Shown here in pieces: positions 1 through 64,000 of a DNA stretch of 64,000 nt (positions are counted from its first letter, which is position 1; each line of letters opens with the position of its first letter). This DNA comes from an uncultured Gammaproteobacteria bacterium. Its GTDB lineage: Bacteria > Patescibacteriota > Microgenomatia > Levybacterales > UBA12049. The position numbers and the translations under genes are program-made. The notes under the pieces were generated by a model. That model had not been told where the DNA came from and did no database searches. It worked only from the letters and a program-made list of their open reading frames with translations. The stretch is from assembly GCA_964515545.1 (NCBI GenBank), contig CAZERI010000001.1:69625-133624 (forward strand), read 5' to 3'.

Positions 1-306
1 ACAAGAATTCCTACGTCATCATTTCCTGCCTACCAGTCAGCTGCTGATAAAGCATACGGAGATTATTGGAAAAATGTCGATGAGAATTATCCTTGGTTTA
101 ATAAATTTCCTATCCGTACAGATAGTTACTTTCTGTATTTTGATCTCAATAAGAAATCTTTCGTAGCTAATCTCTATCCTCAGAGCAATAACTCCCAATC
201 CATCGACTCTCAAGTTGCTCAAATGAAGCAAACGATTATTAATCAGGTTGCATCGATTACACACCAGCAAAACAATCCTATCGAATATGCAATTTTTGCC
301 CAATAA
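1..306 (+). CDS. 3' fragment of a hypothetical protein (frame 1 is open from the window edge to TAA at 304-306); preferred over the antisense ORF 37..303
   Basis: Uninterrupted frame-1 translation from nt 1 (TRIPSSFPAYQSAADKAYGDYWKNVDENYPWFNKF...AIFAQ*). Next gene starts 7 nt downstream on the same strand. Confidence 0.4.
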   Translation, partial: TRIPTSSFPAYQSAADKAYGDYWKNVDENYPWFNKFPIRTDSYFLYFDLNKKSFVANLYPQSNNSQSIDSQVAQMKQTIINQVASITHQQNNPIEYAIFAQ

Positions 307-312
307 CTGCTC

Positions 313-813
313 ATGTTTTTAAATAGAAAGCTATCACCTCAACTAATCTTGTCAGGAATTGTGGGAGTGCTCGCTCTGTTAGTAGTCTTTTTTACACTTG
401 CTTCATTCCTTAGACCCAGCTCTACCCAAAACCCAACCAGACCATCTCCCACTCTAACATCGGCAGTACTGCTTAACCAGCAAGAAAAATCCTACCCTGA
501 AGCAACCCCTCAGACATTCCAGAACAGTAAGGCTACAGAGAAAGGAACGCTTGTGGTCAATGCAAATAGTAAAGGAGGGATTGCTAAGATCGATCCGCTA
601 CCAATAGGCGAGACACAAGGGCCAAAAGACCTCAGCTCCCTTCCTAGAATCCCCGATCAAACGCTCCCTTTTATTTACAAAGACATCCCCTCAGGACAAC
701 ATACTCTTCTCGTATCGAAGCCTGGCTATCTTGCCCAAAAAGTATCTTTTACTATTAATCCAGGCCAAATCACCCGACTTATCATAAGTCTTATTCCCAT
801 TTCTCAGCAATGA
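313..813 (+). CDS. membrane-anchored secreted protein; the C-terminal beta-rich segment resembles a PEGA/carboxypeptidase-regulatory-like domain
   Basis: N-terminal TM helix (LILSGIVGVLALLVVFFTLASF), Pro/Thr-rich linker, HTLLVSKPGYLAQKVSFTINPGQITRL motif. ATGA overlap with next gene. Confidence 0.5.
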   Translation: MFLNRKLSPQLILSGIVGVLALLVVFFTLASFLRPSSTQNPTRPSPTLTSAVLLNQQEKSYPEATPQTFQNSKATEKGTLVVNANSKGGIAKIDPLPIGETQGPKDLSSLPRIPDQTLPFIYKDIPSGQHTLLVSKPGYLAQKVSFTINPGQITRLIISLIPISQQ

Positions 814-2231
814 ACAAGTCTTACTTACTCATTTTTTTAACCATCGCTTTAACCATAGGCTTTTTCTTTGTGAGAAAAAATGTTGCTCTGGCTGCAGATA
901 GTTCTTCTCCTTGTATTACTGATCCCGTCCACATCAGTACCGTTACAGAAAAATTCCTCCCGCTTGCTGCTGAATGCGTAGCTAACACCCCTTATTCCTA
1001 CTGTGGCCGTGCTGAACAAAAAGATGGCGAATATGCGCCTAGCCCTAACTGTGTTACACCAAAATACATCATCATGCATACAACTCACGGTGATTTAGAT
1101 ATCGATGGTATTTATTCTTACTTTGCTGATGGGTCAGGTGGTCGACATGTAGGATCACACTTCGGAATTGGTCAGGATGGGAAAATTATCCAGATGGTTG
1201 CCATGGGCAAGACACAAGTTGAATATGCCCAAGCAGTCGGTGGTATGAAGGAGCATATTTCCATTGAAATGGGTGCACCCGGCAACTATGGGAGTAAGAG
1301 TGACGCTCCCCCAAATCAATATACCTCTGCATTAAGGCTCGTTAAGACACTAATGCAAACATACAATATTCCTTCTGAAAACGTGCAGGGTCATTTTGAC
1401 TTCTGGCCTGTTTCAAGTGGGGGAGCTGGTGATCCAGGAGAAGGCTGGATGAAAGACTTTAAAGCAGATCTCATCAACGCTACTCCACTAGATGGGACAT
1501 CAAACCCAAGCACTTCAGGAAATGGAAGCGGTTCAACGAGCTATACAGGATGTGTCATCACGAAAGTGGGTAATCCTACTGATCCTTCTCCTCCCCTCCC
1601 TGCAGATTGTAATAAGGGAAATGGAAGCGGTGGAGGATTACCAGGCGGTCCATGCCAGGCAGCTCCGCCTCTTCCAGCAAATGTTAAACAAGCTATTATT
1701 GATAAGTGGGGGATCACCCTTAACATACCTGATGATCAGGTCGCTCTAGCTTGGGATGAATTTTACAGAATTGACTGCACTGGATTCCTGCAGGACATCA
1801 AAGGAACATTGGTAGAAAGTTGGGGGGAGGACTACGCACAACAATTCTCCTGTCCAGGGACTAGTGGAGATTACGGAGATGTTGATGTTGAATTCAGTAA
1901 CCAATGGTCAGGGAGGTTTATGCAGACAATTCTAATTCATGAGCTAACACATGTCTGGCAACATTGTAGCAGTAGAGGGGAACAGAATCTGATAGACAAC
2001 GACAGTGCTTTTGCGCAAGAAGGTGGATTAACTAAGTATTCTCGAAATGAATGCCCTAAATTTACTTCAAAAACTCCCAATAAAGAGGATCATGCTGATA
2101 CAATAGCTCTCTATCTCAATTCTGACCAAGGAGAATTAACATGTGGAGATGGAGCACCAAACCCATTTGCTGGCGGAGGACATTCTCTTCATAGAGCATC
2201 AGCTGAAAAAGGAGTTGGGAAAGCACAATGA
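810..2231 (+). CDS. secreted N-acetylmuramoyl-L-alanine amidase (Amidase_2/PGRP fold) fused to a C-terminal HExxH zinc-metalloprotease-like domain
   Basis: Signal/TM at N-terminus. Amidase_2 signature YIIMHTTHG...GRHVGSHFGIGQDGKIIQMV. Gly/Ser-rich linkers. HELTHVWQH (HExxH) in the C-terminal domain. Confidence 0.7.
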   Translation: MNKSYLLIFLTIALTIGFFFVRKNVALAADSSSPCITDPVHISTVTEKFLPLAAECVANTPYSYCGRAEQKDGEYAPSPNCVTPKYIIMHTTHGDLDIDGIYSYFADGSGGRHVGSHFGIGQDGKIIQMVAMGKTQVEYAQAVGGMKEHISIEMGAPGNYGSKSDAPPNQYTSALRLVKTLMQTYNIPSENVQGHFDFWPVSSGGAGDPGEGWMKDFKADLINATPLDGTSNPSTSGNGSGSTSYTGCVITKVGNPTDPSPPLPADCNKGNGSGGGLPGGPCQAAPPLPANVKQAIIDKWGITLNIPDDQVALAWDEFYRIDCTGFLQDIKGTLVESWGEDYAQQFSCPGTSGDYGDVDVEFSNQWSGRFMQTILIHELTHVWQHCSSRGEQNLIDNDSAFAQEGGLTKYSRNECPKFTSKTPNKEDHADTIALYLNSDQGELTCGDGAPNPFAGGGHSLHRASAEKGVGKAQ

Positions 2232-2878
2232 GAAGCAACAAGCCAGTACTTATCATTTTAGGAATAACTTTTCTTCTTGCCGTGATTGTGATGATTATGG
2301 CAATTAGCAGCCTCTTTAGTCCCTCCCATAAGAACTCCCCTGAAAATATTCCCACACCCACGCTCGTTCCTTATACCAGAGATCCAAATGGCCAGTTTAT
2401 CTTCACACCGCTTCAGAGGACAGTAATTAATAAAACGACTGACAAGGAAATCCAGGAGAAAAATCATGTTATCAGTAAATCTAGGCTTGGGGAAATAACA
2501 AGCTACATTGTTACTTCCAATACCATAGGGCAGACAGATGAGATCAGAACAAAAAATGGAGTGGTAATATTTGAAAGTATTAATATTTTCAACAAAAAGA
2601 CAGGCAGCTACCCGCCTAAAGTATCTGTCTACCAGAAAGAGTTCGGCCAACCGGAAAAGATTCTAAAGAGTGTCTCTCCTCTAGGGATATATATATCAGC
2701 CTACATTTATGCCTCTGACGGATTCACTCTTTTCGTCAATCACAATACCAACACTGTATATGTCGTTCAAAGATTTACCCCTATGAGCCTTGCTGCCTAT
2801 GAGAAAACCTATGCTGATTATATCCAGCCTGCCCCAGAGTATCCTCAAGAGGCTCCCATAACTACTGTTGTACCCTGA
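2228..2878 (+). CDS. membrane-anchored hypothetical protein (extracytoplasmic)
   Basis: ATGA overlap with upstream gene, N-terminal TM helix, no recognisable motif. Confidence 0.45.
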   Translation: MRSNKPVLIILGITFLLAVIVMIMAISSLFSPSHKNSPENIPTPTLVPYTRDPNGQFIFTPLQRTVINKTTDKEIQEKNHVISKSRLGEITSYIVTSNTIGQTDEIRTKNGVVIFESINIFNKKTGSYPPKVSVYQKEFGQPEKILKSVSPLGIYISAYIYASDGFTLFVNHNTNTVYVVQRFTPMSLAAYEKTYADYIQPAPEYPQEAPITTVVP

Positions 2879-3977
2879 TAGGCATAATCAGATGAAGATA
2901 AGAAGCGTCATCTTTGAGCTTAAATACTCCTGGATTTAATGGCCCTGTCATCTCTAAGGATAACTCTGTTTGAGGAATACCTGAAAGAACATCTAAAAGG
3001 TAGCGAGCATTAAAGGCTATTTCATTTTCCTCCCCTGTTAATTTCCCTTCAACCTCAACAGTATTCTCACCAAGAGAAGGCGTCTGGGATGAGACAATCA
3101 ACTTATCTTGTTTTAAAGAGAACTTGATAATATTTGCAGCTTCCCTGGCAAAGATAGAACAGATTTTTACTGCCTTGAGGAGTTCTTCTCGATCAAAGAA
3201 AATCCGAGAATTGTGGTCTGATGGGATAATTCTCTCATAATTGGGAAATTCTGCCTCAATTAATCTTCCAATAAGAATAGTCTCCCCCATTTCAAACATC
3301 ACTTGATTACTTCCTTTAGCAACATGGATGAGGACATCTGTTGTGTCGTCTCGAATAGAAAGAATTTCTCTCACGACACGAGCTGGAATAATAATGGTCT
3401 CCTCGTCTTTAGCTGTTGTCTCACTTCCTGAGACAAGGTGATGTTTTAAAGAAAGACGATAGCCATCAGTACCTACTAACAAAAACCCATTGCCTTCCTT
3501 TTTCACTAAAATTCCTGAGAGAGCTGGACGGGAGGTATCAGTGCTAGCAGAAAAAACTACCATTGAAGCATCTTTTTTAAGGTCTGTAAAATTAACTTTA
3601 GCGATTGTTTCCCCTTTTTCCTCATAGAGCTTAGGGTAGTCTGAGGCAGGAATTGTCTGGAACGAACTCTTGGTCTTTTTACTCTCAATAGTAACAGCAT
3701 TGTCTGTTGTGGTAAGTGTTATTTTTTCATTAGGCAGTGAATTAATTAGTTCAGAAAACGTTTTTGCAGGAATCGTGGTAGCTCCTTCTTCTTCTATCTC
3801 AGCTGCAATCTGCGTCTGAATTCCAATCTCCAAGTCAGTACTGCTAATTCGTAAGATACCATTACGTGCTTCTATAAGAATATTTAATAGAATAGGGAGA
3901 TCTGTTCTGGAAGAGATAGCATGATTGAGGTAACTTATTTTTTTTTGGAGATTTTCTGAAAGAACTGTTACCTTCAT
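2862..3977 (-). CDS. dnaN: DNA polymerase III beta subunit (sliding clamp)
   Basis: Typical clamp N-terminus MKVTVLSENLQKKISYLNHAISSR...LPILLNILIEA. 371 aa, downstream of dnaA on the same strand. Confidence 0.9.
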   Translation of the reverse strand: MKVTVLSENLQKKISYLNHAISSRTDLPILLNILIEARNGILRISSTDLEIGIQTQIAAEIEEEGATTIPAKTFSELINSLPNEKITLTTTDNAVTIESKKTKSSFQTIPASDYPKLYEEKGETIAKVNFTDLKKDASMVVFSASTDTSRPALSGILVKKEGNGFLLVGTDGYRLSLKHHLVSGSETTAKDEETIIIPARVVREILSIRDDTTDVLIHVAKGSNQVMFEMGETILIGRLIEAEFPNYERIIPSDHNSRIFFDREELLKAVKICSIFAREAANIIKFSLKQDKLIVSSQTPSLGENTVEVEGKLTGEENEIAFNARYLLDVLSGIPQTELSLEMTGPLNPGVFKLKDDASYLHLIMPIRVQQ

Positions 3978-4228
3978 ATATATTTATTTGTTGTTGTTGT
4001 AGTGTATCGGGAAAAGTGGAAAAAAGCAAGAATATACTACCCCATAATAACGATTATTTGTAGTAAAAAGACCCCAAAGACAAGCGATTGTTTTTTTAAG
4101 CGCTACAATAAGAGTTCTATAATAATAGAAATCTTTTAATGATACATGCCTAAGTAAATGTTGATAATAAGTGGAGGATTTTGGGTACAACTTAGGGATA
4201 AATAAAAAATTGGAGTTATCCGAAAGTT

Positions 4229-5608
4229 TTACCCAACAAATGCTTTAGTTATCCCCATGATATCATCAACAATTTTAGCCTTGTTTTCCACAAGACCTTC
4301 TATCTTTTCCACACCATGCATAATGGTAGTATGATCACGTCCTCCTAAGAGATTGCCTATTTCAACATAGGTGAGGCCTAGCTGCTCTTTGAGAAGATAC
4401 ATCGCTACCTGTCGGGCTTTAACAAGGCTTGCGTCACGTTTTGGTCCTTTGAGTTGAGTTGCTTTCACTCCATAGAACTCACAGACACTCTTAACTACAT
4501 CTTCAGCGTGGATATGCGAAGTCCTCTCTTCGCGCATAATCCCTAGAGCTTTTTCTGCTAGATCGAGATTGATCTCTCCCCCTGTGGTAGTAGCTTGGGT
4601 AATAACGCGAAGTAACAACCCCTCAAGGCTCCGTGTATCCTCTACTCTCTCTGCCAGAAGTGTGGCGACTTCAATTGGTAGGCTATAACCAAATTTCTCA
4701 GCTTTCATTTGGAGGATTGCAGTCTTTAGCTCAACATCAGGCTTCTCGATATCGACAGTTAATCCTCCAGCAAAGCGGGAAGAAAGACGCTTTTCCAACT
4801 TCTTTATCTCATGGGGCGGGCGATCTGAGGAGAGGCAGATTTGCGCATGGTTATCAATAAGGATATTAAATGTATGAAATAATTCTTCTTGGACTTTCTC
4901 CTTACCTTCAATAAACTGGATATCGTCAATAATAAGAAGAATTGCGGAGCGAAATCTCTTCTTCATTTGAGCGGTTGAATTAGTACGGATTGCCTCAACT
5001 ACTTCGTTAGTAAATTCTTCACTCGTAATATAGATGATCTTTTTATCAGGAGCTTGGAGATAGACTTGGTTAGCGATTGCATGCATGAGATGTGTCTTGC
5101 CTACTCCAACTGGTCCATAGAGAAAAAGGGGGTTATAAAATGTGCCGATATGCTTAGCCACTGTCGAGGCAGCTGTGAAAGCAAGCTGGTTACTGCCTGA
5201 GACAGCAAAAGTAGCAAAGGTGTACTCGGGACGGACTCGGGGAAGGTGTCCGATAGCAAGGGGCTGTGACTTAATTTTTTCTGGCTCAGCTGTGATTTCC
5301 TTTTTCTCATGAGAATCTGCAAAGAGAGGACTTTCTTCATCCTTAGATTCTTGTTTTATAGCTTTAACGATAAAGACTATTTCATTATCTCGTTTAGTGT
5401 TCTTGTCTAACAGGAGCTTTATATCAGCCTTAAAGCGTTTTTGGAGTAAGTCTGCGATCATAAGAGAAGGAGTGGCGATGGTTGCAATATTGTCATCAAG
5501 CGAAAGGAGTGCAGTACTTTTAAAAAACATGACAAAATTGCCTGTTGAGACCTTCTTTTTAATTTCTGAGAGTACGGCATTCCAAGTAGCTGTTAATTCT
5601 TTATCCAT
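4229..5608 (-). CDS. dnaA: chromosomal replication initiator protein DnaA
   Basis: Walker A GPVGVGKTHLMHAI, AAA+ domain, C-terminal DnaA DNA-binding signature (LTYVEIGNLLGGRDHTTIMHGVEKIE). Confidence 0.95.
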   Translation of the reverse strand: MDKELTATWNAVLSEIKKKVSTGNFVMFFKSTALLSLDDNIATIATPSLMIADLLQKRFKADIKLLLDKNTKRDNEIVFIVKAIKQESKDEESPLFADSHEKKEITAEPEKIKSQPLAIGHLPRVRPEYTFATFAVSGSNQLAFTAASTVAKHIGTFYNPLFLYGPVGVGKTHLMHAIANQVYLQAPDKKIIYITSEEFTNEVVEAIRTNSTAQMKKRFRSAILLIIDDIQFIEGKEKVQEELFHTFNILIDNHAQICLSSDRPPHEIKKLEKRLSSRFAGGLTVDIEKPDVELKTAILQMKAEKFGYSLPIEVATLLAERVEDTRSLEGLLLRVITQATTTGGEINLDLAEKALGIMREERTSHIHAEDVVKSVCEFYGVKATQLKGPKRDASLVKARQVAMYLLKEQLGLTYVEIGNLLGGRDHTTIMHGVEKIEGLVENKAKIVDDIMGITKAFVG

Positions 5609-5680
5609 AATTATTGTGATAGAAACCCTAAAGCAGAGATCTGTAGAGACCGGAAAGGCAGATAGTAGTCAGTCTACTCA

Positions 5681-5689
5681 TGTGGATAA
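5681..5689. promoter_or_regulatory. perfect DnaA box (TGTGGATAA = reverse complement of TTATCCACA) in the dnaA-rpmH intergenic region
   Basis: Exact 9-mer match read directly. Lies 72 bp upstream of the dnaA start codon on the other strand. Confidence 0.55.
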
Positions 5690-5766
5690 CTCCTGTCAAG
5701 ATGATCTTTTTATATCGGCTGACCCGCCTTCCCAAATGAGGATAAAACTGATATAATGTCTCCAGT

Positions 5767-5901
5767 ATGGAAAAATTTGCTACTCTTAAAAAAGTAAAAC
5801 GTCAAAGGAAACACGGTTTCTTGTCCCTTATGAAGTCTCATGGGGGGCGCAAAGTAATTGAGCGTCGACGTGCAAAAGGTCGTAAGAGTCTTACTATCTA
5901 A
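5767..5901 (+). CDS. rpmH: 50S ribosomal protein L34 (44 aa; not in the ORF track because it is under 60 aa)
   Basis: [44 protein letters not shown], a clear L34 signature. TATAAT at 5752-5757. Confidence 0.85.
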
Positions 5902-5906
5902 TTATC

Positions 5907-6236
5907 ATGCTTCCCTCAGCCTATCGTCTCCCTCATGGAAAGAGGATATCTTCCAGATTTACTTTTAGAAGTCCCATTTTTCTCCTTAAGATTGCTTCAA
6001 ATACTCAGGAGAATTCCCGTTTTGGAATTATCATTAGTAAAAAGATAGACAAGAGAGCCGTGAGGCGTAACCGTATGCGACGTTTGTTGCAGCAGTTTAT
6101 TCAAGAGCATATAGCTCTTTTTCCTAAATCATCAGACTATCTTTTTATTGTAACTACTGCTTTTGAAGATCTTCCAGACAGTATCGAGTCTGAACTGGAA
6201 CGATATTTTAAACATACCCATGAAAAGAATAGCTGA
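5907..6236 (+). CDS. rnpA: ribonuclease P protein component
   Basis: Basic protein with the RnpA motif (RLLQQFIQEH... IISKKIDKRAVRRNRMRR), immediately downstream of rpmH. Confidence 0.85.
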   Translation: MLPSAYRLPHGKRISSRFTFRSPIFLLKIASNTQENSRFGIIISKKIDKRAVRRNRMRRLLQQFIQEHIALFPKSSDYLFIVTTAFEDLPDSIESELERYFKHTHEKNS

Positions 6237-6432
6237 TTTACTCATCCGTTTTTATCAGGTTATCATCTCCCCTCTTCTTCTCCAAGTCTTGGGAGTTCCA
6301 AGTATTTGCCGGTTTGAGGAGAATTGTTCTTCCTATGCCCGAAGAGTTATTAAAGAGTATGGTATACTATACGGACTAATGCTGACAGTAAAGCGACTTG
6401 TCGCCTGTCAGCCTTTTATTCATTATGGGTAG
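6220..6432 (+). CDS. yidD: membrane protein insertion efficiency factor YidD
   Basis: ISPLL...CRFEENCSSYA...ACQPFIHYG conserved Cys pattern. The ATG at 6220 is preferred over the TTG at 6163. Confidence 0.8.
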   Translation: MKRIADLLIRFYQVIISPLLLQVLGVPSICRFEENCSSYARRVIKEYGILYGLMLTVKRLVACQPFIHYG

Positions 6433-7279
6433 TATTTTTACAACACTTCTTGTTCAGCCGATTACCAACCTGCTTGTCGTGATCTATCAGCTGTTAGTGT
6501 ATCTCCATATTCCTTCTCCATTTGGCTTCTCGATTATTCTGCTGACCATGGTTATTAGACTGGCACTCTTCCCTCTTATGGCAACCCAGTTAAAGTCCTC
6601 AAAAAAAATGCAAGAAATAGCCCCGGAGCTAAGTGCGTTGAAGGTAAAATATAAAGGTGATACTCAGCGTCAGCAAGCAGAGACGATGGCTCTTTATAAA
6701 AAGTATGGTATTAACCCAGCAGCAGGATGTCTTCCTGTTCTTATTCAGCTCCCAATTATCTGGGGTTTATATTCTGTTTTGCAAGAAGCTGTTAAGCAGA
6801 CCACTGTTGGCGGTATTAATCATCTTATCTATACTGATTCATTAAAGCTTTCTCAGATGTGGGATACTCATTTCTTTGGAATTCCCCTTGGTAAAACCCC
6901 CTCTCAATTATTAGGGACTGTAGGAGTTCTCATTTTGATACTTCCTCTCTTAACAGCGGTTACTCAATTTATCCAATCCAAGATGATGCTGCCAGCTGCT
7001 GCTCCTAAGGCCCCAACTCAAAAGAAATCAGATACGATGACTGATTTTGCTAGTGCTTTCCAGACTCAGTCTCTCTATATCTTTCCTCTTATGATCGGTT
7101 TCTTCTCCTTTCAGTTCCCATCAGGTCTCTCCTTCTACTGGATTACTTTCACTGTTTTTGGTATCATACAGCAGTATTTAATGCAGAGAGGTTCAGCTCC
7201 CCTGGAGCCTGCTTCTCCGCTTGCATTACCGAAGTCATCAACTAAAAAGAGAAAGGCTAAGAAATTACATGGCAAGTAA
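6398..7279 (+). CDS. yidC: membrane protein insertase YidC (short form)
   Basis: LYKKYGINPAAGCLPVLIQLPIIWGLY core YidC/Oxa1 motif. Multi-TM with a basic C-terminal tail. Confidence 0.85.
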   Translation: MSPVSLLFIMGSIFTTLLVQPITNLLVVIYQLLVYLHIPSPFGFSIILLTMVIRLALFPLMATQLKSSKKMQEIAPELSALKVKYKGDTQRQQAETMALYKKYGINPAAGCLPVLIQLPIIWGLYSVLQEAVKQTTVGGINHLIYTDSLKLSQMWDTHFFGIPLGKTPSQLLGTVGVLILILPLLTAVTQFIQSKMMLPAAAPKAPTQKKSDTMTDFASAFQTQSLYIFPLMIGFFSFQFPSGLSFYWITFTVFGIIQQYLMQRGSAPLEPASPLALPKSSTKKRKAKKLHGK

Positions 7280-7733
7280 GTCACCAAACGAACAACAAAT
7301 AATTCAGGAAGTAACAGAAAAACTTCTTCATGAGCTAGAGGTCTCTGGCACCGCAGACGTAGTCGTTGCTGAGGACACAGCTGATATTATCCTAGAGACA
7401 GAGGAAAGTGGGCTTATTATTGGGTACCATGGTGAGATCCTAGAGGCTTTGCAGCTGCTTATTTCTCTTATCTCTTCTCGAAAGATCGGCCGTTTTGTGC
7501 GAGTATCAGTGGAAGTTGGGGATTACAAGAAAAACCGTACTGAATATTTGGAGCGCTTAGCAGAGCAGACTAAAGAGAGAGTCCTTCAAGAAGGAAGAGC
7601 TCATACTCTTTCCTCTCTAAAATCTTGGGAGCGACGTGTTGTCCATTTGGTCCTTCAGAATGATGACGAAGTTACCTCCGAATCAATGGGTGAAGGAAAA
7701 GATCGGGTCTTGGTTGTCAAACCTCGCGACTAG
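7269..7733 (+). CDS. jag: Jag/KhpB RNA-binding protein (KH + R3H domains)
   Basis: GLIIGYHGEILEALQ (KH-like) and a C-terminal R3H-like region. Canonical position after yidC. ATG 7269 preferred over TTG 7221. Confidence 0.8.
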   Translation: MASKSPNEQQIIQEVTEKLLHELEVSGTADVVVAEDTADIILETEESGLIIGYHGEILEALQLLISLISSRKIGRFVRVSVEVGDYKKNRTEYLERLAEQTKERVLQEGRAHTLSSLKSWERRVVHLVLQNDDEVTSESMGEGKDRVLVVKPRD

Positions 7734-9105
7734 CCCAACGCGTACCCTCTTCTATCTTTTCTTATTTAGTATTTCTTCTCAGTTTGGCCGTCACTTCTGG
7801 CCAGCCTTTAGTAGTCTAAATGGATTACGAGTAGATTACCTCTCCCCCACTCTCTACTTTTCAGATATCATTATAGTCCTTCTCTTTATTGAAATGCTCC
7901 CTGTTATTGTGCGGACTGTTCCCCTCTGGAAATTAGGTATTAGTACAGCACTTCTTATCGCCTTTGGGTATCTTTCCTTTCTATCGGTCTCTCCTCTTAA
8001 TAGTCTGGTTGGTGTTCTACGATTATGTGAAATAGTAGGTATGAGTTTTGTCTGTGCCCGTTTTTTTAGTAAACAGGCTCTGATATCTTCTATCCGATTT
8101 TTGATCTCCTCTTCAGTAATACTTATAAGTCTGTTGGCTATCTGGCAATTTCTCAATCAGAGCTCTGTTGGAGGCTTATGGTATTACTTAGGGGAAAGAA
8201 GTTTTACTTCACTTACCCCCGGTATAGCCAATGCTTCGCTAAACGGGACACTTATTCTCCGTCCTTATGCAACCTTTCCTCACCCTAATGTCCTGGCAGG
8301 ATTTATGGTAGTAATGAGCATTTACCTTCTCTATTTTATTCCTCAGGGCATGGAGGTCCGGTATAGAAGATGGCTAAGTATCATTGCCCTTTTTCTAGGA
8401 ATGGTGACAACCTTACTAACCATGAGCAGGACAGGGATAGTTGTTTTAGCCTTTGTGTATGTGGTGTGGTTAATAAAAAAAGCTTTCTCCCGAAAAATCC
8501 TTTTCAGCCTAGTGATAGCCTCAATTATTGGAATAGCGGGATTTCTTTTTCAGACCGGCATTTATCTTCGGTTTACTGCTCTTAGTTTTTCAGACGAGGC
8601 AATTACATTGCGAGAATTTTTACTCATAAGAGCATGGGAGCTCTTTCATTCGCATATGCTAACAGGAGTCGGGCTACAAAATTTTCTTCCGGCACTTGCT
8701 CTCCTTCTTCCTCAGGCTACTCCGCTTATGTATTTCCAGCCTGTCCACTCTGTCTATTTTCTGTTGTTGAGTGAGACAGGTTTGGTAGGAAGTTCCCTGG
8801 TGCTTCTTTTCTTGTTTTATCTTATGTGGCGTATTCTCACTTCTTCTCAAAAGCTAGGGAAAACAGTACTCCTTTTTTCACTCCTTCTCCTTTTTTTGAC
8901 TGATCATTATTTTTATACACTCCATCAAGGACAACTACTTCTCTCATTTTCTCTCGGTTTATTATTAGCTCAGACATCACCTTTCACAAGACAAGAAGCG
9001 AAAAATTTGAGAAAAGACACAGGACACAGGAAGGCGAAAAAAAGCTTGAGCCATCGGCCTGTGAAAATTTCCCGAAATGGTAAATCAAGCGTGAAAAGAA
9101 AATAA
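7636..9105 (+). CDS. O-antigen ligase-like (Wzy_C superfamily) polytopic membrane protein; start uncertain (GTG 7636, ATG 7660 or ATG 7894)
   Basis: At least 10 TM helices. Wzy_C signature HSHMLTGVGLQNF ... HSVYFLLLSETGLVGS. Basic C-terminal tail. Confidence 0.65.
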   Translation: MLSIWSFRMMTKLPPNQWVKEKIGSWLSNLATSPTRTLFYLFLFSISSQFGRHFWPAFSSLNGLRVDYLSPTLYFSDIIIVLLFIEMLPVIVRTVPLWKLGISTALLIAFGYLSFLSVSPLNSLVGVLRLCEIVGMSFVCARFFSKQALISSIRFLISSSVILISLLAIWQFLNQSSVGGLWYYLGERSFTSLTPGIANASLNGTLILRPYATFPHPNVLAGFMVVMSIYLLYFIPQGMEVRYRRWLSIIALFLGMVTTLLTMSRTGIVVLAFVYVVWLIKKAFSRKILFSLVIASIIGIAGFLFQTGIYLRFTALSFSDEAITLREFLLIRAWELFHSHMLTGVGLQNFLPALALLLPQATPLMYFQPVHSVYFLLLSETGLVGSSLVLLFLFYLMWRILTSSQKLGKTVLLFSLLLLFLTDHYFYTLHQGQLLLSFSLGLLLAQTSPFTRQEAKNLRKDTGHRKAKKSLSHRPVKISRNGKSSVKRK

Positions 9106-9146
9106 CTTCAGAGAGATAAGGATGATGTACAATAGACATACTGCCT

Positions 9147-11807
9147 ATGTCTCAATCCTCTCTCAAACCAATCCTTGTTGTTGATAAAAAAGGAACACTA
9201 GGAAGCGCATTAGTTACTAAACTGTCTTCTCTATCTCTTACTGTTTTTGTCAGTAGTCAAGACCACCCAGGTAAGAATGTCATCGCTATCCCTTTCTATA
9301 AAAAGATTCCGCGTATTCCAAATAATTCTTTTTCGACAATAATTATTTTCTATACAGGTGAGTTAGAGCTAGAGCAGGCTATCCCCTCTTTTATTAAGAA
9401 GGCTCAAGAGACTCAGGCAAAACTTATCCTAATAACTTCGATCTTTTACTACAAAGAGAAAATGGCAGAAGTACTTTTTGCGCACTATGAACATTCGGAG
9501 GTTGTGGTCATCGGAGATGTTTTTGATGAAGGAGAGTCACATAAGACTCCAGTCAACCATCTTTTATGGAGTACAAAGACTCAGGGACGTGTTGAGCTCT
9601 TGCATGATGGCCTGAACTTATTATATCCAGTCTCTCTCGCCGATACGGTAAAAGGTATTGAAGCAGCTCTTTTCACTCTTGCCGAGGACAGGCAGATATT
9701 TGCCGTTATGCCTGTACATCCGATGACTGAGTTGTCATTTGTGAGGATCCTTCAAAAAAAATATCCTCTGCTTCAGATAGATTTTCTTAAAGGCAGTTCC
9801 CATCCTAACTACCTCCTGCCTCATTCAGCAGTACCGACCTTGGATGAATATAATCTAGAAAAAGACTTAGCTAAGCTGGATCTTAATCCACCAGTGAAAA
9901 AGCCAAGTATTGCTCTTAAAAAGGATAAAAGGAACCAAGGAGGAAGGAAGACAAGGACATCTTATCGCTCTGTCTTTTTTATTTTTTCTCTCGTTTTTTT
10001 CTTGCTGGCTCTCCCTTTTATAATTACTATTACAACCGCAATCGGAGGAGGCATTCTCCTTAAGCAAGCGAAGGGACATGCGGAGAAAGGAAAACTTACC
10101 GAGGCACTTCATTCGTCTCAATCAGCCGTAACGTTCTTAACACTGTCTGACGAGACTGTTACTACAGTAAACGCAGTTGTGAGTGTGATGGGGTTATCAA
10201 AGGAGGTATCTCCTCTTCAGCGTCTTGTTCATTCAGGAAAAGAAATTGCTGAAGCTTCGACAGAATTTCTTCAGGCAGGTGTACAGCTTCAGAGGATCCT
10301 GACGTCTTCACAAGCTGCAAGCAGAGACGATTTTATGCTGGCGATAGGAACTCTTAAAGAAGCTGCCTTGAGTCTTCAGGCTATTGAGGCAGAGGGGGAG
10401 TTACCAGACACTTATAAGAAATCCTTAGCCTCTTTTGATAAACCGCTTGGATTACTAGTAAACCTGGTAGATGCTTCCCCTAAGCTCTTGGGATTTGAAG
10501 GCAAACAGCAATACCTTCTCCTTTTTCAAAATAATTTTGAACTTAGACCTGGCGGAGGGTTTATTGGGTCATATGGACTTTTACAGGTTGACCACGGCAA
10601 AATTATTGATCTAAAGATTAATGATGTCTATGATGCTGATGGAAGATTAAAGGCAAACATCGAGCCTCCATTCGGATTAAGAAGGTATATGGGTGCTCCT
10701 CATTGGTTTTTGCGGGATAGTAACTTCGATCCGGATTTTGTCAAAAGTGCCTCAAGTGCTGCCTCTTTTCTTAAGCTTGAGACAGGGGAGAATGTGAATG
10801 GTGTTATAGGTCTTGATGTTAGTTTTTTAAGTTCTCTTTTGGAGGCGACAGGCCCGCTTACCTTACCTGATTACAAGAAAACGTTAACAAAAGATAATTT
10901 TTATCTTCTCACGCAGTCTCAGGTAGAAGATAATTTCTTCCCGGGCTCAACACAGAAAAAGGATTTTCTCCGTGCAGCAGAGGCTGAGCTGATGAAGAGA
11001 ATTGAAAAGAGGAATTTTTCCTATCAAAAAATGGTTAGCCTTCTCACTACTGCAATAGGAGAAAAACACCTCCTTTTCGCCTTTTCAGATCCTGCGATCC
11101 AAAAGCTCTTTGCTGTTAATAATCTTTCCGGTACTCTCCAAGAAAAAAGGCTAGTGACCCCTACAGTATTCTTAGACAGTGTGGGAATTAACGAGGCCAA
11201 TATTGGACAAAATAAAAGTAATTACTATCTCAAGCGGAATATTGATCAGGATATAACAATTGATGGGGAGGGAGTGGTGCGTGGTGTAACTACAGTGACT
11301 TACGCGAACCAAAGTTCAGAGAAGACTCCATTTGGGGGAGATTATAAAGCGTACCTACGTCTTATCGTACCGCAGGGAACAACGTTAACGGATATTTCCC
11401 TTGATCACAAGAAAGTGCCGATAGAAGAGGCAGTGACAGATCCGAATCGTTATCTATCTTCCTCATTCCGTCCTCCTGGAGGGGTTGAAGTCGATACCTT
11501 AGAATCAGAAGATAATACACAGTATGGATTATTCATCAATGTTCCTGCTGGAAAGACGAAAACAGTTAGTCTCTCTTATACTCTTTTACATAAAATAAAT
11601 GTAGATCTCCCTAAATGGACATACGCTCTGCACACGATAAAACAACAGGGAACTCTTAATGATCCCTATAAATTGACTATTCATTACCCTCTGGCTGTAC
11701 GTCTTTTCACTACAACAAAAGGAGTTAATGATTTGGGAGGAAAGGCTACTTTGGAGACAACCCTTAATGAAGATAAGGATAGTAATTTTACCTTCATAAG
11801 TAAGTAG
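9147..11807 (+). CDS. large membrane protein: cytoplasmic Rossmann-like N-domain, one TM helix, extracellular DUF4012-like domain
   Basis: 886 aa. TM at about residues 270-300. Segment FQNNFELRPGGGFIGSYGLLQVDHGKIIDLKINDVYDADG recalled as typical of DUF4012 proteins. Confidence 0.55.
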   Translation: MSQSSLKPILVVDKKGTLGSALVTKLSSLSLTVFVSSQDHPGKNVIAIPFYKKIPRIPNNSFSTIIIFYTGELELEQAIPSFIKKAQETQAKLILITSIFYYKEKMAEVLFAHYEHSEVVVIGDVFDEGESHKTPVNHLLWSTKTQGRVELLHDGLNLLYPVSLADTVKGIEAALFTLAEDRQIFAVMPVHPMTELSFVRILQKKYPLLQIDFLKGSSHPNYLLPHSAVPTLDEYNLEKDLAKLDLNPPVKKPSIALKKDKRNQGGRKTRTSYRSVFFIFSLVFFLLALPFIITITTAIGGGILLKQAKGHAEKGKLTEALHSSQSAVTFLTLSDETVTTVNAVVSVMGLSKEVSPLQRLVHSGKEIAEASTEFLQAGVQLQRILTSSQAASRDDFMLAIGTLKEAALSLQAIEAEGELPDTYKKSLASFDKPLGLLVNLVDASPKLLGFEGKQQYLLLFQNNFELRPGGGFIGSYGLLQVDHGKIIDLKINDVYDADGRLKANIEPPFGLRRYMGAPHWFLRDSNFDPDFVKSASSAASFLKLETGENVNGVIGLDVSFLSSLLEATGPLTLPDYKKTLTKDNFYLLTQSQVEDNFFPGSTQKKDFLRAAEAELMKRIEKRNFSYQKMVSLLTTAIGEKHLLFAFSDPAIQKLFAVNNLSGTLQEKRLVTPTVFLDSVGINEANIGQNKSNYYLKRNIDQDITIDGEGVVRGVTTVTYANQSSEKTPFGGDYKAYLRLIVPQGTTLTDISLDHKKVPIEEAVTDPNRYLSSSFRPPGGVEVDTLESEDNTQYGLFINVPAGKTKTVSLSYTLLHKINVDLPKWTYALHTIKQQGTLNDPYKLTIHYPLAVRLFTTTKGVNDLGGKATLETTLNEDKDSNFTFISK

Positions 11808-11834
11808 CAGTTCTTTGCTATAATAAAGAGTCTA

Positions 11835-12749
11835 ATGCCAATTTTTTCTATTATTCTTACCGTTGTAGGTCTGTGCCTATTTGAAATCATTAGCAGTATT
11901 GATAACGCTATCATTAATGCTGAAGTTCTCGGGACTATGGGTGCAAAGGCACGAAAGTGGTTCCTTGTATGGGGGCTTTTGTTTGCAGTCTTTGTAATGA
12001 GAGGATTACTCCCATGGGCCATTATCTGGGCTACCACTCCTACACTCGGGCCGATTGGTGCACTTACCGCAACATTTAGTAATGATCCTCGAGTACATCA
12101 GGCAATTAGCAACTCATCGCCTATTCTTCTCACAGGAGGAGGAGTCTTTTTGGTTTTCCTTTTCTTCCATTGGTTATTTATGGAGCCTAAAAATTATGGT
12201 TTAAAAGGTGAGCGGTTTTTTAGATCTCAATCAGTATGGTTCTATGCTATTGTATCGACGCTGCTTGCAGGAATTGTCTATGCAGGGCTTAAGATCCATC
12301 CTTTGATGGCGTTTAGTGCATGTCTTGGCTCGACTGCATTTTTTATTACTCACGGTTTTAGTCAGCAGGCTGAGCAGGCTGAGAGGAATCTTACGAAAAG
12401 TAATATGTCTGATCTGAGTAAGATTCTCTATCTTGAGGTTATTGATGCTACGTTTTCCATTGATGGAGTCTTAGGAGCCTTTGCCTTTACTTTATCTGTG
12501 CCGTTAATTCTTTTAGGAAATGGGATTGGTGCCATTGTACTTCGTCAGCTCACAGTAGGGAATATTGAGAGAATTAAGCAATATAAGTATCTAAAAAATG
12601 GGGCAATGTATTCGATTTTGTGTCTAGGCATAATTATGTTACTTGATGCTTTCGATTTTCATATTCCAGAATGGATCTCCCCAAGTATTACCTGTGTAGT
12701 AGTAGGATTCTTTTTCATTAAATCCAGAAGAGAGCTGACGAGTAAGTAA
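11835..12749 (+). CDS. TerC/DUF475 family integral membrane protein
   Basis: N-terminal EIISSIDNAIINAEVL motif. Multi-TM. Confidence 0.5.
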   Translation: MPIFSIILTVVGLCLFEIISSIDNAIINAEVLGTMGAKARKWFLVWGLLFAVFVMRGLLPWAIIWATTPTLGPIGALTATFSNDPRVHQAISNSSPILLTGGGVFLVFLFFHWLFMEPKNYGLKGERFFRSQSVWFYAIVSTLLAGIVYAGLKIHPLMAFSACLGSTAFFITHGFSQQAEQAERNLTKSNMSDLSKILYLEVIDATFSIDGVLGAFAFTLSVPLILLGNGIGAIVLRQLTVGNIERIKQYKYLKNGAMYSILCLGIIMLLDAFDFHIPEWISPSITCVVVGFFFIKSRRELTSK

Positions 12750-12751
12750 TA

Positions 12752-13390
12752 TTACTTTGACCGTTTGAGAAGGCTCTTAAGAGTCTTTCTTGTATCTTCC
12801 GACTTGAGTGCATGATAAATAGCAGGAAGTAGAGAAATAAGAATAACCAAAAATATAACCGGCTCGAAATATTTGTCAGGAATATACCTTCCTAAATAAA
12901 ACCCTGCTAAACATAATCCAACTGCCCACAATAGACTCCCGATGATATTAAAGAGAAGGAAGGTACGAAATTCCATATCTGCAATTCCTGCGACAATTGG
13001 TGCAAATGTTCTAATAATTGGCATGAAGCGTGCAATAATGATTGCCTTACCGCCATATCTCTTATAAAAAGCTTGTGCGCTTTCAACGTATTTCTTTTTA
13101 AAGAGGACAGAGTCTTCCTTGTGAAAGAGTCTCTTTCCAACTTTATGGCCAAAGAAATAACCAACAATATTACCGATAGTAGCTGCCAAAAAGAGGAGTA
13201 TGCAAAGTGTGACGATATTAAGATCTCCTTTAGCAGCAAAGATTCCAGCAGTAATAAGTAGGCTATCTCCAGGCAGGAAAAATCCTAGCATTAGGCCTGT
13301 TTCAGCAAAAATAACAGCCGTAATACCAGGATAGCCAAATGCCTGAACAAGGACATGAACATCAAGAAGATCTTTAATAAAACTAACCAT
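12752..13390 (-). CDS. DedA/SNARE-associated family membrane protein
   Basis: GYPGITAVIFAETGLMLGFFLPGDSLLITAG motif. Four TM helices. Confidence 0.75.
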   Translation of the reverse strand: MVSFIKDLLDVHVLVQAFGYPGITAVIFAETGLMLGFFLPGDSLLITAGIFAAKGDLNIVTLCILLFLAATIGNIVGYFFGHKVGKRLFHKEDSVLFKKKYVESAQAFYKRYGGKAIIIARFMPIIRTFAPIVAGIADMEFRTFLLFNIIGSLLWAVGLCLAGFYLGRYIPDKYFEPVIFLVILISLLPAIYHALKSEDTRKTLKSLLKRSK

Positions 13391-13434
13391 AAAACAATTA
13401 TAAAGTTTTTTTTAGAGTAAAGCTAGCCATCTAG

Positions 13435-13746
13435 CTAGAGGTCCTCTTGGGTAAAGAGAGTAGTAGGGGGGAATTCCCCTTCATCCGAAGTATCTGAATA
13501 AATATCTTCTGCTGATTTTTTTCCTCTCCTTGCTTGATCGATATGTTCTACAGGATACATGGCTGTAGTGATAGGTGAATTCAGAGATAGTGGCCTTTGA
13601 GGAAGGGACTGATCCTCAGGGGGTTGGTCAGGAGAAAGAGAACGATAGAATTCGGCTAGATCAGGAGCGTAGATTTCCTCCTGAGTAGGAATAGTGATTT
13701 TTCTAGCAGGCGGATTTTCAGTCGATGGTATGCGAGTCTCAATCAT
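13435..13746 (-). CDS. acidic Pro-rich hypothetical protein (likely disordered)
   Basis: ORF only. Compositionally biased (P/E/D/S/T). Confidence 0.3.
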   Translation of the reverse strand: MIETRIPSTENPPARKITIPTQEEIYAPDLAEFYRSLSPDQPPEDQSLPQRPLSLNSPITTAMYPVEHIDQARRGKKSAEDIYSDTSDEGEFPPTTLFTQEDL

Positions 13747-13771
13747 TTTTTATCAAAAAAACAATTAGTAG

Positions 13772-13963
13772 TTAAGCATCAGGACATGTCTCATCAGGAG
13801 TATTTACTTGACTATCATAATAGTCCTCAGTTTGAATGAAATTAATATCTACTGGTACTCCTTCAACAAGCTCACCAAAAAGAGGTAGGCGGAGAGAAGG
13901 AGGACTACTTATCTCTTTGAGATCCTCGATGGGAGTGAATTCGGTTTCCGGTGAAATTGGCAT
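13772..13963 (-). CDS. acidic Pro-rich hypothetical protein
   Basis: ORF only. Shares an LRLxxFxxxVEGxP-like motif with ORF 49759..50298. Confidence 0.25.
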   Translation of the reverse strand: MPISPETEFTPIEDLKEISSPPSLRLPLFGELVEGVPVDINFIQTEDYYDSQVNTPDETCPDA

Positions 13964-14027
13964 ACTGTATTTATAGATGAGAAGAGAAACCTCAGCATGA
14001 CGGGGGAGCTACCAAAAGCCTGACAGA

Positions 14028-15209
14028 TTAAAGACTTTCTGAATGATTGAGCGCATCAATTCCTGGAAGTGAGTCTTTCTCAATATAAGAAAGCATTGCG
14101 CCTCCACCAGTAGAGATGTGAGTAATCTTAGCAAGATTTTCTTTATGCGTTAGGGCTGCCAAGGTTTCACCACCTCCCACGAGCGATACAGCGTCCTTGT
14201 TAGCAATGATCGCATAGTAAATGAAATCAGTTCCTCTCTGATAGATAGGTTCTTCGAAAAGCCCCACAGGGCCATTCCAGATAATAGTTTTGGCCTGTAA
14301 AATAGCTTGAGCAAAGATAGCCTGTGTTTCAGGCCCAATATCATAGATGGTGTCATGCTGAGAAAGCATATGAACTGGCTTGATTACTGCATGACGGCCA
14401 TCTTTATCTCCCACAACAACATCGCTAGGTAATAGCAGTCGGCAGTGTTTTTTACTTGCATGGGTAATGATCTGGAGAGCCTGATGCAGCTCATTTTTCT
14501 CAACCAGACTTCTCCCGATCTCATTTTTTAAAGCTAGAAGTAATGTATTAGCCAAGCCACCACCAAGTAAAATGAAGTCAGATACCTCTATGAGACGTTC
14601 TATAAGATGAAGCTTGGTCGAGATTTTTGCTCCTCCTAAAATAGCAACTACTGGATGCTTAGGATCTTTAATTATTTTATTAATTGCTTCAACCTCTTTC
14701 TTCATAAGAAGACCTCCATATGAGGGGAGAAGAGAGGGGAGGCCTACCACAGAGGCGCTTGACCTGTGGGATACACTAAAGGCGTCGTTCACATAGACAT
14801 CTCCATAAGTGGCCAATTCCTTGGCAAAGCTCAGTTGATTCTTTTCTTCGCCTTTATAGTAGCGGATATTTTCTAGAAGGAATATCTTATTTAGGTTGCC
14901 CGTTCGGGTAATTTCTATTGGTAGATGTTCTAAATCGGACACAAAGACGACCTCATAATCTGGCAAAAGATCTTGAAGATCTTTTGCGACAGGTTTAAGG
15001 GAAAGTGATGCCTCATGAGAGTGAGGCCTGCCGAGATGAGAAAGAAGAATAACAGTATTGTTATTTTTAAGAAGATGGAGAATGGTGGGAAGAGACTGCT
15101 GTATTCTTTCATCGTTTACAATATGGTGTCTCTTATCGAGGGAGATGTTGTAATCAACCCGCAGGAGGACACGTTTGTTTTTGATGGTAACCTCATCAAT
15201 ATATTTCAT
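14028..15209 (-). CDS. pgk: phosphoglycerate kinase
   Basis: VLLRVDYN...LLSHLGRP N-domain and a GGGA-containing C-domain. Confidence 0.9.
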   Translation of the reverse strand: MKYIDEVTIKNKRVLLRVDYNISLDKRHHIVNDERIQQSLPTILHLLKNNNTVILLSHLGRPHSHEASLSLKPVAKDLQDLLPDYEVVFVSDLEHLPIEITRTGNLNKIFLLENIRYYKGEEKNQLSFAKELATYGDVYVNDAFSVSHRSSASVVGLPSLLPSYGGLLMKKEVEAINKIIKDPKHPVVAILGGAKISTKLHLIERLIEVSDFILLGGGLANTLLLALKNEIGRSLVEKNELHQALQIITHASKKHCRLLLPSDVVVGDKDGRHAVIKPVHMLSQHDTIYDIGPETQAIFAQAILQAKTIIWNGPVGLFEEPIYQRGTDFIYYAIIANKDAVSLVGGGETLAALTHKENLAKITHISTGGGAMLSYIEKDSLPGIDALNHSESL

Positions 15210-16168
15210 GACAGGAAGCTTTTGAATAATTGTATATTCTCAGGACTCCCCATAGCCACAGGGAGTTGTTGGTGAACATGTTCGGGGAGTATCTCAAGGG
15301 CAGGAAGGTTATTGGCAAGTGCAATACCTCCTGCTTGCTCTAGGACAAAGGAAAGAGGATTAATCTCATACATGAGACGGAGTTTACCTTGGGGATTTCT
15401 TTTACTTTGGGGGTGGAGAAAGATGCCTCCCTGCAGGAGAATGCGATGGATTTCCGCTATCATAGCTCCATAATACCTAAGTTTATAAGGTCTTTTAGAG
15501 TCGGGATCTTCTTCTTTAATGTAGGTAAGGAATTTTCTCGTCTGTTCATTATAGGAATTATACTCACCTTCATTGATACTATAAGAAGCCTTAAAGGATG
15601 GAATTCTGATATCTGGATGAGAGAGGAGAAATGCACCGATTTGAGGATCTAGTGTGAAGCCATTTACTCCATTTCCCGAGGTATAGACAAACATAACGCT
15701 TGCCCCATAAAAAATGTATCCACTGGCAACTTGATCGGAACCTTTCTGGAGGAGTGATCCCTTATTGTGATAAATAGAGAAAATAGTACCAATAGGAGCG
15801 TTAATATCTATATTGGAGGATCCATCTAGAGGGTCAAAAAAAACAGCATATGGAGCCTCTTTATCCAAGACAAGGGGTTCACTGAGCTCTTCAGAGCCAA
15901 TTGTGGACACAACATGAGATTCTTTGAGGACTTGGATAAGCAGGTTATTGCTAAATACATCAATTTTTTTAACTTCGTCTTGGAATGTGTTACGTTCTCC
16001 CGTAACTCCTAAAATATCAATAAGCCCTGCTTGCCGGACATGACTGGCTATAATCTTCCCTGCATATTCAAGAGATGCCATAAGAAGAGAGAAATCCCCA
16101 TGAGCACGGGGGTGATTCTTTTCCTGTCTTAAGATAAACTCTGTAAGATTAAGCGGTCTGGTTGACAT
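15206..16168 (-). CDS. fbp: fructose-1,6-bisphosphatase class 1
   Basis: FDPLDGSSNIDINAPIGTIFSIY metal-binding motif. ATGA overlap with pgk. Confidence 0.85.
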   Translation of the reverse strand: MSTRPLNLTEFILRQEKNHPRAHGDFSLLMASLEYAGKIIASHVRQAGLIDILGVTGERNTFQDEVKKIDVFSNNLLIQVLKESHVVSTIGSEELSEPLVLDKEAPYAVFFDPLDGSSNIDINAPIGTIFSIYHNKGSLLQKGSDQVASGYIFYGASVMFVYTSGNGVNGFTLDPQIGAFLLSHPDIRIPSFKASYSINEGEYNSYNEQTRKFLTYIKEEDPDSKRPYKLRYYGAMIAEIHRILLQGGIFLHPQSKRNPQGKLRLMYEINPLSFVLEQAGGIALANNLPALEILPEHVHQQLPVAMGSPENIQLFKSFLS

Positions 16169-17492
16169 AGGTGTCTATAGTCTTTACTGTTGAGAAAATC
16201 TGCAATTTTTGAAAAATAGTTGTAAGCTGATCTGAAAGCTTGGCAATTATTGGATCTTTCTCTTCTTGAGAGAGATTCCAAAGTTTTTGTTTAAAGGGTC
16301 CCAAAGCTTTTTTACGCGTCTTATACAAAAATTGTTCTTCCGTCCAATCGGGATCTCTCTCTTTCTGAAGGTTCTCTTGAATCCAATTATACATACTTTC
16401 TTTTAGTAATTGTGGCATAGTTTCATAGACGATATTTTGAAGGCCAGTTGCCAGATGAATTTCCAGGGTATCATTATCAACAAAATGATCAAAATCAGAG
16501 AGGGGAAGAGTAGATGCTCCATGCTGGACAGCTCCTCCTAATTGGTATTCTTTGCGTGCATGGGTACTAATCTCTTTCAGGACAGAGAAATCTAATTGGA
16601 CTTGCTGAATTGTCCCATTTGGTAGTGGTGTCCCCCCGTGAGTAGAGCCTGTTTGGACGCTAACTTTTGTAATTCCATTAGTAGAGATATGTGCTTGGTA
16701 GCCTTTCATAAATGCATCAAAGTCTGCTACTGTACTATTTTTTCCACCAATATGGCCGATTTCACCACCGATTGAGATGGTTACTCCTTCTGGTTCGTGC
16801 TCCCTGATATAGGTGGTTAAAAGAGCAGTCATTTCACTGTTAAGTTGCTGCTGAGAAGCGAGCGTATTTTGGCTAAGATCAACCAGTGTCGATGCATCAA
16901 TATCAATATTATAAAATTTCGCTTTAATAGACTCATCAATGAGTGACTTAATTCGTTGTATCTCTTGTTCTTTATCGATACTAAATTTGTTTTTACTGAA
17001 TTGATAGTGATCTCCTTGGAGAAATACTGGACCCTGATATCCTTCCTTGATGGCTGCAGCCAGAACTGCTACAGCAAACTGCTGTGGTCGTTGATTGGTA
17101 TATTCAATTTCTGAACGTGCGATTTCAAAAATAACACTTCCTATCTCGTATTTCTGCATAATCCGGAAAATAAGTCGTGCGGTGTCATAGGTTAAAGCTC
17201 GAATATTGACAGCAGGTACGGTAAAGCCCTTAATATCACCTTTACCAAATGCTTGATAGAGTGAGTAAATAGAAGTTGAAGCACAGTTGGTTAATTCAGA
17301 GAGGCTGTAAATCAATCCAGTACAAGCTGCTGTAAGAGTCGGATCGGTGGCAAATTCTGCAGTATAGATAAGATCATCGATAAGACTTTCCCTAAGTTTA
17401 TCCTGATTTAACAAAGTTGGAGCGGAGATATCACTGAGAATTCCTTCCGATGCTACTTCTAGGTCAGTGAATGAAGGTAAAACTCGTCCCAT
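16149..17492 (-). CDS. fba: class II fructose-bisphosphate aldolase, long form with N- and C-terminal extensions. The ORF runs to 17648; start 17492 is preferred because it removes an 80-nt divergent overlap
   Basis: Alignment by eye to E. coli FbaA: TVPAVN / VFLQGDHY / ISIGGEIGHIGG / TGSTHGG / AVQHGAST, matching the Zn-binding His motifs. Confidence 0.65.
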   Translation of the reverse strand: MGRVLPSFTDLEVASEGILSDISAPTLLNQDKLRESLIDDLIYTAEFATDPTLTAACTGLIYSLSELTNCASTSIYSLYQAFGKGDIKGFTVPAVNIRALTYDTARLIFRIMQKYEIGSVIFEIARSEIEYTNQRPQQFAVAVLAAAIKEGYQGPVFLQGDHYQFSKNKFSIDKEQEIQRIKSLIDESIKAKFYNIDIDASTLVDLSQNTLASQQQLNSEMTALLTTYIREHEPEGVTISIGGEIGHIGGKNSTVADFDAFMKGYQAHISTNGITKVSVQTGSTHGGTPLPNGTIQQVQLDFSVLKEISTHARKEYQLGGAVQHGASTLPLSDFDHFVDNDTLEIHLATGLQNIVYETMPQLLKESMYNWIQENLQKERDPDWTEEQFLYKTRKKALGPFKQKLWNLSQEEKDPIIAKLSDQLTTIFQKLQIFSTVKTIDTYVNQTA

Positions 17493-17538
17493 TGGAAAGA
17501 GTATAGCATAGCCTTTAAACTCATTTATGAAGTATTTC

Positions 17539-17567
17539 TTGCCAACGGGAGTAAAAATCTTTAGAAT
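17539..17567 (+). promoter_or_regulatory. sigma70-like promoter (TTGCCA-17-TAGAAT) with -10 ending 6 nt before ATG 17574; predicted leaderless transcript
   Basis: Hexamers and spacer counted from the sequence. Confidence 0.4.
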
Positions 17568-17573
17568 GTGGCC

Positions 17574-18878
17574 ATGGTGTATCAAGCAACTGAGAGTGCA
17601 TATCAGCTTACCTTCCGTGAGGATGATGCGAAGGCTCTTGGTGAACATTTACATAGACGCCACTCAGTGGATCTTATTGGTATGAAGAGAGTAGGAATTA
17701 GTAACTTCTTACGTTATTTTCTCTATCATAAAGATCTCAAAGAAACCTTTATTAGTCCTTCAGAAAATCACCTTCTTATCTCAGTTGATCTTAATGATCT
17801 TGTTGAGCGGGAGCTCTATGCTTTTTGGACGCTTACCTTCAAGCGTGTTATCGACAGCGTGGAAGAAGCGGACGTATCACCTGAGCTTAAGCAAAAAATC
17901 TCAACGGCTTTCCTTTCATCAATCCAGACGCAAGATTTGTTTCTGCTTCTTGATGCATTACGGAAAAGCATGGGACTTCTCGTCCAATCAGGTGTCTTAC
18001 CAACCGTGTTTTTCCTCCGTTTTGATCGCATTAAAGATGCGGTTACCCCCGAATTTGTTGATAATCTGCAGGGATTACGCGATGCGACTCATGAGAAGCT
18101 TTGTTATGTCTTTACGAGTTATAGAAGTCTCGATGTTTTGTGTCCCCAAGCATTTACAAAGGCAAGCCTTAATGCTTTCTGCCAGCTGATGTATATCCGT
18201 CCTCTCAGAGATGCAGATATGCGAATTATTATCCAAGAGTATAAAAAACGTTATGCTTTGGATATTAATGAAGACCTAGAGAGTCACCTCATAAAATTAG
18301 TAGGTGGGAATGTCCAGTATATGCAGGTAGTCCTAGTTATCCTTAGTGAACAAAAAGAAATGACACCTCTTACTAAAGAAAATCTTGAAGATATCATTAG
18401 GCAAGATGAGCGTATCTCCCTTCTAGGAGAAGAGTTATGGGAGAGTCTGAGTAGTTCAGAAAAAGAAGCCCTTGCCAAAATTGAGACCCAAGAAATCCTT
18501 ACTGACGATGAAAAAAAAGTAGCTAGTTATATCTTCGAGACTGGGATAGTAAGGGAGGGGAAGCCATTACAGGTATTCAATCCCTTATTTGCTGAATATG
18601 TGCAGGGGGTTCTTCAGCATGTCTCCCGAGAAAGGGAGCTTGTTTTTAGCAAGAAAGAGCATCTTCTTTTTACCCTTTTACAAAATCATGTGGGAGAGAT
18701 TTGTGAACGGGATTTAATTATCGAGGCAGTATGGCCTGAGTATCGGGAATTTGGAGTATCTGATTGGTCAATTGATCGTTTAGTAGCAAGAGTTCGCAGT
18801 AAACTGAAAAAGCAAGCAAGCCCTTTTGAAATTCGAACGATCCGTACGCGCGGATATATGCTCACCGAGCGAAGTTAA
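17574..18878 (+). CDS. transcriptional regulator: N-terminal degenerate P-loop/AAA-like domain plus C-terminal OmpR/PhoB-type winged-helix DNA-binding domain
   Basis: C-terminal trans_reg_C signature ICERDLIIEAVWPE...SIDRLVARVRSKLKK...IRTIRTRGYML. N-terminal GMKRVGIS (Walker-A-like without Lys). No receiver domain. Confidence 0.6.
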   Translation: MVYQATESAYQLTFREDDAKALGEHLHRRHSVDLIGMKRVGISNFLRYFLYHKDLKETFISPSENHLLISVDLNDLVERELYAFWTLTFKRVIDSVEEADVSPELKQKISTAFLSSIQTQDLFLLLDALRKSMGLLVQSGVLPTVFFLRFDRIKDAVTPEFVDNLQGLRDATHEKLCYVFTSYRSLDVLCPQAFTKASLNAFCQLMYIRPLRDADMRIIIQEYKKRYALDINEDLESHLIKLVGGNVQYMQVVLVILSEQKEMTPLTKENLEDIIRQDERISLLGEELWESLSSSEKEALAKIETQEILTDDEKKVASYIFETGIVREGKPLQVFNPLFAEYVQGVLQHVSRERELVFSKKEHLLFTLLQNHVGEICERDLIIEAVWPEYREFGVSDWSIDRLVARVRSKLKKQASPFEIRTIRTRGYMLTERS

Positions 18879-18909
18879 TTCCCGACTATCTCCCGACCTA
18901 TTCCCGAAG
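18879..18909 (+). repeat. three direct repeats (T/C)TCCCGA(C/A) starting at 18879, 18890 and 18901 (exact 11-bp phasing), occupying the -35 region of the valS promoter
   Basis: TTCCCGAC, CTCCCGAC, TTCCCGAA read from the sequence. They begin at the first nt after the regulator stop codon. Confidence 0.5.
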
Positions 18910-18920
18910 AAAGTCTGATC

Positions 18921-18929
18921 TGCTACAAT
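18921..18929 (+). promoter_or_regulatory. extended -10 element TGCTACAAT, 17 nt upstream of the valS ATG
   Basis: TGn+TACAAT. No canonical -35 (replaced by the direct repeats). Confidence 0.4.
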
Positions 18930-18946
18930 TAGCCTCAACTACTACT

Positions 18947-21184
18947 ATGGATAAAGCCTACAACTTCAAAGATAAAGAAAAAGAAATCTATACTAATTGG
19001 GAAGAAAAAGGTTATTTTAAGCCTAAGATTGATCCCAAAAAGAAGCCTTTTACCATCGTACTTCCTCCCCCCAATGCCAGTGGCAAGATGCACACAGGGA
19101 ATGTCTTAATGGTTGCGATAGAGGATCTCCTTATTAGATGGCACCGAATGAAAGGGGATCCTACTTTGTGGGTGCCAGGCACAGATCACGCGGGGACTGA
19201 GACGCAGATAACTTTTGAAAGAGAACTAAAAAAACAAGGTAAATCTCGTTTTAATTACAGCAGGGAAGAACTCTATGAAGCTATTTGGGATTTTGTCCAG
19301 AATAATAAAGGACAAATTGAGGGTCAATTACGTCAAATGGGGGCAAGTGTCGACTGGAGTCGTTATACCTTTACTCTGGACGATAAGGTTATCACTACTG
19401 TTCATAATACTTTTAAGAAGATGGTGGAGGAGGAGTTAGTCTATAGAGGCAACTATATGGTTAATTACTGCCCGAAATGCGGTACAACGTATGCAGACGT
19501 TGAATTAAAGCACGAGGAGCGGAAAGATCCCCTGTATTATATGAAGTATGGACCCTTTGTCCTCGCAACTGTCCGGCCTGAAACAAAATTTGGTGATACA
19601 GCGGTAGCAGTTAACCCCAAAGATAAACGATATAAGGAATGGGTTGGGAAAGAGATTGAATTTGATGGGTTGAATGGAATCGTAAAGCTTAAAGTAATCG
19701 CTGATGATTTCGTCGATATGGAATTTGGGACGGGAGTTGTAAAAGTAACACCCGCCCATGATAAAAACGACTATGAAGCTGGAATTAGGCATAACTTAGA
19801 AGTAAAACCAGTCATTGATCTTAATGGCAAGCTTAATGAGAAAGCAGGTCCATATGCAGGTCTCTCAGTTTTTGAGGCTCGTAAGCAAGTAGTAGCAGCT
19901 CTCAAAGAAAAAGGGCTCATGGATCATATTGATGAGCATTACGTTCATACTGTGGCTCTGTGTAAGGCAGGACATGAGATTGAACCAATGGTACTACCTA
20001 ATTGGTTTGTTAAAGTTGATGCACCCCATAAATCTTTTAAGAGACCTGCGTTAGATGCAGTCAAATCAGGGAAAGTGAAGATTTTTCCTAAATGGCAGGA
20101 GATTACGTATGTACGCTGGATGGAGGAGATGCGAGACTGGCCGATTAGTCGCCAAAATGTTTGGGGAATTCGTATTCCTGTGTGGTATTCCCTCGAGAAA
20201 AACCCCACGCTCCAGGTATCGTATCTAAAGAGTGATGGTACGAGAGTTATACGCAGTGGAGAAGAGCTAGTAAAAGAAAATGAATTTGAAGAGGCAGAAA
20301 AAGGACTCCAGAAAATTATTGCTCCAATTGAGTGTGTCCCTGAGTTTGAAAAATCATCCTCCAAGGATCATTATCTTCAAGAAACAGATACGTTTGATAC
20401 GTGGTTCTCCTCAGGACAATGGCCATTAGTTACTCTTGGTTATCCAGACTCAGAGGACTTTAAGTATTTCTACCCAACATCTGTCCTTGAGACAGGATGG
20501 GAGATTATTCGTCTCTGGGTTTCACGTATGATTATGTTTGGAATTTATCTTACAGGAGAGGCTCCATTTGAGTATGTATACCTTCATGGTATTGTACGAG
20601 CGCTTGATGGAAGAAAAATGAGTAAATCATTAGGGAATGTGATTAACCCAGAGGACTATATTAATGAATACGGTGTAGATGCACTTCGAATGGGGCTTAT
20701 CTCAGGTACAGCTAATGGGAAAGACTTTGTTTTCCCTAAAGATCGCGTAATAGCCTACAAACATTTTGGCAACAAAATTTGGAATATGGGGAGATTTATT
20801 CTTATGATGCGTGATCAATGGGGTAAAGAGGTTCCTGAGTTCGCAAAGGTAGAGAGCTCCCAGCTTAAAGATGAAGATAAAGCAGTGCTTGGAGAACTCT
20901 CTACAGTTATTAAGACAGTGGACCTAGAACTCGAAAAGTTCCGTTTTGCTGATGCATCTGAGGCAATTTATCAATTTATGTGGCATACACTTGCTGACAA
21001 GTATATTGAGCAAGTAAAAATGAGAGATGACAAAGAGGTGGCTTTAGCTGTCTTACAACATGTCTATATGACTTCTTTAAAGCTTTTGCATCCTTTTATG
21101 CCTTTTGTCACGGAGGAAATCTATCAGAAGATGCCTGGCTCGGGTGAGTCGATTATGATTGAGCCCTGGCCCACTAATAGCTGA
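18947..21184 (+). CDS. valS: valine--tRNA ligase (compact form, 745 aa)
   Basis: Class I aaRS: PPPNASGKMHTGN (HIGH-like), KMSKSLGN, ValRS-type C-terminal motif LHPFMPFVTEEIYQ. Confidence 0.8.
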   Translation: MDKAYNFKDKEKEIYTNWEEKGYFKPKIDPKKKPFTIVLPPPNASGKMHTGNVLMVAIEDLLIRWHRMKGDPTLWVPGTDHAGTETQITFERELKKQGKSRFNYSREELYEAIWDFVQNNKGQIEGQLRQMGASVDWSRYTFTLDDKVITTVHNTFKKMVEEELVYRGNYMVNYCPKCGTTYADVELKHEERKDPLYYMKYGPFVLATVRPETKFGDTAVAVNPKDKRYKEWVGKEIEFDGLNGIVKLKVIADDFVDMEFGTGVVKVTPAHDKNDYEAGIRHNLEVKPVIDLNGKLNEKAGPYAGLSVFEARKQVVAALKEKGLMDHIDEHYVHTVALCKAGHEIEPMVLPNWFVKVDAPHKSFKRPALDAVKSGKVKIFPKWQEITYVRWMEEMRDWPISRQNVWGIRIPVWYSLEKNPTLQVSYLKSDGTRVIRSGEELVKENEFEEAEKGLQKIIAPIECVPEFEKSSSKDHYLQETDTFDTWFSSGQWPLVTLGYPDSEDFKYFYPTSVLETGWEIIRLWVSRMIMFGIYLTGEAPFEYVYLHGIVRALDGRKMSKSLGNVINPEDYINEYGVDALRMGLISGTANGKDFVFPKDRVIAYKHFGNKIWNMGRFILMMRDQWGKEVPEFAKVESSQLKDEDKAVLGELSTVIKTVDLELEKFRFADASEAIYQFMWHTLADKYIEQVKMRDDKEVALAVLQHVYMTSLKLLHPFMPFVTEEIYQKMPGSGESIMIEPWPTNS

Positions 21185-21229
21185 GGGTGACAAGAAAAAT
21201 AAAATTTACTATGCTTATAGAACCCTGCT

Positions 21230-21631
21230 ATGCCTGATATTAAAAAGTATCTATCTAAATTCCCGAGGATTCCACGATTTATTACCGAATTGCCGAAAAA
21301 TAAGTGGTTTTTCTATAGTAAAATTGCTTGTTTTAGCCTCATTACGACAGTACTCTTAGTTACGATCATCCTTCGGGGGTATGAGTTATTTCAAGGCATT
21401 CAGGTACTTGAGGCAGCGACCACAAAATACGATGATATCGTAAAGGAAAGAGAGTATTGGATAGGTGTAGCTAGCCGTCACCCTGGCTATCGAGACGCTG
21501 AGTTCAAGTTAGCTGTATTGTCTTACCAATTAGGAGAGAAAGATAAGGCCAGAGAGTATTTAAATGAAGTATTAACAATCGATCCGAATTTTAAAGAAGG
21601 AAGAGAGTTTGCCAAGCAAGTAGGACTCTAA
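21230..21631 (+). CDS. membrane-anchored TPR-repeat protein
   Basis: TM helix plus TPR-like LGEKDKAREYLNEVLTIDPNF. Confidence 0.5.
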   Translation: MPDIKKYLSKFPRIPRFITELPKNKWFFYSKIACFSLITTVLLVTIILRGYELFQGIQVLEAATTKYDDIVKEREYWIGVASRHPGYRDAEFKLAVLSYQLGEKDKAREYLNEVLTIDPNFKEGREFAKQVGL

Positions 21632-21634
21632 AGA

Positions 21635-22324
21635 TTACTCAGCTTTTTCCTCAGAAGATTCTTGACTATCACTAGGTTTTTCTTCACTAGATTCACCACT
21701 TTCAGCTGCTTCACCCTCAGGTGTTTCGCCTTCAGCACCTTCTTCTGTTACTGGTTCTGGTTCTTCTTCAACAACAATTTCAGCAATCTTTGCTACGACC
21801 TGTGACTCATCAGTTAGAATAGTTACGCCTTCTGGAACAGTAAGTTCAGAAATCATAATCTGATCGTCTACCTGAGCTAGATTTTCAATATTAACTTCAA
21901 TATTTTCTGGAAGTGCCTCAGGAAGTGCTTCTACCTCTACTTCATTGAGAGTCTGGAGAAGAGTACCTACATTCTCAGTAACAGCTTTTGCTTCACCAGC
22001 GAGAACAAGAGGTACCATAGCTTTAACTTTTTCTTTCAAGTTAACCTCATAGAAGTCTACATGAAGAGGAGTACTGGATGCATAATTCATTTGGAGGTTC
22101 TTAACAAGAACGGGATGCTTTTTCTCTCCCACCATCAGGTCAATAAGGCCAGTTTCTCCTACCTCAGAAAATACTTCTTTAAAATCATTGCTTGCTACCT
22201 GGATTGATGTGGAAGCCAAGCCCTTACCATAGACATTGGCTGGAAGTTGGCCTTCACGACGGAGTTTTTTAACTTGCTTGCCAAGGACTGTGCGGGGAGT
22301 TGCGTTAAGTACTGGGTGTTTCAT
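21635..22324 (-). CDS. rplY: 50S ribosomal protein L25 / general stress protein Ctc with acidic C-terminal tail
   Basis: N-terminal L25 fold signature (RTVLGKQVKKLRREGQLPANVYGKG...). Glu-rich tail. Confidence 0.8.
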   Translation of the reverse strand: MKHPVLNATPRTVLGKQVKKLRREGQLPANVYGKGLASTSIQVASNDFKEVFSEVGETGLIDLMVGEKKHPVLVKNLQMNYASSTPLHVDFYEVNLKEKVKAMVPLVLAGEAKAVTENVGTLLQTLNEVEVEALPEALPENIEVNIENLAQVDDQIMISELTVPEGVTILTDESQVVAKIAEIVVEEEPEPVTEEGAEGETPEGEAAESGESSEEKPSDSQESSEEKAE

Positions 22325-22449
22325 GTGTTTTAAATAGTACAGGACATAGAAGATCTACGTCCATGCATTACATATTACGCAAGTATAAACTAAATTGCAA
22401 CCCCTGTCAAACTATAGGGTTAATCGAGGTGTGCTAGTATAGAAAAAGT

Positions 22450-22941
22450 ATGCGGATTTTAGGAATAGATCCAGGCCTGGGGAGACTAGGATGGGGTGTA
22501 ATTGACACCCAGGGGTTAAAGAATATCCCACAAGGCTTTGGTTGTATTGAAACAGAGGCAAAATTACCTGAAGAACAGAGAATAAAGCAGGTATTTGATG
22601 GATTACAGGAAATTGTTCAGAGATATCATCCAGAGGTAGTCTCTTTGGAAGAGCTATTTTTCAGCCGTAATGTAACGACTGCATTTATGGTCGGCCAAGC
22701 CAGAGGGGTAGTACTTCTCATTGCTGCCCAGCACAATCTTCCCATTGCTTCCTATAATCCGGCTCAAGTTAAATTAGCGGTAACAGGGTATGGTAAAGCA
22801 GATAAGAAGCAGATTAGCCAGATGGTAAAAGTTATTTTAAAGCTAGATAAAATGCCCCGGCTTGATGATACCACTGATGCCCTTGCTATAGCCCTCACCC
22901 ATGCTTTCACAGGTAAAATAAGCGAGGATATAGTGAAGTAA
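22450..22941 (+). CDS. ruvC: crossover junction endodeoxyribonuclease RuvC
   Basis: MRILGIDPGLGRLGWGVID and a conserved acidic catalytic residue pattern. Confidence 0.9.
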   Translation: MRILGIDPGLGRLGWGVIDTQGLKNIPQGFGCIETEAKLPEEQRIKQVFDGLQEIVQRYHPEVVSLEELFFSRNVTTAFMVGQARGVVLLIAAQHNLPIASYNPAQVKLAVTGYGKADKKQISQMVKVILKLDKMPRLDDTTDALAIALTHAFTGKISEDIVK

Positions 22942-22980
22942 TAAATTGTCAGAGATGCTATAATCATCTGACTTTCCTCT

Positions 22981-23556
22981 ATGATAGGCATGCTCCGCGG
23001 TACTATTGCTCTTAAAAATGCTCCCTCACTTATTCTTGATGTTTCTGGAGTTGGATATAAAGTCTTTGTTCCTCATAGCCTGCTTACTAATTCCTCGGTG
23101 GGGGACTCCCTTACTCTCTATATCCATACCTACGTCAGGGATGATGCTTTAGAGCTCTACGGATTTTTATCTGGTGAAGATTTAAAACTGTTTGAAATGC
23201 TGATTAGTGTCTCAGGAGTAGGGTGTAAATCTGCTTTAGGTGTTTTTTCTGTTGGAAATCGCAGCAGTATTGTTAATGCTGTTATTACAGGAGACGTAGG
23301 CTTTTTTACAACTGTTCCTCGACTTGGCAAGAAAAATGGTCAGAAGATTATTATTGAGTTAAAAAATAAGCTTGGCGGAGTTGAAGATTTAGATCTATCC
23401 TCAGGTGAGAGTACAGAACAGCAAGAGGCAATTACTGCTCTCCAAAGCTTTGGTTATAGTCATCACGAGGCAGAGCTTGCAATAAGTGGATTAAAAGGTG
23501 AGAATTTGAAGACTGAAGATATGGTTCGTCAAGCACTCAAGGCTTTGGGTAAATAG
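22981..23556 (+). CDS. ruvA: Holliday junction DNA helicase RuvA
   Basis: MIGMLRGTI...[12 protein letters not shown]-terminal OB domain plus HhH domain. Confidence 0.85.
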
Positions 23557-23557
23557 T

Positions 23558-24589
23558 ATGGATACAGCACTCGTTAGATCAGAATTAGATGAAAAGTCTC
23601 CTGAAGAAGAAGTAATATTTACTTCCCTTAGAGCTAGCAGTTGGCAGGAGTTTCATGGTCAAGAGGGTATCAAAAAATCCGTCAAGATCGCGATCGAAGC
23701 AGCGAAGAAGCGCAGTGAGGCATTAGAGCATGTTCTGCTGTACGGGCCTCCTGGTCTGGGAAAGACTACTCTTTCTCATATTATTGCCCGTGAAATGGGA
23801 AGCAATATTCGGGTAACATCAGGTCCTGCCATTGAAAGAGCAGGAGATTTAGCCTCAATTTTGACTAATCTAGAAAAAGGAGATGTTCTCTTTATCGATG
23901 AGATTCATCGGCTGAATAAAGTTGTCGAAGAGACTCTTTATCCAGCGATGGAGGATTACGCCTTAGACATTATTTTAGGGAAAGGGCCATCTGCGAGGAC
24001 GTTACGATTAGATCTTCCCCAATTTACGATTGTAGGCGCTACAACAAGGGTAGGGCTTATAGCAGCTCCTCTGCGGGATCGTTTTGGTGTGGTTCATAGG
24101 CTTAATTTTTACTCGCCAGAAGAATTAAGCGATATCATTAAAAAAGCTGCCAGTAAGCTTAGTGTTACGATTGATAAAGAAAGTATTCAGGAAATTGCTA
24201 TACGTGCACGTGGGACGCCACGTATTGCTCTTAAGCTCCTTAAACGAGTGAGAGACTATGCTCAGGTGCATAATGATGGGAAAGTAACTCAGAATGTCAC
24301 TACAGAGGCTCTAAGCCTTCTTGAAATTGATACGTTGGGACTAGATCCGTTGGATAAGAAATACTTACTAGCCATTATTGAAAAGCACAGTGGCGGTCCG
24401 GTGGGTATTGAGACTATTGCCTCAACCATCGCTGAGGATATCGGAACACTTGAGGATATGGTCGAGCCGTATTTGCTCCAGGTCGGCTTTCTTAAGCGGT
24501 CTCCACGAGGAAGAGTAGCTACCTCTCTTGCCTATAAGCATTTAGGTCTCGATATTCCGCCTTCATCTGATCAGCAGCCTCTACTTTAA
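23558..24589 (+). CDS. ruvB: Holliday junction DNA helicase RuvB
   Basis: [18 protein letters not shown] Walker A. AAA+. RuvB-specific C-terminal winged helix. Confidence 0.95.
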
Positions 24590-26947
24590 TCCGATTTTAA
24601 ATAACTCTTGGGTAAAAGGAAGAAGAGTAATTATTCCTTGAACAAGAAGTGTAAGAAAAATCGTGGTGAGAAAGAAAGGAGAGATTGTCCGTAATGATCT
24701 GCCCCGGATAAGAAGTGCTAGGCCAAGGTGAGAGAGAACAAGTCCATTAAAAATAATAGTTCTTGCCAGAGTTGAGCTCACTATATCTAGCAGGAGAACG
24801 TAGATCAAACCAAGGAGAAGAGCAAGTCCTAGGCCTCCACCTACTATTTTCCCTAGTCGCTTAGTGGTAATAAGAGGCAGTTTGGTATTTCGGGGTGGTT
24901 TACTCAGGACTGCGTGTGAAGTAGAATCAGTGGCAAGGCCCAGGGCAGGAAAGCCATCTGTTGCTAGATTAATCCATAAAATTTGTGTAGGGAGAAGCAC
25001 AGCAGGCAGATTTAGTATTGTTGAGAAGATAACCAGGGCAAGTTCTGAAAGATTACTCATTAACAGATAAAGAATTGCCTGGAGAATATTGTGATAAATG
25101 GTACGTCCTTCCTCAATTGCTCTCACAATAGTGTGAAAATTATCATCAGTTACGATAATATCGCTTGCTTCTTTAGCAACGTCAGTCCCCGATTCCCCCA
25201 TAGCAATTCCTACGTGAGCTTTTTTTAGGACAAGAGCGTCATTAACTCCATCTCCTGTCACTCCTACAATAAAACCTTGTTTTTCAAGAAGTGTGGCAAT
25301 ACGAAGTTTGTCTTCAGGTTCTGAACGAGCGATAATTTGGACTTTACTCAGGTCTCGAATTAATTGATCATCAGAGAGAGCTTTTAGTTCCTCTCCTGTT
25401 ATTACCTCTTGAGAGGTCTCAAGAAGGCCTATCTCTTTAGCGATAGTAAGAGCAGTCAGCTCATTGTCACCAGTTACCATAATTGTTCTAATTCCTGCTT
25501 TATGTGCTTGGCTTATAGCTAAGCTTACTTCTTCTCGAGGAGGATCATATAGTCCAGCAAAGCCAAGGAAGGTTAGTTCTCTTTCTTGCTCTTCTCTAGC
25601 AGCTTTTTGGGAGGAGAGACCACTGCGGTAGCCAAAAGCAATAACCCTTAGGCCCTCTCGAGCAAACTTCTCATATTCTTTTTCAATTTCTTGCCTTTCA
25701 TCTTTTGAGAGTATTGATCGGTTTATAATTGCTTCTGGTGCTCCTCTAACAAAAATTGAGCGTTTATTATTACCTTCCCAAACCGTTGAGATTGTTTTGG
25801 CAGTTGCATCAAAGACAAATTCATCAATAATTTTCCCTTCTTTAATAAGAGAGGGAAGTTCAGGATGATTCTCCCCAACCCAGATGAGGAGGGCTCCATC
25901 TGTACGATCACCCAGAATATCAATTTTTCCGTCTTCTTTCTTGGATATTGTTGCAGTATTTCCTAAGAGTGCAGCCTGAAGCATCTCAGTTGGAACCTTT
26001 CCATTTTTAGTCCAAATATGTTTTACCCGCATGTTATTTTGGGTGAGCGTACCTGTCTTATCAACGAGGAGAACATTAATTGCTCCTAGTGTCTCAACAG
26101 CTTGCATTTTCCTCACGATTGCCTTTTTATGAGCTAATCGATTTGTTCCAATGGCGAGAGCAATAGTGAGAACAAGAGGTAATCCTTCAGGAATTGCTGC
26201 AACTGCAATACTCACAGCAGTTAGAATAACCGTTGTCTGGGGATGTCCTTGCCAAAGCCCGATAGGAATAATAAGTGTTGCAATAGCGAGTGCAAGGAAG
26301 GTAAGGAGTTTACCTAGGTGGGAAAGCTGTCTCTCAAGAGGGGTTTTACCAACAGAAATAGTTGTCAGAGTCTGCGCAATTTGGCCAAAGCGTGTCTTAG
26401 CTCCAGTTTTCTCAATTAAAAGAGTACCATTGCCTTTAGTAACAAGGGTCCCCATAAGACAAAGTGTATTCAACTCTTTATTAACAGGCAGAGATTCCCC
26501 TGTAAATGCAGACTCATCAACTTCAAAAGTAGTGGCCTTAATCAGTTTTCCGTCTGCAGGGATCCTATCGCCCTCAGCTACGATGACTACATCTCCCGGT
26601 ACCAACTGGCTGGCAGCGATTGATTTTTCTTCATGATCACGGATAACTCGTACCTGATGGGGGGTATAGGTTACTAATGCTTGGAGTGATTTTTCTGCTT
26701 TGTATTCCTGGATAAAGCTAAAAATACCATTAAGGAGTATAGTTACAAGAATAAAGATTCCATCAATTACATCGCTAAAGAAAAATGAAAAAATTGCTGC
26801 TGCGAGCAATAAGCCATTCATGAGGGAGGGGAACTGTTGAATAAGGAGGAGAAGAGGAGTCTTGTCAGCGTGGAGGGGAAGGGTATTGGGACCTTCTTGG
26901 GAAAGACGTAGTCTCGCTTCCTCTGTTCTTAATCCAGGGGCAGTCAT
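24581..26947 (-). CDS. P-type cation-transporting ATPase (type II-like, 788 aa)
   Basis: DKTGTLTQN phosphorylation motif, VTGDGVNDA hinge motif, 8-10 TM helices. Confidence 0.9.
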
Positions 26948-26964
26948 TAGGCTATTTTAGCAAA

Positions 26965-28761
26965 TTAGCGTTGGCATGTGGCAGTGAATTGCTTGCTATA
27001 GCTTTCAGCAGCAGGGTTATTAGTTTGCGTATAAAGAACTGCTAGTGTGCGAAGAGTAGAGCAATCATGGGGAGTGCGTGCAAGAAGCTGGTGGAGAACT
27101 CTTTCAAGCTGAGGGAAAGCGCCAATAATACTATAAAAATGTCCAAACTGTCTCAGGCCGTTCTCGTTGTGGGGCAAGACAAGGGATTTGTGGACGACGT
27201 CAATGCCATAGTTTTGAATAAGCAGGGCATTCTCAGGAGAATTCTTAACAAGGATAAGCATAGTGCTATCCAAATACACAGTACTCCAGCTTGAATTACT
27301 AATAATAGATTTTATGAATTGCTCTCCCCAAGGGGTTTGGTCTGTATGAGAAAATATAATGCTATTGAAGTGATATTGCTGAGCGACTTTATTAAATAGT
27401 GCAGGGTCTTCTTGCATTTTGATGTAGGTATCCTGAATAAATGAGGCAGGATATGCTTCAGGCCTCCCATCAATAAAGACTTTTTCCTGCGGGTAAAGCC
27501 TATATTCAATATAACTTCCAATATCAAAATTATTGAAAATTGGGCCCTTAATATTATGTGAAATGGCAAAATCTAATGCATTTTTCCCTCCTTCTTCGAC
27601 TCCATACTGTAGGGGGATAAGCGAATGAATAGTTTTTACTTGCCATATAAAAAAGCTGAGAAGTAAAAGCCAAAGAGTGAGCAAGTAAATAGGAGGTCTA
27701 CTTTTCATCCACTTCATTATTGGCTCTAGAGCTCTATTGAACGCAAGACTTGCGGGGATAAAAGTAGCAAAGACAAAAAGAGGGAAATTTCTTACCGCAG
27801 AAAGGGCAATAATTGTGAAGACAATGCTAAGTAACCAATCAATGATAAAGGTCTTTTTCCAGGAAATAAAGAGTGAAACAAAAAGAAGTGCCAGAGAGAT
27901 TTCAAGATAGAAAAAAGAAGGTTTGAGAAACCCTAAGCTCTGAAGAAGAAATGGTGTTTGGTTTTCCTCGATCGTGTAACCATAATTCTGAAAAACTTTC
28001 AAAGGATAGAGCGCACCTTCGAGGAAATGAGGATTAAGAAGCGTTATCCCTCCCATGGCTAAAAAAACAAAGAAAAGAGTCTTGGTATGGGTATTGAGGA
28101 GGTTTTTGCGATGGAGGATCACCTCGTCAACGAGAAAAAGTAAGGTGATAAGGAGTCCAATAGGAAAGTAGATATGCATATTCACCCAGAGCAGCTGGAG
28201 AGGGATAAGAAAATAAATAAATCTGGTAAATTTTCGATGAAATGAATAAAGGATCGTTACCATAAGGGATAGAAAAAGAAAACTAAATAGCTCAGGTCGA
28301 AGATCTGTGCGTTCAAAAAGAATTCGTAAGTATAGGAGAGCTACAAAAACGAGGGGAATACTTGCTGTTTTCCTGGCAGAGTAAAGAAAAATTACTGTAC
28401 AAGCAGTACCTATGATAAAAAGAGATAGAATGAAGAGTCCCACGTTACCACTCAATGACTTGATAAGATAAAACACGACTTCAGAACCCCAATGGTGGTT
28501 AATAAAAGTGAAAGTAGGGTAGGTGTAGGAAAAGAGGTTAATTTCTGGAACAGAAAATGTTTGTACGATAATCTGTCCAGTTAAAAGATGCCTTCCCAAG
28601 TCTTGATTGTAGGCAGTAATGGGGTGGAAAAACCCCATCACAAGGATGATAAGAGGTAATAAATAGAGTAAGCGGGAAAGCATACTGAATCTAGTATGAA
28701 TCAAAAACAGTTTTGGCGATACTCCCGATTGTTTGTTTAGTCGTTTCCTCATCAGATCCAA
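26965..28761 (-). CDS. polytopic membrane protein with a C-terminal soluble domain, possibly a GT-C-type glycosyltransferase. Alternative start at 28683 avoids overlap with the upstream gene
   Basis: About 11 TM helices followed by an approx. 200-aa hydrophilic domain. No definitive motif. Confidence 0.4.
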   Translation of the reverse strand: MDLMRKRLNKQSGVSPKLFLIHTRFSMLSRLLYLLPLIILVMGFFHPITAYNQDLGRHLLTGQIIVQTFSVPEINLFSYTYPTFTFINHHWGSEVVFYLIKSLSGNVGLFILSLFIIGTACTVIFLYSARKTASIPLVFVALLYLRILFERTDLRPELFSFLFLSLMVTILYSFHRKFTRFIYFLIPLQLLWVNMHIYFPIGLLITLLFLVDEVILHRKNLLNTHTKTLFFVFLAMGGITLLNPHFLEGALYPLKVFQNYGYTIEENQTPFLLQSLGFLKPSFFYLEISLALLFVSLFISWKKTFIIDWLLSIVFTIIALSAVRNFPLFVFATFIPASLAFNRALEPIMKWMKSRPPIYLLTLWLLLLSFFIWQVKTIHSLIPLQYGVEEGGKNALDFAISHNIKGPIFNNFDIGSYIEYRLYPQEKVFIDGRPEAYPASFIQDTYIKMQEDPALFNKVAQQYHFNSIIFSHTDQTPWGEQFIKSIISNSSWSTVYLDSTMLILVKNSPENALLIQNYGIDVVHKSLVLPHNENGLRQFGHFYSIIGAFPQLERVLHQLLARTPHDCSTLRTLAVLYTQTNNPAAESYSKQFTATCQR

Positions 28762-29533
28762 TATCTGAAGTGAGGACTCCTAGGAAAAAGACATGGTTAT
28801 TTTTAACAATTATGCCTACGTCATGCAGGAAACCTACTCCATCTCCTGTTTTATGTTCGACAAGTGTAGAACTCGGAAGGAGAGCAGGGAGTCTATCCTC
28901 GATATCAGTATGAGTCATAAAGCTTAGCATCTCTTTTGTTTTGCCGGGTGTGGTTATTTCATTGTTGTAGATTTTCTTAAAAAGAATAGCCATATCAGAA
29001 CTTGTCGTTTGATTATTTCCCATATCAGTTTGAGTCATCCCCCACGAGGTAATTATTTCCTGGATAGTATCCATACCAACCTTATCAGCGAGGATATGGG
29101 CAGCTGTGTTGTCTGATTGTTGGAGCGTTAACTTAATAAGACTTTTTAAGGAGTAGGTTGTCCCTGGTTTTTGATAACGCAGACTGCCTGTTCCATAATC
29201 TTGGATATCACTCTCTTGGAGAGTAATCTGATCATTAAAGTTAATCTTTCCGTGATTCTCTAAGTCATATAATGCAGCAATAATAGGGACTTTATTGACG
29301 GAGGCAGCTGTCATCATCATCGTGTCATTTATCCCGAATGTCTTACCAGTGGTAAGGTCAAGGTAGGTTATACCATAGTTGCCCTTTTTGCCTGCAATAA
29401 CTTTTTCGACTTTTTGCTTTACATCAGTTGCATCGGGTATGTGTTCTTCTGAAAAATTGGGGAGGAAAGAAAGATTACGACCTGCCAAAAGGAGGATAAA
29501 GCTATAAATAATAACGGTTGTGAGCTTACGCAT
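28691..29533 (-). CDS. secreted class A beta-lactamase-like serine hydrolase
   Basis: Signal peptide. SVNK (SxxK), SDN and KTG motifs at class A spacing. Confidence 0.7.
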   Translation of the reverse strand: MRKLTTVIIYSFILLLAGRNLSFLPNFSEEHIPDATDVKQKVEKVIAGKKGNYGITYLDLTTGKTFGINDTMMMTAASVNKVPIIAALYDLENHGKINFNDQITLQESDIQDYGTGSLRYQKPGTTYSLKSLIKLTLQQSDNTAAHILADKVGMDTIQEIITSWGMTQTDMGNNQTTSSDMAILFKKIYNNEITTPGKTKEMLSFMTHTDIEDRLPALLPSSTLVEHKTGDGVGFLHDVGIIVKNNHVFFLGVLTSDIGSDEETTKQTIGSIAKTVFDSY

Positions 29534-29593
29534 AAAGGGTAGGAAATTCTATACTAAGCAATTCTTAAGGAGCCTGTCAAACTCATTGATACC

Positions 29594-31117
29594 TTAGGAC
29601 AATGTGTTTTTAGAGCGATATTGGAGCGCTTCTGCAATATGAGAAGGAAGAATCGCTTCCGATCCAGCCAGGTCTGCAATAGTCCTCGCTACTTTAATCG
29701 TTCTGCTGTAGGCTCTGCCTGAGAGATGGAGAGTGCTTACTGCCCTCGTCAGAAGATCGACAGAGTCAGAAGAGAGAGGACAATACTTTTTGAGATCCTT
29801 GTTATTTAATTCAGAGTTACTGATAATCTTACTTCCCATATAACGGTCTGTCTGGGTATTGCGAGCCTTTTGTACTCTTTGTCGGATTGTTGCTGAATTC
29901 TCACTGGATACATCATGACTCTCAACTAATTTCTCAACTTTAACAGCTGGAACTTCAAGATGGATATCGATGCGGTCAAGAAGAGGTCCGGAGATTTTTT
30001 TATGATATCTACTTATTTGGGAAGGGCTACAGATGCATTCTTTAAGGGTGTCTCCTAAAAATCCGCAAGGACATGGATTTTGGGCAGCAATCAGCATGCA
30101 TTTTGCAGGAAAAGAAACTTTACTTTGCGCTCTGGCGATATGGACAATCCCATCTTCAATTGGCTGTCGAAGCGTTTCAAGAACACTCCTTGGGAATTCA
30201 GGAAATTCATCCAAGAAGAGAACTCCTCTGTGGGCAAGCGTAATCTCGCCTGGACGGGGATTGCTACTCCCACCAATCAGACCGACCAGGGAAGTAGTGT
30301 GATGAGGAGAGCGGAATGGCCGGGCGCGTACGAGTCCTTGAGAAGGTAGCATGCCAGCGATACTATAAATTTTTGTTACCTCTACGGCTTCCTGGAAAGT
30401 GAGAGTAGGAAGAATAGAAGGAAGAGTGCGTGCAAGAAGCGTCTTGCCAGCACCAGGTGGTCCTTTCATAAGGATGTTATGCCCTCCAGCTGCTGCTATC
30501 TCTAAGGCTCTTTTGGCTTGGTGCTGACCTTTAATATCAGCCATATCAAAGTCAAAAAGTTCTTCTTCAAAGGAAGAGGGGACTCGTGTATAGGGCAGTA
30601 CTTCTTTCTCTTTACTCAGATGCTTAAAGAGAGAGAGGAGGGTTGGGAAAGCAAAGATGGTAATGGAATCAATACAGGATGCTTCATACGCATTGTCTTC
30701 TGGAACAAAAAAAGCTTTGAAGCCATGATCGCGGGCAAGAATTGCTTGAGACAAGATGCCTGTAACTGGCCGAATTCGTCCATCAAGCGCAAGTTCTCCT
30801 GACACTAAAATTTTTGAGATGTCTATTTGCAACTGCCCTGATCCCAGTAAAATTCCAAGTGCAATTGGGAGATCGTAAGAGGGACCTTCTTTAGGTAGAT
30901 CAGCCGGAGCTAGATTAACAGTTATTCGTCTTGCGGGGAAATCCGCACCGCTATTACGAATAGCAGATCTAACGCGTTCTTTAGCCTCCTCAACAGCTTT
31001 ATCGGGAAGGCCGACAATCGTAAAGCTGGGAAGACCTTGAGAAGCGATATCTACTTCAACTTCTATAGCTACAGCATCCAGGCCGACAATCGCACAAGAT
31101 GCAACCTTAGCCACCAT
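29594..31117 (-). CDS. comM: YifB/ComM family Mg-chelatase-like AAA+ ATPase
   Basis: N-terminal Lon-like domain (MVAKVASCAIVGLDAVAIEVEVD). Walker A GPPGAGKT. C-terminal Mg-chelatase domain. Confidence 0.85.
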   Translation of the reverse strand: MVAKVASCAIVGLDAVAIEVEVDIASQGLPSFTIVGLPDKAVEEAKERVRSAIRNSGADFPARRITVNLAPADLPKEGPSYDLPIALGILLGSGQLQIDISKILVSGELALDGRIRPVTGILSQAILARDHGFKAFFVPEDNAYEASCIDSITIFAFPTLLSLFKHLSKEKEVLPYTRVPSSFEEELFDFDMADIKGQHQAKRALEIAAAGGHNILMKGPPGAGKTLLARTLPSILPTLTFQEAVEVTKIYSIAGMLPSQGLVRARPFRSPHHTTSLVGLIGGSSNPRPGEITLAHRGVLFLDEFPEFPRSVLETLRQPIEDGIVHIARAQSKVSFPAKCMLIAAQNPCPCGFLGDTLKECICSPSQISRYHKKISGPLLDRIDIHLEVPAVKVEKLVESHDVSSENSATIRQRVQKARNTQTDRYMGSKIISNSELNNKDLKKYCPLSSDSVDLLTRAVSTLHLSGRAYSRTIKVARTIADLAGSEAILPSHIAEALQYRSKNTLS

Positions 31118-31196
31118 AAATCCATAATAACACTGTTGAGCTTGATGTAAAGAGAGAATCGTATGAAGGATAGATCGTTTTTGCTACAATACAGGT

Positions 31197-33844
<2,648 letters not shown>

Positions 33845-33845
33845 T

Positions 33846-33873
33846 TTGACAATTTTTAGCTTTGAGGTATAAT
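33846..33873 (+). promoter_or_regulatory. consensus sigma70 promoter TTGACA-16-TATAAT driving the T-box leader
   Basis: Exact consensus hexamers at 33846-33851 and 33868-33873. Confidence 0.55.
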
Positions 33874-33879
33874 AAACAT

Positions 33880-34208
33880 AGCGTTGATCCGGAATTTTGG
33901 AACCGGGGAGTAATAGCAAAATACATCACATCAAACGTGATTGGAATAATGCACGGAGGCGAAACCGATAAAGTCTGCAACGTGAATTGTCTCGAAAGAG
34001 AATTACGCACGTCAAGGAATAAGGTTTTCTTATAGACGTGCTCCCTAAAGGAGCATTTTTTATGCCTTCCTTCGCATACAGCTACGGAAGGGTTAAATAA
34101 GAAAATAAAGCAAGGTGGCACCGTCCTTCGGTGAACTCAGGATAAACCTAGTTTGAGAGGGCCCTTGTGAGATCACGACTCGTTTTGTGGTTTCACAAGG
34201 GCTTTTTT
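33880..34208 (+). promoter_or_regulatory. T-box riboswitch leader, Trp-specific: specifier loop with UGG-A (33898-33901), T-box core GGUGGCACCG (34114-34123) with a UGGC bulge, antiterminator/terminator switch
   Basis: Hairpin CCGG-AAUUUUGGAA-CCGG exposes UGG followed by A. AAGCAAGGUGGCACCGUC resembles the T-box consensus AAUUAGGGUGGNACCGCG. The CAAGG/CCUUG helix flanking the 7-nt bulge overlaps the terminator 5' arm. Confidence 0.6.
34161..34208 (+). terminator. intrinsic terminator of the T-box leader (GCCCUUGUGA...UCACAAGGGC + U6)
   Basis: 10-bp stem plus a run of six T at 34203-34208. Confidence 0.55.
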
Positions 34209-34320
34209 AATGCCCTCAGAGGAGATGAGGTGAGGACACTAAGCGTCCAAAACCGCGTTGAATCTGTCGCACATTTTATGAGGAGGATAGAGCACAGCTC
34301 TATCTTAACAGGAGAAAAAA

Positions 34321-34614
34321 ATGCTAACTGTCAGCTTTGGGCATGAAGAGATTTCAGTCACGGGAATCAGTGTCGAGGATTTTTCGCAACCTACTCCCTA
34401 CGTTCTGTGCTCACAGGACGGACGGATACAAGGTGTCGATTCCGAGACCGAACACTACCTGAAGGCACATCGTCGCGTTTTCATCACGCTTGATGAACAA
34501 GACGGGAGAGTCTTTCTCGCCAATGCTCACCTATTTCGTGGCGTATTGTATTGTACGCCAGCTCCGTTGACATTCGTACCAGAACCAACTGATGGCTGTC
34601 TTTGGCAAAGCTAG
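34321..34614 (+). CDS. small hypothetical protein (97 aa) downstream of the T-box, with a good SD (AGGAG 8 nt upstream)
   Basis: ORF plus RBS. GC content higher than surroundings. No recognisable domain. Confidence 0.4.
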   Translation: MLTVSFGHEEISVTGISVEDFSQPTPYVLCSQDGRIQGVDSETEHYLKAHRRVFITLDEQDGRVFLANAHLFRGVLYCTPAPLTFVPEPTDGCLWQS

Positions 34615-34700
34615 CAACTGGATCTGCCGGGGAAATGCCCGGCAGATCAGATTCTATCCTCCTCATTTTTAAAGCGGTAGTATATAATGCAAACAATAAT

Positions 34701-35687
34701 ATGAAGAAAAAAGTGTATTCAGGAATACGGGCAACCGGAAGGCTCCATCTAGGCAACTATATGGGAGCTGTTAAGGGGATGCTTGCGGTACAAGACGAGT
34801 ATGACTGCGTCTTTTCTGTCGTGGACTTACACGCGATCACCACTCCTTATGATAAAGATACGCTTTCTGAGGCAACCCGCAGTGTTATCCTTGACTACTT
34901 AGCTGCAGGACTTGATCCAGAAAAATGTTTGATTGAGGTACAGTCACTCGTCCCTGAGCATATGGAACTGGCCTACTATTTAGGTACGATTTACCCAGTC
35001 AGTCGCCTCGAGGATCTTCCTACCTATAAAGATAAAAAAGCTCAGCATCCAGAATACATCAACATGGGACTTTTATATTACCCAATCCTTATGGCTGCTG
35101 ACATCATGCTTTATAAAGGTGAGTTAGTGCCAGTTGGTATTGATCAGGAACCCCATTTAGAGGTTACCCGTGAGATTGCCAGGAAGTTTAACCGAATGTT
35201 CGGCGAGACTTTTCCTGAGCCAAAACGATTTAAAACAGTTGGAGAGTATGTGCCATCCCTTACAGGAGAGGGGAAAATGAGTAAGTCAGTTGAAGGGAGT
35301 TTTATTAACTTAACGGATTCTCTAGATGAGATTAAAGGAAAGCTTGCAAAAGTTCCAACAGATAGTGGACAAATCGGCGGACAAATTCCTCAAGTGGGAG
35401 GAGTAGCTAATCTATTTACCCTTATGTATCTTTTCGGCGGTAAGGAGTTACATCACAACTATGTCATTGACTATAAAGACAAGAAGATCAGATATAGTGA
35501 CATGAAGGCGGAATTAGCGGAGGTAATATATAAAGAATTAGCACCTATCCAAGAAAAACGGAAGTATTATGAAGACCATCCTGAGATTGTGGATCAGATA
35601 CTTCGTGAACACACCGATCGTTGCCGAGCCCAAGCACAGCTTGTCATCCGTGAAGTTAAGAGTAAAATGGGCTTTTTTAGTTTGTAA
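34701..35687 (+). CDS. trpS: tryptophan--tRNA ligase
   Basis: MKKKVYSGIRATGRLHLGNYMGA (HIGH-type) and KMSKS. TATAAT at 34683-34688. The start at MKKKV is preferred over the upstream in-frame start of the ORF track. Confidence 0.9.
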   Translation: MKKKVYSGIRATGRLHLGNYMGAVKGMLAVQDEYDCVFSVVDLHAITTPYDKDTLSEATRSVILDYLAAGLDPEKCLIEVQSLVPEHMELAYYLGTIYPVSRLEDLPTYKDKKAQHPEYINMGLLYYPILMAADIMLYKGELVPVGIDQEPHLEVTREIARKFNRMFGETFPEPKRFKTVGEYVPSLTGEGKMSKSVEGSFINLTDSLDEIKGKLAKVPTDSGQIGGQIPQVGGVANLFTLMYLFGGKELHHNYVIDYKDKKIRYSDMKAELAEVIYKELAPIQEKRKYYEDHPEIVDQILREHTDRCRAQAQLVIREVKSKMGFFSL

Positions 35688-35693
35688 TTCTTC

Positions 35694-36509
35694 ATGGATG
35701 TAACCCCTGAGCATATTTTTCAATTTCAAGAAAAGATTCTTACCTGGTATAGCCACAACAAGCGTGATTTGCCTTGGCGAAAGACCAGGAACCCTTATCA
35801 CATTCTTATCTCTGAGGTGATGTCGCAGCAGACACAGCTTGCTCGGGTAATTCCAAAATATGAAGCCTGGATTACGAAGTTCTCACGAGTAGATGAGCTG
35901 GCTAATGCAGCTACCAGCGATGTGTTGCGGATGTGGTCGGGGCTTGGCTATAACAGAAGAGCTCTTAATCTGCAGAAAACAGCGCAAGTTATTGTGAAAG
36001 AGTATGGAGGAGTGTTCCCAAAAGAGGTCGAAGAGTTGGTTAAACTCCCCGGATTAGGAAAATATACAGCCTCAGCGGTGGCCTGCTTTGCTTTTGATGT
36101 CCAGATCCCAGTAATTGACACCAATATTCGTAAAGTCATTACCCATGAATTCTTTCAAGGAGTATTGCCAGAGGAGAAGATGATTGAAAAAATAGCACTC
36201 CATATTCTTCCGTTAGGCAAGGCTTATGAGTGGAATCAAGCGTTAATGGACTATAGCGCTCTTATGATGAAAGGTAAAAAAATTCCTGTTCCTAAACAAT
36301 CCCACTTCCTAAGTTCTAATAGGTATTATAGGGGACAGACAATAAAGCTTTTACTGAGCGTGTCTGAGATATCTCTTTCAGGGCTCTGGGATTTTTTCGA
36401 TGAGCGAAATCCAATTGAGAGAGGAAGGCTAGAAGAGCTCTTATTATCGATGGAGAAGGATGGTCTTATTATTGTAAGGAAAGGGAGAATTTCTCTGCCA
36501 GCAGGGTAA
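35694..36509 (+). CDS. HhH-GPD DNA glycosylase, MutY-like catalytic domain, lacking the 4Fe-4S cluster loop and the C-terminal NUDIX-like domain
   Basis: SEVMSQQTQ (MutY-type), HhH LPGLGKYTASAVACFAF, catalytic Asp in PVIDTNIRKV. No Cys cluster. Confidence 0.7.
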   Translation: MDVTPEHIFQFQEKILTWYSHNKRDLPWRKTRNPYHILISEVMSQQTQLARVIPKYEAWITKFSRVDELANAATSDVLRMWSGLGYNRRALNLQKTAQVIVKEYGGVFPKEVEELVKLPGLGKYTASAVACFAFDVQIPVIDTNIRKVITHEFFQGVLPEEKMIEKIALHILPLGKAYEWNQALMDYSALMMKGKKIPVPKQSHFLSSNRYYRGQTIKLLLSVSEISLSGLWDFFDERNPIERGRLEELLLSMEKDGLIIVRKGRISLPAG

Positions 36510-36561
36510 GCTGGCTGACAGAAACTATAAGGTAATAAGGGCTAGCATCAGGATACATTAT

Positions 36562-38466
36562 TTGCTATACTCGATGGATTCTATGGCTTCAAATGGCAGG
36601 AAAAATACCTCAGGTAAAAAAAATAAGATTGTTAAGTTCAAGGTAAAATCATCTTGGAAAAACATTCTCCTCTATGGGTTTTTGATCGTTTTGGGCCTCC
36701 TCATCATTGGTGCTTTTAGTACTCCTTATAGCAACGCAAAGACAGTAGCGGTCTCAGACATTATTAACAATGTTAAGAAAGGTAATATTACCCAAATTGT
36801 TGTTGATGGAGATAAGCTGGTAGCAACTGAAAAAAATGGTACACAAATTGAAGCGTACAAAGAATCTTCTGCTGATGTCTATTCTCTTTTTAATAACGCC
36901 GGAGCTTCTCTAAAAGATAAAAATATTAAAGTAGTCGTCAAAGATCTCTCAACCATGAGTGGCTGGGTTAATTTAATCGGTGCAGTTTTGCCAGTTCTTC
37001 TGATGGTAGGCTTTTTCTATTTTATTTTTCGCCAGGCACGAGGAACTCAGGAAAGTATTTTTTCTTTTGGCCAATCCAAAGCCAAGCTTTATAACAAAGA
37101 TACCCCCAAGGTGACATTTAATGATGTGGCGGGCGTAGATGAGGCGAAGCAGGAGCTAACTGAAATTGTCGATTTCCTGCGCAATCCTCAGAAATATAAA
37201 GCGATTGGTGCACGAACGCCTAAAGGAGTTCTGATGATTGGTCCGGCAGGAACAGGTAAGACGCTTCTAGCCCGCGCAACAGCAGGAGAGGCAAATGTAA
37301 CGTTTTTCAGCATGGCAGGTTCAGAATTTATGGAGATGCTAGTTGGAGTGGGAGCCAGCCGTGTTCGCGATCTTTTTAATACAGCAAAGAAAGCACAGCC
37401 TGCCATTATTTTTATCGATGAAATCGATGCTATTGGCCGTCAGCGTGGTATGGGACTTATGGGAGGGCATGACGAAAGAGAGCAGACGCTGAATCAGATC
37501 TTAGTTGAGATGGATGGGTTTACTCCTAATGAGCAGATTATTGTTATGGCAGCGACTAATAGACCTGATGTCTTGGATCCAGCGCTCGTTCGTCCAGGCA
37601 GGTTTGACCGTCGAGTAAGTCTGGAGTTGCCTGATGTCGAAGGGAGAAAAGATATTCTTATGATTCATGCGAAAGGCAAGCCGTTTGAGAAAGAAGTTAA
37701 TTGGGACAAGGTTGCCAAGAGAACAGTAGGCTTTTCTGGAGCGGACTTGGAAAATATGCTTAATGAGGCAGCAATTCTTGCAGCACGGCTTAATAAAAAG
37801 GCAATTGATATGGATGATCTGGAGGAAGCAGCTACGAAGGTGAAATTAGGCCCTGAGAAGAAACGTCTTCAGTCAGATGAGGATCGTCGGATGACTGCAT
37901 ACCACGAAGCAGGGCATGCGCTGGTTTCCTGGCAGATGCCTCATATGGATCCAGTGCACAGAATCTCCATTGTCTCTCGCGGAATGAGTCTGGGGCACAC
38001 AATGATGGAGAACATTGATAGGGTACACGAGACCAAGTCCCGTCTTATCGAGCAGATTGCAGTCATGATGGGAGGACGTGCTGCTGAAGATATGATCTTT
38101 GGTGAGGTAACAACCGGTGCATCAAATGATATCGAGAAAGCAACTCAAGTAGCACGAGCTATGGTCATGAAGTTTGGGATGTCAGATCTAGGGCCACTAA
38201 CACTAGAAATTGAGAAATCTTCTCCCTATGAAGAAGGAGAGCTCTCAGATGAGATGAGGGCGAATATAGATCGTGAAGTGAGTAAAATCATAGATGCAGG
38301 ATACAAATCAGCTGTCACGGTGCTTAAGAGTCTCCATGATAAATTGGATATGATTGCCGAAGAGCTTCTTAAACAAGAGACACTGGATGCAGAAGACTTC
38401 ATTAAACTCATTGGACCTAAAGTTCAGCCAGCTGCTGTTACCGCAAAAAGTCGAAAAAGTAGGTAG
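36562..38466 (+). CDS. ftsH: ATP-dependent zinc metalloprotease FtsH
   Basis: Two N-terminal TM helices. [13 protein letters not shown] Walker A. SRH. HEAGHAL zinc motif. Confidence 0.9.
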
Positions 38467-38495
38467 GACCTCTATGCTACAATGACAATATCTTC

Positions 38496-39425
38496 ATGAA
38501 AAAACTCGTTCTCATTGACGGCTCCGCACTTTTGCATCGTGCCTTTCATGCCATGCCAGGTCTTACTAATAGTAACGGTCAGATAGTCAATGCAGTGTAT
38601 GGCTTTTTCTCCATGTTTTTAGGAGTTTTGCATGATCAGAATCCTGACTATATCGTCGTTGCTTTTGATCGTTCTAAGCCTACAATAAGACAAGCAATGT
38701 TCGCTGGGTATCATGAGCATCGTCCGCCTATGGACAGCTCTCTCTCAGATCAGGTAGGGCTTATCGATGAACTTCTTGAAAAAATGAAGGTAAAAGTTGT
38801 CTCAAGTGATGGATATGAGGGTGATGATGTCATAGGTACATTTGCCCATCAGGCGGTAGCATTAGATCCTGAAATGGAGGTAGTTATCGTAACGGGGGAT
38901 CGCGATATGCTTCAGTTAGTTACCAGTCAGACGAAAGTCCTTATGCTTATTACTGGTATGACGAAGACAGCTCTCTTTGATGAAGCACTTGTGGAGGAGA
39001 AATACGGGGTAAAGTCTTCTCAATTTATTGATTATAAGGCGCTCATTGGAGATGCATCTGATGGTTATCCAGGTATTACAGGGATTGGTCCAAAGACTGC
39101 AGCAAGTCTTCTGAGGGAATATGGAACATTTGAGGCGTTGTATGAAAAGATCAGTAGTCTCCCGGAAAAAACTGCTTTAAAGTTAGCAACAGATGCTGAG
39201 CAGGGAGCTCTCGCCAAAAAACTGGCAACCATTATCACCGATGCCCCTGTCCACCTGCGTTTAGAGGAATGTAGGGTAAGTGATCTGGACATTGAGGGAG
39301 TACGAGCTGGCTTTGAGAGCCATAGTTTTAAGAGCCTTATAACCAGGCTTGATGCGAGATATCCGCGGACACCAAAATCCAGTAAAAAAACGCCTGAAGA
39401 TAACGGGCAGATGGGACTCCTATGA
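38496..39425 (+). CDS. standalone 5'-3' exonuclease / flap endonuclease (Pol I N-terminal domain homolog)
   Basis: MKKLVLIDGSALLHRAFHA... acidic metal-binding residues. H3TH region. Confidence 0.8.
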   Translation: MKKLVLIDGSALLHRAFHAMPGLTNSNGQIVNAVYGFFSMFLGVLHDQNPDYIVVAFDRSKPTIRQAMFAGYHEHRPPMDSSLSDQVGLIDELLEKMKVKVVSSDGYEGDDVIGTFAHQAVALDPEMEVVIVTGDRDMLQLVTSQTKVLMLITGMTKTALFDEALVEEKYGVKSSQFIDYKALIGDASDGYPGITGIGPKTAASLLREYGTFEALYEKISSLPEKTALKLATDAEQGALAKKLATIITDAPVHLRLEECRVSDLDIEGVRAGFESHSFKSLITRLDARYPRTPKSSKKTPEDNGQMGLL

Positions 39426-40549
39426 GAGTAGCCTTAGTGCATGATTATATTAAGGAATATGGGGGGGCAGAAAGAGTCTTAGAGGCTCTCCACGAGGCCT
39501 TTCCTCAAGCAGATGTCTACACCACAGTCTATTTGCCTTCCTATTTAGGCCCACACAGAGAGCGATTCAAGGATTGGAAGATTCATACGAGCTTTCTTAA
39601 TTATATTCCTGGCAAAGCTAAACTGATCAGTCCTTTTCGCCTCTTATCACCCTTAGCATTCAGGTCGTTTGATCTCTCGAAATATGACGTTATTATCACT
39701 TCAGCAACAGGTGCTTATTTCCCCAATACTCTCCATAAGAAAAAGGCAAAACTTATTTGTTACTGTCATACACCCCCTCGTTATCTCTATGGCTATGCTA
39801 CTGCCAGAGAATGGAAGAAAAATACCTTTTTGAAGATAGTAGGAGAGACAGCTAATCATTTTTTGCGAATTGTTGATTTTAATGCCTCTCAAAATGTTGA
39901 TCAGTATATAGCCAATTCTGAGGAAGTAAGGGCGCGTATCCAGAAGTTTTATCGTAAAGACGCAAAGGTTATTTATCCTCCAGTTGAGGTAGATAAAAGA
40001 GATAATAAAGCAGTAAAGCGAAGTTATTACCTCACCGGAGGTAGGCTCGCGCGGGCTAAGCATGTCGATCTTATTGTCAAAGCATGTCGTGAGTTGGAAC
40101 TCCCTCTTAAAGTCTTTGGTAAGGCTTTTGCGGGTTATGGGGAGGAATTACAGCAAATGGCAAATGGCAAATGGCAAATAGTAAATGGAGAAAAAAAACC
40201 ATTGATTGAGTTTGTGGGGGAAGTATCAGATAAAGAAAAACTGGATTTGATGCGGGGAGCTAAAGCCTTTCTCTTTGCCTCAGAGGATGAGGATTTTGGC
40301 ATCACACCAGTGGAGGCGATGGGGCAAGGAACACCGGTTATTGCCTATCGTTCAGGTGGAGTGAAAGAGACTGTGGTTGAAAATAAAACAGGCCTTTTTT
40401 TTGATCAGCTTTCGGTAGAAAGCTTGAAAGAGCAGCTTAAAGTATTTAGCAGAAAAAGTCTAAAAGCAGAAGATTGTGAGAAGAGGGCGAAAGATTTCTC
40501 CAAAGAAAAGTTCCTTAAATCAATTACTTCTTTTATCAACTCCCTCTAA
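39422..40549 (+). CDS. glycosyltransferase family 4 (GT-B, retaining)
   Basis: N-terminal MRVALVHDYIKEYGGAERV. C-terminal EX7E motif EDFGITPVEAMGQGTPVIAY. ATGA overlap with the exonuclease gene. Confidence 0.8.
   Translation: MRVALVHDYIKEYGGAERVLEALHEAFPQADVYTTVYLPSYLGPHRERFKDWKIHTSFLNYIPGKAKLISPFRLLSPLAFRSFDLSKYDVIITSATGAYFPNTLHKKKAKLICYCHTPPRYLYGYATAREWKKNTFLKIVGETANHFLRIVDFNASQNVDQYIANSEEVRARIQKFYRKDAKVIYPPVEVDKRDNKAVKRSYYLTGGRLARAKHVDLIVKACRELELPLKVFGKAFAGYGEELQQMANGKWQIVNGEKKPLIEFVGEVSDKEKLDLMRGAKAFLFASEDEDFGITPVEAMGQGTPVIAYRSGGVKETVVENKTGLFFDQLSVESLKEQLKVFSRKSLKAEDCEKRAKDFSKEKFLKSITSFINSL
40155..40189 (+). repeat. heptanucleotide tandem repeat (AAATGGC)x3 plus two degenerate units, followed by an A8 tract (40191-40198), inside the GT4 coding sequence
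   Basis: Units at 40155-61, 40162-68, 40169-75 (perfect); 40176-82 AAATAGT; 40183-89 AAATGGA. Confidence 0.6.
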
Positions 40550-40553
40550 AATA

Positions 40554-40573
40554 GGAGGGCGCGTTCACCCTCC
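40554..40573 (-). terminator. GC-rich hairpin GGAGGG-CGCGTTCA-CCCTCC followed on the minus strand by UAUUUUA; probable terminator of minus-strand transcript(s) from the GC-rich island
   Basis: 6-bp stem read from the sequence. A U-rich tract only on the minus-strand side. Confidence 0.4.
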
Positions 40574-40622
40574 AGAAGGTGAGCAAACGCGCCGAAAATT
40601 TCGTATCAGATGACCTGCTTCG

Positions 40623-40808
40623 TTACTGCGGAGCACATTGCGGACAGCGTCCGCTGCCCCGACTGTGGGTGGGACACACCCTCCGCGTGCACTTGGGAGA
40701 GTGACATTCATATCCCGGGTTTTTGCACCCGGAGACGCAGCATCTCGCCTCGTAAGCCTTTCGGATCGCCTTACGTTCAGTGGAACTATAGCGCTTTGAT
40801 TTGGCCAC
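40623..40808 (-). CDS. small basic Cys-rich (zinc-ribbon-like) ORF, 61 aa, within the GC-rich island
   Basis: MAKSKRYSSTERKAIRKAYEARCCVSGCKNPGYECHSPKCTRRVCPTHSRGSGRCPQCAPQ: four Cys pairs. Could be a chance ORF of GC-rich DNA. Confidence 0.3.
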   Translation of the reverse strand: MAKSKRYSSTERKAIRKAYEARCCVSGCKNPGYECHSPKCTRRVCPTHSRGSGRCPQCAPQ

Positions 40809-41008
40809 AGTAGGCTCCTCTCATGGGTAGGATCGTGGTACGACCTGTACCCTTCTAAGGAGATATCTCCTCACAAGGGTACAGATACATACCTCTGATA
40901 TGAAATAAAAGTTCTCAATTAAAAAGACCATCAGGCAATTCTGGAGGTTTTCAAATTGATGGGAAGATTGTAACAGAAGAGGTAAGAGAGAGTAAAGATG
41001 CTATAGGA

Positions 41009-41234
41009 TGGGTTTGCGCCTCCCCGACAACGTTGTCGGGGAGGACGCTCGCCTGTGTGAACTCAGTGGGTGGGCTGCGCTGCAGCCCTTTCTTCGGTTG
41101 TCGGCATCCGTTGAATGGGGCAGAGCCCCAATCGGACGCGGGCTGCGTCCAGACGCTTTTCGATGGCTTCCCGCTCCCCGGGGAGCCAATTGCGTCCGTC
41201 GCGGAGCATCCGCGTAAGGACGATCGGATCGTCC
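41009..41234. repeat. cluster of six perfect GC-rich palindromes/hairpins (26, 17, 17, 12, 15 and 17 nt)
   Basis: CCTCCCCGACAACGTTGTCGGGGAGG (41009-41034); GGGCTGCGCTGCAGCCC (41062-78); GGACGCGGGCTGCGTCC (41144-60); CTCCCCGGGGAG (41174-85); CGCGGAGCATCCGCG (41200-14); GGACGATCGGATCGTCC (41218-34). Confidence 0.6.
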
Positions 41235-41573
41235 TCAGACTTCTTGATGCCCTTTCTGTGTTTCATTGCCCTGGCCCTCCTGGACGATAGGCATGAGATA
41301 CGAGATGGTTGTTCTTTTCCCCTCGAGGGGCGGTTTGATCACCAAGGTATGCGTACCCTGGTTGACGAGTTGACGAATTCTGTGGACGGAGAACTCCTCC
41401 ATGTTGAGGACACGTCTGTGTTTACGGCATAACGTATCACCTGACTCAGCGAGTCGGTGACAGCCGTCCTCAAAACAAACGTGTCGCGTAGGATCGAACA
41501 TACGAGAGACTTCCTTCCCTGAACAACGGATAAATAGCGCGATGTGCCTACCAAACACTCTTTCCACTGACAT
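41235..41573 (-). CDS. hypothetical Cys/His-containing ORF (112 aa) in the GC-rich island; may continue by frameshift into ORF 41063..41266
   Basis: HVCFEDGCHRLAESGDTLCRKHRR segment (zinc-finger/HNH-like flavour). Frame ends 1 nt out of phase with the next ORF. Confidence 0.25.
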   Translation of the reverse strand: MSVERVFGRHIALFIRCSGKEVSRMFDPTRHVCFEDGCHRLAESGDTLCRKHRRVLNMEEFSVHRIRQLVNQGTHTLVIKPPLEGKRTTISYLMPIVQEGQGNETQKGHQEV

Positions 41574-41793
41574 CCATAAGTCGTGGAGAAGGAGTGTAAC
41601 CCCAAAAGAATCTCTTTGGGTTGGCTACAGCGCCACGAGAAAAAACATAGTTTTACCCATGACGCCATAGCCAAGACTCTCTCGCAAATGAGAGAGTAAA
41701 GAAATAATAAGTTCACAACAAGCTGTTAAAGGTCTAAAGTTGAGAGCCGTCTCACCCATGCGTAACGGGTGAGCGTATCTCAGCTTTATGTGG

Positions 41794-41802
41794 ATTATAG
41801 CA
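41794..41802 (-). promoter_or_regulatory. extended -10 element (TGCTATAAT on the minus strand) pointing into the GC-rich island
   Basis: Reverse complement of ATTATAGCA at 41794-41802. Confidence 0.3.
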
Positions 41803-41941
41803 CTCATTAATTGAGGCTACCTGACAAAAAAAAGACATGGAAATCCATGCCTGTAGAGTCAATTTTAGCAAAGAGAAATAAAGATTGCAAACTATAGGTT
41901 ATTGATGGGGTAGATTTAAGCTATGCTACAATCGAGCAGCT

Positions 41942-42796
41942 ATGCCGGAACTACCAGAAGTTGAGACTATACGCAAAGGTTTGGAGAAGTATATTGTCGG
42001 TAAAGCGATCGAAGGAGTTGAGGTAAGACGTGAAAAGCTCTTTACAGGGGAGGCCCATGAGGTGATAGGAGCACAAATTGAAGCTGTCAGGCGCTTTGGG
42101 AAAGGCTTAGTCATTGATCTATCAAATGGCTATAGCATTACAGCCCATGTCAAAATGACTGGGCAGTTCGTCTATGTGGGGCAGGAGACAAAGAATCTTC
42201 ATCCTACGTTGGATATCCCGCAGAAATTACCCCATAAGCATACTCATGTTATTGTTACGCTTAGGGATGAGAGTGGAGAAAAGAGCCAGCTTTTTTATAA
42301 TGACATCAGACAGTTTGGCTGGCTGAGAGTGGTTAAGACAAGTGAAGTTAAAAATCAGCCATTCTTTAAGTCGCTTGGCCCGGAGCCTTTTTCAGATTTA
42401 ACGTTGTCGATATTCAAAAAGATCCTCTTGTCATCAAATATGCCCATCAAACCGCTTCTAATGGATCAAGCCAAAATAAGCGGTATTGGCAATATTTATG
42501 CTAATGACGCGCTGTATGCATCCTTCATCGATCCTCGGCGTAAAAGTAATAGATTGGCCGACCACGAGCAACAAAGTCTCTTTACAGCTATTCTAGAGGT
42601 CTTGGAAAGAGCTTTAACATACGGCGGAGCGAGTGAAACCAACTACATCCAGGTAGATGGCGGAAAAGGTGAGTATCAGCATCATTTTTTGGTATACGGC
42701 AAACAAGGAGAAAAGTGTATTCGCTGCGGAACTAGTATTGAGCGAATCAAACAAGGAGGCAGGAGTACGTTTTTCTGTCCCACCTGCCAAAAGTAA
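41942..42796 (+). CDS. mutM: formamidopyrimidine-DNA glycosylase (Fpg/MutM)
   Basis: N-terminal MPELPEVE (catalytic Pro2/Glu3). H2TH. C-terminal zinc finger CIRCG...CPTCQK. Confidence 0.9.
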   Translation: MPELPEVETIRKGLEKYIVGKAIEGVEVRREKLFTGEAHEVIGAQIEAVRRFGKGLVIDLSNGYSITAHVKMTGQFVYVGQETKNLHPTLDIPQKLPHKHTHVIVTLRDESGEKSQLFYNDIRQFGWLRVVKTSEVKNQPFFKSLGPEPFSDLTLSIFKKILLSSNMPIKPLLMDQAKISGIGNIYANDALYASFIDPRRKSNRLADHEQQSLFTAILEVLERALTYGGASETNYIQVDGGKGEYQHHFLVYGKQGEKCIRCGTSIERIKQGGRSTFFCPTCQK

Positions 42797-42859
42797 TTTT
42801 GTCAGGCTATTGTCTGAAAGAAAGTGGTGTGATACGATACAAGATAGACTAATTAGCCT

Positions 42860-43567
42860 ATGACGAGTACCTATCAAGAAAAAATTGTGATGTCTGTTGG
42901 CGGATCTCTCATCGCCACCGATAAAGGAATTAATACTGAATTCCTTAAGGAACTCAATACGTTTCTGAGAAAGCAAATTGCCGAACATCCACACCGGCAA
43001 TTTTTTTTGGTCTCAGGAGGGGGAACCATCGCTCGGCGTTATCGTGATGCAGGAAGGGATGTCGTCGGACATGAGCTGACACGTGATGACTTAGACTATC
43101 TAGGAATCCATGCGACTAAGCTTAATGCTCATCTGATTAGGACAATCTTCCGCGACATCGCTCACCCCTATATCCTCAAACACTATGAAATCATCCGTAA
43201 AGTTACAGAACCCATTGTCGTTGCTGCCGGGTGGAAGCCGGGCTGGTCGACTGATTACTGTGCCTTACTTCTTTGCGAGGACTATGATGTACGGACAGTT
43301 ATTAATATGAGTAATATCAAACAAGTCTATGATAAAGATCCAAAAGCCTTTCCAGATGCGAGGCCGATTGAACATACTAATTGGGCAGATTTTAGAAAGA
43401 TAGTAGGGGATGAATGGATTCCTGGTCTGAACGCTCCTTTTGATCCTATTGCTGCTAAAAAAGCACAAGAGTTAGGTGTTAAAGTAATTGTCCTCCATGG
43501 AGAAGACTTTGCTAACTTAGAGAATTATTTTAACGGGAAAGAGTTCGTCGGCACGGTTATTGAATGA
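42860..43567 (+). CDS. pyrH: UMP kinase, archaeal-type (amino acid kinase family)
   Basis: MSVGGSLIA...FFLVSGGGTIARRY...AAGWKPGWSTD aligns by eye to archaeal UMPK (VVGGGKLARKY / GGTHPGHTTD). Confidence 0.65.
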   Translation: MTSTYQEKIVMSVGGSLIATDKGINTEFLKELNTFLRKQIAEHPHRQFFLVSGGGTIARRYRDAGRDVVGHELTRDDLDYLGIHATKLNAHLIRTIFRDIAHPYILKHYEIIRKVTEPIVVAAGWKPGWSTDYCALLLCEDYDVRTVINMSNIKQVYDKDPKAFPDARPIEHTNWADFRKIVGDEWIPGLNAPFDPIAAKKAQELGVKVIVLHGEDFANLENYFNGKEFVGTVIE

Positions 43568-44631
43568 GTATCACATCACTCTCTCTTCAGCATTTCAGAA
43601 GCTATACGCAGTCTACTTTCCACTTCTCGCCTCAAGTAACGGTAATTATCGGCCCCAACACCGCAGGGAAAAGTAACCTTATTGAAGGAATCAATTTACT
43701 CGCAACGGGAAAAAGTTTTAAGGCAGAAAAAGACCTTCAGATGATCCAATTTGGGGAAAGTATCGGGAGAGTAAAAGGACTTGTGGCTATGGATGGGGAG
43801 AAAGATACCTTAGAAGTGGTAATCGCTGAGGCTCCACAATCACTAACGAGCAGATCTTATACCAAGCGATTTTTAGTTAATAATGTCCCCAAGCGACGTG
43901 TTGATTTTACCGGAAAATTGCCAGCGCTTCTTTTTGTTCCTTCAGATCTGGATATTATTATTAGTTCTCCCTCACAGCGGAGAGACTTTTTAGATATGGT
44001 ATTAGAGATTACTGACAGGCAGTATCGTATCAGTAGTATTGCTTATGATAAAGCCCTTCGTCACCGCAATGCGTTACTAGATGTAGTGAAAGAGACTGGA
44101 ATCCGTAATGAAGAGCAGTTTGTTTATTGGGACCATCTGCTTATTGAGCATGGTAATTATGTAACTAAAAAAAGAGAGGAATTGCTTGTCTATATGAATA
44201 CACAGGAGCATACGCTGCAGGAGTGTCATATTACTTATGATAAAAGTATAGTATCAGCTGAGCGGTTGGAGCATTATAAAGGACCAGAACTCGGGGCTGG
44301 CGTAACCTTAGTTGGGCCTCATAGGGATGATTTTTTTGTTGAGATTACAAAAAGTGGAGAGAAGAGAAATGTTAAGTCGTATGGGTCACGTGGCCAGCAG
44401 CGACTGGTGGTCCTCCAGCTCAAGCTCCTTCAGCTTTCCTATATGGAGCAGGAGCTGGGTGAGAGACCACTCCTCCTTCTGGATGATATTTTTTCTGAAC
44501 TGGATGAGGAGCATATAGCAGATGTCTTAGGTATTGTTGATAGGCAGCAGACTATCCTCACCACAACTCACAAAGAATTTATACAAAGCGGGGTAGGTAA
44601 GAAGGCTGAGGTTATAGAGCTTAGCCTTTAG
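43564..44631 (+). CDS. recF: DNA replication and repair protein RecF
   Basis: GPNTAGKSNLIEGI Walker A. SMC-like signature. LLLLDDIFSELD Walker B. Confidence 0.85.
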   Translation: MSITSLSLQHFRSYTQSTFHFSPQVTVIIGPNTAGKSNLIEGINLLATGKSFKAEKDLQMIQFGESIGRVKGLVAMDGEKDTLEVVIAEAPQSLTSRSYTKRFLVNNVPKRRVDFTGKLPALLFVPSDLDIIISSPSQRRDFLDMVLEITDRQYRISSIAYDKALRHRNALLDVVKETGIRNEEQFVYWDHLLIEHGNYVTKKREELLVYMNTQEHTLQECHITYDKSIVSAERLEHYKGPELGAGVTLVGPHRDDFFVEITKSGEKRNVKSYGSRGQQRLVVLQLKLLQLSYMEQELGERPLLLLDDIFSELDEEHIADVLGIVDRQQTILTTTHKEFIQSGVGKKAEVIELSL

Positions 44632-44806
44632 GAACTTTAAAACCAAAATAGGCAAAAATAACTGTTGCTATAAAGGCAGTTCCCATAATATTGGTAACGT
44701 CAGTATTCTTTGCATAGATCACGGTAAAGGCAGTAGCGATCCATTGCATCACAAGAACTATTGCGACCCACGGGTACTTGCTATAGAAATTAAGAAATTT
44801 ATCCAT
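44621..44806 (-). CDS. small two-TM membrane protein (start MDKFLNFY preferred over upstream start overlapping the kinase gene)
   Basis: KYPWVAIVLVMQWIATAFTVIYAKN...FIATVIFAYFGF. Paralogous to ORF 46325..46477. Confidence 0.4.
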   Translation of the reverse strand: MDKFLNFYSKYPWVAIVLVMQWIATAFTVIYAKNTDVTNIMGTAFIATVIFAYFGFKVPKG

Positions 44807-44813
44807 AAGACTC

Positions 44814-46301
44814 TTAGTTATCGATCTGATTATACTTATTGATGTACCCTTGCACAAGCGTATAAATTGCCGGGTCTACTTCAAGCAGGTATGCTAACCA
44901 ACTATTCAGCCTTTCCATAGCCCTTTCCCGACTAATACGCTTTGCAGAAGGACGGCTGTGAAGAAGAGGAAAAGTCTCTTCTGGATGATGATCAAAAAAG
45001 TATTTAATCTCTTTTTGGAGACTATAGTCATTACTAAGCTCTTTTGAGACCAGACCTAACGTACTAAGCGCCTTGATAAAAATAGCCATTTCTTTAGGAA
45101 TTTTGATCTTATAACTCTTGGTGGTGTTGATTATCTGTAAAAGAAGAGTTGTATAGTCTTTCTTCATGTCTCGAAGGTCCTTTACACTGCCTCCTACAAT
45201 TACTTCAACAGATTCAGCAAAATGATCCGTGACAAGCCGAAGAAATTCATCAATCTCTTTTTGTTCAACGCTTGCAGGAAATGCACTTTGGATCATTTGC
45301 TTAAGATCGGTACTGACAACATCAGCAAAGTAGTAGGTGGCTTCTTTAAAGGAATAGTCGCCTACACTTTTCATAAATCGGATAAGCGAGAGTTGATTGG
45401 CAGGAATCCATTCGCCCATAATTCCGTAGTCAATGAGTGCAATTTTATTCTCAGGAAGGAGGATAATATTCCCGGGATGGAGATCCGCATGGAAAAAGCC
45501 AAAGAAAAAGTATTGGCGAAGAATTTCCTGAGTGAGGTTATGAGTGAAGGCCGTAATATCAACACCATATTCTTTGAGAGAATGATGGTCTAGTCTGCCA
45601 TCCTTAAAACCCCGGAGTACACGACTCAGATGAAATCCCTCAATATACTCCTGGACAAGAATACGTTTCGTTGAGAGCCTCTCATATACTTTGGGAATAA
45701 CGATAATAGGGTTATCTGCCATATTCTTTGCCATACGCTCTGCGTGTTCTGCTTCTATCTGGTAGTCCAATTCCTTAAGTGTCCACTGCTTAAATTCATC
45801 AGCAAATTCACGCCAGGAAAGCCCAGAGATACGGAAAAAGTAATCTGCTAAAAAGGCAAGAACTGTAATAGTGATGAAGTCTGCCTGAACTCTCTCTTCA
45901 ATTCCCGGGCGCATTATCTTAACTGCAACAATGGTGCCATCTTCTAGTTTTGCTGCATGGACCTGTCCAAAAGAACCTGAAGCAAATGGCTCTTTTTGAA
46001 AGTCTTTAAAGATTTTTTCAGGTGCTGCCCCTAGATCAGCCAGGAAGACTTCTTTTACATCTCCATAGGAAAAAGGCTTAACGTTATCTAAAAGGTCGAT
46101 CATATCAAGGGAGTATTCCTTAGGCAGAATATCTACTCGAAGCGCTAATAGTTGCCCAAATTTAATAAATGAACCTCCAGCTTCTTCAAAAAAACGTTTA
46201 ATTACTTTATTTTGGGGAACATGATACAGACCAATCCGCATGAGGAGGTAAAGAAAGGCATATTTGATAATAATGCCACCTATGTAGAAAAAACGCAGCA
46301 T
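44814..46301 (-). CDS. ABC1/UbiB family atypical protein kinase
   Basis: SGSFGQVHAAKLEDGTIVAVKIMRPG (Gly-rich loop plus catalytic Lys), HADLHPGN and DYG-like motifs. Confidence 0.8.
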   Translation of the reverse strand: MLRFFYIGGIIIKYAFLYLLMRIGLYHVPQNKVIKRFFEEAGGSFIKFGQLLALRVDILPKEYSLDMIDLLDNVKPFSYGDVKEVFLADLGAAPEKIFKDFQKEPFASGSFGQVHAAKLEDGTIVAVKIMRPGIEERVQADFITITVLAFLADYFFRISGLSWREFADEFKQWTLKELDYQIEAEHAERMAKNMADNPIIVIPKVYERLSTKRILVQEYIEGFHLSRVLRGFKDGRLDHHSLKEYGVDITAFTHNLTQEILRQYFFFGFFHADLHPGNIILLPENKIALIDYGIMGEWIPANQLSLIRFMKSVGDYSFKEATYYFADVVSTDLKQMIQSAFPASVEQKEIDEFLRLVTDHFAESVEVIVGGSVKDLRDMKKDYTTLLLQIINTTKSYKIKIPKEMAIFIKALSTLGLVSKELSNDYSLQKEIKYFFDHHPEETFPLLHSRPSAKRISRERAMERLNSWLAYLLEVDPAIYTLVQGYINKYNQIDN

Positions 46302-46324
46302 AAAGTATTAGTAGTAATTCTTCG

Positions 46325-46477
46325 TTAGCCGCGGGCAAAGCCTAGGAAAAATAAAATAAGAACCGTAACAGTGGCATAGATATAAATAGTTGCGGGTTCA
46401 ACGATATTAACAAAGAGGACAGCCATGGTAGCGATCCATACTCCGGCAATTGATATACAAACCCAAGGATATCTCAC
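46325..46477 (-). CDS. small membrane ORF paralogous to 44621..44806 (GTG start; shorter ATG start at 46426)
   Basis: Hand translation: (V/M)RYPWVCISIAGVWIATMAVLFVNIVEPATIYIYATVTVLILFFLGFARG. Shared KYPWV...WIAT motif. Confidence 0.3.
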   Translation of the reverse strand: MRYPWVCISIAGVWIATMAVLFVNIVEPATIYIYATVTVLILFFLGFARG

Positions 46478-46531
46478 GGGGCCATTATAGAAGAGAGAAT
46501 CGGTTTATGCAAGGAAAGCAGAAAACTGATG

Positions 46532-46867
46532 TTAATCTTCCTGGGAGTCAGAAGAATTTTTTTTAGGGAAATACTTATCAATAAAGAGAATCCCTGAGCT
46601 TGCAAGGAGCGCAGTCATATCTACTGTGGTTCTTTCTTTATAAAATATATCCTCATGGAGTGTCCGTCTCAGATCTTCAGAATAGGTAGGGGGAATAGCA
46701 GGAGAGTGAGATTCTATAGCTTCTGCTTGCCTAACCTTTCTATCAATATTTCGATCTGCAATGCGGAGAAGCCCCTGATCGCCAAGCCCCATTACACTAA
46801 GGCCCAACGCTATAGCTTGCCTTCTGTTCATGAGAGGGCCTCGAGAAGATGGATCTTTGTCTTTCAC
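46532..46867 (-). CDS. hypothetical protein
   Basis: ORF only. Confidence 0.3.
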   Translation of the reverse strand: MKDKDPSSRGPLMNRRQAIALGLSVMGLGDQGLLRIADRNIDRKVRQAEAIESHSPAIPPTYSEDLRRTLHEDIFYKERTTVDMTALLASSGILFIDKYFPKKNSSDSQED

Positions 46868-46896
46868 AGATGAGTTTATACTCTATTGTTTAACAA

Positions 46897-48003
46897 ATGT
46901 CAAAACCAGCACTTGCATCAATTCGGGAATTATGCGAGAATCTTGAAACGATGTACGAGCCTCATTATCAGATTACCAATAGAATGCTGAAATTTATTGG
47001 CATAATTGAGGCTGCCAAACAGTACATTGATCATGCGCCACTCCTGCCTTATTACGAGAAGAAGTTCCGTGAAGACGCAATGCTTCGTGCTGCCCATCAT
47101 GGCACCCACTTGGAAGGAAATGAACTTAATCTTACTCAGGCAGAGAAAGTGCTTCAGGGAGAAGAGGTAGTTGCTAGACAACGTGATGTTCAGGAGGTAA
47201 TCAATTATCGAAAAGCCATGGAATTTATAGGACAGCTGCATACGGAGGATGCTGCCTGGCGACTTAAAGAAGATGATCTTTTAAAGCTTCATAGTCTAAC
47301 AGTAGACAGAACTCTTGCTCATGAAAAGGTAGGGAAGCTGCGTCAAACCCAGGTCGTAATCAGAAATAGTTTTACAGGTGAAGTATCGTTCCGTCCTCCT
47401 GAAGCAAGTCTTGTCCCCAAGCAAATAGCCGATTTAATTGCGTTTGCGAATACATCATTAGATGAAGATATCCACCCACTGTTGAAATCAGGAGTTGTTC
47501 ATTATGAATTTGTCAGGATACATCCTTTTATTGATGGGAATGGAAGAGTGGGCAGGTGCCTTTCAACACTTTTTCTTTATCAAGGAGGATATGATATCAG
47601 GAAATTTTTTTCTCTTGAGGAATATTTTGATAAACATGCTTCTGATTATTATGCTGCACTTCAAAGTGTTGCCAAAAAAAATGGTGACCAGACTGAGTGG
47701 CTAGAATTCTTCGTAGAATCGCTTGCCGTAGAACTGGTTAAGATAAAAGAAAAGGTTGAGCGAATTTCAGTAGATGCACGATTAAAACAGAAATTAGGAG
47801 GAGCTCCTGTACTTTTAAGTGAGCGCCAGCTTAAAATCATCGAGTACCTGCAGGCAACAGGTTACCTGCAGAATAATGCATTTAAGCAATTATTTCCTTT
47901 TGTTTCTGAGGATACAGTTCTGAACGAACTTAAGAGTCTGATAGAATCAGGAATTATTAAAAAAGTTGGGAAAACTAAGGCTGCCAAATATGTAATGGCA
48001 TAA
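46897..48003 (+). CDS. Fic family protein (AMPylation-type Fic/Doc domain) with C-terminal winged-helix domain
   Basis: Canonical Fic motif HPFIDGNGRVGR. N-terminal THLEGN resembles the inhibitory helix motif. Confidence 0.85.
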   Translation: MSKPALASIRELCENLETMYEPHYQITNRMLKFIGIIEAAKQYIDHAPLLPYYEKKFREDAMLRAAHHGTHLEGNELNLTQAEKVLQGEEVVARQRDVQEVINYRKAMEFIGQLHTEDAAWRLKEDDLLKLHSLTVDRTLAHEKVGKLRQTQVVIRNSFTGEVSFRPPEASLVPKQIADLIAFANTSLDEDIHPLLKSGVVHYEFVRIHPFIDGNGRVGRCLSTLFLYQGGYDIRKFFSLEEYFDKHASDYYAALQSVAKKNGDQTEWLEFFVESLAVELVKIKEKVERISVDARLKQKLGGAPVLLSERQLKIIEYLQATGYLQNNAFKQLFPFVSEDTVLNELKSLIESGIIKKVGKTKAAKYVMA

Positions 48004-48006
48004 TAT

Positions 48007-49758
48007 ATGAATGTTTCAGAATTTGCAGTTTATTTGGATAAATTAGAAGAGACCTCATCTCGCCTTACTCTCATAGACATTTTGTCGGAGATTTTTAAGA
48101 AAATTCATAAAGACGAAATAGATAAAGTAATTTATCTTATGCAAGGGCGAGTGGCTCCTTTTTTCGCACCTATTGAGATGGGTATGGCAGATAAAATGGT
48201 CGCCTCAAGCCTGGCAATTGCCTTTAATGAAGAGAAAGAGGATGTATTAAAAGCCAATACTAAAAAAGGTGATTTAGGACTTGTTGCCTTTGAGCTTCGT
48301 AAAAAGCACCACGAGAAGGCAAAAGAATTATCAATAGATGAAGTCTTTGAGGTCTTACTTACTATTGCTAAGACTTCAGGAGAAGGATCAGTTGAAAAAA
48401 AGACTTCTCAATTCGCCACACTCATCACTCATCTTGATGCCACATCGGTAAAGCATGTGGTAAGAATTGCGCTTGGCAACGCACGGCTTGGAATCGGCGA
48501 TCCGACAGTTCTTGACGGGCTTTCTCTAGCATTTCTTGGAGATAAATCAAAGCGTAGTTTTTTGGAAAAAGCATATAACGAGACCTCAGATATGGGACTA
48601 ATAGGGAAGACACTTATGGATAAAGGGTTATCCGAAGTTGAGAAGCTGACAGTAACGGTGGGACGACCTATCAGATCAGAACTCTGTGAACGCTTACCGA
48701 ATCCAACTAAGGTTTTTGAAAAGATGGGGGATTCTGTCCATGCAACCTATAAATACGATGGCTTTCGAGTCCAGATTCATAAAAATGGTGAAGAAGTAAC
48801 AATGTACTCCCGTAATTTAGAGGATATGACTCACATGTTCCCAGAGTTGATAGAAGCTACTCGAAAGCAAATAAAAGTGAAGACTGCAATCCTTGATACT
48901 GAAGCTATGGCATACCAGCCTGAATCTGAGGAGTTTTTGCCTTTTCAGGAGACGACTAAGAGACGAAGAAAACATAATATCGAAGAAGTTGCTAAGACGT
49001 TACCCTTAAAAGCATTTGTCTTTGATATTCTTTACGCAGATGGGAAGTCACTTATCGATACTCCGCTTATGGAGAGGCGCGAGATCATGCAAAAGATTAT
49101 TCATGGTGATGAAACGCTGATTCCATCTCCGGGAGTAATTCTTCATAAGGCTGAAGATCTCCAAATCATGCTTGATGACGCAATTTCCAAAGGATTAGAA
49201 GGTGTTGTCGTTAAAAAACCTGACTCAGTGTATATCGCAGGAGGGCGTAACTTTAGTTGGGTGAAGCTTAAACGCCACTCAGCTGGTAGTATGAATGACA
49301 CGATTGACTGTGTCATTCTTGGTTATATTTTAGGTCGTGGGAAAAGGACAGAGTTTGGTGCAGGGGCGCTTCTTGTCGGAGTCTATGATGATAAGAACGA
49401 TGAATTTGTTTCAGTAACTCGAATCGGAACAGGATTATCAGATGACGAGTGGCGAAGTATTAAAGAAAAAGCAAAAGGATTAGAAGTATCGCATAAGCCC
49501 GCCCGGGTTAATTCTCGGATTGAACCTTCTGTCTGGCTGAGGCCAGAGATAGTCATAGAAGTCTTGGCAGATGAAATAACGAGAAGTCCCAATCATACTG
49601 CTGGGATGAGGGTCGAAGATGGAAAGGTAATTGATCCAGGATATGCTCTCCGCTTCCCACGGCTTCTCAAGTTCCGTGATAGTGACAAAAAGCCAGAAGA
49701 TGCAACAACAGTGAAAGAGCTTGTAGAGATGTACGATTCACAAGGGAAAAAGGAATAA
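48007..49758 (+). CDS. ATP-dependent DNA ligase (DBD + adenylation + OB domains)
   Basis: Motif I KYDGFR (KxDG) and later ligase motifs (EGVVVK, LKR). 583 aa. Confidence 0.85.
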   Translation: MNVSEFAVYLDKLEETSSRLTLIDILSEIFKKIHKDEIDKVIYLMQGRVAPFFAPIEMGMADKMVASSLAIAFNEEKEDVLKANTKKGDLGLVAFELRKKHHEKAKELSIDEVFEVLLTIAKTSGEGSVEKKTSQFATLITHLDATSVKHVVRIALGNARLGIGDPTVLDGLSLAFLGDKSKRSFLEKAYNETSDMGLIGKTLMDKGLSEVEKLTVTVGRPIRSELCERLPNPTKVFEKMGDSVHATYKYDGFRVQIHKNGEEVTMYSRNLEDMTHMFPELIEATRKQIKVKTAILDTEAMAYQPESEEFLPFQETTKRRRKHNIEEVAKTLPLKAFVFDILYADGKSLIDTPLMERREIMQKIIHGDETLIPSPGVILHKAEDLQIMLDDAISKGLEGVVVKKPDSVYIAGGRNFSWVKLKRHSAGSMNDTIDCVILGYILGRGKRTEFGAGALLVGVYDDKNDEFVSVTRIGTGLSDDEWRSIKEKAKGLEVSHKPARVNSRIEPSVWLRPEIVIEVLADEITRSPNHTAGMRVEDGKVIDPGYALRFPRLLKFRDSDKKPEDATTVKELVEMYDSQGKKE

Positions 49759-50298
49759 CTAGTCGCCAGGATATGGCTCATAATTGCTCTCTTGAGTCTG
49801 GGAAGAAAAACGACTTATTACTGTTCCTAAGCGATCCCGTATCCGAGAGGCGAACGAGAGACTGGCTGGTTCGGATGAAGCTCTCTTCAAAATCTGTTCT
49901 TCTAAAGGGTAATTTACTAAGTTAGGATTTGGGGCTCCTTTAACAAAGTCAGTATAAAGTCGTAAACCTCCAGGAGGTAGATCATCAGGAAGAGTGGCGA
50001 TAAAGGACGTATCGATGACAGAAGGCTCTTCTGTCTTCACGATAGGTTTAGGGGAAGCTTCGGGTTCGGAGGAAGGTATTTCCGTATCTTTAACCACAAG
50101 CGTTCCGTATTGAATATAAGTACCTGAGGGTGCTTCTTTGCCAGGTTTCCAATGGATAACCTGATCAGTCCAATTACTCGGCAGTGGGTCACTTTTTGCA
50201 TCTTGTAATAATTCTGAGGTGGCATCAGGATCTTCCACATGAGTATTTGGGGAGCGGAAATTGATAGCCTCCTCAGGTAGAGCTCTTAAGTCTTCCAT
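49759..50298 (-). CDS. acidic Pro-rich hypothetical protein
   Basis: ORF. Compositional bias. Shares a motif with 13772..13963. Confidence 0.4.
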   Translation of the reverse strand: MEDLRALPEEAINFRSPNTHVEDPDATSELLQDAKSDPLPSNWTDQVIHWKPGKEAPSGTYIQYGTLVVKDTEIPSSEPEASPKPIVKTEEPSVIDTSFIATLPDDLPPGGLRLYTDFVKGAPNPNLVNYPLEEQILKRASSEPASLSFASRIRDRLGTVISRFSSQTQESNYEPYPGD

Positions 50299-50380
50299 AG
50301 GAGATAAGTAAAGTATATAAATACTCTCGTGAAAAGTCCAACTCTTTTTTTATAGATTCTGGGAGTGTAGAATAACTCTC

Positions 50381-51703
50381 ATGCAGATAACTTCTGATTT
50401 GCATCTTCATTCTAAATATAGCCGTGCTGTGTCTCCACAGATGATTCTTCCTACCATGAGCCAGGTAGCTTTAGAAAAGGGTTTGCAGCTTCTTAGTGCT
50501 TCTGACTGGACCCATCCGGTCTGGTTTAAAGAAATCTCAGGCCTTTTGGATGAGGCAGGGGAGGGGGTTTATAAACTGAATATAGGGACAGAACAAATGC
50601 AGTCAATACGCTTTGTCCTTTCAACTGAAATCTCCTCAATTTACAAACAGGGAGGAAAATTGCGCCGTATCCATAATCTCATCTTTGTCTCCTCTCTTGA
50701 GAGAGCAGAAGCATTTAGTAAGGCCCTTATTGCTAAGGGATGTAATATCTCCTCAGATGGAAGGCCAATTGTAGGTCTTACGAGTAAGCAGGTTCTTGAG
50801 TTAGTACTTGAAATTGATGAAAAGGGATTTTTGATTCCTGCTCATGTCTGGACGCCACATTTTGGCATCTATGGTTCCGCAAGTGGGTTTGACTCATTAG
50901 AGGAGGCTTTTGGGGATCTTAGTAACTATATTTATGGGATTGAGACGGGGTTATCAAGTGATCCGGAGATGAACTGGCAAATTCCGGAACTCCATAACCG
51001 TTCTATTCTATCTTTCTCAGATGCTCATAGCCTGCCGAAAATGGCTAGAGAAGCAACTGCCTTGGAACTTGAAGAGATAGATTTTCCTCATCTTAAAAAG
51101 GCGATTCAAAAAGGGAGCAGTGAGAAGAATAAGGTAATTTATACTGTTGAATTTTATCCTGAGGAAGGCAAATATCATTTCTCGGGGCATAGAGCCTGTA
51201 AAACGCGTTTTACGCCTGAGGAGATAGCTGAGAAAGGGAACATCTGTCCAGTCTGCAGACGTCCCTTTACGGAAGGCGTTTTTGTGAGGCTTTCACAGCT
51301 GGCAGGCAAGAGCCAGCTTGATTCAGCTCTTATTAAGCCAAATGAAAAAGGCCTCCATTGGTTTACTGATCCGAAAAAAGTCCATCCGCCATACGTAAAA
51401 CTAGTCCCCCTCCTGGAGATTATTGCTGAAGCACTTGAGTCTACAGTAATGAGTCAAAAAGTCAGAGTACAGTACAATAAAGCTATTAAGCTTATAGGTT
51501 CAGAGCTGGATATCTTATTAAAGGCTGATATCTCTACTATTTCCCATACATTAGGGGAGAAAGTCGCCGAAGGAATCGAAAAGGTGAGAAGGGGAGAAAT
51601 AGTTATCGAGCCTGGTTTTGACGGAGAATATGGCGTAGTTAAGATATGGAATCCAGATGGTAAGACTCCCTCAGCTCTTTCTCAGACTGCCTTAGATTTT
51701 TAA
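50381..51703 (+). CDS. PHP-domain metal-dependent phosphoesterase with a C-terminal Cys4 zinc-ribbon-like segment
   Basis: PHP motif I DLHLHSKYS at the N-terminus, later His/Asp motifs, CPVCRRPF. Confidence 0.6.
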   Translation: MQITSDLHLHSKYSRAVSPQMILPTMSQVALEKGLQLLSASDWTHPVWFKEISGLLDEAGEGVYKLNIGTEQMQSIRFVLSTEISSIYKQGGKLRRIHNLIFVSSLERAEAFSKALIAKGCNISSDGRPIVGLTSKQVLELVLEIDEKGFLIPAHVWTPHFGIYGSASGFDSLEEAFGDLSNYIYGIETGLSSDPEMNWQIPELHNRSILSFSDAHSLPKMAREATALELEEIDFPHLKKAIQKGSSEKNKVIYTVEFYPEEGKYHFSGHRACKTRFTPEEIAEKGNICPVCRRPFTEGVFVRLSQLAGKSQLDSALIKPNEKGLHWFTDPKKVHPPYVKLVPLLEIIAEALESTVMSQKVRVQYNKAIKLIGSELDILLKADISTISHTLGEKVAEGIEKVRRGEIVIEPGFDGEYGVVKIWNPDGKTPSALSQTALDF

Positions 51704-51764
51704 TTCTTCTTCTAGCAAAAGTGCTAAAGCCTCGATATAATAAGGTTGAGTTTGTTGGAAGGAG

Positions 51765-52211
51765 GTGAATGAAATGAAGGATCTCAATAAATCAATAAGT
51801 GGTGTTGTTGCAAGTATGGAGGAGTTCTTTAAGAAGGCTCCTGCACTTCCTGTTGGTGTTAAGGATTTTATCGTAAAGGTAGCTCCTTACTTGGTAGTAT
51901 TAGGAGGTATTTTTGGTATTCTAGGTGGGCTGAGTAATCTATTTATGCCTCAGTCAACCTTTGTTCCAGTAGTATTAGGCAATTCATGGGCCTTCAAACT
52001 GAGTGCGCTTTTAAACATTGTCGCATCTGTTCTGATGGTAGTTGCCTTTCCTAAGCTTAAAGCACGTAAAGCAGAAGGTTGGTTACTTTTATTCTGGATT
52101 GAGATGATTAATTTACTTTCAATTCTTGTTTTTGGAGGAATAATCTCGGCAGTAATTGGAGGGTTAATCGGGTTTTATCTTCTCTTCCAGGTTAAATCTT
52201 ACTATCGTTAA
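51765..52211 (+). CDS. small multi-TM membrane protein
   Basis: Four hydrophobic helices, no motif. Confidence 0.45.
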   Translation: MNEMKDLNKSISGVVASMEEFFKKAPALPVGVKDFIVKVAPYLVVLGGIFGILGGLSNLFMPQSTFVPVVLGNSWAFKLSALLNIVASVLMVVAFPKLKARKAEGWLLLFWIEMINLLSILVFGGIISAVIGGLIGFYLLFQVKSYYR

Positions 52212-52237
52212 GATTTAATACGAATTTATTTATCAGA

Positions 52238-52270
52238 AAAGGGCAGCTCGCCTTGCGGGTTGCCTTTTCT
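52238..52270 (+). terminator. possible intrinsic terminator after the membrane protein gene
   Basis: GC-rich imperfect hairpin (AAAGGGCAGCTCGCCTTGCGGGTTGCC) followed by TTTTCT. Confidence 0.35.
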
Positions 52271-52283
52271 GTAACCTAACTTA

Positions 52284-52312
52284 TTGCCAACTTTTTTAAA
52301 ATGGCTTACAAT
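52284..52312 (+). promoter_or_regulatory. sigma70 promoter TTGCCA-17-TACAAT, 14 nt upstream of the pth ATG
   Basis: Hexamers and spacer counted from the sequence. Confidence 0.5.
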
Positions 52313-52326
52313 GCGAGTCATAGATT

Positions 52327-52968
52327 ATGAAATTAGTGATAGGATTAGGGAATCCCGGTGATAAATATGATAATACGCGCCATAATTTAGGCTTCATGGC
52401 TGTTGATCGCTTCCTCAAAGACTTCGCCCCCGTTGAAAATACTACATGGTCTGATGAAAAAAAACTAAAAAGTGATATTGCACTCATTAATTGGCAGCCA
52501 AAAACAGGACAAATGGAACGTATAATTCTTGCGAAACCTAAGACTTATATGAACAACTCGGGGATGGCAGTTCAGATGGTTGCAGATTATTACAAAGTCA
52601 AGCCTGAGGATATCTGGGTAGCCTACGATGATTTGGATCTTCCAACAGGCAGTATGAAAATCCGTTTTGGAGGAGCAGCTGCAGGGCATCATGGGGTGGA
52701 GTCGATCATGGCATCACTCAATACAGATAAATTTTGGCGGTTTAGGATGGGGATAGGACTTCCTCATGGTCATAGAGTTGATGGCGATGGTGTGGAACAT
52801 GTGCAGAGTAGACGAGCAGTTGGGAACGTCGAGGATTATGTTCTAGGTACTTTTGGTACTAAAGATCGTAATAAGATTCGCGAAGTGATTAAGGCTTGCT
52901 CCAAGGCCTTTGAAGTGGCACTTGAGAAAGATATGACAAGTGCCATGAACCGCTTTAATACAAAATAA
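52327..52968 (+). CDS. pth: peptidyl-tRNA hydrolase
   Basis: MKLVIGLGNPGDKYDNTRHNLGF and a catalytic His pattern. Confidence 0.9.
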   Translation: MKLVIGLGNPGDKYDNTRHNLGFMAVDRFLKDFAPVENTTWSDEKKLKSDIALINWQPKTGQMERIILAKPKTYMNNSGMAVQMVADYYKVKPEDIWVAYDDLDLPTGSMKIRFGGAAAGHHGVESIMASLNTDKFWRFRMGIGLPHGHRVDGDGVEHVQSRRAVGNVEDYVLGTFGTKDRNKIREVIKACSKAFEVALEKDMTSAMNRFNTK

Positions 52969-52995
52969 AGAGTACTCCTCCTGTATAATAGTCTC

Positions 52996-53289
52996 ATGCA
53001 GTCGATTAAATCTGTTTTAGATAAGTTTAATCCAGCCACGGATAAATACATTTCTCGAGAATTTCAGACGTTTGGTATTCATCTCTCAGAAGAGCTGGAT
53101 GATCATAAACACAAATCGCTCTATATAAAACTAGCTAAGACGACCAATCGTGCCTTGCTAGAGAAAGCTCTGAGCTTTGCCTGCGATAGTAAGGCAAAGA
53201 ATAAAGGAGCTCTTTTTATGTGGAAGCTGAAAGAGTTAAAGGACCTCCAGAAAAAAAATACACCAGTTCTTCAGGAGAAATTAGTGTAA
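52996..53289 (+). CDS. hypothetical protein (97 aa)
   Basis: ORF only. TAATG overlap with the next gene. Confidence 0.4.
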   Translation: MQSIKSVLDKFNPATDKYISREFQTFGIHLSEELDDHKHKSLYIKLAKTTNRALLEKALSFACDSKAKNKGALFMWKLKELKDLQKKNTPVLQEKLV

Positions 53290-53666
53290 TGTCAGATTTT
53301 AAAGACAAAGTTATCCGTGTTGTAGGCAGTATCCCTAAAGGGAAAGTAGTTAGTTATGGCCAAGTGGCTTCGTACATTGGATTACCTCGAGCTGCCCGAG
53401 AAGTAGGATGGGTAATGAGTGAAGTTGGAGAGCTTACGCCGTGGTGGAGAGTGGTGAATAACAAGGGATATATTTCAATTCGCGGTACTATGAGTGCTGA
53501 TAAAGAGAGGCAAGCGAGCCTCCTTATTATGGAAGGAGTGCCAGTTGATGAAGAATTTAAGCTCCCTATAGAAGAATACCGGTTTCGTCCAACCAAGGCG
53601 GAGTTAAAGGATTTTCAATTGGAAGATAGCTATATCCATACCCTTATTGAGAAGTATGGGGTGTAA
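53289..53666 (+). CDS. alkyltransferase-like protein (ATL): MGMT-fold DNA-binding domain with Trp replacing the catalytic Cys
   Basis: VSYGQVASYIGLPRAAREVGWVM ... PWWRVVN (the PCHRV motif of Ogt replaced by PWWRV). Confidence 0.65.
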   Translation: MSDFKDKVIRVVGSIPKGKVVSYGQVASYIGLPRAAREVGWVMSEVGELTPWWRVVNNKGYISIRGTMSADKERQASLLIMEGVPVDEEFKLPIEEYRFRPTKAELKDFQLEDSYIHTLIEKYGV

Positions 53667-53669
53667 TTA

Positions 53670-54026
53670 TCAGAGGAACCACTTCAACCGCATTACAATC
53701 TCATGGGGGGACTTTCCCCGTTGTACATAAGATTGAGCGATGAGCCGTAATTGATAACGGGTAGCTAAGAGCTGCTCCTGGTGAGAGTAAATATTTCCAT
53801 CAGCTTTTTTCTTGTGTTCAAACCCGCGAATAGGGCGGGAGATATGTTGGTCTATCCATGAAGAAATTTCATGAGGAATTTGGGTAGAAGCATCCATGGC
53901 TTCTTTTAGCATACCAAGATAGGATAAGCCCTGTGTGTAAAAGAAGTGTAATAATTTCTTATCCCGTGTCTGAGGTAGGTTTGATACAATAGAGAGACTC
54001 GAGATTCTTACAGAGTATGTCAACAT
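53670..54026 (-). CDS. hypothetical protein
   Basis: ORF only. Confidence 0.35.
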   Translation of the reverse strand: MLTYSVRISSLSIVSNLPQTRDKKLLHFFYTQGLSYLGMLKEAMDASTQIPHEISSWIDQHISRPIRGFEHKKKADGNIYSHQEQLLATRYQLRLIAQSYVQRGKSPHEIVMRLKWFL

Positions 54027-54775
54027 TTGTACTCATCATTTTTTTTACGTTTCTTGTCTCTGTCTCTTCACTTCTTTTAGTGGGGTCGCTTCTTTTGCAT
54101 AGATCATTAATGCATAAGATCTCATTCTCCCTGGTATCATTTGCTGCCGGTGCGCTTCTGGCAACGGGATTTCTTGATACTATGCAGGAAGCAGTAGAGC
54201 AGGCAGGAGGTCATAATATTTTCCTTTGGGTCACACTCTCTTTCTCGGGGTTTTTTATTATTGAGCGACTTTTTCTCCACCTCCATCATCATGATGAAGA
54301 TGATGAGGAACATAAGGAGGATCTCCAACTGCCCACAGGCCTGCTCCTTTTTGGTGATGGATTACATAATTTCATTGACGGCGCTTCGATTGCAGCAAGT
54401 TTTATGGTAAGTATACCAATGGGAATTATTACTAGTCTAACTGTCTTTATTCATGAGATTCCCCACGAGCTAGGGGATTTTGGGATTCTACTTCATAAAG
54501 GCTGGGGAAGAAAAAAAGTATTTATTTTTAATGCCCTTACAGGCTTAACGGCTTTAGGAGGTGCAATTCTGGCTTATATAGTAGGTGCTACTTTTAAAGA
54601 TGCAGTACCAATACTCCTGGCTATCACGACTGGCAATTTTATCTATCTCTCAGCCACAGATCTCCTCCCTGAGATTCACCACCATTCAAAGAAGAATCCA
54701 GCTCTTCCTCATGCTCTGCTTTTCTTAGCGGGGATTTTTACTATCTGGCTATTAACGACTTTTCTGAAGGGGTAA
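54017..54775 (+). CDS. zupT: ZIP family metal (zinc) transporter
   Basis: His/Asp/Glu-rich loop HHHDEDDEEH and the ZIP signature IHEIPHELGDFGILL. Confidence 0.8.
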   Translation: MSTFVLIIFFTFLVSVSSLLLVGSLLLHRSLMHKISFSLVSFAAGALLATGFLDTMQEAVEQAGGHNIFLWVTLSFSGFFIIERLFLHLHHHDEDDEEHKEDLQLPTGLLLFGDGLHNFIDGASIAASFMVSIPMGIITSLTVFIHEIPHELGDFGILLHKGWGRKKVFIFNALTGLTALGGAILAYIVGATFKDAVPILLAITTGNFIYLSATDLLPEIHHHSKKNPALPHALLFLAGIFTIWLLTTFLKG

Positions 54776-55300
54776 GGAGCAGGCAAAGCTTCCTTCTATT
54801 CGTTTGAGGCTGTACAAAACAGAAAAAATGAGTACTGCAAGAATAGCTGCTTGAATGAGTGGACTATGCAGCGTTATTGCTAAGACGCTTGTGGATGGTC
54901 CGAGAAGAGAAAGAAGTGTTAGACCACAGCCTGGGCAGCCAGTACTTACTAAGGCAGCTACACCTACACCACCAAGAGAAAATTTCATGTTCCCTGAACT
55001 CCTCATACGCTGCATTAAAACTATCATGAGGGTAAGGTTAAGACCCACAAGAAGAGCTACAGCTACTGTAAAAAAAACTTGGGATAGCGGGAACATGACA
55101 AAGTATCCTGTGAGAAGATCAAAGCTAAGATGGAATTTATACTCAAGAGGGAAATTCCCAAGGAGTGTGTGTGAGATGAGTGAGTGATTGAGGAAATAGA
55201 TTTGAATTAAGACGTAAGCTATTCCTAAAAGGATTGTAATTAGTGCAACCCTCCGATTGGTGAGGAGAGAGAAAGATAGCGACGTTGGCAGAAGAGACAT
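54752..55300 (-). CDS. integral membrane protein with a CPGC motif, possible thiol-disulfide redox partner of the adjacent DsbA-like protein
   Basis: Five TM helices. STGCPGCG plus an additional Cys. Adjacent to a DsbA-like gene on the same strand. Confidence 0.4.
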   Translation of the reverse strand: MSLLPTSLSFSLLTNRRVALITILLGIAYVLIQIYFLNHSLISHTLLGNFPLEYKFHLSFDLLTGYFVMFPLSQVFFTVAVALLVGLNLTLMIVLMQRMRSSGNMKFSLGGVGVAALVSTGCPGCGLTLLSLLGPSTSVLAITLHSPLIQAAILAVLIFSVLYSLKRIEGSFACSLPLQKSR

Positions 55301-55302
55301 AG

Positions 55303-56136
55303 TTATTTTTTTAGCTCTTGGTCAATGATGGTCTTGAAGGAATCATAGGGAAGTGCTCCGACAAGCATCTGCCCATTAATATAGAAGGTAGGAGTAGAGG
55401 TAACATTAACTTTTTGGCCGTCAGCCATATCAGAATCAACTTTCTTCGCCTCTTTTTTATTACTAAAGCAGTCAGTAAAGGTAGCCATATCAAGACCCAG
55501 ACTGCTTGCCCAATTAGAGATGTCAGTAGTTGAGACAGGGATAGTTCCTGCGCCTTGAGCTGCCTGCTCTGCGAATGCTTTATCATGGAACTCCCAGAAT
55601 TTGCCTTGATCGTTGGCACATTCAGAAGCTTCTGAGAGATCACGGGCAGCCGGATGAACCTCAGCCGGCAGAGGGTACTGGCGATAAGCTAGCTTTACTA
55701 AACCTTTATCAATATAGTCCTTTTTTAGCTGGGGTAGGGTATCTTCCCAGAATTGACGACAGAACAAGCATTGGAGATCAGAGAACTCAACAATTGTTAC
55801 TTTAGCGTTTGATTTGCCCATGATAGGGAGGTGTCCATTGCCGACTTTATAAAATGAAGGCGTAGGGGTGGGGACTGCTCCTTGGGCTCCTGATAAGGCG
55901 GTTCCCAGGGCTTTCTCCTTCTGCTCCCAATAGGTAATTTTGGCAGTTTGGTAGCCTGCTAAGAATGAAGCGCCTACTAATCCTAAAACAAAGATGGTAA
56001 GAAGTAGCTTAACATTTGCACGAGGGATACGCGGAAGCTTAAATTCAATATAGTCGTTTTGGGGAGTTATTTTAGGAGTAGCTTTTTTAACCGCCATATA
56101 GCATTTATTGTACGCAAATTGCGAAAAGCTTGTCAA
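55303..56136 (-). CDS. membrane-anchored DsbA-like thioredoxin-fold oxidoreductase (CLFC active site)
   Basis: N-terminal TM helix. VTIVEFSDLQCLFCRQFW CxxC thioredoxin motif. Confidence 0.7.
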   Translation of the reverse strand: MTSFSQFAYNKCYMAVKKATPKITPQNDYIEFKLPRIPRANVKLLLTIFVLGLVGASFLAGYQTAKITYWEQKEKALGTALSGAQGAVPTPTPSFYKVGNGHLPIMGKSNAKVTIVEFSDLQCLFCRQFWEDTLPQLKKDYIDKGLVKLAYRQYPLPAEVHPAARDLSEASECANDQGKFWEFHDKAFAEQAAQGAGTIPVSTTDISNWASSLGLDMATFTDCFSNKKEAKKVDSDMADGQKVNVTSTPTFYINGQMLVGALPYDSFKTIIDQELKK

Positions 56137-56319
56137 TCCAGCTAATTAGCAACAATTATAGTCGTACTATACCTAGTAGGTAATACCTGAAAGCAGTATT
56201 ATATTTCTTTTATGCAGATTTAATTAAGTCTAATAGATAAGACTTATTTTGTATATAGGTTAATAAAGTTGTTCATGTCTGTTTGATACTTGTCCTGCTG
56301 CTTGGTAGTGTATAATAAA

Positions 56320-57957
56320 ATGATGACTGACACTCAACCCACTTCCTCTTCGGTCGAGTCTCCCAGTATTAGCCTGGATTCCCCGCAGAACCCTGTAGTA
56401 ACGCATCGTGATCTTTCCGCTCTTTCGCTCTTGGTAGTAGAACAATTCGAACATCAGCATGCTGCAAACCATGAGCGTAAAATAACAGTTAATCCCTTTG
56501 TTTCTAAAGTTGCTTCAGCCTATGAAAAGCTCCGCAATGCTATGGAGTATCGAGAAGATGAAGTCATCCTCCGTTCGACAATTGAGCGTATTTTACGGCG
56601 GAGACTTCTCCTTGGGGGAACTGCAGAGACAACAGCCGAGCCTCTTGTTCGCGAGTTAATCTGGGCACGTTATCTTTCAGATAATACCGTGCCAGTCAGT
56701 GCAGTTGCTAAGGTAGAGGAGACTATTGATTTGTATTTACAGCTTCGGCTTAAAGTACTAGAAAAACACAGGGTCAAATTAAATGAAATTAATGAGTGGA
56801 CGTATCATTTGATGTCTAGTGCATTAGAGCATATTGTTAACCCTAATATGGAGAGACAGATGATAGGGAACTTTATGTATCAAGTCATGAAGGATGATGT
56901 GGTGATCGTTGATGACAAAGAGCAGACCCGCGATGCCCAAGTATATTTAGCTGTCAGGCGTGCTTTTGCCAGGGATGATCTAGCATTTCTCAGATTTCAC
57001 CTGTTTCAGCTTTATTTTGGTGAAGTTACTCTTGAGTCCCTTGACCATATTGTCTCTTCCTTTAAAGAAGGAGTTAAAGAGATTGATACCCAGCTGTCCT
57101 ATCCTCGTAAAGATCGTATCTATACATACGTCAAGAGAAGAGCTGCTGTATTTTTTATCTTAGAGGATATCTTACGTGAGCATAAGGGTTCCTTAAAAGA
57201 TGTACTGCGCGATGAAGAGAAGGTACGCCAGGCAGTGGAAAGTGCCTGTCGGACGAGGTACCAGAGTATTTCACGAAAAGTGAGGACAGCAATCATCCGT
57301 AGTTTTGTTTTTATCCTAACTACAAAGCTCATTTTTGCTTTTGCGATCGAAGGAACCTATGAGAAGATGGTCTACGGCAGTATCCAATGGGCATCACTCG
57401 CTATTAATACGACTATGCCACCTCTTTTGATGGTGATTGTAAGTCTTTTTATCAGAACGCCGGGAGAGGACAATACCAGAAGGATCACAGCCTATGTCAA
57501 GCAGTTACTTTATGATGAATCTCCTCGCTTGGGGGATCAGCTAGTCGTGAAGAAGCAAAATGAGAAGCCAAATATTATCTTTACTGCATTATGGCTATCT
57601 GCTTTCCTTATTTCATTCGGTGCAATTATTTATATCTTATATCAGCTTCATTTCAGCGTAGTGAGTATGGGCATCTTCCTCTTCTTTGTAACTATTGTCT
57701 CTTTCTTGGCTTATCGCATCAGTATGCTGGCCCATCTCTACTCAGTGGGAGAAAAACAAAACGTCCTTACACCATTTATTGATTTCTTATTTGTGCCTAT
57801 TATCAGAGTAGGAAGAAAATTAACTCAAAGTATCTCCCAAATTAATATATTTCTCTTTCTCTTCGACTTCTTAATAGAGACACCTTTTAAGGTTTTCTTT
57901 GCCTTTGTGGAGCAGTGGTTTAAATTCCTTCATGAGAAGACAGAGGACTTAGGATAG
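56320..57957 (+). CDS. hypothetical protein: approx. 330-aa soluble N-domain plus C-terminal 4-5 TM helices; TATAAT at 56311-56316 lies 3 nt before the ATG (leaderless)
   Basis: ORF with start MMTDTQP. -10 read directly. Confidence 0.5.
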   Translation: MMTDTQPTSSSVESPSISLDSPQNPVVTHRDLSALSLLVVEQFEHQHAANHERKITVNPFVSKVASAYEKLRNAMEYREDEVILRSTIERILRRRLLLGGTAETTAEPLVRELIWARYLSDNTVPVSAVAKVEETIDLYLQLRLKVLEKHRVKLNEINEWTYHLMSSALEHIVNPNMERQMIGNFMYQVMKDDVVIVDDKEQTRDAQVYLAVRRAFARDDLAFLRFHLFQLYFGEVTLESLDHIVSSFKEGVKEIDTQLSYPRKDRIYTYVKRRAAVFFILEDILREHKGSLKDVLRDEEKVRQAVESACRTRYQSISRKVRTAIIRSFVFILTTKLIFAFAIEGTYEKMVYGSIQWASLAINTTMPPLLMVIVSLFIRTPGEDNTRRITAYVKQLLYDESPRLGDQLVVKKQNEKPNIIFTALWLSAFLISFGAIIYILYQLHFSVVSMGIFLFFVTIVSFLAYRISMLAHLYSVGEKQNVLTPFIDFLFVPIIRVGRKLTQSISQINIFLFLFDFLIETPFKVFFAFVEQWFKFLHEKTEDLG

Positions 57958-58012
57958 TATTCAGCTCTTCTTCAGGTTGGCTGCATAGAGTTATGATATA
58001 CTCTCTTGCTAT

Positions 58013-58450
58013 ATGAAGCTTGTTAAAGAAAATAGTCATTATTTAGCCTTAGCCGTTGCAATTGCAGCTACGTGTGGAAGCCTATATTTTAGCGAGATAC
58101 TTAAATTCCCCCCCTGTGTTTTGTGCTGGTACCAAAGAATCTTTATGTATCCTCAGGTTGGAATTATCGTTTTAGGAATTTATTTCAAAGATAGGTACTT
58201 TTATCGGTATTCATTACTTTTTGCCAGTATTGGTATTATTATCTCTCTTTATCATAATCTCCTCTATTACAAGATTTTGCCGGAATCCGTGGCTCCTTGC
58301 ACCTTTGGAATATCCTGTACAACTAAATTTATTGAGTGGGGAGGCTTCATAACCATTCCATTCCTTTCAGGGTTAGCATTTGCAATTATTATTTTCTTTA
58401 TGCTACTCTACAGAAATTCTGTGGGGAAGAAAGAAGGGAAAAAGAAATAA
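58013..58450 (+). CDS. DsbB-like disulfide bond formation protein (BdbC type)
   Basis: Four TM helices. CVLC pair in loop 1 (PPCVLCWYQR). Second Cys pair APCTFGISC. Confidence 0.7.
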   Translation: MKLVKENSHYLALAVAIAATCGSLYFSEILKFPPCVLCWYQRIFMYPQVGIIVLGIYFKDRYFYRYSLLFASIGIIISLYHNLLYYKILPESVAPCTFGISCTTKFIEWGGFITIPFLSGLAFAIIIFFMLLYRNSVGKKEGKKK

Positions 58451-58453
58451 CCT

Positions 58454-59122
58454 ATGCGTAAAGAAGGAATTATTTTAGTCGGAATTGGAGTTATCACCCT
58501 CCTTATAGTTGTAGGAGCAGCATTTTTCCTTAGTGGTCCTTCAACTCCAAATACTCCCAAAGGAGAGGGTAAGGTATCAGACACTCAGCTTCTCTTAGGC
58601 CCAGAACAAGAACGGATGACTGAGGGAACTCCATCAGCCAAGGTAACCATGGTTGAATTCGGCGATTTTCAATGTCCAGCCTGCGGAGCAGTCCACCCAG
58701 CTGTTAAGCAAATTGTTTCTGAGTATAAAGATAAAGTCTACTTTGTCTTTAGGAATTTTCCTCTTCCTATGCATCCCAATGCACCACTCGCTGCACAAGC
58801 TGCTTATGCAGCTGGACAGCAGGGAAAATTCTGGGAAATGCATGACAAATTGTATGAATCTCAAGATGAGTGGTCTGAAAAACCAAGCGGACAGGCCAAA
58901 GATATCCTTACGTCTTTTGCTAAGGACTTAGGCCTCGATATGACGAAATTTGAGAGTGATCTTACTAAAAATGCTGGCAATACAAAAATTCAAAAAGATC
59001 AAAACGATGGCTACCAGCTGGGAGTTGACTCAACGCCTACTTTTTATATCAATGGGACAAAGTTTTCTGCAGTCCTATCTTATGATCAGCTGAAAAAAGA
59101 GATAGATTCCCGCTTGAAATAG
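58454..59122 (+). CDS. DsbA-like thiol:disulfide oxidoreductase (BdbD type, CPAC active site), membrane anchored
   Basis: VTMVEFGDFQCPACGAVHP. Immediately downstream of the DsbB-like gene. Confidence 0.75.
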   Translation: MRKEGIILVGIGVITLLIVVGAAFFLSGPSTPNTPKGEGKVSDTQLLLGPEQERMTEGTPSAKVTMVEFGDFQCPACGAVHPAVKQIVSEYKDKVYFVFRNFPLPMHPNAPLAAQAAYAAGQQGKFWEMHDKLYESQDEWSEKPSGQAKDILTSFAKDLGLDMTKFESDLTKNAGNTKIQKDQNDGYQLGVDSTPTFYINGTKFSAVLSYDQLKKEIDSRLK

Positions 59123-59209
59123 TACTTTCTTATTTCATAGTATTGACACTCAAGTAACCCTACTGGTAGTATTAAATTCTTATAACAAAACACTACGTTT
59201 TGGTAATAT

Positions 59210-59536
59210 ATGGCAGATCTAGTTATCACCGATTCTAATTTTTCTCACGAAGTTGAACAGAGTAAAACACCTGTTCTGGTAGATTTTTGGGCACCTTGGT
59301 GTGGTCCATGTAAAGTTATTGGACCTATTGTTGAGGAGCTGGCACACGAATTTGCAGGAAAAGTAAAAGTAGGGAAGTTAAATGTAGATGAAAATCAGCA
59401 GACAGCTGGGCAATTTGGTGTGATGTCTATCCCGACTCTTCTTTTTTTCAAAAATGGTAAGCCCGTTGACTCAATAGTTGGAGCACAAAGTAAAGAAACT
59501 ATCAAGCAAAAGATGGCCAAGCTTCTTACGGCCTAA
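59210..59536 (+). CDS. trxA: thioredoxin
   Basis: WAPWCGPCK active site. 108 aa. Confidence 0.9.
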   Translation: MADLVITDSNFSHEVEQSKTPVLVDFWAPWCGPCKVIGPIVEELAHEFAGKVKVGKLNVDENQQTAGQFGVMSIPTLLFFKNGKPVDSIVGAQSKETIKQKMAKLLTA

Positions 59537-59557
59537 CTTTTTAATGTCTTCCCTTAT

Positions 59558-60502
59558 ATGGACAATATATATGACGTAATCATCATAGGCTCAGGGCCTG
59601 CTGGGTTAACGGCTGCTATTTATACAACACGGGCAGCTCTTAAGACTCTAGTTATTGCTGGAGAAAAGTGGGGAGGACAACTCCAATTAACTTCTTTAGT
59701 TGAAAACTTCCCTGGTTTTCCTGAAGGTATTCAAGGACCAGATCTTATGCTCAATATGCGTAAGCAGGCTGAGCATCATGGTGCAGTAATTAAAGATAGT
59801 AATTTTACTACTGGTAATTTTACTAAACGACCTTTTACGATCCAGGCAGGCGGAGAAGAGTTCAAGGCGAAGTCTGTTATTCTTGCCTCAGGGGCTGACG
59901 CACGATGGTTAGGAGTTCCTGGAGAAGAAGAGCGGATTGGCAAAGGAGTTTCAAGCTGTGCGACGTGTGATTCGATGTTTTTTAGAGGGAAAAATGTCTT
60001 TGTCGTTGGAGGAGGCGATAGTGCTATGGAGGAAGCATTAGTACTCGCAAAAGTCGCTAACTCAGTAACGGTAATCCATAGACGTGATGCCTTTCGTGCC
60101 AGTGAGATCATGCAGGAGAGAGCAAAGAAAGATCCCAAAATTACTTTTCTCTTCAACTCTGAGGTGACTGAAATTAAAGGAGATATGCGGGTGCAGTCAG
60201 CTACTGTTAAGAATACCAGTACAGGAGAAATAAAAGAGATACCGGTTGATGGAATTTTTGTAGCAATTGGCCACATCCCAAACACCAAAGCCTTTCAAGG
60301 AATTGAACTGGATAATGATGGCTACATCAAAGTTCAGAATCACTACCATACCAATATCCCAGGCGTATTCACCGCAGGAGATGTACACGACAGAGCATAT
60401 CGGCAGGCTATAACTGCCTCAGGCTTTGGTGCTGCTTCGGCACTTGAGGCAGAACGCTGGCTTACTACTGACGGCTTGAATGAAGAATTTAAAGCTAACT
60501 AG
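59558..60502 (+). CDS. trxB: thioredoxin-disulfide reductase
   Basis: FAD site IIGSGPAGLTAAIY. Redox-active CATCD. NADPH site GGGDSA. Confidence 0.9.
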   Translation: MDNIYDVIIIGSGPAGLTAAIYTTRAALKTLVIAGEKWGGQLQLTSLVENFPGFPEGIQGPDLMLNMRKQAEHHGAVIKDSNFTTGNFTKRPFTIQAGGEEFKAKSVILASGADARWLGVPGEEERIGKGVSSCATCDSMFFRGKNVFVVGGGDSAMEEALVLAKVANSVTVIHRRDAFRASEIMQERAKKDPKITFLFNSEVTEIKGDMRVQSATVKNTSTGEIKEIPVDGIFVAIGHIPNTKAFQGIELDNDGYIKVQNHYHTNIPGVFTAGDVHDRAYRQAITASGFGAASALEAERWLTTDGLNEEFKAN

Positions 60503-60506
60503 GAAT

Positions 60507-61295
60507 TTAAAAAAGAAGAGATCCAACTGTTACGTTAAAGCGTTTGGCTGCACTCTTCCCCTGGGCAACGACCTCGAGGAATCGATTCTCACCATATCCA
60601 GAACTTCCAATAATAAGTCCTGCTTCCTCATTTGGAACATCCTTTAACCGGTTATAACAGGTAAGTTCTCCGATAGTGGTGGCAACTATCTTTCCTGGAG
60701 AGAAGAGGATATCATCAGCAAAAAGTGTGGTTTTGCAATTTCCAAAATTATCAATAAACCAGATCGCCTTAGGAATGTCAGGGATGTTCTCAAGAGGGTA
60801 ATCAGTACTGGGAAGATCCTTTCCTTCTTTTAGCCAATGTGCTACTCGAGGGAGGAAGTCATAGCTGCGAAACTGCGTATGAACAATATGATTTCTTTCA
60901 TTCTCTGTGAGATCTCCAGACTCAACCAGGAGAGAAGTGACAGCTGGTATATCAAAGAGATTGAACTCTCTGAGAAGTCCTAACTTTTTGACTAAAGAAA
61001 GAGTTACTCCATCAACGCTTGCAACAACTAAAGTGTTTTTGAGGGTAAAGTATCCAAAAGGTGTTCCATTAGGCCATTTTTTACCTCTACCGTGACGAGG
61101 AGCAACGTTTACCAAAATAACACCTTCTTGCCCCTCAGAGGCATCAAGCATGTCAACTAAGTTTCCGCTTGCTTCTAACTCATCCTGCTCTATCCCTACT
61201 GTGGTAACAGGAGAGTTAAAAAGCGCCATCGCGCGGGTAGCTTGACGACCAAAAGCATTTTGGTCCCGACAATCATTAATAATGGTAACAAACAT
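60507..61295 (-). CDS. possible SAM hydroxide adenosyltransferase / fluorinase-chlorinase family (DUF62-like) protein
   Basis: Weak by-eye alignment of N-terminal TIINDCRDQNAFGRQATRAMALFNSPVTTVGI to fluorinase-family [20 protein letters not shown]...PDVTVVDV. Confidence 0.35.
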   Translation of the reverse strand: MFVTIINDCRDQNAFGRQATRAMALFNSPVTTVGIEQDELEASGNLVDMLDASEGQEGVILVNVAPRHGRGKKWPNGTPFGYFTLKNTLVVASVDGVTLSLVKKLGLLREFNLFDIPAVTSLLVESGDLTENERNHIVHTQFRSYDFLPRVAHWLKEGKDLPSTDYPLENIPDIPKAIWFIDNFGNCKTTLFADDILFSPGKIVATTIGELTCYNRLKDVPNEEAGLIIGSSGYGENRFLEVVAQGKSAAKRFNVTVGSLLF

Positions 61296-61712
61296 AGATT
61301 AAAATAAAAAAACCTCGTAAAGAGGATCAAAGGGAGAAGACCGGTTCCTTCTGTAGTATACAACGTGCCTTGGCAAAGTCAAGGTGAGGAATCTTAAATG
61401 CATGGTTTTTAGGGGTAAGGGGGAGATTTTCTTTCCTCTTGACAGCCTCGAGGAAGCTATGGTACTATAGCTTTTACAGTAAATCGAAAAATTCGTTTTT
61501 TATGCCTAGATTTTCACATAGATTTTCTACTCCCAATTAGGGACTCTACTGGCCTCCAAAACGCTTTTTTTGTTTTACTTTCTTCCGATTAAATCGGAAT
61601 TCGCACCTTTTGAAGTTTTTTTACTGGCCAACTTAGTTATTAGTCTATAGCGTATAGCGGTTAGTTTTAGGGTGCAACTAAGTACTAATGGCTAAGAACT
61701 ATATCTAAATAC

Positions 61713-61785
61713 GGGCCGGTAGCTTAGTTGGTAGAGCGTCGCTTTTGCACAGCGAAGGTCGAGAGTTCGAATCTCTTCCGGTCCA
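61713..61785 (+). tRNA. tRNA-Ala (anticodon UGC), with a G3:U70 wobble pair; no encoded CCA
   Basis: Cloverleaf folded by hand: acceptor GGGCCGG/CCGGTCC with G3-T70, D-arm TAGCTTAGTTGGTAGAGC, anticodon loop TTTGCAC, T-arm GAGAGTTCGAATCTCTT, discriminator A. Confidence 0.9.
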
Positions 61786-61874
61786 CACTTTGGCAAATTC
61801 AGCAAAGCTGAAATTTGGCAAAGAGATCGAAGAGATGAGAAGCAAGCAACGCAAGTTGCAGTCCCCGTAGGGGA

Positions 61875-61891
61875 AATCTCTTCCGGTCCAC
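61875..61891 (+). repeat. exact 17-nt direct repeat of the tRNA-Ala 3' end (AATCTCTTCCGGTCCAC; first copy 61770-61786), 105 nt downstream
   Basis: Both copies read from the sequence; identical over 17 nt, and over 19 of 20 including flanks. Confidence 0.65.
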
Positions 61892-61954
61892 CCATTCGAC
61901 TCGCTTTGCTCGCTCAGGGCAAGCCAGCTAGTTTAGCTTGTCAATTTGGACAAG

Positions 61955-61977
61955 CCCCCTAGTTAGAGGGGGTTTTT
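61955..61977 (+). terminator. intrinsic terminator-like hairpin CCCCCT-AGTTAG-AGGGGG + T5 between tRNA-Ala and the 23S rRNA
   Basis: 6-bp G/C stem followed by TTTTT. Confidence 0.5.
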
Positions 61978-62089
61978 CCAAATTTGATAAGAGAGCTCTT
62001 TAACAAGTGAAGAGAATATTCCGTCCACAGCCGTGGATGGAATAAATGTTTTTGTCTAGTCCCATGAAAATTGGGACAAAATAAAAATC

Positions 62090-64000
62090 TACTCATAATG
62101 CCATTAATGGATGCCTAGGCAATGATGACCGAGGAAGGACGCACACGGCGGCGATACTCGTCGGGGAGGGGCCACGACCCTTTGATCCGGCGGTCTCCGA
62201 ATGGGGCAACCCACCAGCTTGTCTGGTAGCCTGCAGTAAACATTAGTCGTAAGACTATAATAGCTGTTGAGCTGGGAACGGCGTGAACTGAAACATCTTA
62301 GTAGCGCCAGGAATATAAATCATATGAGATTCCGTCAGTAGCGGTGAGCGAAAGCGGAACAGTCTAAACCACTTTATGTGGGGTTGTAGGGCAGACGATA
62401 TGTGATGAAGTATAGATAGCAGAAGGACTCGGAATAGTCCTCCAAAGAACGTGAAAGACGTGTATGCGAAATATATACTTCCGCTAGTTTGTACCTAAGT
62501 ACCATGGAGCACGATAAACTCTGTGGGAATCCGGGTCGACCACGATCCAAGACTAAATATCAGCATTGACCGATAGTGAACTAGTACCGCGAGGGAAAGG
62601 TGAAAAGCACCCCGGGAGGGGGATGAAATAGAACTGAAATTAATGGCTAACAAGCAGCGAAAGTCTCAGCAATGGGATGATCGCGTGCCTATTGAAGAAT
62701 GAACCGGTGAGTTATTGTTTGCAGCGTTAGTTTAAGCAAGTTTCCTTGCGTAGACAGAGTGAAAGCGTGCCCTAACCGGGCGATAGTTGCAAGTAATAGA
62801 CCCGAAACTGGGTGAGCTAACCTTGAGCAGGTTGAGTCCTACAGAAATGTAGGAGGAGGACCGCACTCGTTACCGTAGCAATGGTATGAGATGACTTGAG
62901 GTTAGGGGCAATATGCCAATCGAACCCAGAGATAGCTGGTTCTCCCCGAAATATATTATGGTATAGCGCTATGTATACTCTTACGGGGTAGAGCACTGAA
63001 TGGTTCGTGGGGGAGCAATCTCTCGCAACCAATCAAACTCCGAATACGTAAGATTTAGCATAGTAGTCAGGCTGGTCGGGCTAAGCTGATCAGTCAAAAG
63101 GGAAACAGCCCAGACTCCCATTTAAGGCCTCTAAATCAAAGCTAAGTTTTGAAGGAAGTCAAGATCCTTAGACACCCAGGAAGTTGGCTTAGAAGCAGCC
63201 ATCTTTTAAAGATAGCGTAACAGCTCACTGGCGGATGGTTCTTGGCGCCGAAAATTTATCGAGGATTAAGCTTTGTGCCGAAATTGGAGATTTGTTAGTA
63301 ATAACAAGTGGTAGGGGAGCGTTCTATTTGCAGTGAAGTTGGAGTGTAAACTCTGGTGGAGCGGATAGAAGTGAGAATGCCGGTATGAGTAGCGATAGAT
63401 AGGTGAGAAACCTATCCACCGAAAGCCCAAGGTTTCCTCCGCAATGTAAGTCAGCGGAGGGTTAGTCGACCCTAAGGGTATTCCTCGTTAAAGGGGATTA
63501 GCCCGATGGATAATCCGTTAAAATTCGGATACAGATTATATGTATGTAAGGGAGTTTCGGAGTTGGAAAAGCAGAGCTGGCTCCGGCCAGTCCAAGCAGT
63601 GAGATAGTGATGATCGGCAAATCCGTCTGTCACGTTTAATTAAGCTGTGAGTGAAAGTTTCCTAGTAATAGGGGATAATTTTGTAGTTTTCAGTTCCCAA
63701 GAAACGCTTCATTACGATCCGTAAGGATCAAAACATATAGTTTTTCGTACCGTATTACCGACACAGGTGGGCTGGTCGAGTAGACTAAGGTGATCGGGAG
63801 ACAGAGGTTTAAGGAACTCGGCAAAAAAGCTAGGCGTAACCTATGGGAGATGCCTTTCCGCAATGAGATTTGCGGACACAGCAAAAGAGTATTTAGCGAC
63901 TGTTTATCTAAAACACAGGTCCCTGCAAAGCTGAAAAGCAACGTATAGGGGCTGACACCTGCCCAGTGCCGGTAAGTCAATGATTGTCGGCTGATCCAAG
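62090..64000 (+). rRNA. rrl: 23S ribosomal RNA, 5' approx. 1.9 kb (continues beyond the window); no 16S gene upstream within the window
   Basis: Conserved 23S blocks GGATGCCTAGGC, GAACTGAAACATCTTAGTA, GATTCCGTCAGTAGCGGTGAGCGAA, CCGACACAGGTGG, CTGCCCAGTGCCGGTAAG at the expected spacing. Confidence 0.9.

Follow-up and report, generated by a model that had tools for sequence, protein, structure and literature searches.

The block at 40550-41810 separates the GT4 gene from mutM in a Levybacteria genome of the candidate phyla radiation; coordinates refer to the window, the whole 64-kb stretch of DNA that was analysed. This island is a small, fast-evolving operon encoding three mini-proteins, A, B and C, and is headed by a folded leader of about 290 bases. 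All its functional parts are on the minus strand and are listed below from the mutM side to the GT4 side.

41862..41891, minus strand: promoter-like site P1 (TTTGCAA / TTGCAA-17-TGCTAAAAT), from a consensus scan, in the divergent region beside the mutM start
41826..41852, minus strand: terminator-like hairpin AGGCATGGA/TCCATGTCT followed by a T8 run, between promoters P1 and P2, conserved in relatives
41794..41802, minus strand: extended -10 promoter P2 (TGCTATAAT), assigned to the leader and the A-B genes
41502..41788, minus strand: structured 5′ leader RNA of ∼290 nt, between promoter P2 and ORF A
41735-41788, 41677-41696, 41621-41674, 41601-41620 and 41556-41596, minus strand: leader hairpins P1, P2, P3, P4 and P5, respectively
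41708..41723, minus strand: invariant leader segment GCUUGUUGUGAACUUA, the 5′ strand of a proposed long-range helix, invariant in 7 of 8 sequences
41510-41519, minus strand: Shine-Dalgarno sequence of ORF A (GGGAAGGAAG), with the ATG at 41501
41235..41501, minus strand: ORF A, 88 aa, with a zinc finger (C-x4-C-x10-C-x2-H) and a conserved C-terminal 'GTHxLxI...LVP' domain
41063..41266, minus strand: ORF B, 67 aa, a small soluble protein, with a 32-nt overlap with ORF A and six GC-rich hairpins
41051..41065, minus strand: invariant motif UGAGUUCACACAGGC, overlapping the ORF B stop, the proposed 3′ strand of the long-range helix, conserved in 8 of 8 sequences
41016..41048, minus strand: terminal GC-rich hairpin with a 26-nt perfect palindrome (41019-41044), closing the A-B unit
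40967..40996, minus strand: promoter-like site P3 (TTTACT-18-TGTTACAAT), for the downstream cassette
40845..40884, minus strand: nested 20+20 nt hairpin in the 5′ UTR of ORF C, in the window species only
40623..40808, minus strand: ORF C, 61 aa, basic and Cys-rich, with a GTG start and a Shine-Dalgarno sequence (GAGAGGAG) at 40815-40822
40544..40573, minus strand: intrinsic terminator GGAGGG...CCCTCC followed by TATTTT, adjoining the GT4 stop codon

The extended -10 of promoter P2 and a minus-strand terminator at 40554-40573, both named in a preliminary description of the block, were confirmed and are conserved in relatives. Promoter P2 (GTCAGGTAGCCTCAA....TGAGTGCTATAAT) shows little or no variation in any of them, and the terminator is 79–86% conserved in L011, L091 and L092, which also carry an equivalent of P3 (TTCTGCTAAAAT). 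The putative promoter P1 contains ATAACCTATAGTTTGCAA...TGCTAnAAT, which is invariant in five species and also present in L216. In relatives, a hairpin of the 41826..41852 type comes after an upstream gene of 215–218 aa; the window does not contain this gene. The terminal hairpin has no U-tract. Every relative has it in one copy per locus, and its stem varies with pairing kept (CCCCGAC/GTCGGGG, CCCCGC/GCGGGG and CCCCGCC/GGCGGGG). Transcription is predicted to start at ∼41787; this start, the end and the assumption of a single transcript are drawn from consensus motifs and conservation. For a cis-encoded antisense RNA of the type I toxin-antitoxin kind, the consensus scan offers on the plus strand only a weak promoter-like site at 41712-41740, with 9 of 12 matches, and no such RNA gene was identified.

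The GT4 and mutM genes of many Microgenomates are 2–55 nt apart or overlap. The module occupies this junction in the window species and in L011, L091, L092, L093, L098, L216 and L217/L218, that is, beyond the window species, in seven or more Levybacteria species, whose protein alleles are only 35–64% identical; across these loci, identity falls to 77% for GT4 and to 61% for mutM. At this one locus, eight species keep the promoter, the Shine-Dalgarno sequence, the frames and the RNA structure; the C cassette is species-specific. Its orientation is the same in 10 of 10 same-species contigs and in seven other species. Set against the species tree, the types of A and B alleles form a mosaic, and the slot downstream of the terminal hairpin holds different cassettes in different species. 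Between strains, 19 SNPs are clustered in 40686-41066 and none lies in 8.5 kb of flanking sequence. An exact 17-mer scan of metagenome contigs gave mostly chance matches, and only four of the loci that it returned (L098, L118, L121 and L190) were real by profile; A and B as alignment queries were too divergent for pattern-based locus searches.

Three genes in a GC-rich block

The block had been described as non-coding and without a dominant reading frame. Three minus-strand ORFs pass coding tests, and A, B and C are genuine genes under purifying selection whose proteins evolve fast. Many short ORFs do overlap in the island, as noted earlier, and their number at a length of at least 40 aa is 14 rather than ten.

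ORF A corresponds to a previously noted Cys/His ORF; the gene is real and starts at 41501, not at 41573. Its homologues at the same locus in L091, L092, L216, L217, L011 and L093 are 30–54% identical, with 17–25% for the CCCC-type alleles (L011 and L093). Differences are in excess at the third codon position and many of the changes are synonymous; the ATG is conserved, as is its Shine-Dalgarno sequence. The AlphaFold2 model, of medium confidence (pLDDT 68), contains a zinc ribbon, two helices and a β-hairpin. A fold search with this model gave no significant match, the top non-significant ones being winged-helix proteins; ORF A would combine its zinc finger with a possible winged-helix-like domain. 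Protein A is probably a nucleic-acid-binding regulator. An exhaustive HMMER search of 1.84 billion representative proteins returned seven matches to A at E up to 0.001, four of which (the query included) are small proteins of the A kind, and the 'GTHxL' domain was found in this collection only in syntenic Levybacteria mini-proteins. Distant homologues of A were reached only by this exhaustive search; word-indexed protein searches yielded the query alone for A and nothing for C.

ORF B is 64% identical (BLASTP) to its homologue in L093, and more homologues are found in L216, L011 and L092. Differences from the L093 sequence number 26, 19 and 43 at the first, second and third codon positions, and identity drops to ∼28% in shifted frames. 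The best profile match of B, to the 63-aa 'Viral responsive protein' 9l2r (E = 0.0015), is of unclear meaning, and a LacI-type helix-turn-helix proposed for B was unsupported by PDB-profile and Pfam scans. The offset between the A and B frames varies between species, +1 in the window and −1 in L011, and the idea of a single frameshifted gene was therefore dropped.

The Cys-rich ORF noted at 40623..40808, here ORF C, is likewise coding: six of its seven between-strain SNPs are on codon position 3, with one amino-acid change. No homologue was found in protein, phage or viral-contig searches, and the cassette is particular to the window species; the ORF C slot in relatives holds a different CxxC mini-protein of 57–61 aa. 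Searches of Pfam, NCBIfam, PHROGs and PADLOC, type II toxin-antitoxin and defence families included, gave nothing significant for A, B, C or the extra ORFs and neighbours in relatives.

The island as a whole has 51.5% GC, not the 55–60% first estimated by eye, against 41.7% for the whole window. Its GC-richness holds for sub-blocks in the 56–64% range: 40550-40810 has 56.7% GC and 41001-41580 has 56.0%, separated by a 40% GC spacer (40811-41000), and the peak at 41001-41240 reaches 63.7%. The bin 41001-42000 (∼50% GC) ranks first among the 64 1-kb bins of the window, exceeding 23S rRNA. GC-biased gene conversion at a recombination hot spot could partly account for the high GC. GC3 is 0.58–0.71 in the island genes and 0.36–0.44 in the flanking genes. 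Island GC3 is high in every species although synonymous sites are near saturation, which argues against unameliorated foreign DNA.

Four perfect even palindromes of at least 12 nt lie in the island (40858-40871, 41019-41044, 41173-41186 and 41319-41330) out of 17 in the window, where dinucleotide shuffles predict 0.27 for the island; the 26-mer at 41019-41044 is the largest, as originally reported. The interval 41009-41234 had been credited with six perfect palindromes. It contains two of the four even ones, and seven distinct perfect-stem hairpins once centres of 1–5 nt are allowed, which makes the original figure of six reasonable. Across the island, stems of at least 6 bp are enriched about ninefold (25, compared with 2.8 ± 2.0 in shuffles). 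The nested hairpin was also correctly recognised, with its arms at 40845-40864 and 40865-40884 rather than within 40836-40878, and it belongs to a longer segment whose folding z-score is −7.2. Six of the seven hairpins of 41009-41234 sit within the ORF B coding sequence, and their sequence is not kept among relatives.

The mRNA of the GC-rich core, though coding, is abnormally structured. In A and B, the coding regions fold more strongly than the encoded protein and its codon usage demand: z-scores were −2 to −6 in 12 of 12 genes from six species under dinucleotide and synonymous-codon shuffles, and −5.1 and −6.1, respectively, for ORF B of the window. The corresponding ranges for host genes were −0.7 to +0.6 and −2.1 to +0.7. 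Folding of the 1,246-nt minus-strand sequence gave −519 kcal/mol, with a negative z-score in every sub-segment. The compositional anomaly can be explained as selection for mRNA structure at synonymous sites of real genes, of which the GC-richness and the palindromes would be the footprint, and not a recent foreign origin.

The leader RNA and its proposed long-range partner

The order of promoter, leader, Shine-Dalgarno sequence and ATG is kept in L091, L092, L216 and L217, which places the leader in the position of a cis-regulatory 5′ element. RNAalifold analysis of eight sequences yielded 70 leader pairs, 25 of them with compensatory changes by its own count, and 26 of the 70 are altered on both sides across the eight sequences. 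The pairing accounts for 91.7% of cells, compared with 42–48% when partners are slid, and none of 500 shuffles had covariation as high as observed. The leader has a folding z-score of −8.3, and its G-U pairs are compatible with the minus strand only. An earlier suggestion of a large minus-strand non-coding RNA is thus upheld for the strand, the promoter, the terminator and the first ∼290 nt, whose pairs covary; it does not extend to the GC-rich core, which is protein-coding. The leader itself, at ∼43% GC, is the AT-richer right end of the island and not part of that core.

Hardly any variation is seen in the leader and in two short motifs, and the leader is far better conserved than the proteins encoded downstream. 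A covariance model of the leader, built on a 141-position core rather than the full length, has matches in seven species, all at the GT4-mutM locus. At the gathering threshold, Rfam recognised only LSU rRNA and a tRNA in the whole window; at E up to 10, the matches within 40300-42000 (mir-599, P36 and serC leader) were at chance level and all far below threshold. OLE, GOLLD, ROOL, HEARO, group I/II introns, RNase P, tmRNA and 6S had no Rfam match on either strand, in keeping with the initial view that the island contains no familiar structured RNA. The leader is a covariation-backed RNA family without an Rfam match, tied to clade-restricted ORFan zinc-finger mini-proteins.

The leader segment at 41708-41723 is complementary to the motif at 41051-41065 over 15 bp with one bulge, and this complementarity is present in 8 of 8 sequences (95.8% paired, compared with 25–42% for slid partners). 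Leaving aside the leader's own antisense, the motif is the best duplex partner of the segment in 64 kb on both strands, at −20.5 kcal/mol (mean −8.3, sd 2.6). The sequence AGTTCACA has two copies in the window, at these two sites only, which are inverted and bracket A and B. In the long-range helix 11 of 16 pairs never vary, and two-sided covariation is absent because both strands are invariant. In L216 the indels on one strand of the helix are matched on the other, and all mismatches read as U-G in the sense transcript. In the conserved helices generally, mismatches are of the G-U type on a minus-strand transcript, which points to RNA and not DNA. The long-range helix competes with a local helix that RNAalifold prefers.

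A proposed mechanism and its rivals

We favour, with somewhat better than even confidence, the explanation that the island is a clade-restricted accessory operon of small proteins, inserted into an ancestrally tight GT4-mutM junction and subject to RNA-structure-based post-transcriptional control. Transcription from P2 would produce the ∼290-nt multi-hairpin leader followed by the overlapping A and B genes, with the terminal hairpin ending the A-B unit; a second unit would run from P3 through the Cys-rich mini-gene C to the terminator. The invariant leader segment may pair with the motif at the ORF B stop and so close the ∼750-nt A-B message into a compact 5′-3′ clamped RNA, the structure of which would govern message stability and translation. 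As to the role of the module, our guess is a conflict/addiction-type or niche-specific accessory function. A bolder proposal, speculative and in our judgement unlikely, is that the ∼750-nt P2-to-hairpin transcript is a dual-function, 5′-3′-closed RNA that selection maintains in a folded state along its whole length, serving either as a switch activated by processing or a signal or as the scaffold of an RNP that includes the zinc-finger proteins it encodes. It would then found a new hok-like, RNA-gated conflict/addiction class with non-membrane effectors in the candidate phyla radiation, related leaders gating several small genes of the island.

The leader could instead be a riboswitch or some other cis-regulator of A that senses a ligand or a protein, with the 3′ complementarity incidental or secondary. 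Its placement between a promoter and a conserved Shine-Dalgarno and ATG would suit such an element, as would its multi-stem form with invariant junction nucleotides and strong covariation, its far better conservation than that of the downstream proteins, and the presence in relatives of a shorter paralogous leader ahead of another small gene. By eye, CU-rich strands in leader hairpins P2 and P5 could also sequester the GGAAGGAAG Shine-Dalgarno sequence. However, the leader was found to contain no terminator/antiterminator or clear Shine-Dalgarno-sequestering platform, and no intrinsic terminator lies between hairpin P5 and the Shine-Dalgarno sequence. Genes A, B and C give no hint of a metabolite, the distribution is very narrow (∼8 species), and the 3′ motif is equally invariant and the best partner of the leader segment in 64 kb; we consider this reading improbable. 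A single non-coding structured RNA of ∼1.2 kb with the ORFs as by-products is hardly credible. The stable folding of the whole minus strand, negative in z throughout, and the many overlapping ORFs in all frames are what it would lead one to expect, but the third-position excess and the synonymous changes are confined to the A, B and C frames, and shifted frames lose identity. In addition, an internal promoter and a conserved hairpin divide the block into two units, and unrelated sequence replaces the C segment in relatives.

Two further explanations place the origin of the island's features in DNA. The AGTTCACA inverted repeats might flank an invertible or exchangeable A-B cassette, with the palindromes as recombination or protein-binding sites, which would accord with the sole two repeat copies being inverted around A-B, the mosaic alleles, the confinement of strain SNPs to 40686-41066 and the change of cassette past the hairpin from species to species. 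We regard it as distinctly unlikely, given the one orientation in all contigs and species compared and the lack of any recombinase, integrase or transposase in or near the module copies examined. Moreover, the repeat mismatches are all T-for-C on the sense strand, hence U-G in RNA, the hairpin is single per locus and forms no array, and the ORF B hairpins are not conserved in sequence. The array of protein-binding palindromes once suggested is likewise not supported: six of the seven hairpins are intragenic and vary in sequence among relatives, and the G-U type of the mismatches in the conserved helices points to RNA. An integron is not indicated, the hairpin motif being unlike an attC array in its single occurrence per locus and no integrase family being found among the genes of the loci; nor are REP/BIME elements, as the island palindromes all differ in sequence, CCCCGAC...GTCGGGG is single-copy per locus and most hairpins are intragenic. 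An inverton finds no support in the 10 contigs and seven species of one orientation, in which no recombinase was detected. A diversity-generating retroelement was rejected, since the strain SNPs are not adenine-specific and there is no reverse transcriptase. The island might, finally, be a functionless, decaying remnant of a horizontally acquired phage or mobile element of higher GC, its ORFs due to chance. Atypical GC and GC3, insertion into a junction that is tight in distant relatives, the ORFan status of all products and a weak PHROG match of the zinc finger, to the family 'HNH endonuclease' (E = 0.03–0.05), could be read in this way. The same locus is nevertheless kept across species whose mutM is 61–72% identical, with purifying selection on A, B and C, conserved promoters, Shine-Dalgarno sequences and RNA structure, and GC3 that stays high despite saturated synonymous divergence. 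No hallmark genes were detected, PHROG matches were insignificant, blastn and tblastn searches of 50,697 phage records gave no match to the island, and two 17-mer matches in viral contigs were not homologous to the leader by leader profile score. A remnant is thus very unlikely; of the decayed mobile element with zinc-finger mini-proteins that had been proposed, the mini-proteins are real, and neither decay nor a phage or mobile gene was found.

Comparison with known systems

For the accessory operon that we favour, the closest analogy to the proposed A-B clamp may be hok mRNA, in which tac/fbi 5′-3′ pairing holds the full-length message in a stable, untranslated form up to 3′ processing (PMC9841398). 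Both hok/sok and the island have a compact, highly structured mRNA with small overlapping reading frames, and in both a near-5′ sequence is complementary to a 3′ one just before the terminal hairpin. They differ in that the island encodes soluble proteins, basic or zinc-binding, rather than a membrane toxin, the unit is ∼750 nt rather than ∼400 nt, there is no sequence similarity, and the evidence for the pairing in the window is conservation. A hydrophobic stretch is absent from A, B and C of the window, which are therefore not Hok-like toxins; a toxin of that kind is hydrophobic, shorter than ∼60 aa and equipped with a transmembrane helix, and only the B slot of L217 has a counterpart, a product of 63 aa whose single hydrophobic stretch is N-terminal. 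If the 5′-3′ clamp is true, hok-style mRNA gating would reach past type I toxins and past Proteobacteria and Firmicutes.

Bacteria of the candidate phyla radiation have tiny genomes, and to our knowledge few regulatory RNAs have been described in them. The island leader resembles riboswitches and other structured 5′ leaders in its promoter-to-Shine-Dalgarno position, covarying stems, invariant junctions and conservation above that of the genes. Unlike riboswitches, it matches none of 4,227 Rfam models, has no recognisable expression platform and precedes ORFan mini-proteins, and the proposed partner of its most conserved segment lies ∼650 nt downstream. OLE, GOLLD, ROOL and HEARO were discovered by the signature of GC-rich, strongly folding intergenic blocks in lower-GC genomes, and the island is such a block. 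However, its GC-rich part is coding, the covarying RNA is only ∼290 nt long with ∼43% GC, and no model of these families matches at E up to 10. This case calls for caution in screens that take GC-rich, frame-ambiguous intergenic blocks of AT-rich genomes as ncRNA candidates.

Treble-clef and CCCH zinc fingers occur N-terminally in phage HNH endonucleases and in repeated form in eukaryotic proteins. ORF A resembles them in its N-terminal C-x4-C-x10-C-x2-H motif and its weak matches to PHROG 144. It differs from phage HNH endonucleases in having no HNH catalytic domain: Pfam HNH gave no match, and PHROG 144 aligns with the zinc finger only (residues ∼1–55, E = 0.03–0.05). The zinc-finger motif of ORF A occurs eight times in P0123, a protein of 511 aa.

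Insertion at the GT4–mutM junction

The source organism belongs to the Levybacteria (Patescibacteria, candidate phyla radiation), and the identical contig was found in many public metagenome assemblies. The GT4 protein encoded upstream of the GC-rich island (40550–41810) is 54–84% identical to GT4 in the best 80 loci of related assemblies, many labelled Levyibacteriota and the others other Microgenomates or generic Patescibacteria. GT4–mutM synteny is common across Microgenomates, and in many of these genomes the two genes overlap or lie 2–55 nt apart. This spacing indicates that the tight junction is the ancestral arrangement, into which the island was inserted. Homologous inserts of 1.8–4.2 kb or more occupy the identical site in four relatives (L011, L091, L092 and L093), whose GT4 proteins are 81–86% identical to that of the window. 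Outside three segments conserved at the DNA level, the island is strongly diverged or replaced in these relatives:

41408/41601–41923, 74–84% identity with relatives
41008–41066, including the 26-mer palindrome, ~84% in L011, L091 and L092; L093 shows ~70% identity across a longer stretch
40552–40593, terminator region

The distribution of the island is narrow, comprising ~8 species of one Levybacteria subclade. The junction itself is a recurrent insertion site in Microgenomates; at loci L011–L090 arrangements run from gene overlap to inserts of 0.2–4.6 kb, mostly unrelated to the island.

Small genes with structured messages

The window has an overall GC content of 41.7% and the island 51.5%, distributed unevenly. 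The block is thus enriched, as the preliminary description held, at a figure below its estimate by eye. The highest 1-kb GC bin of the window (41001–42000) exceeds even the 23S rRNA gene.

40550–40810, 56.7% GC
40811–41000, 40.5% GC
41001–41580, 56.0% GC (41001–41240, 63.7%)
41581–41810, 43.5% GC
40845–40884, nested hairpin
40573..40554, minus strand, terminator
41802..41794, minus strand, extended −10 TGCTATAAT (promoter P2)

The reported abundance of palindromes was borne out: perfect even palindromes of 12 nt or more occur four times in the island (17 in the 64 kb) against 0.27 in shuffles, and 25 stems of 6 bp or longer compare with 2.8 ± 2.0. If short central loops are permitted, 41009–41234 contains seven distinct perfect-stem hairpins. 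The nested hairpin, the terminator and the extended −10 were likewise found, the first slightly shifted, so that the raw observation stands at lower GC and slightly moved coordinates.

Three small genes were delineated on the minus strand:

41501..41235, minus strand, ORF A, 88 aa, homologues in every relative
41266..41063, minus strand, ORF B, 67 aa, 64% identical to its L093 homologue (BLASTP)
40808..40623, minus strand, ORF C, 61 aa, Cys-rich

Every ORF A homologue carries a zinc finger at the N-terminus, of CCCH or CCCC type depending on the homologue, and a 'GTHxLxI...LVP' domain at the C-terminus. When ORF A was run exhaustively against 1.84 billion representative proteins with HMMER, only seven matched. 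Two of them are distant small homologues (35–39% identical) whose genes lie between mutM and GT4 with the leader upstream. The third-best match, P0123 (511 aa), carries eight tandem C-x4-C...C-x2-H copies (KCxxEGCxKW...C..H), indicating that this zinc-finger type is common to repeat proteins of quite different organisms. The ORF A model (pLDDT 68) shows, in order, a zinc ribbon, two helices and a β-hairpin; a fold search with it gave no significant match, the top insignificant ones being winged-helix proteins. Protein A is plausibly a nucleic-acid-binding regulator. Searches of Pfam, NCBIfam, PHROGs and PADLOC gave no significant match for any overlapping island ORF; neither A nor B belongs to a family of these collections.

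ORF B is recognisable in L216, L011 and L092. Substitutions in A and B are concentrated at third codon positions; ORF B and its L093 homologue differ at 26/19/43 sites by codon position, with 24 synonymous codon changes, and shifting the frame collapses identity. No homologue of ORF C was found; of its seven SNPs between two strains, which alter a single amino acid, six are at third codon positions. The homologues of A and B and the third-codon-position excess of all three ORFs refute the earlier view that the block has no dominant reading frame. Comparative analysis indicates that proteins are encoded in the GC-rich core; the abundance of overlapping ORFs follows from its high GC. In L217 (5254–5445, plus strand), the B slot is occupied by a gene for a 63-aa protein that has a single hydrophobic helix at its N-terminus and a polar tail, an architecture similar to Hok-type toxins, from which the soluble B protein of the window differs.

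Comparison of the 40686–41066 region with the strain loci L002 and L005 showed that the 19 SNPs separating two otherwise identical strains all fall within these 380 nt (5%), with none in the flanking 8.5 kb (3 kb left, 5.5 kb right). They include a four-nucleotide block change (TTAA to CGGG, 40919–40922) and a GA to AG swap that shifts the terminal hairpin's bulged base over by one nucleotide. The clustering suggests a hot spot of recombination or replacement. A second cluster against L002 lies ~5 kb upstream of the island (35840–35855, six substitutions in 16 nt).

GC3 is 0.58–0.71 in ORFs A, B and C versus 0.36–0.44 in flanking genes. It remains high in all species despite nearly saturated synonymous sites between alleles, which argues against unameliorated foreign DNA. 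In six species, all 12 A and B genes surpass dinucleotide shuffles in folding stability (z −2.0 to −5.9), and likewise shuffles permuting synonymous codons, which preserve protein and codon usage (z −2.1 to −6.1); host gene segments gave −0.7 to +0.6 and −2.1 to +0.7, respectively. Since six of the seven hairpins of 41009–41234 also fall within ORF B, the palindromes are best read as mRNA structure selected atop coding sequence.

The leader RNA and its proposed 3′ partner

The most conserved segment runs ~290 nt on the minus strand from the invariant extended −10 promoter onward. A conserved Shine–Dalgarno sequence and start codon directly downstream identify it as a 5′ leader.

41510–41519, minus strand, Shine–Dalgarno GGGAAGGAAG
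41501, minus strand, ATG of ORF A
41723..41708, minus strand, invariant leader segment GCUUGUUGUGAACUUA
41065..41051, minus strand, invariant 3′ motif UGAGUUCACACAGGC, overlapping the ORF B stop codon

RNAalifold analysis of eight leader sequences, with the more distantly related L216 and L217 among them, yielded 70 pairs forming five hairpins and a closing helix, with 26 pairs changed on both sides. Paired cells amount to 91.7% versus 42–48% with slid partners, none of 500 shuffles reached the observed covariation, and the folding z-score of the window leader is −8.3. G-U pairs are frequent and consistent only with a minus-strand transcript. An Rfam scan, proposed in the preliminary description, placed the island in no known RNA family: Rfam 15 gave no match at gathering thresholds and only chance-level matches at E ≤ 10 on either strand. 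The leader fits none of its families, structured 5′ leaders being already known as a kind.

A covariance model of the leader core found the leader itself in seven species, at the GT4–mutM locus only, and weaker, shorter paralogous leaders in relatives with longer islands:

L011 6110–6233, minus strand, short leader paralogue
L091 11138–11255, minus strand, short leader paralogue
L092 4740–4854, minus strand, short leader paralogue
L093 8639–8760, minus strand, short leader paralogue

Each consists of UCUUUAACA..., AUCUUUAC, two hairpins and a AAGGAAGGAA Shine–Dalgarno, and sits 5′ of a small membrane-protein gene adjoining mutM, a part that the window has lost. The island thus resembles a row of leader-plus-mini-gene modules.

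GCUUGUUGUGAACUUA and UGAGUUCACACAGGC are complementary across 15 bp with one bulge, and the terminal GC hairpin follows directly 3′ of the latter. AGTTCACA occurs in the window only at these two sites. Its own antisense strand aside, the leader segment pairs more stably with the 3′ motif than with any other site on either strand of the 64 kb (−20.5 kcal/mol versus a mean of −8.3, sd 2.6). Each of the eight sequences keeps the pairing (95.8% of cells versus 25–42% with slid partners); L216 preserves 14 consecutive pairs despite indels in both strands of the helix, and the mismatches, read on the sense transcript, are without exception U-G. The near-invariance of both strands leaves no formal two-sided covariation, and we infer the long-range helix between the leader segment and the ORF B-stop motif. 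The terminal hairpin covaries (CCCCGAC/GTCGGGG, CCCCGC/GCGGGG, CCCCGCC/GGCGGGG).

A weak sigma-70-like site on the opposite strand (TTCACA-17-TAAAGT, 41712–41740, plus) falls within the invariant leader segment and, if active, would yield RNA antisense to the leader start.

Proposed architecture and alternatives

The predicted A–B unit consists of a promoter, the leader, the two genes and the terminal hairpin, all conserved, with a second promoter-like site, ORF C and a terminator after it. On the most likely reading, the 5′–3′ helix closes the A–B message into a compact RNA, whose structure controls stability and translation. The model is hok mRNA, closed likewise by its tac/fbi stem with control of stability and translation (PMC9841398). 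A structured 5′ leader, a structured small-protein mRNA and a 5′–3′ clamp are each known kinds of component. The island proteins evolve fast and allele types are mosaic among species, which, with the clustered strain SNPs, fits an accessory or conflict-type role.

A riboswitch-type leader, a variant of the clamped-message reading, is compatible with most data. A purely non-coding RNA of 1.2 kb is contradicted by the codon-position tests. An inverted-repeat switch acting at the DNA level is disfavoured: orientation is constant in all contigs and species, no recombinase was found, and the mismatches are of the G-U type. Purifying selection likewise disfavours a decayed foreign element, as do signals conserved among species with mutM only 61–72% identical; no phage or viral match was found.

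Upstream of P2 (41826–41891, minus strand), a conserved promoter-like site (TTGCAA-17-TGCTAAAAT) is followed within ~10 nt by a hairpin-T8 terminator, then P2. In relatives the same terminator closes an upstream gene of 215–218 aa, which the window lacks; the promoter–terminator pair is kept invariant. At the window end (61713–64000), protein-coding ORFs precede tRNA-Ala(TGC) and a 23S rRNA gene. A 16S gene is absent from the 61 kb of the window upstream, and the genome therefore seems to have its 16S and 23S genes unlinked.

Follow-up and report, generated by a model that had tools for sequence, protein, structure and literature searches.

A repeated tRNA-Ala 3′ end before a stand-alone 23S rRNA gene most likely forms one arm of an optional conserved RNA hairpin in Levybacteria-like bacteria

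Plant mitochondrial t-elements are tRNA-like acceptor/T-arm structures that act as RNase P and RNase Z processing signals (PMC1920247). In E. coli, 3′ETS-leuZ is a functional tRNA 3′ external transcribed spacer, a conserved 3′-trailer element of a polycistronic tRNA precursor that is freed by processing and sponges Hfq-dependent sRNAs by linear base pairing (PMC8166272). Genomic islands in tRNA genes commonly carry repeats of 15–25 bp, and in the T-loop class of attL/attR sites the direct repeat starts in the T-loop and bounds the presence or absence of the inserted DNA (10.1101/2020.11.02.365908). Here we describe a bacterial tRNA-Ala gene whose 3′ end recurs a short distance downstream, ahead of a 23S rRNA gene. 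This second copy most likely belongs, as the 3′ arm, to a small RNA hairpin, hereafter M, which is conserved but optional and follows tRNA-Ala in some Levybacteria-like bacteria.

The host is a Levybacteria-like Patescibacterium (CPR), and unlinked rRNA genes are reported to be common among Patescibacteria (10.1101/705046). A first-pass annotation of the window (the whole stretch of DNA analysed, 64 kb) had described its rRNA genes as unlinked, and this description holds. Rfam finds one tRNA (61713–61785) and one bacterial LSU rRNA on the + strand (RF02541, 1363 bits), which begins at 62086 and exits the window at 64000 after the first ~1900 model positions; no SSU rRNA or further RNA family is detected in the 64 kb, leaving 61.7 kb upstream without a 16S gene. 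ARAGORN, run on the whole window, reports tRNA-Ala as the sole tRNA, and therefore there is no tRNA-Ile. In the relative L014 the order is tRNA-Ala, 23S, 5S and then protein genes, the S1 gene being next, so that there too no 16S gene adjoins the 23S gene. The following layout is well supported: the window closes with a free-standing rRNA operon, from a Levybacteria-like CPR bacterium, in which a probable promoter and a leader precede tRNA-Ala(UGC), and its trailer, a conserved hairpin, the boxA/processing stem, 23S and 5S come after it in this order.

The neighbouring genes are SAM_HAT-like, trxB, trx, dsbA and dsbB. Five independent assemblies of this strain from metagenomes are 100% identical at the locus, which rules out an assembly artefact; samples containing the strain include SRR27900773, DRR784974 and SRR8643117. 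A promoter-like site, TTGACA-18-TACTAT with a TG extension (61439–61468, + strand; 10/12 in a consensus scan), is probably the start of the tRNA-Ala–23S–5S transcript. The block around it (61425–61582) is 98% identical in L073 and about 92% identical in L090, and the sequence farther upstream is not conserved. A minus-strand ORF of 67 aa (61692–61895) was rejected as a gene because it has no Pfam match and overlaps the tRNA.

The tRNA-Ala(UGC) gene lies on the + strand at 61713–61785 by direct reading (61713–61786 by ARAGORN; 70.2 bits in Rfam). It has G3:U70 and A73 and no encoded CCA, the next nucleotides being CAC. The repetition of its 3′ end, pointed out in the first pass, is real: the 17-mer AATCTCTTCCGGTCCAC, which spans tRNA positions 58–73 plus C74, is found on the + strand at 61770–61786 (copy 1) and again at 61875–61891 (copy 2), with 0.00 occurrences expected from shuffled sequences. 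These are its only two occurrences; no third copy is present in the window even at 2 mismatches, and the similarity between the two reaches 22 nt at 91%. Among 118 tRNAs examined, a 3′-end repeat downstream was seen for tRNA-Ala genes only. Copy 2 is followed by CCC in the window and by CCA in 7 of 13 distinct versions of M, and CCA directly after the tRNA itself occurs at only 7 of 71 loci.

Copy 2 forms the 3′ strand of M, a closed hairpin at 61822–61894 (+ strand) that is the sole strong match in the window to our covariance model R1 (71.7 bits, E 1e-17). Folded alone, the M segment has a minimum-energy structure with a closing stem and two internal hairpins. Across loci, M measures roughly 60–105 nt. 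Its antisense strand, GATCG-AAGAGAT, is followed by the invariant GAGAAG, by one to three variable hairpins, by AAATCTCTTCCGGTCCA and often by CCA. In the window, the antisense strand (61825–61836, + strand) has its complements in CGGTC and ATCTCTT, and these occur in copy 1 just as in copy 2. The single-stranded GAGAAG follows at 61837–61842 (+ strand), in columns that are invariant or nearly so in an alignment of 13 sequences. Next come variable hairpin A, GCAAC-GCAA-GTTGC (61846–61859, + strand), and hairpin B, CCCC-GTA-GGGG (61863–61873, + strand), which is present in all M versions; these two bear out the earlier description of the segment between the copies as structured. Directly after the tRNA there is a further trailer hairpin, H0, which is an inverted repeat that folds, CTTTGGCAAATTCAGC-AAA-GCTGAAATTTGGCAAAG (61788–61823, + strand). 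Jointly, H0 and the antisense strand repeat the tRNA 3′ end and trailer in inverted orientation, and hairpins homologous to H0 are found in L103/L090, L014, L026, L055 and L094.

[quoted passage not shown] M looks like the ‘top half’ of tRNA-Ala with the T-loop replaced by the invariant GAGAAG and one to three variable hairpins: an acceptor-like stem is stacked on a T-stem-like helix and ends in an N73-CCA-like tail. This stacked arrangement is shared with the t-elements, and both are short, derived from tRNA, devoid of an anticodon domain and situated in a longer transcript beside genes. However, t-elements keep the T-loop and their cleavage sites have been mapped experimentally, whereas M has GAGAAG and hairpins instead and its cleavage is a prediction; M is also bacterial and immediately follows a genuine tRNA-Ala. 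In detail M is a poor tRNA mimic: in the window copy the acceptor-like stem is weak at its top (an A × C mismatch at 1:72, with no more than 5 pairs), A3-U70 takes the place of G3:U70 in most versions, and the T-loop is absent, with UUCGA replaced by GAGAAG and hairpins. M can be likened to 3′ETS-leuZ as a conserved trailer element, for which release by processing is predicted, but it is a closed hairpin mimicking the tRNA’s own 3′ end, unlike the linearly pairing E. coli sponge. No Rfam family matches M at the gathering threshold, and nothing credible appears over 61787–61894 with E up to 10. As for a described equivalent in the CPR, the literature gave only group I introns in anticodon loops, which are unrelated (PMC13011429).

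Comparison of M versions points to constraint on an RNA structure. Folded singly, each version forms the same closing stem and internal hairpins. In the 7 type-1 versions, analysed with RNAalifold and pair counting, 91.6% of cells are paired compared with at most 61% in slid controls, six pairs show double-sided changes (3 of 500 shuffles reach six) and the covariation score is 0.261 against 0.113 ± 0.027 (0 of 500 shuffles), in alignments that are small (7–13 sequences) and phylogenetically structured. Hairpin A has compensatory changes at all four predicted pairs (GCTTC/GAAGC, GCTAC/GTAGC, GCCAC/GTGGC and GACTC/GAGTC), and hairpin B reads CCCT/AGGG in L103 and L090 and GGT/ACC in L083. The closing stem is 82–84% paired, compared with 38–60% in slid controls. 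With so little variation in its 3′ strand, it offers no double-sided covariation, and it contains 18 G-U-type cells against 7 A-C-type cells, an excess that favours RNA of the + strand.

The distribution of M among relatives sets it apart from both a fixed feature and a chance event. There are 13–14 distinct versions, each directly downstream of a tRNA-Ala gene (UGC or GGC), and in 667 kb from about 80 genomes every strong match to the covariance model is directly after tRNA-Ala. M is carried by about 8 of roughly 55 informative genome representatives and is patchy, as close relatives either lack it cleanly or hold a decayed version. The first-pass annotation had proposed to compare relatives for a single or a double 17-mer: the close relatives L073 (23S 98% identical), L012 and L102 have no second copy, and in L014 the second copy and M are decayed. 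The alternative put forward at that stage, a universally conserved processing element, fails as stated on these same four loci; the second copy is not universal, and it is no local accident either. In L097, the 3′ end of the neighbouring tRNA-Ala(GGC) differs from M and there is no copy 1, so M is a unit of its own rather than a local copy of its neighbour. The L097 stem has also changed on both sides, with GGTCCA of the 3′ strand becoming GGTTTA and the 5′ partner becoming AAATTGG. Between the window and L103 (23S 96% identical) the backbone of M is kept, hairpin B is compensated from C-G to U-A and hairpin A is swapped for another hairpin, and the flanking spacer has 32-nt and 53-nt indels. 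The covariation counted in hairpin A could partly reflect such swaps of non-homologous palindromes. It is well supported that M derives from tRNA-Ala and is easily lost or decayed, and it appears to have been exchanged between lineages together with the tRNA–23S region. A covariance-model search for dispersed or divergent copies yielded nothing besides the versions already counted, the tRNAs and one degenerate copy, in L048. A putative variant with an 83-nt deletion (L005) comes from ERZ4216102. Distant homologues of the neighbouring protein offered a route to tRNA-Ala loci with other 3′ ends; synteny was lost, and therefore these loci are uninformative.

We propose that M is a co-transcribed, tRNA-Ala-derived structured trailer RNA, minihelix- or t-element-like, that serves as a cis-acting processing element; judging from the comparisons above, we give this reading a probability of roughly 0.5. 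M would be transcribed on the + strand with the tRNA and fold as an independent hairpin. As a tRNA-like, minihelix or t-element-like structure in the 3′ trailer, it would act in cis as a structure-defined processing or punctuation point, or as a protective end. We predict that it is recognised by enzymes of tRNA ends (RNase P, 3′ trimming enzymes, CCA-related machinery) and that it divides the tRNA from the pre-23S or intergenic RNA that follows. The antisense strand is able to pair with copy 1 or with copy 2, which would make the transcript bistable. One state would hold the cloverleaf and the M hairpin; in the other, copy 1, H0 and the antisense strand would form a long hairpin and the 5′ half of the tRNA would pair with copy 2. 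Such bistability may modulate the maturation of tRNA-Ala. If functional, M would be a new structured RNA motif in the very small catalogue for CPR/Patescibacteria and an unusual bacterial case of a tRNA-derived ‘top-half’ structure used in cis beside its parent tRNA, and it would bear on how polycistronic tRNA–rRNA precursors are punctuated under reduced RNA-processing machinery.

An unlikely alternative is that M is a neutral by-product, arising when template switching or replication slippage duplicated the tRNA 3′ end and trailer in inverted and direct orientation, with copy 2 kept identical by gene conversion with copy 1 and passive spread through tRNA–23S recombination between lineages. 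Copy 1, H0 and the antisense strand do form one long quasi-palindrome, as expected from inverted duplication, and the locus is mosaic (23S 98% identical, flanking protein 71% identical). M is also dispensable, given the clean deletion between the repeats that distinguishes L024 from L059 and the decay in L014, and its 3′ strand has drifted in L097, which lacks an identical copy 1 next to M, and in L048, whose motif has degenerated. Neutrality does not readily account for GAGAAG and both stem halves being invariant across lineages in which the 23S 5′ domain is only 68–80% identical and the spacer neighbouring M is unalignable. Further arguments against it are the compensatory changes in hairpins A and B and in the L097 stem, the enrichment of CCA after copy 2, and the predominance of G-U-type over A-C-type cells, which points to constraint at the RNA level.

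The reading first offered for the repeat was an attL/attR integration scar. In this form M would be an integrase-mediated att remnant or CIME-like miniature element at the T-loop sublocation of tRNA-Ala, a conserved element end that survived internal deletion of a kilobase-sized, integrase-encoding parent bounded by AATCTCTTCCGGTCCA and ending in GAAGAGATGAGAAG. The repeat itself would suit this origin: it is a direct repeat of the 3′ part of a tRNA, 17/17 nt over positions 58 to 74, beginning, like a typical T-loop-class att segment, at position 58 in the T-loop and ending immediately beyond the discriminator, and its length is within the 15–25 bp common for islands (10.1101/2020.11.02.365908). 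As at T-loop-class sites, the presence or absence of M is bounded by the repeats, and a related genome (L034) has a classic 38-nt repeat of half a tRNA-Ala(GGC) gene. Yet we consider the scar improbable. Neither an integrase gene nor any other gene of an element is found near the repeat, and the copies are separated by 88 nt in the window and by only 43–105 nt across M loci; at 87 loci with the 16-mer, from about 60 genomes, they are never >119 nt apart, with no intact element and no kilobase-sized element between the repeats at any locus examined. Viral contigs gave 0 matches for the 22-mer of the tRNA 3′ end and 0 for the M pattern, and a BLAST search of 61760–61990 against phages and plasmids gave none. 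The interior is a conserved, covarying structure and not decaying or foreign DNA, the arms of the inverted repeat are 30–75 nt apart compared with roughly 7 nt for a recombinase core, and in L097 M has no matching repeat partner and adjoins a tRNA with a different 3′ end. A short repeat of a tRNA 3′ end is by itself insufficient evidence for an integration scar.

It is very doubtful that M is a site-specific selfish palindromic mini-element (MITE/REP-like) homing to tRNA-Ala 3′ ends, although its termini are inverted-repeat-like, it is small and patchily distributed, and it occurs at two kinds of tRNA-Ala locus, UGC and GGC. The core of M is also about 95% identical between L086 and L092, whose 23S 5′ domains are only 74% identical. 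Dispersed repeats of the MITE/REP/RPE type occupy many unrelated sites; M is single at each locus, and the 667 kb and the 64-kb window contain no copy of it outside tRNA-Ala loci. No transposase or candidate enzyme was found, and we know of no target-site logic for a mini-element of this kind. The primer-binding site of retroviruses and LTR elements is complementary to a tRNA 3′ end, and the antisense strand of M has the same complementarity, stopping at position 58/59. In contrast to a primer-binding site, this strand leaves the CCA tail uncovered and is paired in cis with the tRNA-end copy, and no reverse transcriptase is nearby; the likeness is probably formal only.

Two readings make more of the competing folds. 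M could represent a new class of bistable tRNA-derived riboregulators in which the antisense strand toggles between the tRNA 3′ end and a CCA-bearing decoy, so that the precursor would yield tRNA-Ala either in its normal state or disabled, be it by interruption in the T-loop, by splitting into two pieces or otherwise. We consider this a very long shot; if true, it would mean RNA-only control of tRNA-Ala supply or of rRNA read-through in minimal-genome bacteria. The least credible reading is an alternative 3′ exon or riboregulator in which copy 2 with its encoded CCA replaces copy 1 in the cloverleaf (Fold II). The tRNA-Ala precursor would then carry a ~105-nt insertion between positions 57 and 58 and be cut into a two-piece tRNA, for example by RNase III in the 33-bp helix of copy 1, H0 and the antisense strand; in a variant, the change of fold would limit how much tRNA-Ala is made. 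In 10 of 10 M-bearing loci tested, Fold II has the lowest computed energy, 1–6 kcal/mol below Fold I (cloverleaf plus M), CCA is encoded after copy 2 and rarely after copy 1, and both repeat boundaries fall at position 58. Against this, relatives that lack M use copy 1 alone, and the tRNA therefore does not need M to be complete; tertiary contacts of the tRNA and folding during transcription favour the copy-1 cloverleaf; and Fold II is impossible in L097 because the neighbouring tRNA has a different T-stem and acceptor. To our knowledge, there is no bacterial pathway for joining or using such split tRNAs.

A standard or permuted tmRNA was rejected, as ARAGORN reports none, M has no T-arm and there is no coding room before the 23S gene, and by-eye inspection dismissed the hammerhead, K-turn, T-box stem I and integron attC for wrong stem counts, missing consensus nucleotides or absent partner parts. 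The GAGATGAGAAG motif, sought as mimicry of an rRNA site, does not occur in the 23S or 5S of L014.

Between M and the 23S gene, the locus resembles described rrn antitermination and processing signals, which comprise boxB-boxA-boxC and leader–trailer helices (PMC10250234). A spacer hairpin, CCCCCT-AGTT-AGGGGG followed by T5, occupies a boxB-like position before boxA within an inverted repeat at 61943–61984 (+ strand). The first-pass annotation had seen here a terminator that was odd for a co-transcribed unit. The G+C-rich hairpin and U-run are indeed present (61956–61977, stem 61956–61972, then TTTTT), but the oddity does not stand: the covarying stem and the loop CTAGTNAGAG are conserved in L012, L014, L073, L102, L024, L059, L051 and L021, and the U-run is not kept with the hairpin outside the clade, where the tails read TTTAC (L024, L059), TTATC (L051, L067), TTAGT (L021) or CTTTT (L047). 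The supposed terminator is a conserved spacer hairpin that adjoins the boxA-like sequence and the processing stem, as is usual in rRNA operons.

The boxA-like sequence GCTCTTTAACAA (61995–62006), which we take to be identical to the E. coli rrn boxA, begins 10 nt after the spacer hairpin and continues as GTGAAGAGAA, the whole (61995–62016, + strand) being the 5′ strand of the 23S processing stem. It or a variant is found about 100–110 nt before the 23S gene at nearly all related loci, and in L014 this region pairs with the 23S 3′ flank TCTCTTCACTTGTTAAG. A hairpin with GCTCTTTAACAA within about 10 nt, upstream of rRNA, and a boxA region pairing with the rRNA 3′ flank are thus features shared with rrn signals; here, in contrast, the operon is 23S-only, boxA itself lies within the processing stem and the NusB/NusE site is putative. 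There is nothing unusual in the operon being unlinked or in its boxA sequence and processing stem. Downstream of boxA, a lineage-specific hairpin, TATTCCGTCCAC-AGCC-GTGGATGGAATA (62017–62044, + strand), is absent or replaced by another in L012, L014, L073 and L103, and an inverted repeat forming a conserved hairpin directly before the mature 23S 5′ end (62049–62087, + strand) is nearly identical in the same four loci.

The 17-mer duplicated behind the tRNA-Ala gene is well supported as part of a hairpin module, here called M (61822-61894 in the window), that derives from tRNA-Ala, sits in the tRNA trailer and is conserved but optional. ARAGORN finds one tRNA in the 64-kb window, tRNA-Ala(UGC) at 61713-61786 (61713-61785 by Rfam, 70 bits), and Rfam places a bacterial 23S rRNA from 62086 to the window end. 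Only the tRNA and 23S families exceed the Rfam threshold in the window, and the 61.7 kb upstream contain no 16S, which bears out the first-pass annotation of a 23S gene preceded by a lone tRNA-Ala. Its claim that the last 17 nt of the tRNA recur downstream also holds: AATCTCTTCCGGTCCAC occurs exactly at 61770-61786 (copy 1) and 61875-61891 (copy 2), with 0.00 matches expected from shuffles and no further copy in the window at up to two mismatches; the two small hairpins and the hairpin with T5 that it described are likewise present where it had placed them. The region 61296-62200 is 100% identical among five independent metagenome assemblies of the same strain. In locus L005, from a 2x low-coverage assembly of this strain (ENA ERZ4216102; L005:1300-1580), 83 nt equivalent to window 61692-61774 are missing, namely positions 1-62 of the tRNA together with the 21 nt of leader before them, with AATGG joined to CTTCCGG at the junction and the trailer hairpin between copy 1 and M (H0), M and all else intact; this is either an assembly artefact or a genuine variant without this tRNA-Ala.

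In the loci of relatives, every second copy is preceded by one common architecture. Specifically, M begins with a variable 5′ strand near U-GGACCG, complementary to the tRNA-end copy, followed by AAGAGAT and an invariant GAGAAG; then come zero to two variable hairpins with often GNRA-like loops, AGT, a C/G-rich hairpin, an A, and the 3′ end AATCTCTT-C-CGGTCCA, usually trailed by CC(A). CCA follows the copy in 7 of 13 distinct M versions; at the tRNA itself, it does so in 7 of 71 loci. Folded in isolation, each M sequence gives the same type of closed hairpin plus internal hairpins. Because the 5′ strand reads like the acceptor 5′ strand (GGGCCGG, with A replacing G3) fused straight to the T-stem 5′ strand, M resembles a tRNA-Ala ‘top half’ in which the T-loop has been replaced.

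Several observations indicate that this structure is maintained. For seven type-1 versions of M, RNAalifold predicts the closing stem and both hairpins (A, 61846-61859; B, 61863-61873, in the window), and although the sample is small and phylogenetically structured, double-sided changes occur in 6 of 17 predicted pairs (reached by 3 of 500 shuffles), the covariation score is 0.261 versus 0.113 ± 0.027 (reached by 0 of 500), and 91.6% of cells are paired versus at most 61% in slid controls. Since the 3′ strand of the closing stem barely varies, double-sided covariation cannot appear there; the stem is 82-84% paired versus 38-60% in slid controls, and its 18 G-U-type versus 7 A-C-type cells point to an RNA on the plus strand. 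Locus L097 is an informative exception: its M has GGTTTA in place of GGTCCA in the 3′ strand, with a matching AAATTGG in the 5′ strand. Between the window and L103, whose 23S sequences are 96% identical, the backbone of M is kept while the adjoining spacer carries 32-nt and 53-nt indels; in hairpin B a C-G pair has become U-A by compensated change, and a different hairpin stands in for hairpin A. Some of the ‘covariation’ seen in hairpin A may reflect unrelated palindromes taking its place.

M matches no Rfam family, and no description of it was found in the searchable literature. A covariance model built from 13 versions and run against the window and 667 kb drawn from about 80 genomes gave strong hits (at least 51 bits) only at known M positions beside tRNA-Ala; the next tier (25 bits or less) comprised the degenerate L048 copy, tRNA-Ala genes and a few scattered weak hits. 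Of the 118 tRNAs in the combined loci, a downstream repeat of the 3′ end is confined to tRNA-Ala genes. L097 and L048 carry M behind the tRNA-Ala(GGC) of a CGC-GGC tRNA cluster that has no neighbouring 23S, and the 3′ end of the adjoining tRNA in L097, ATTCCCCTCAGGTCCA, differs from the 3′ strand of M. On this evidence M is its own unit, linked to tRNA-Ala, and was not copied locally from its neighbour tRNA.

Orthologous loci were fetched via the neighbouring protein, and a scan of one genome per species for the tRNA 3′ 22-mer yielded 67 loci. Both single- and double-copy states were found. Most loci lack the second copy, including the close relatives L073 (23S 98% identical), L012/L013 and L102; in L014, which also lacks it, the first trailer hairpin persists along with a degenerate 5′ part. 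A second copy lies 43-103 nt downstream in L021, L024, L026, L032, L047, L055 and L068; a motif-based metagenome scan added L083, L090, L092, L094 and L097, and the L090 version recurs in L103/L104. In a 23S-based tree, M-bearing and M-less lineages are interspersed. The L024 sequence past copy 2 is homologous to the L059 sequence directly past the tRNA; the indel in this pair is therefore bounded by the repeats. Since M or its remnants occur in the window’s clade in the window, L090/L103, L094 and L014, loss in L073, L012 and L102 is the simplest reading. Window 61891-61942, past copy 2 (CCCATTCGACTCGCTTTGCTCGCTCAGGGCAAGC), closely resembles the L047 sequence right after tRNA copy 1 (CCCATTCGTCGCTTTGCTCCTCAGGGCAAGC), beyond which M is placed in L047; trailer modules appear to have been reshuffled between lineages.

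The rRNA locus is also mosaic. Over 61425-64000, L073 matches the window at 98% across 2 kb of 23S and at 98% across the promoter and leader, and shares the whole tRNA, but identity drops to 71% in the flanking protein. L086 and L092 have M cores ~95% identical, against just 74% for their 23S 5′ domains; in L090/L103, with 96% 23S identity to the window, tRNA-Ala differs at six anticodon-stem positions. This mosaicism suggests that the tRNA-M-23S region has been exchanged horizontally between lineages.

We predict that M most likely acts in cis, as a tRNA-like structure serving in processing or in defining an RNA end; in principle it can be likened to plant mitochondrial t-elements (PMC1920247) or functional tRNA 3′ spacers (PMC8166272). 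The main rival is a neutral inverted-plus-direct duplication kept uniform through gene conversion. The antisense strand matches both copies, so the transcript has two competing folds. Fold I comprises the cloverleaf, H0 and the M hairpin; in Fold II, copy 1, H0 and the antisense strand form one long hairpin and the tRNA 5′ half pairs with copy 2. The minimum-energy structure of 61713-61990 is Fold II (-113 kcal/mol, z = -6.3), which is preferred by 1-6 kcal/mol in 10 of 10 M-bearing loci. These energies take no account of tRNA tertiary contacts or of the order of co-transcriptional folding, and both favour Fold I. In L097, Fold II cannot form. We treat the bistability as a real property of the sequence, of unproven significance.

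Less likely is that M is an att remnant. Position 58 of the tRNA marks both boundaries of the repeat, with the direct repeat beginning at A58 (61770) and the antisense strand stopping opposite A59 (61836). The same boundary marks T-loop-class att sites and reverse-transcription stops at m1A58. The window repeat shares this T-loop start with the att segments of T-loop-class integrases (10.1101/2020.11.02.365908). The attL/attR scar proposed in the first-pass annotation was nevertheless not borne out: the repeat has no integrase nearby, a conserved structure fills the interval between the copies, the copies are never more than 119 nt apart at any locus, and neither the tRNA end nor the motif matched viral, phage or plasmid sequences. 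L097, where M lacks a repeat partner, also opposes it. A classic anticodon-loop-type att-like repeat, unlike the M loci, is seen in the related genome L034 (L034:4130-4325, minus strand), where at least the last 38 nt of a tRNA-Ala(GGC), spanning the anticodon loop through A73, are repeated 113 nt downstream and the GAGAAG motif is missing. As readings of M, a homing mini-element and an alternative 3′ exon are likewise less likely.

The remaining operon features are ordinary, and M is a plausible new RNA motif of narrow distribution. The terminator before 23S that had seemed odd does exist as a hairpin with T5 (61943-61984), but it is a spacer hairpin kept in relatives, with a covarying stem (CCCCCT/AGGGGG, CCCTCC/GGGAGG, CCCTCT/AGAGGG) and a conserved loop, CTAGTNAGAG; the U-run is T5-T6 in the window’s clade only and TTTAC, TTATC or TTAGT elsewhere. 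Ten nucleotides 3′ of it lies a boxA-like GCTCTTTAACAA (61995-62006), which is identical to the E. coli rrn boxA core, and variants occur ~100-110 nt upstream of 23S in almost every related locus. In L014 the boxA-like stretch, together with the GTGAAGAGAA that comes next, base-pairs with TCTCTTCACTTGTTAAG in the 23S 3′ flank to form the processing stem. Because a hairpin followed by boxA matches the standard boxB-boxA arrangement of pre-rRNA (PMC10250234), the U-run is unconserved and the processing stem can pair, the hairpin is best seen as a commonplace signal of rRNA spacers; in the window’s clade it may also act in part as a terminator. The conserved 23S leader strand GUGAAGAGAA (62007-62016) has 7-nt complementarity to UCUCUUC at 61776-61782 and 61877-61883, in the tRNA T-arm 3′ strand and copy 2, respectively; copy 2 could pair transiently with the processing-stem strand, or this may be coincidence.

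Judged by homologues of the flanking protein and by the titles of genomes that share the tRNA 3′ end, the window falls within Patescibacteria (CPR), among Levybacteria/Levyibacteriota-like Microgenomates; by 23S, its closest species representative is the Levyibacteriota MAG L073. Because unlinked rRNA genes are reported as typical of Patescibacteria (10.1101/705046), the unlinked arrangement is real but already known. A promoter-like TTGACA-18-TACTAT (61439-61468) lies within a block 98% identical in L073, upstream of which conservation ends. In the leader, GCACCTTTTGAA (61603-61614) corresponds to GCTCTTTTTGA in L012 and L014 and may be a second boxA-like element, upstream of the tRNA; if so, RNA polymerase could be modified before it reaches the spacer hairpin. 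The neighbouring minus-strand gene (60507-61295) encodes a 262-aa SAM_HAT-like protein that flanks the operon, adjoins a trxB-trx-dsbA-dsbB cluster and weakly matches the SAM hydroxide adenosyltransferase C-terminal domain (25.3 bits versus a 25.5 cutoff); its 1640 homologues are widespread in Patescibacteria. The full unit in L014 runs tRNA-Ala, 23S, 5S and an S1-domain protein gene. Its 23S (L014:2037-5278) is 3242 nt versus a 2925-position model and therefore holds ~300 nt of insertion, in the portion that the window does not cover; CPR rRNA genes are known to hold insertions.
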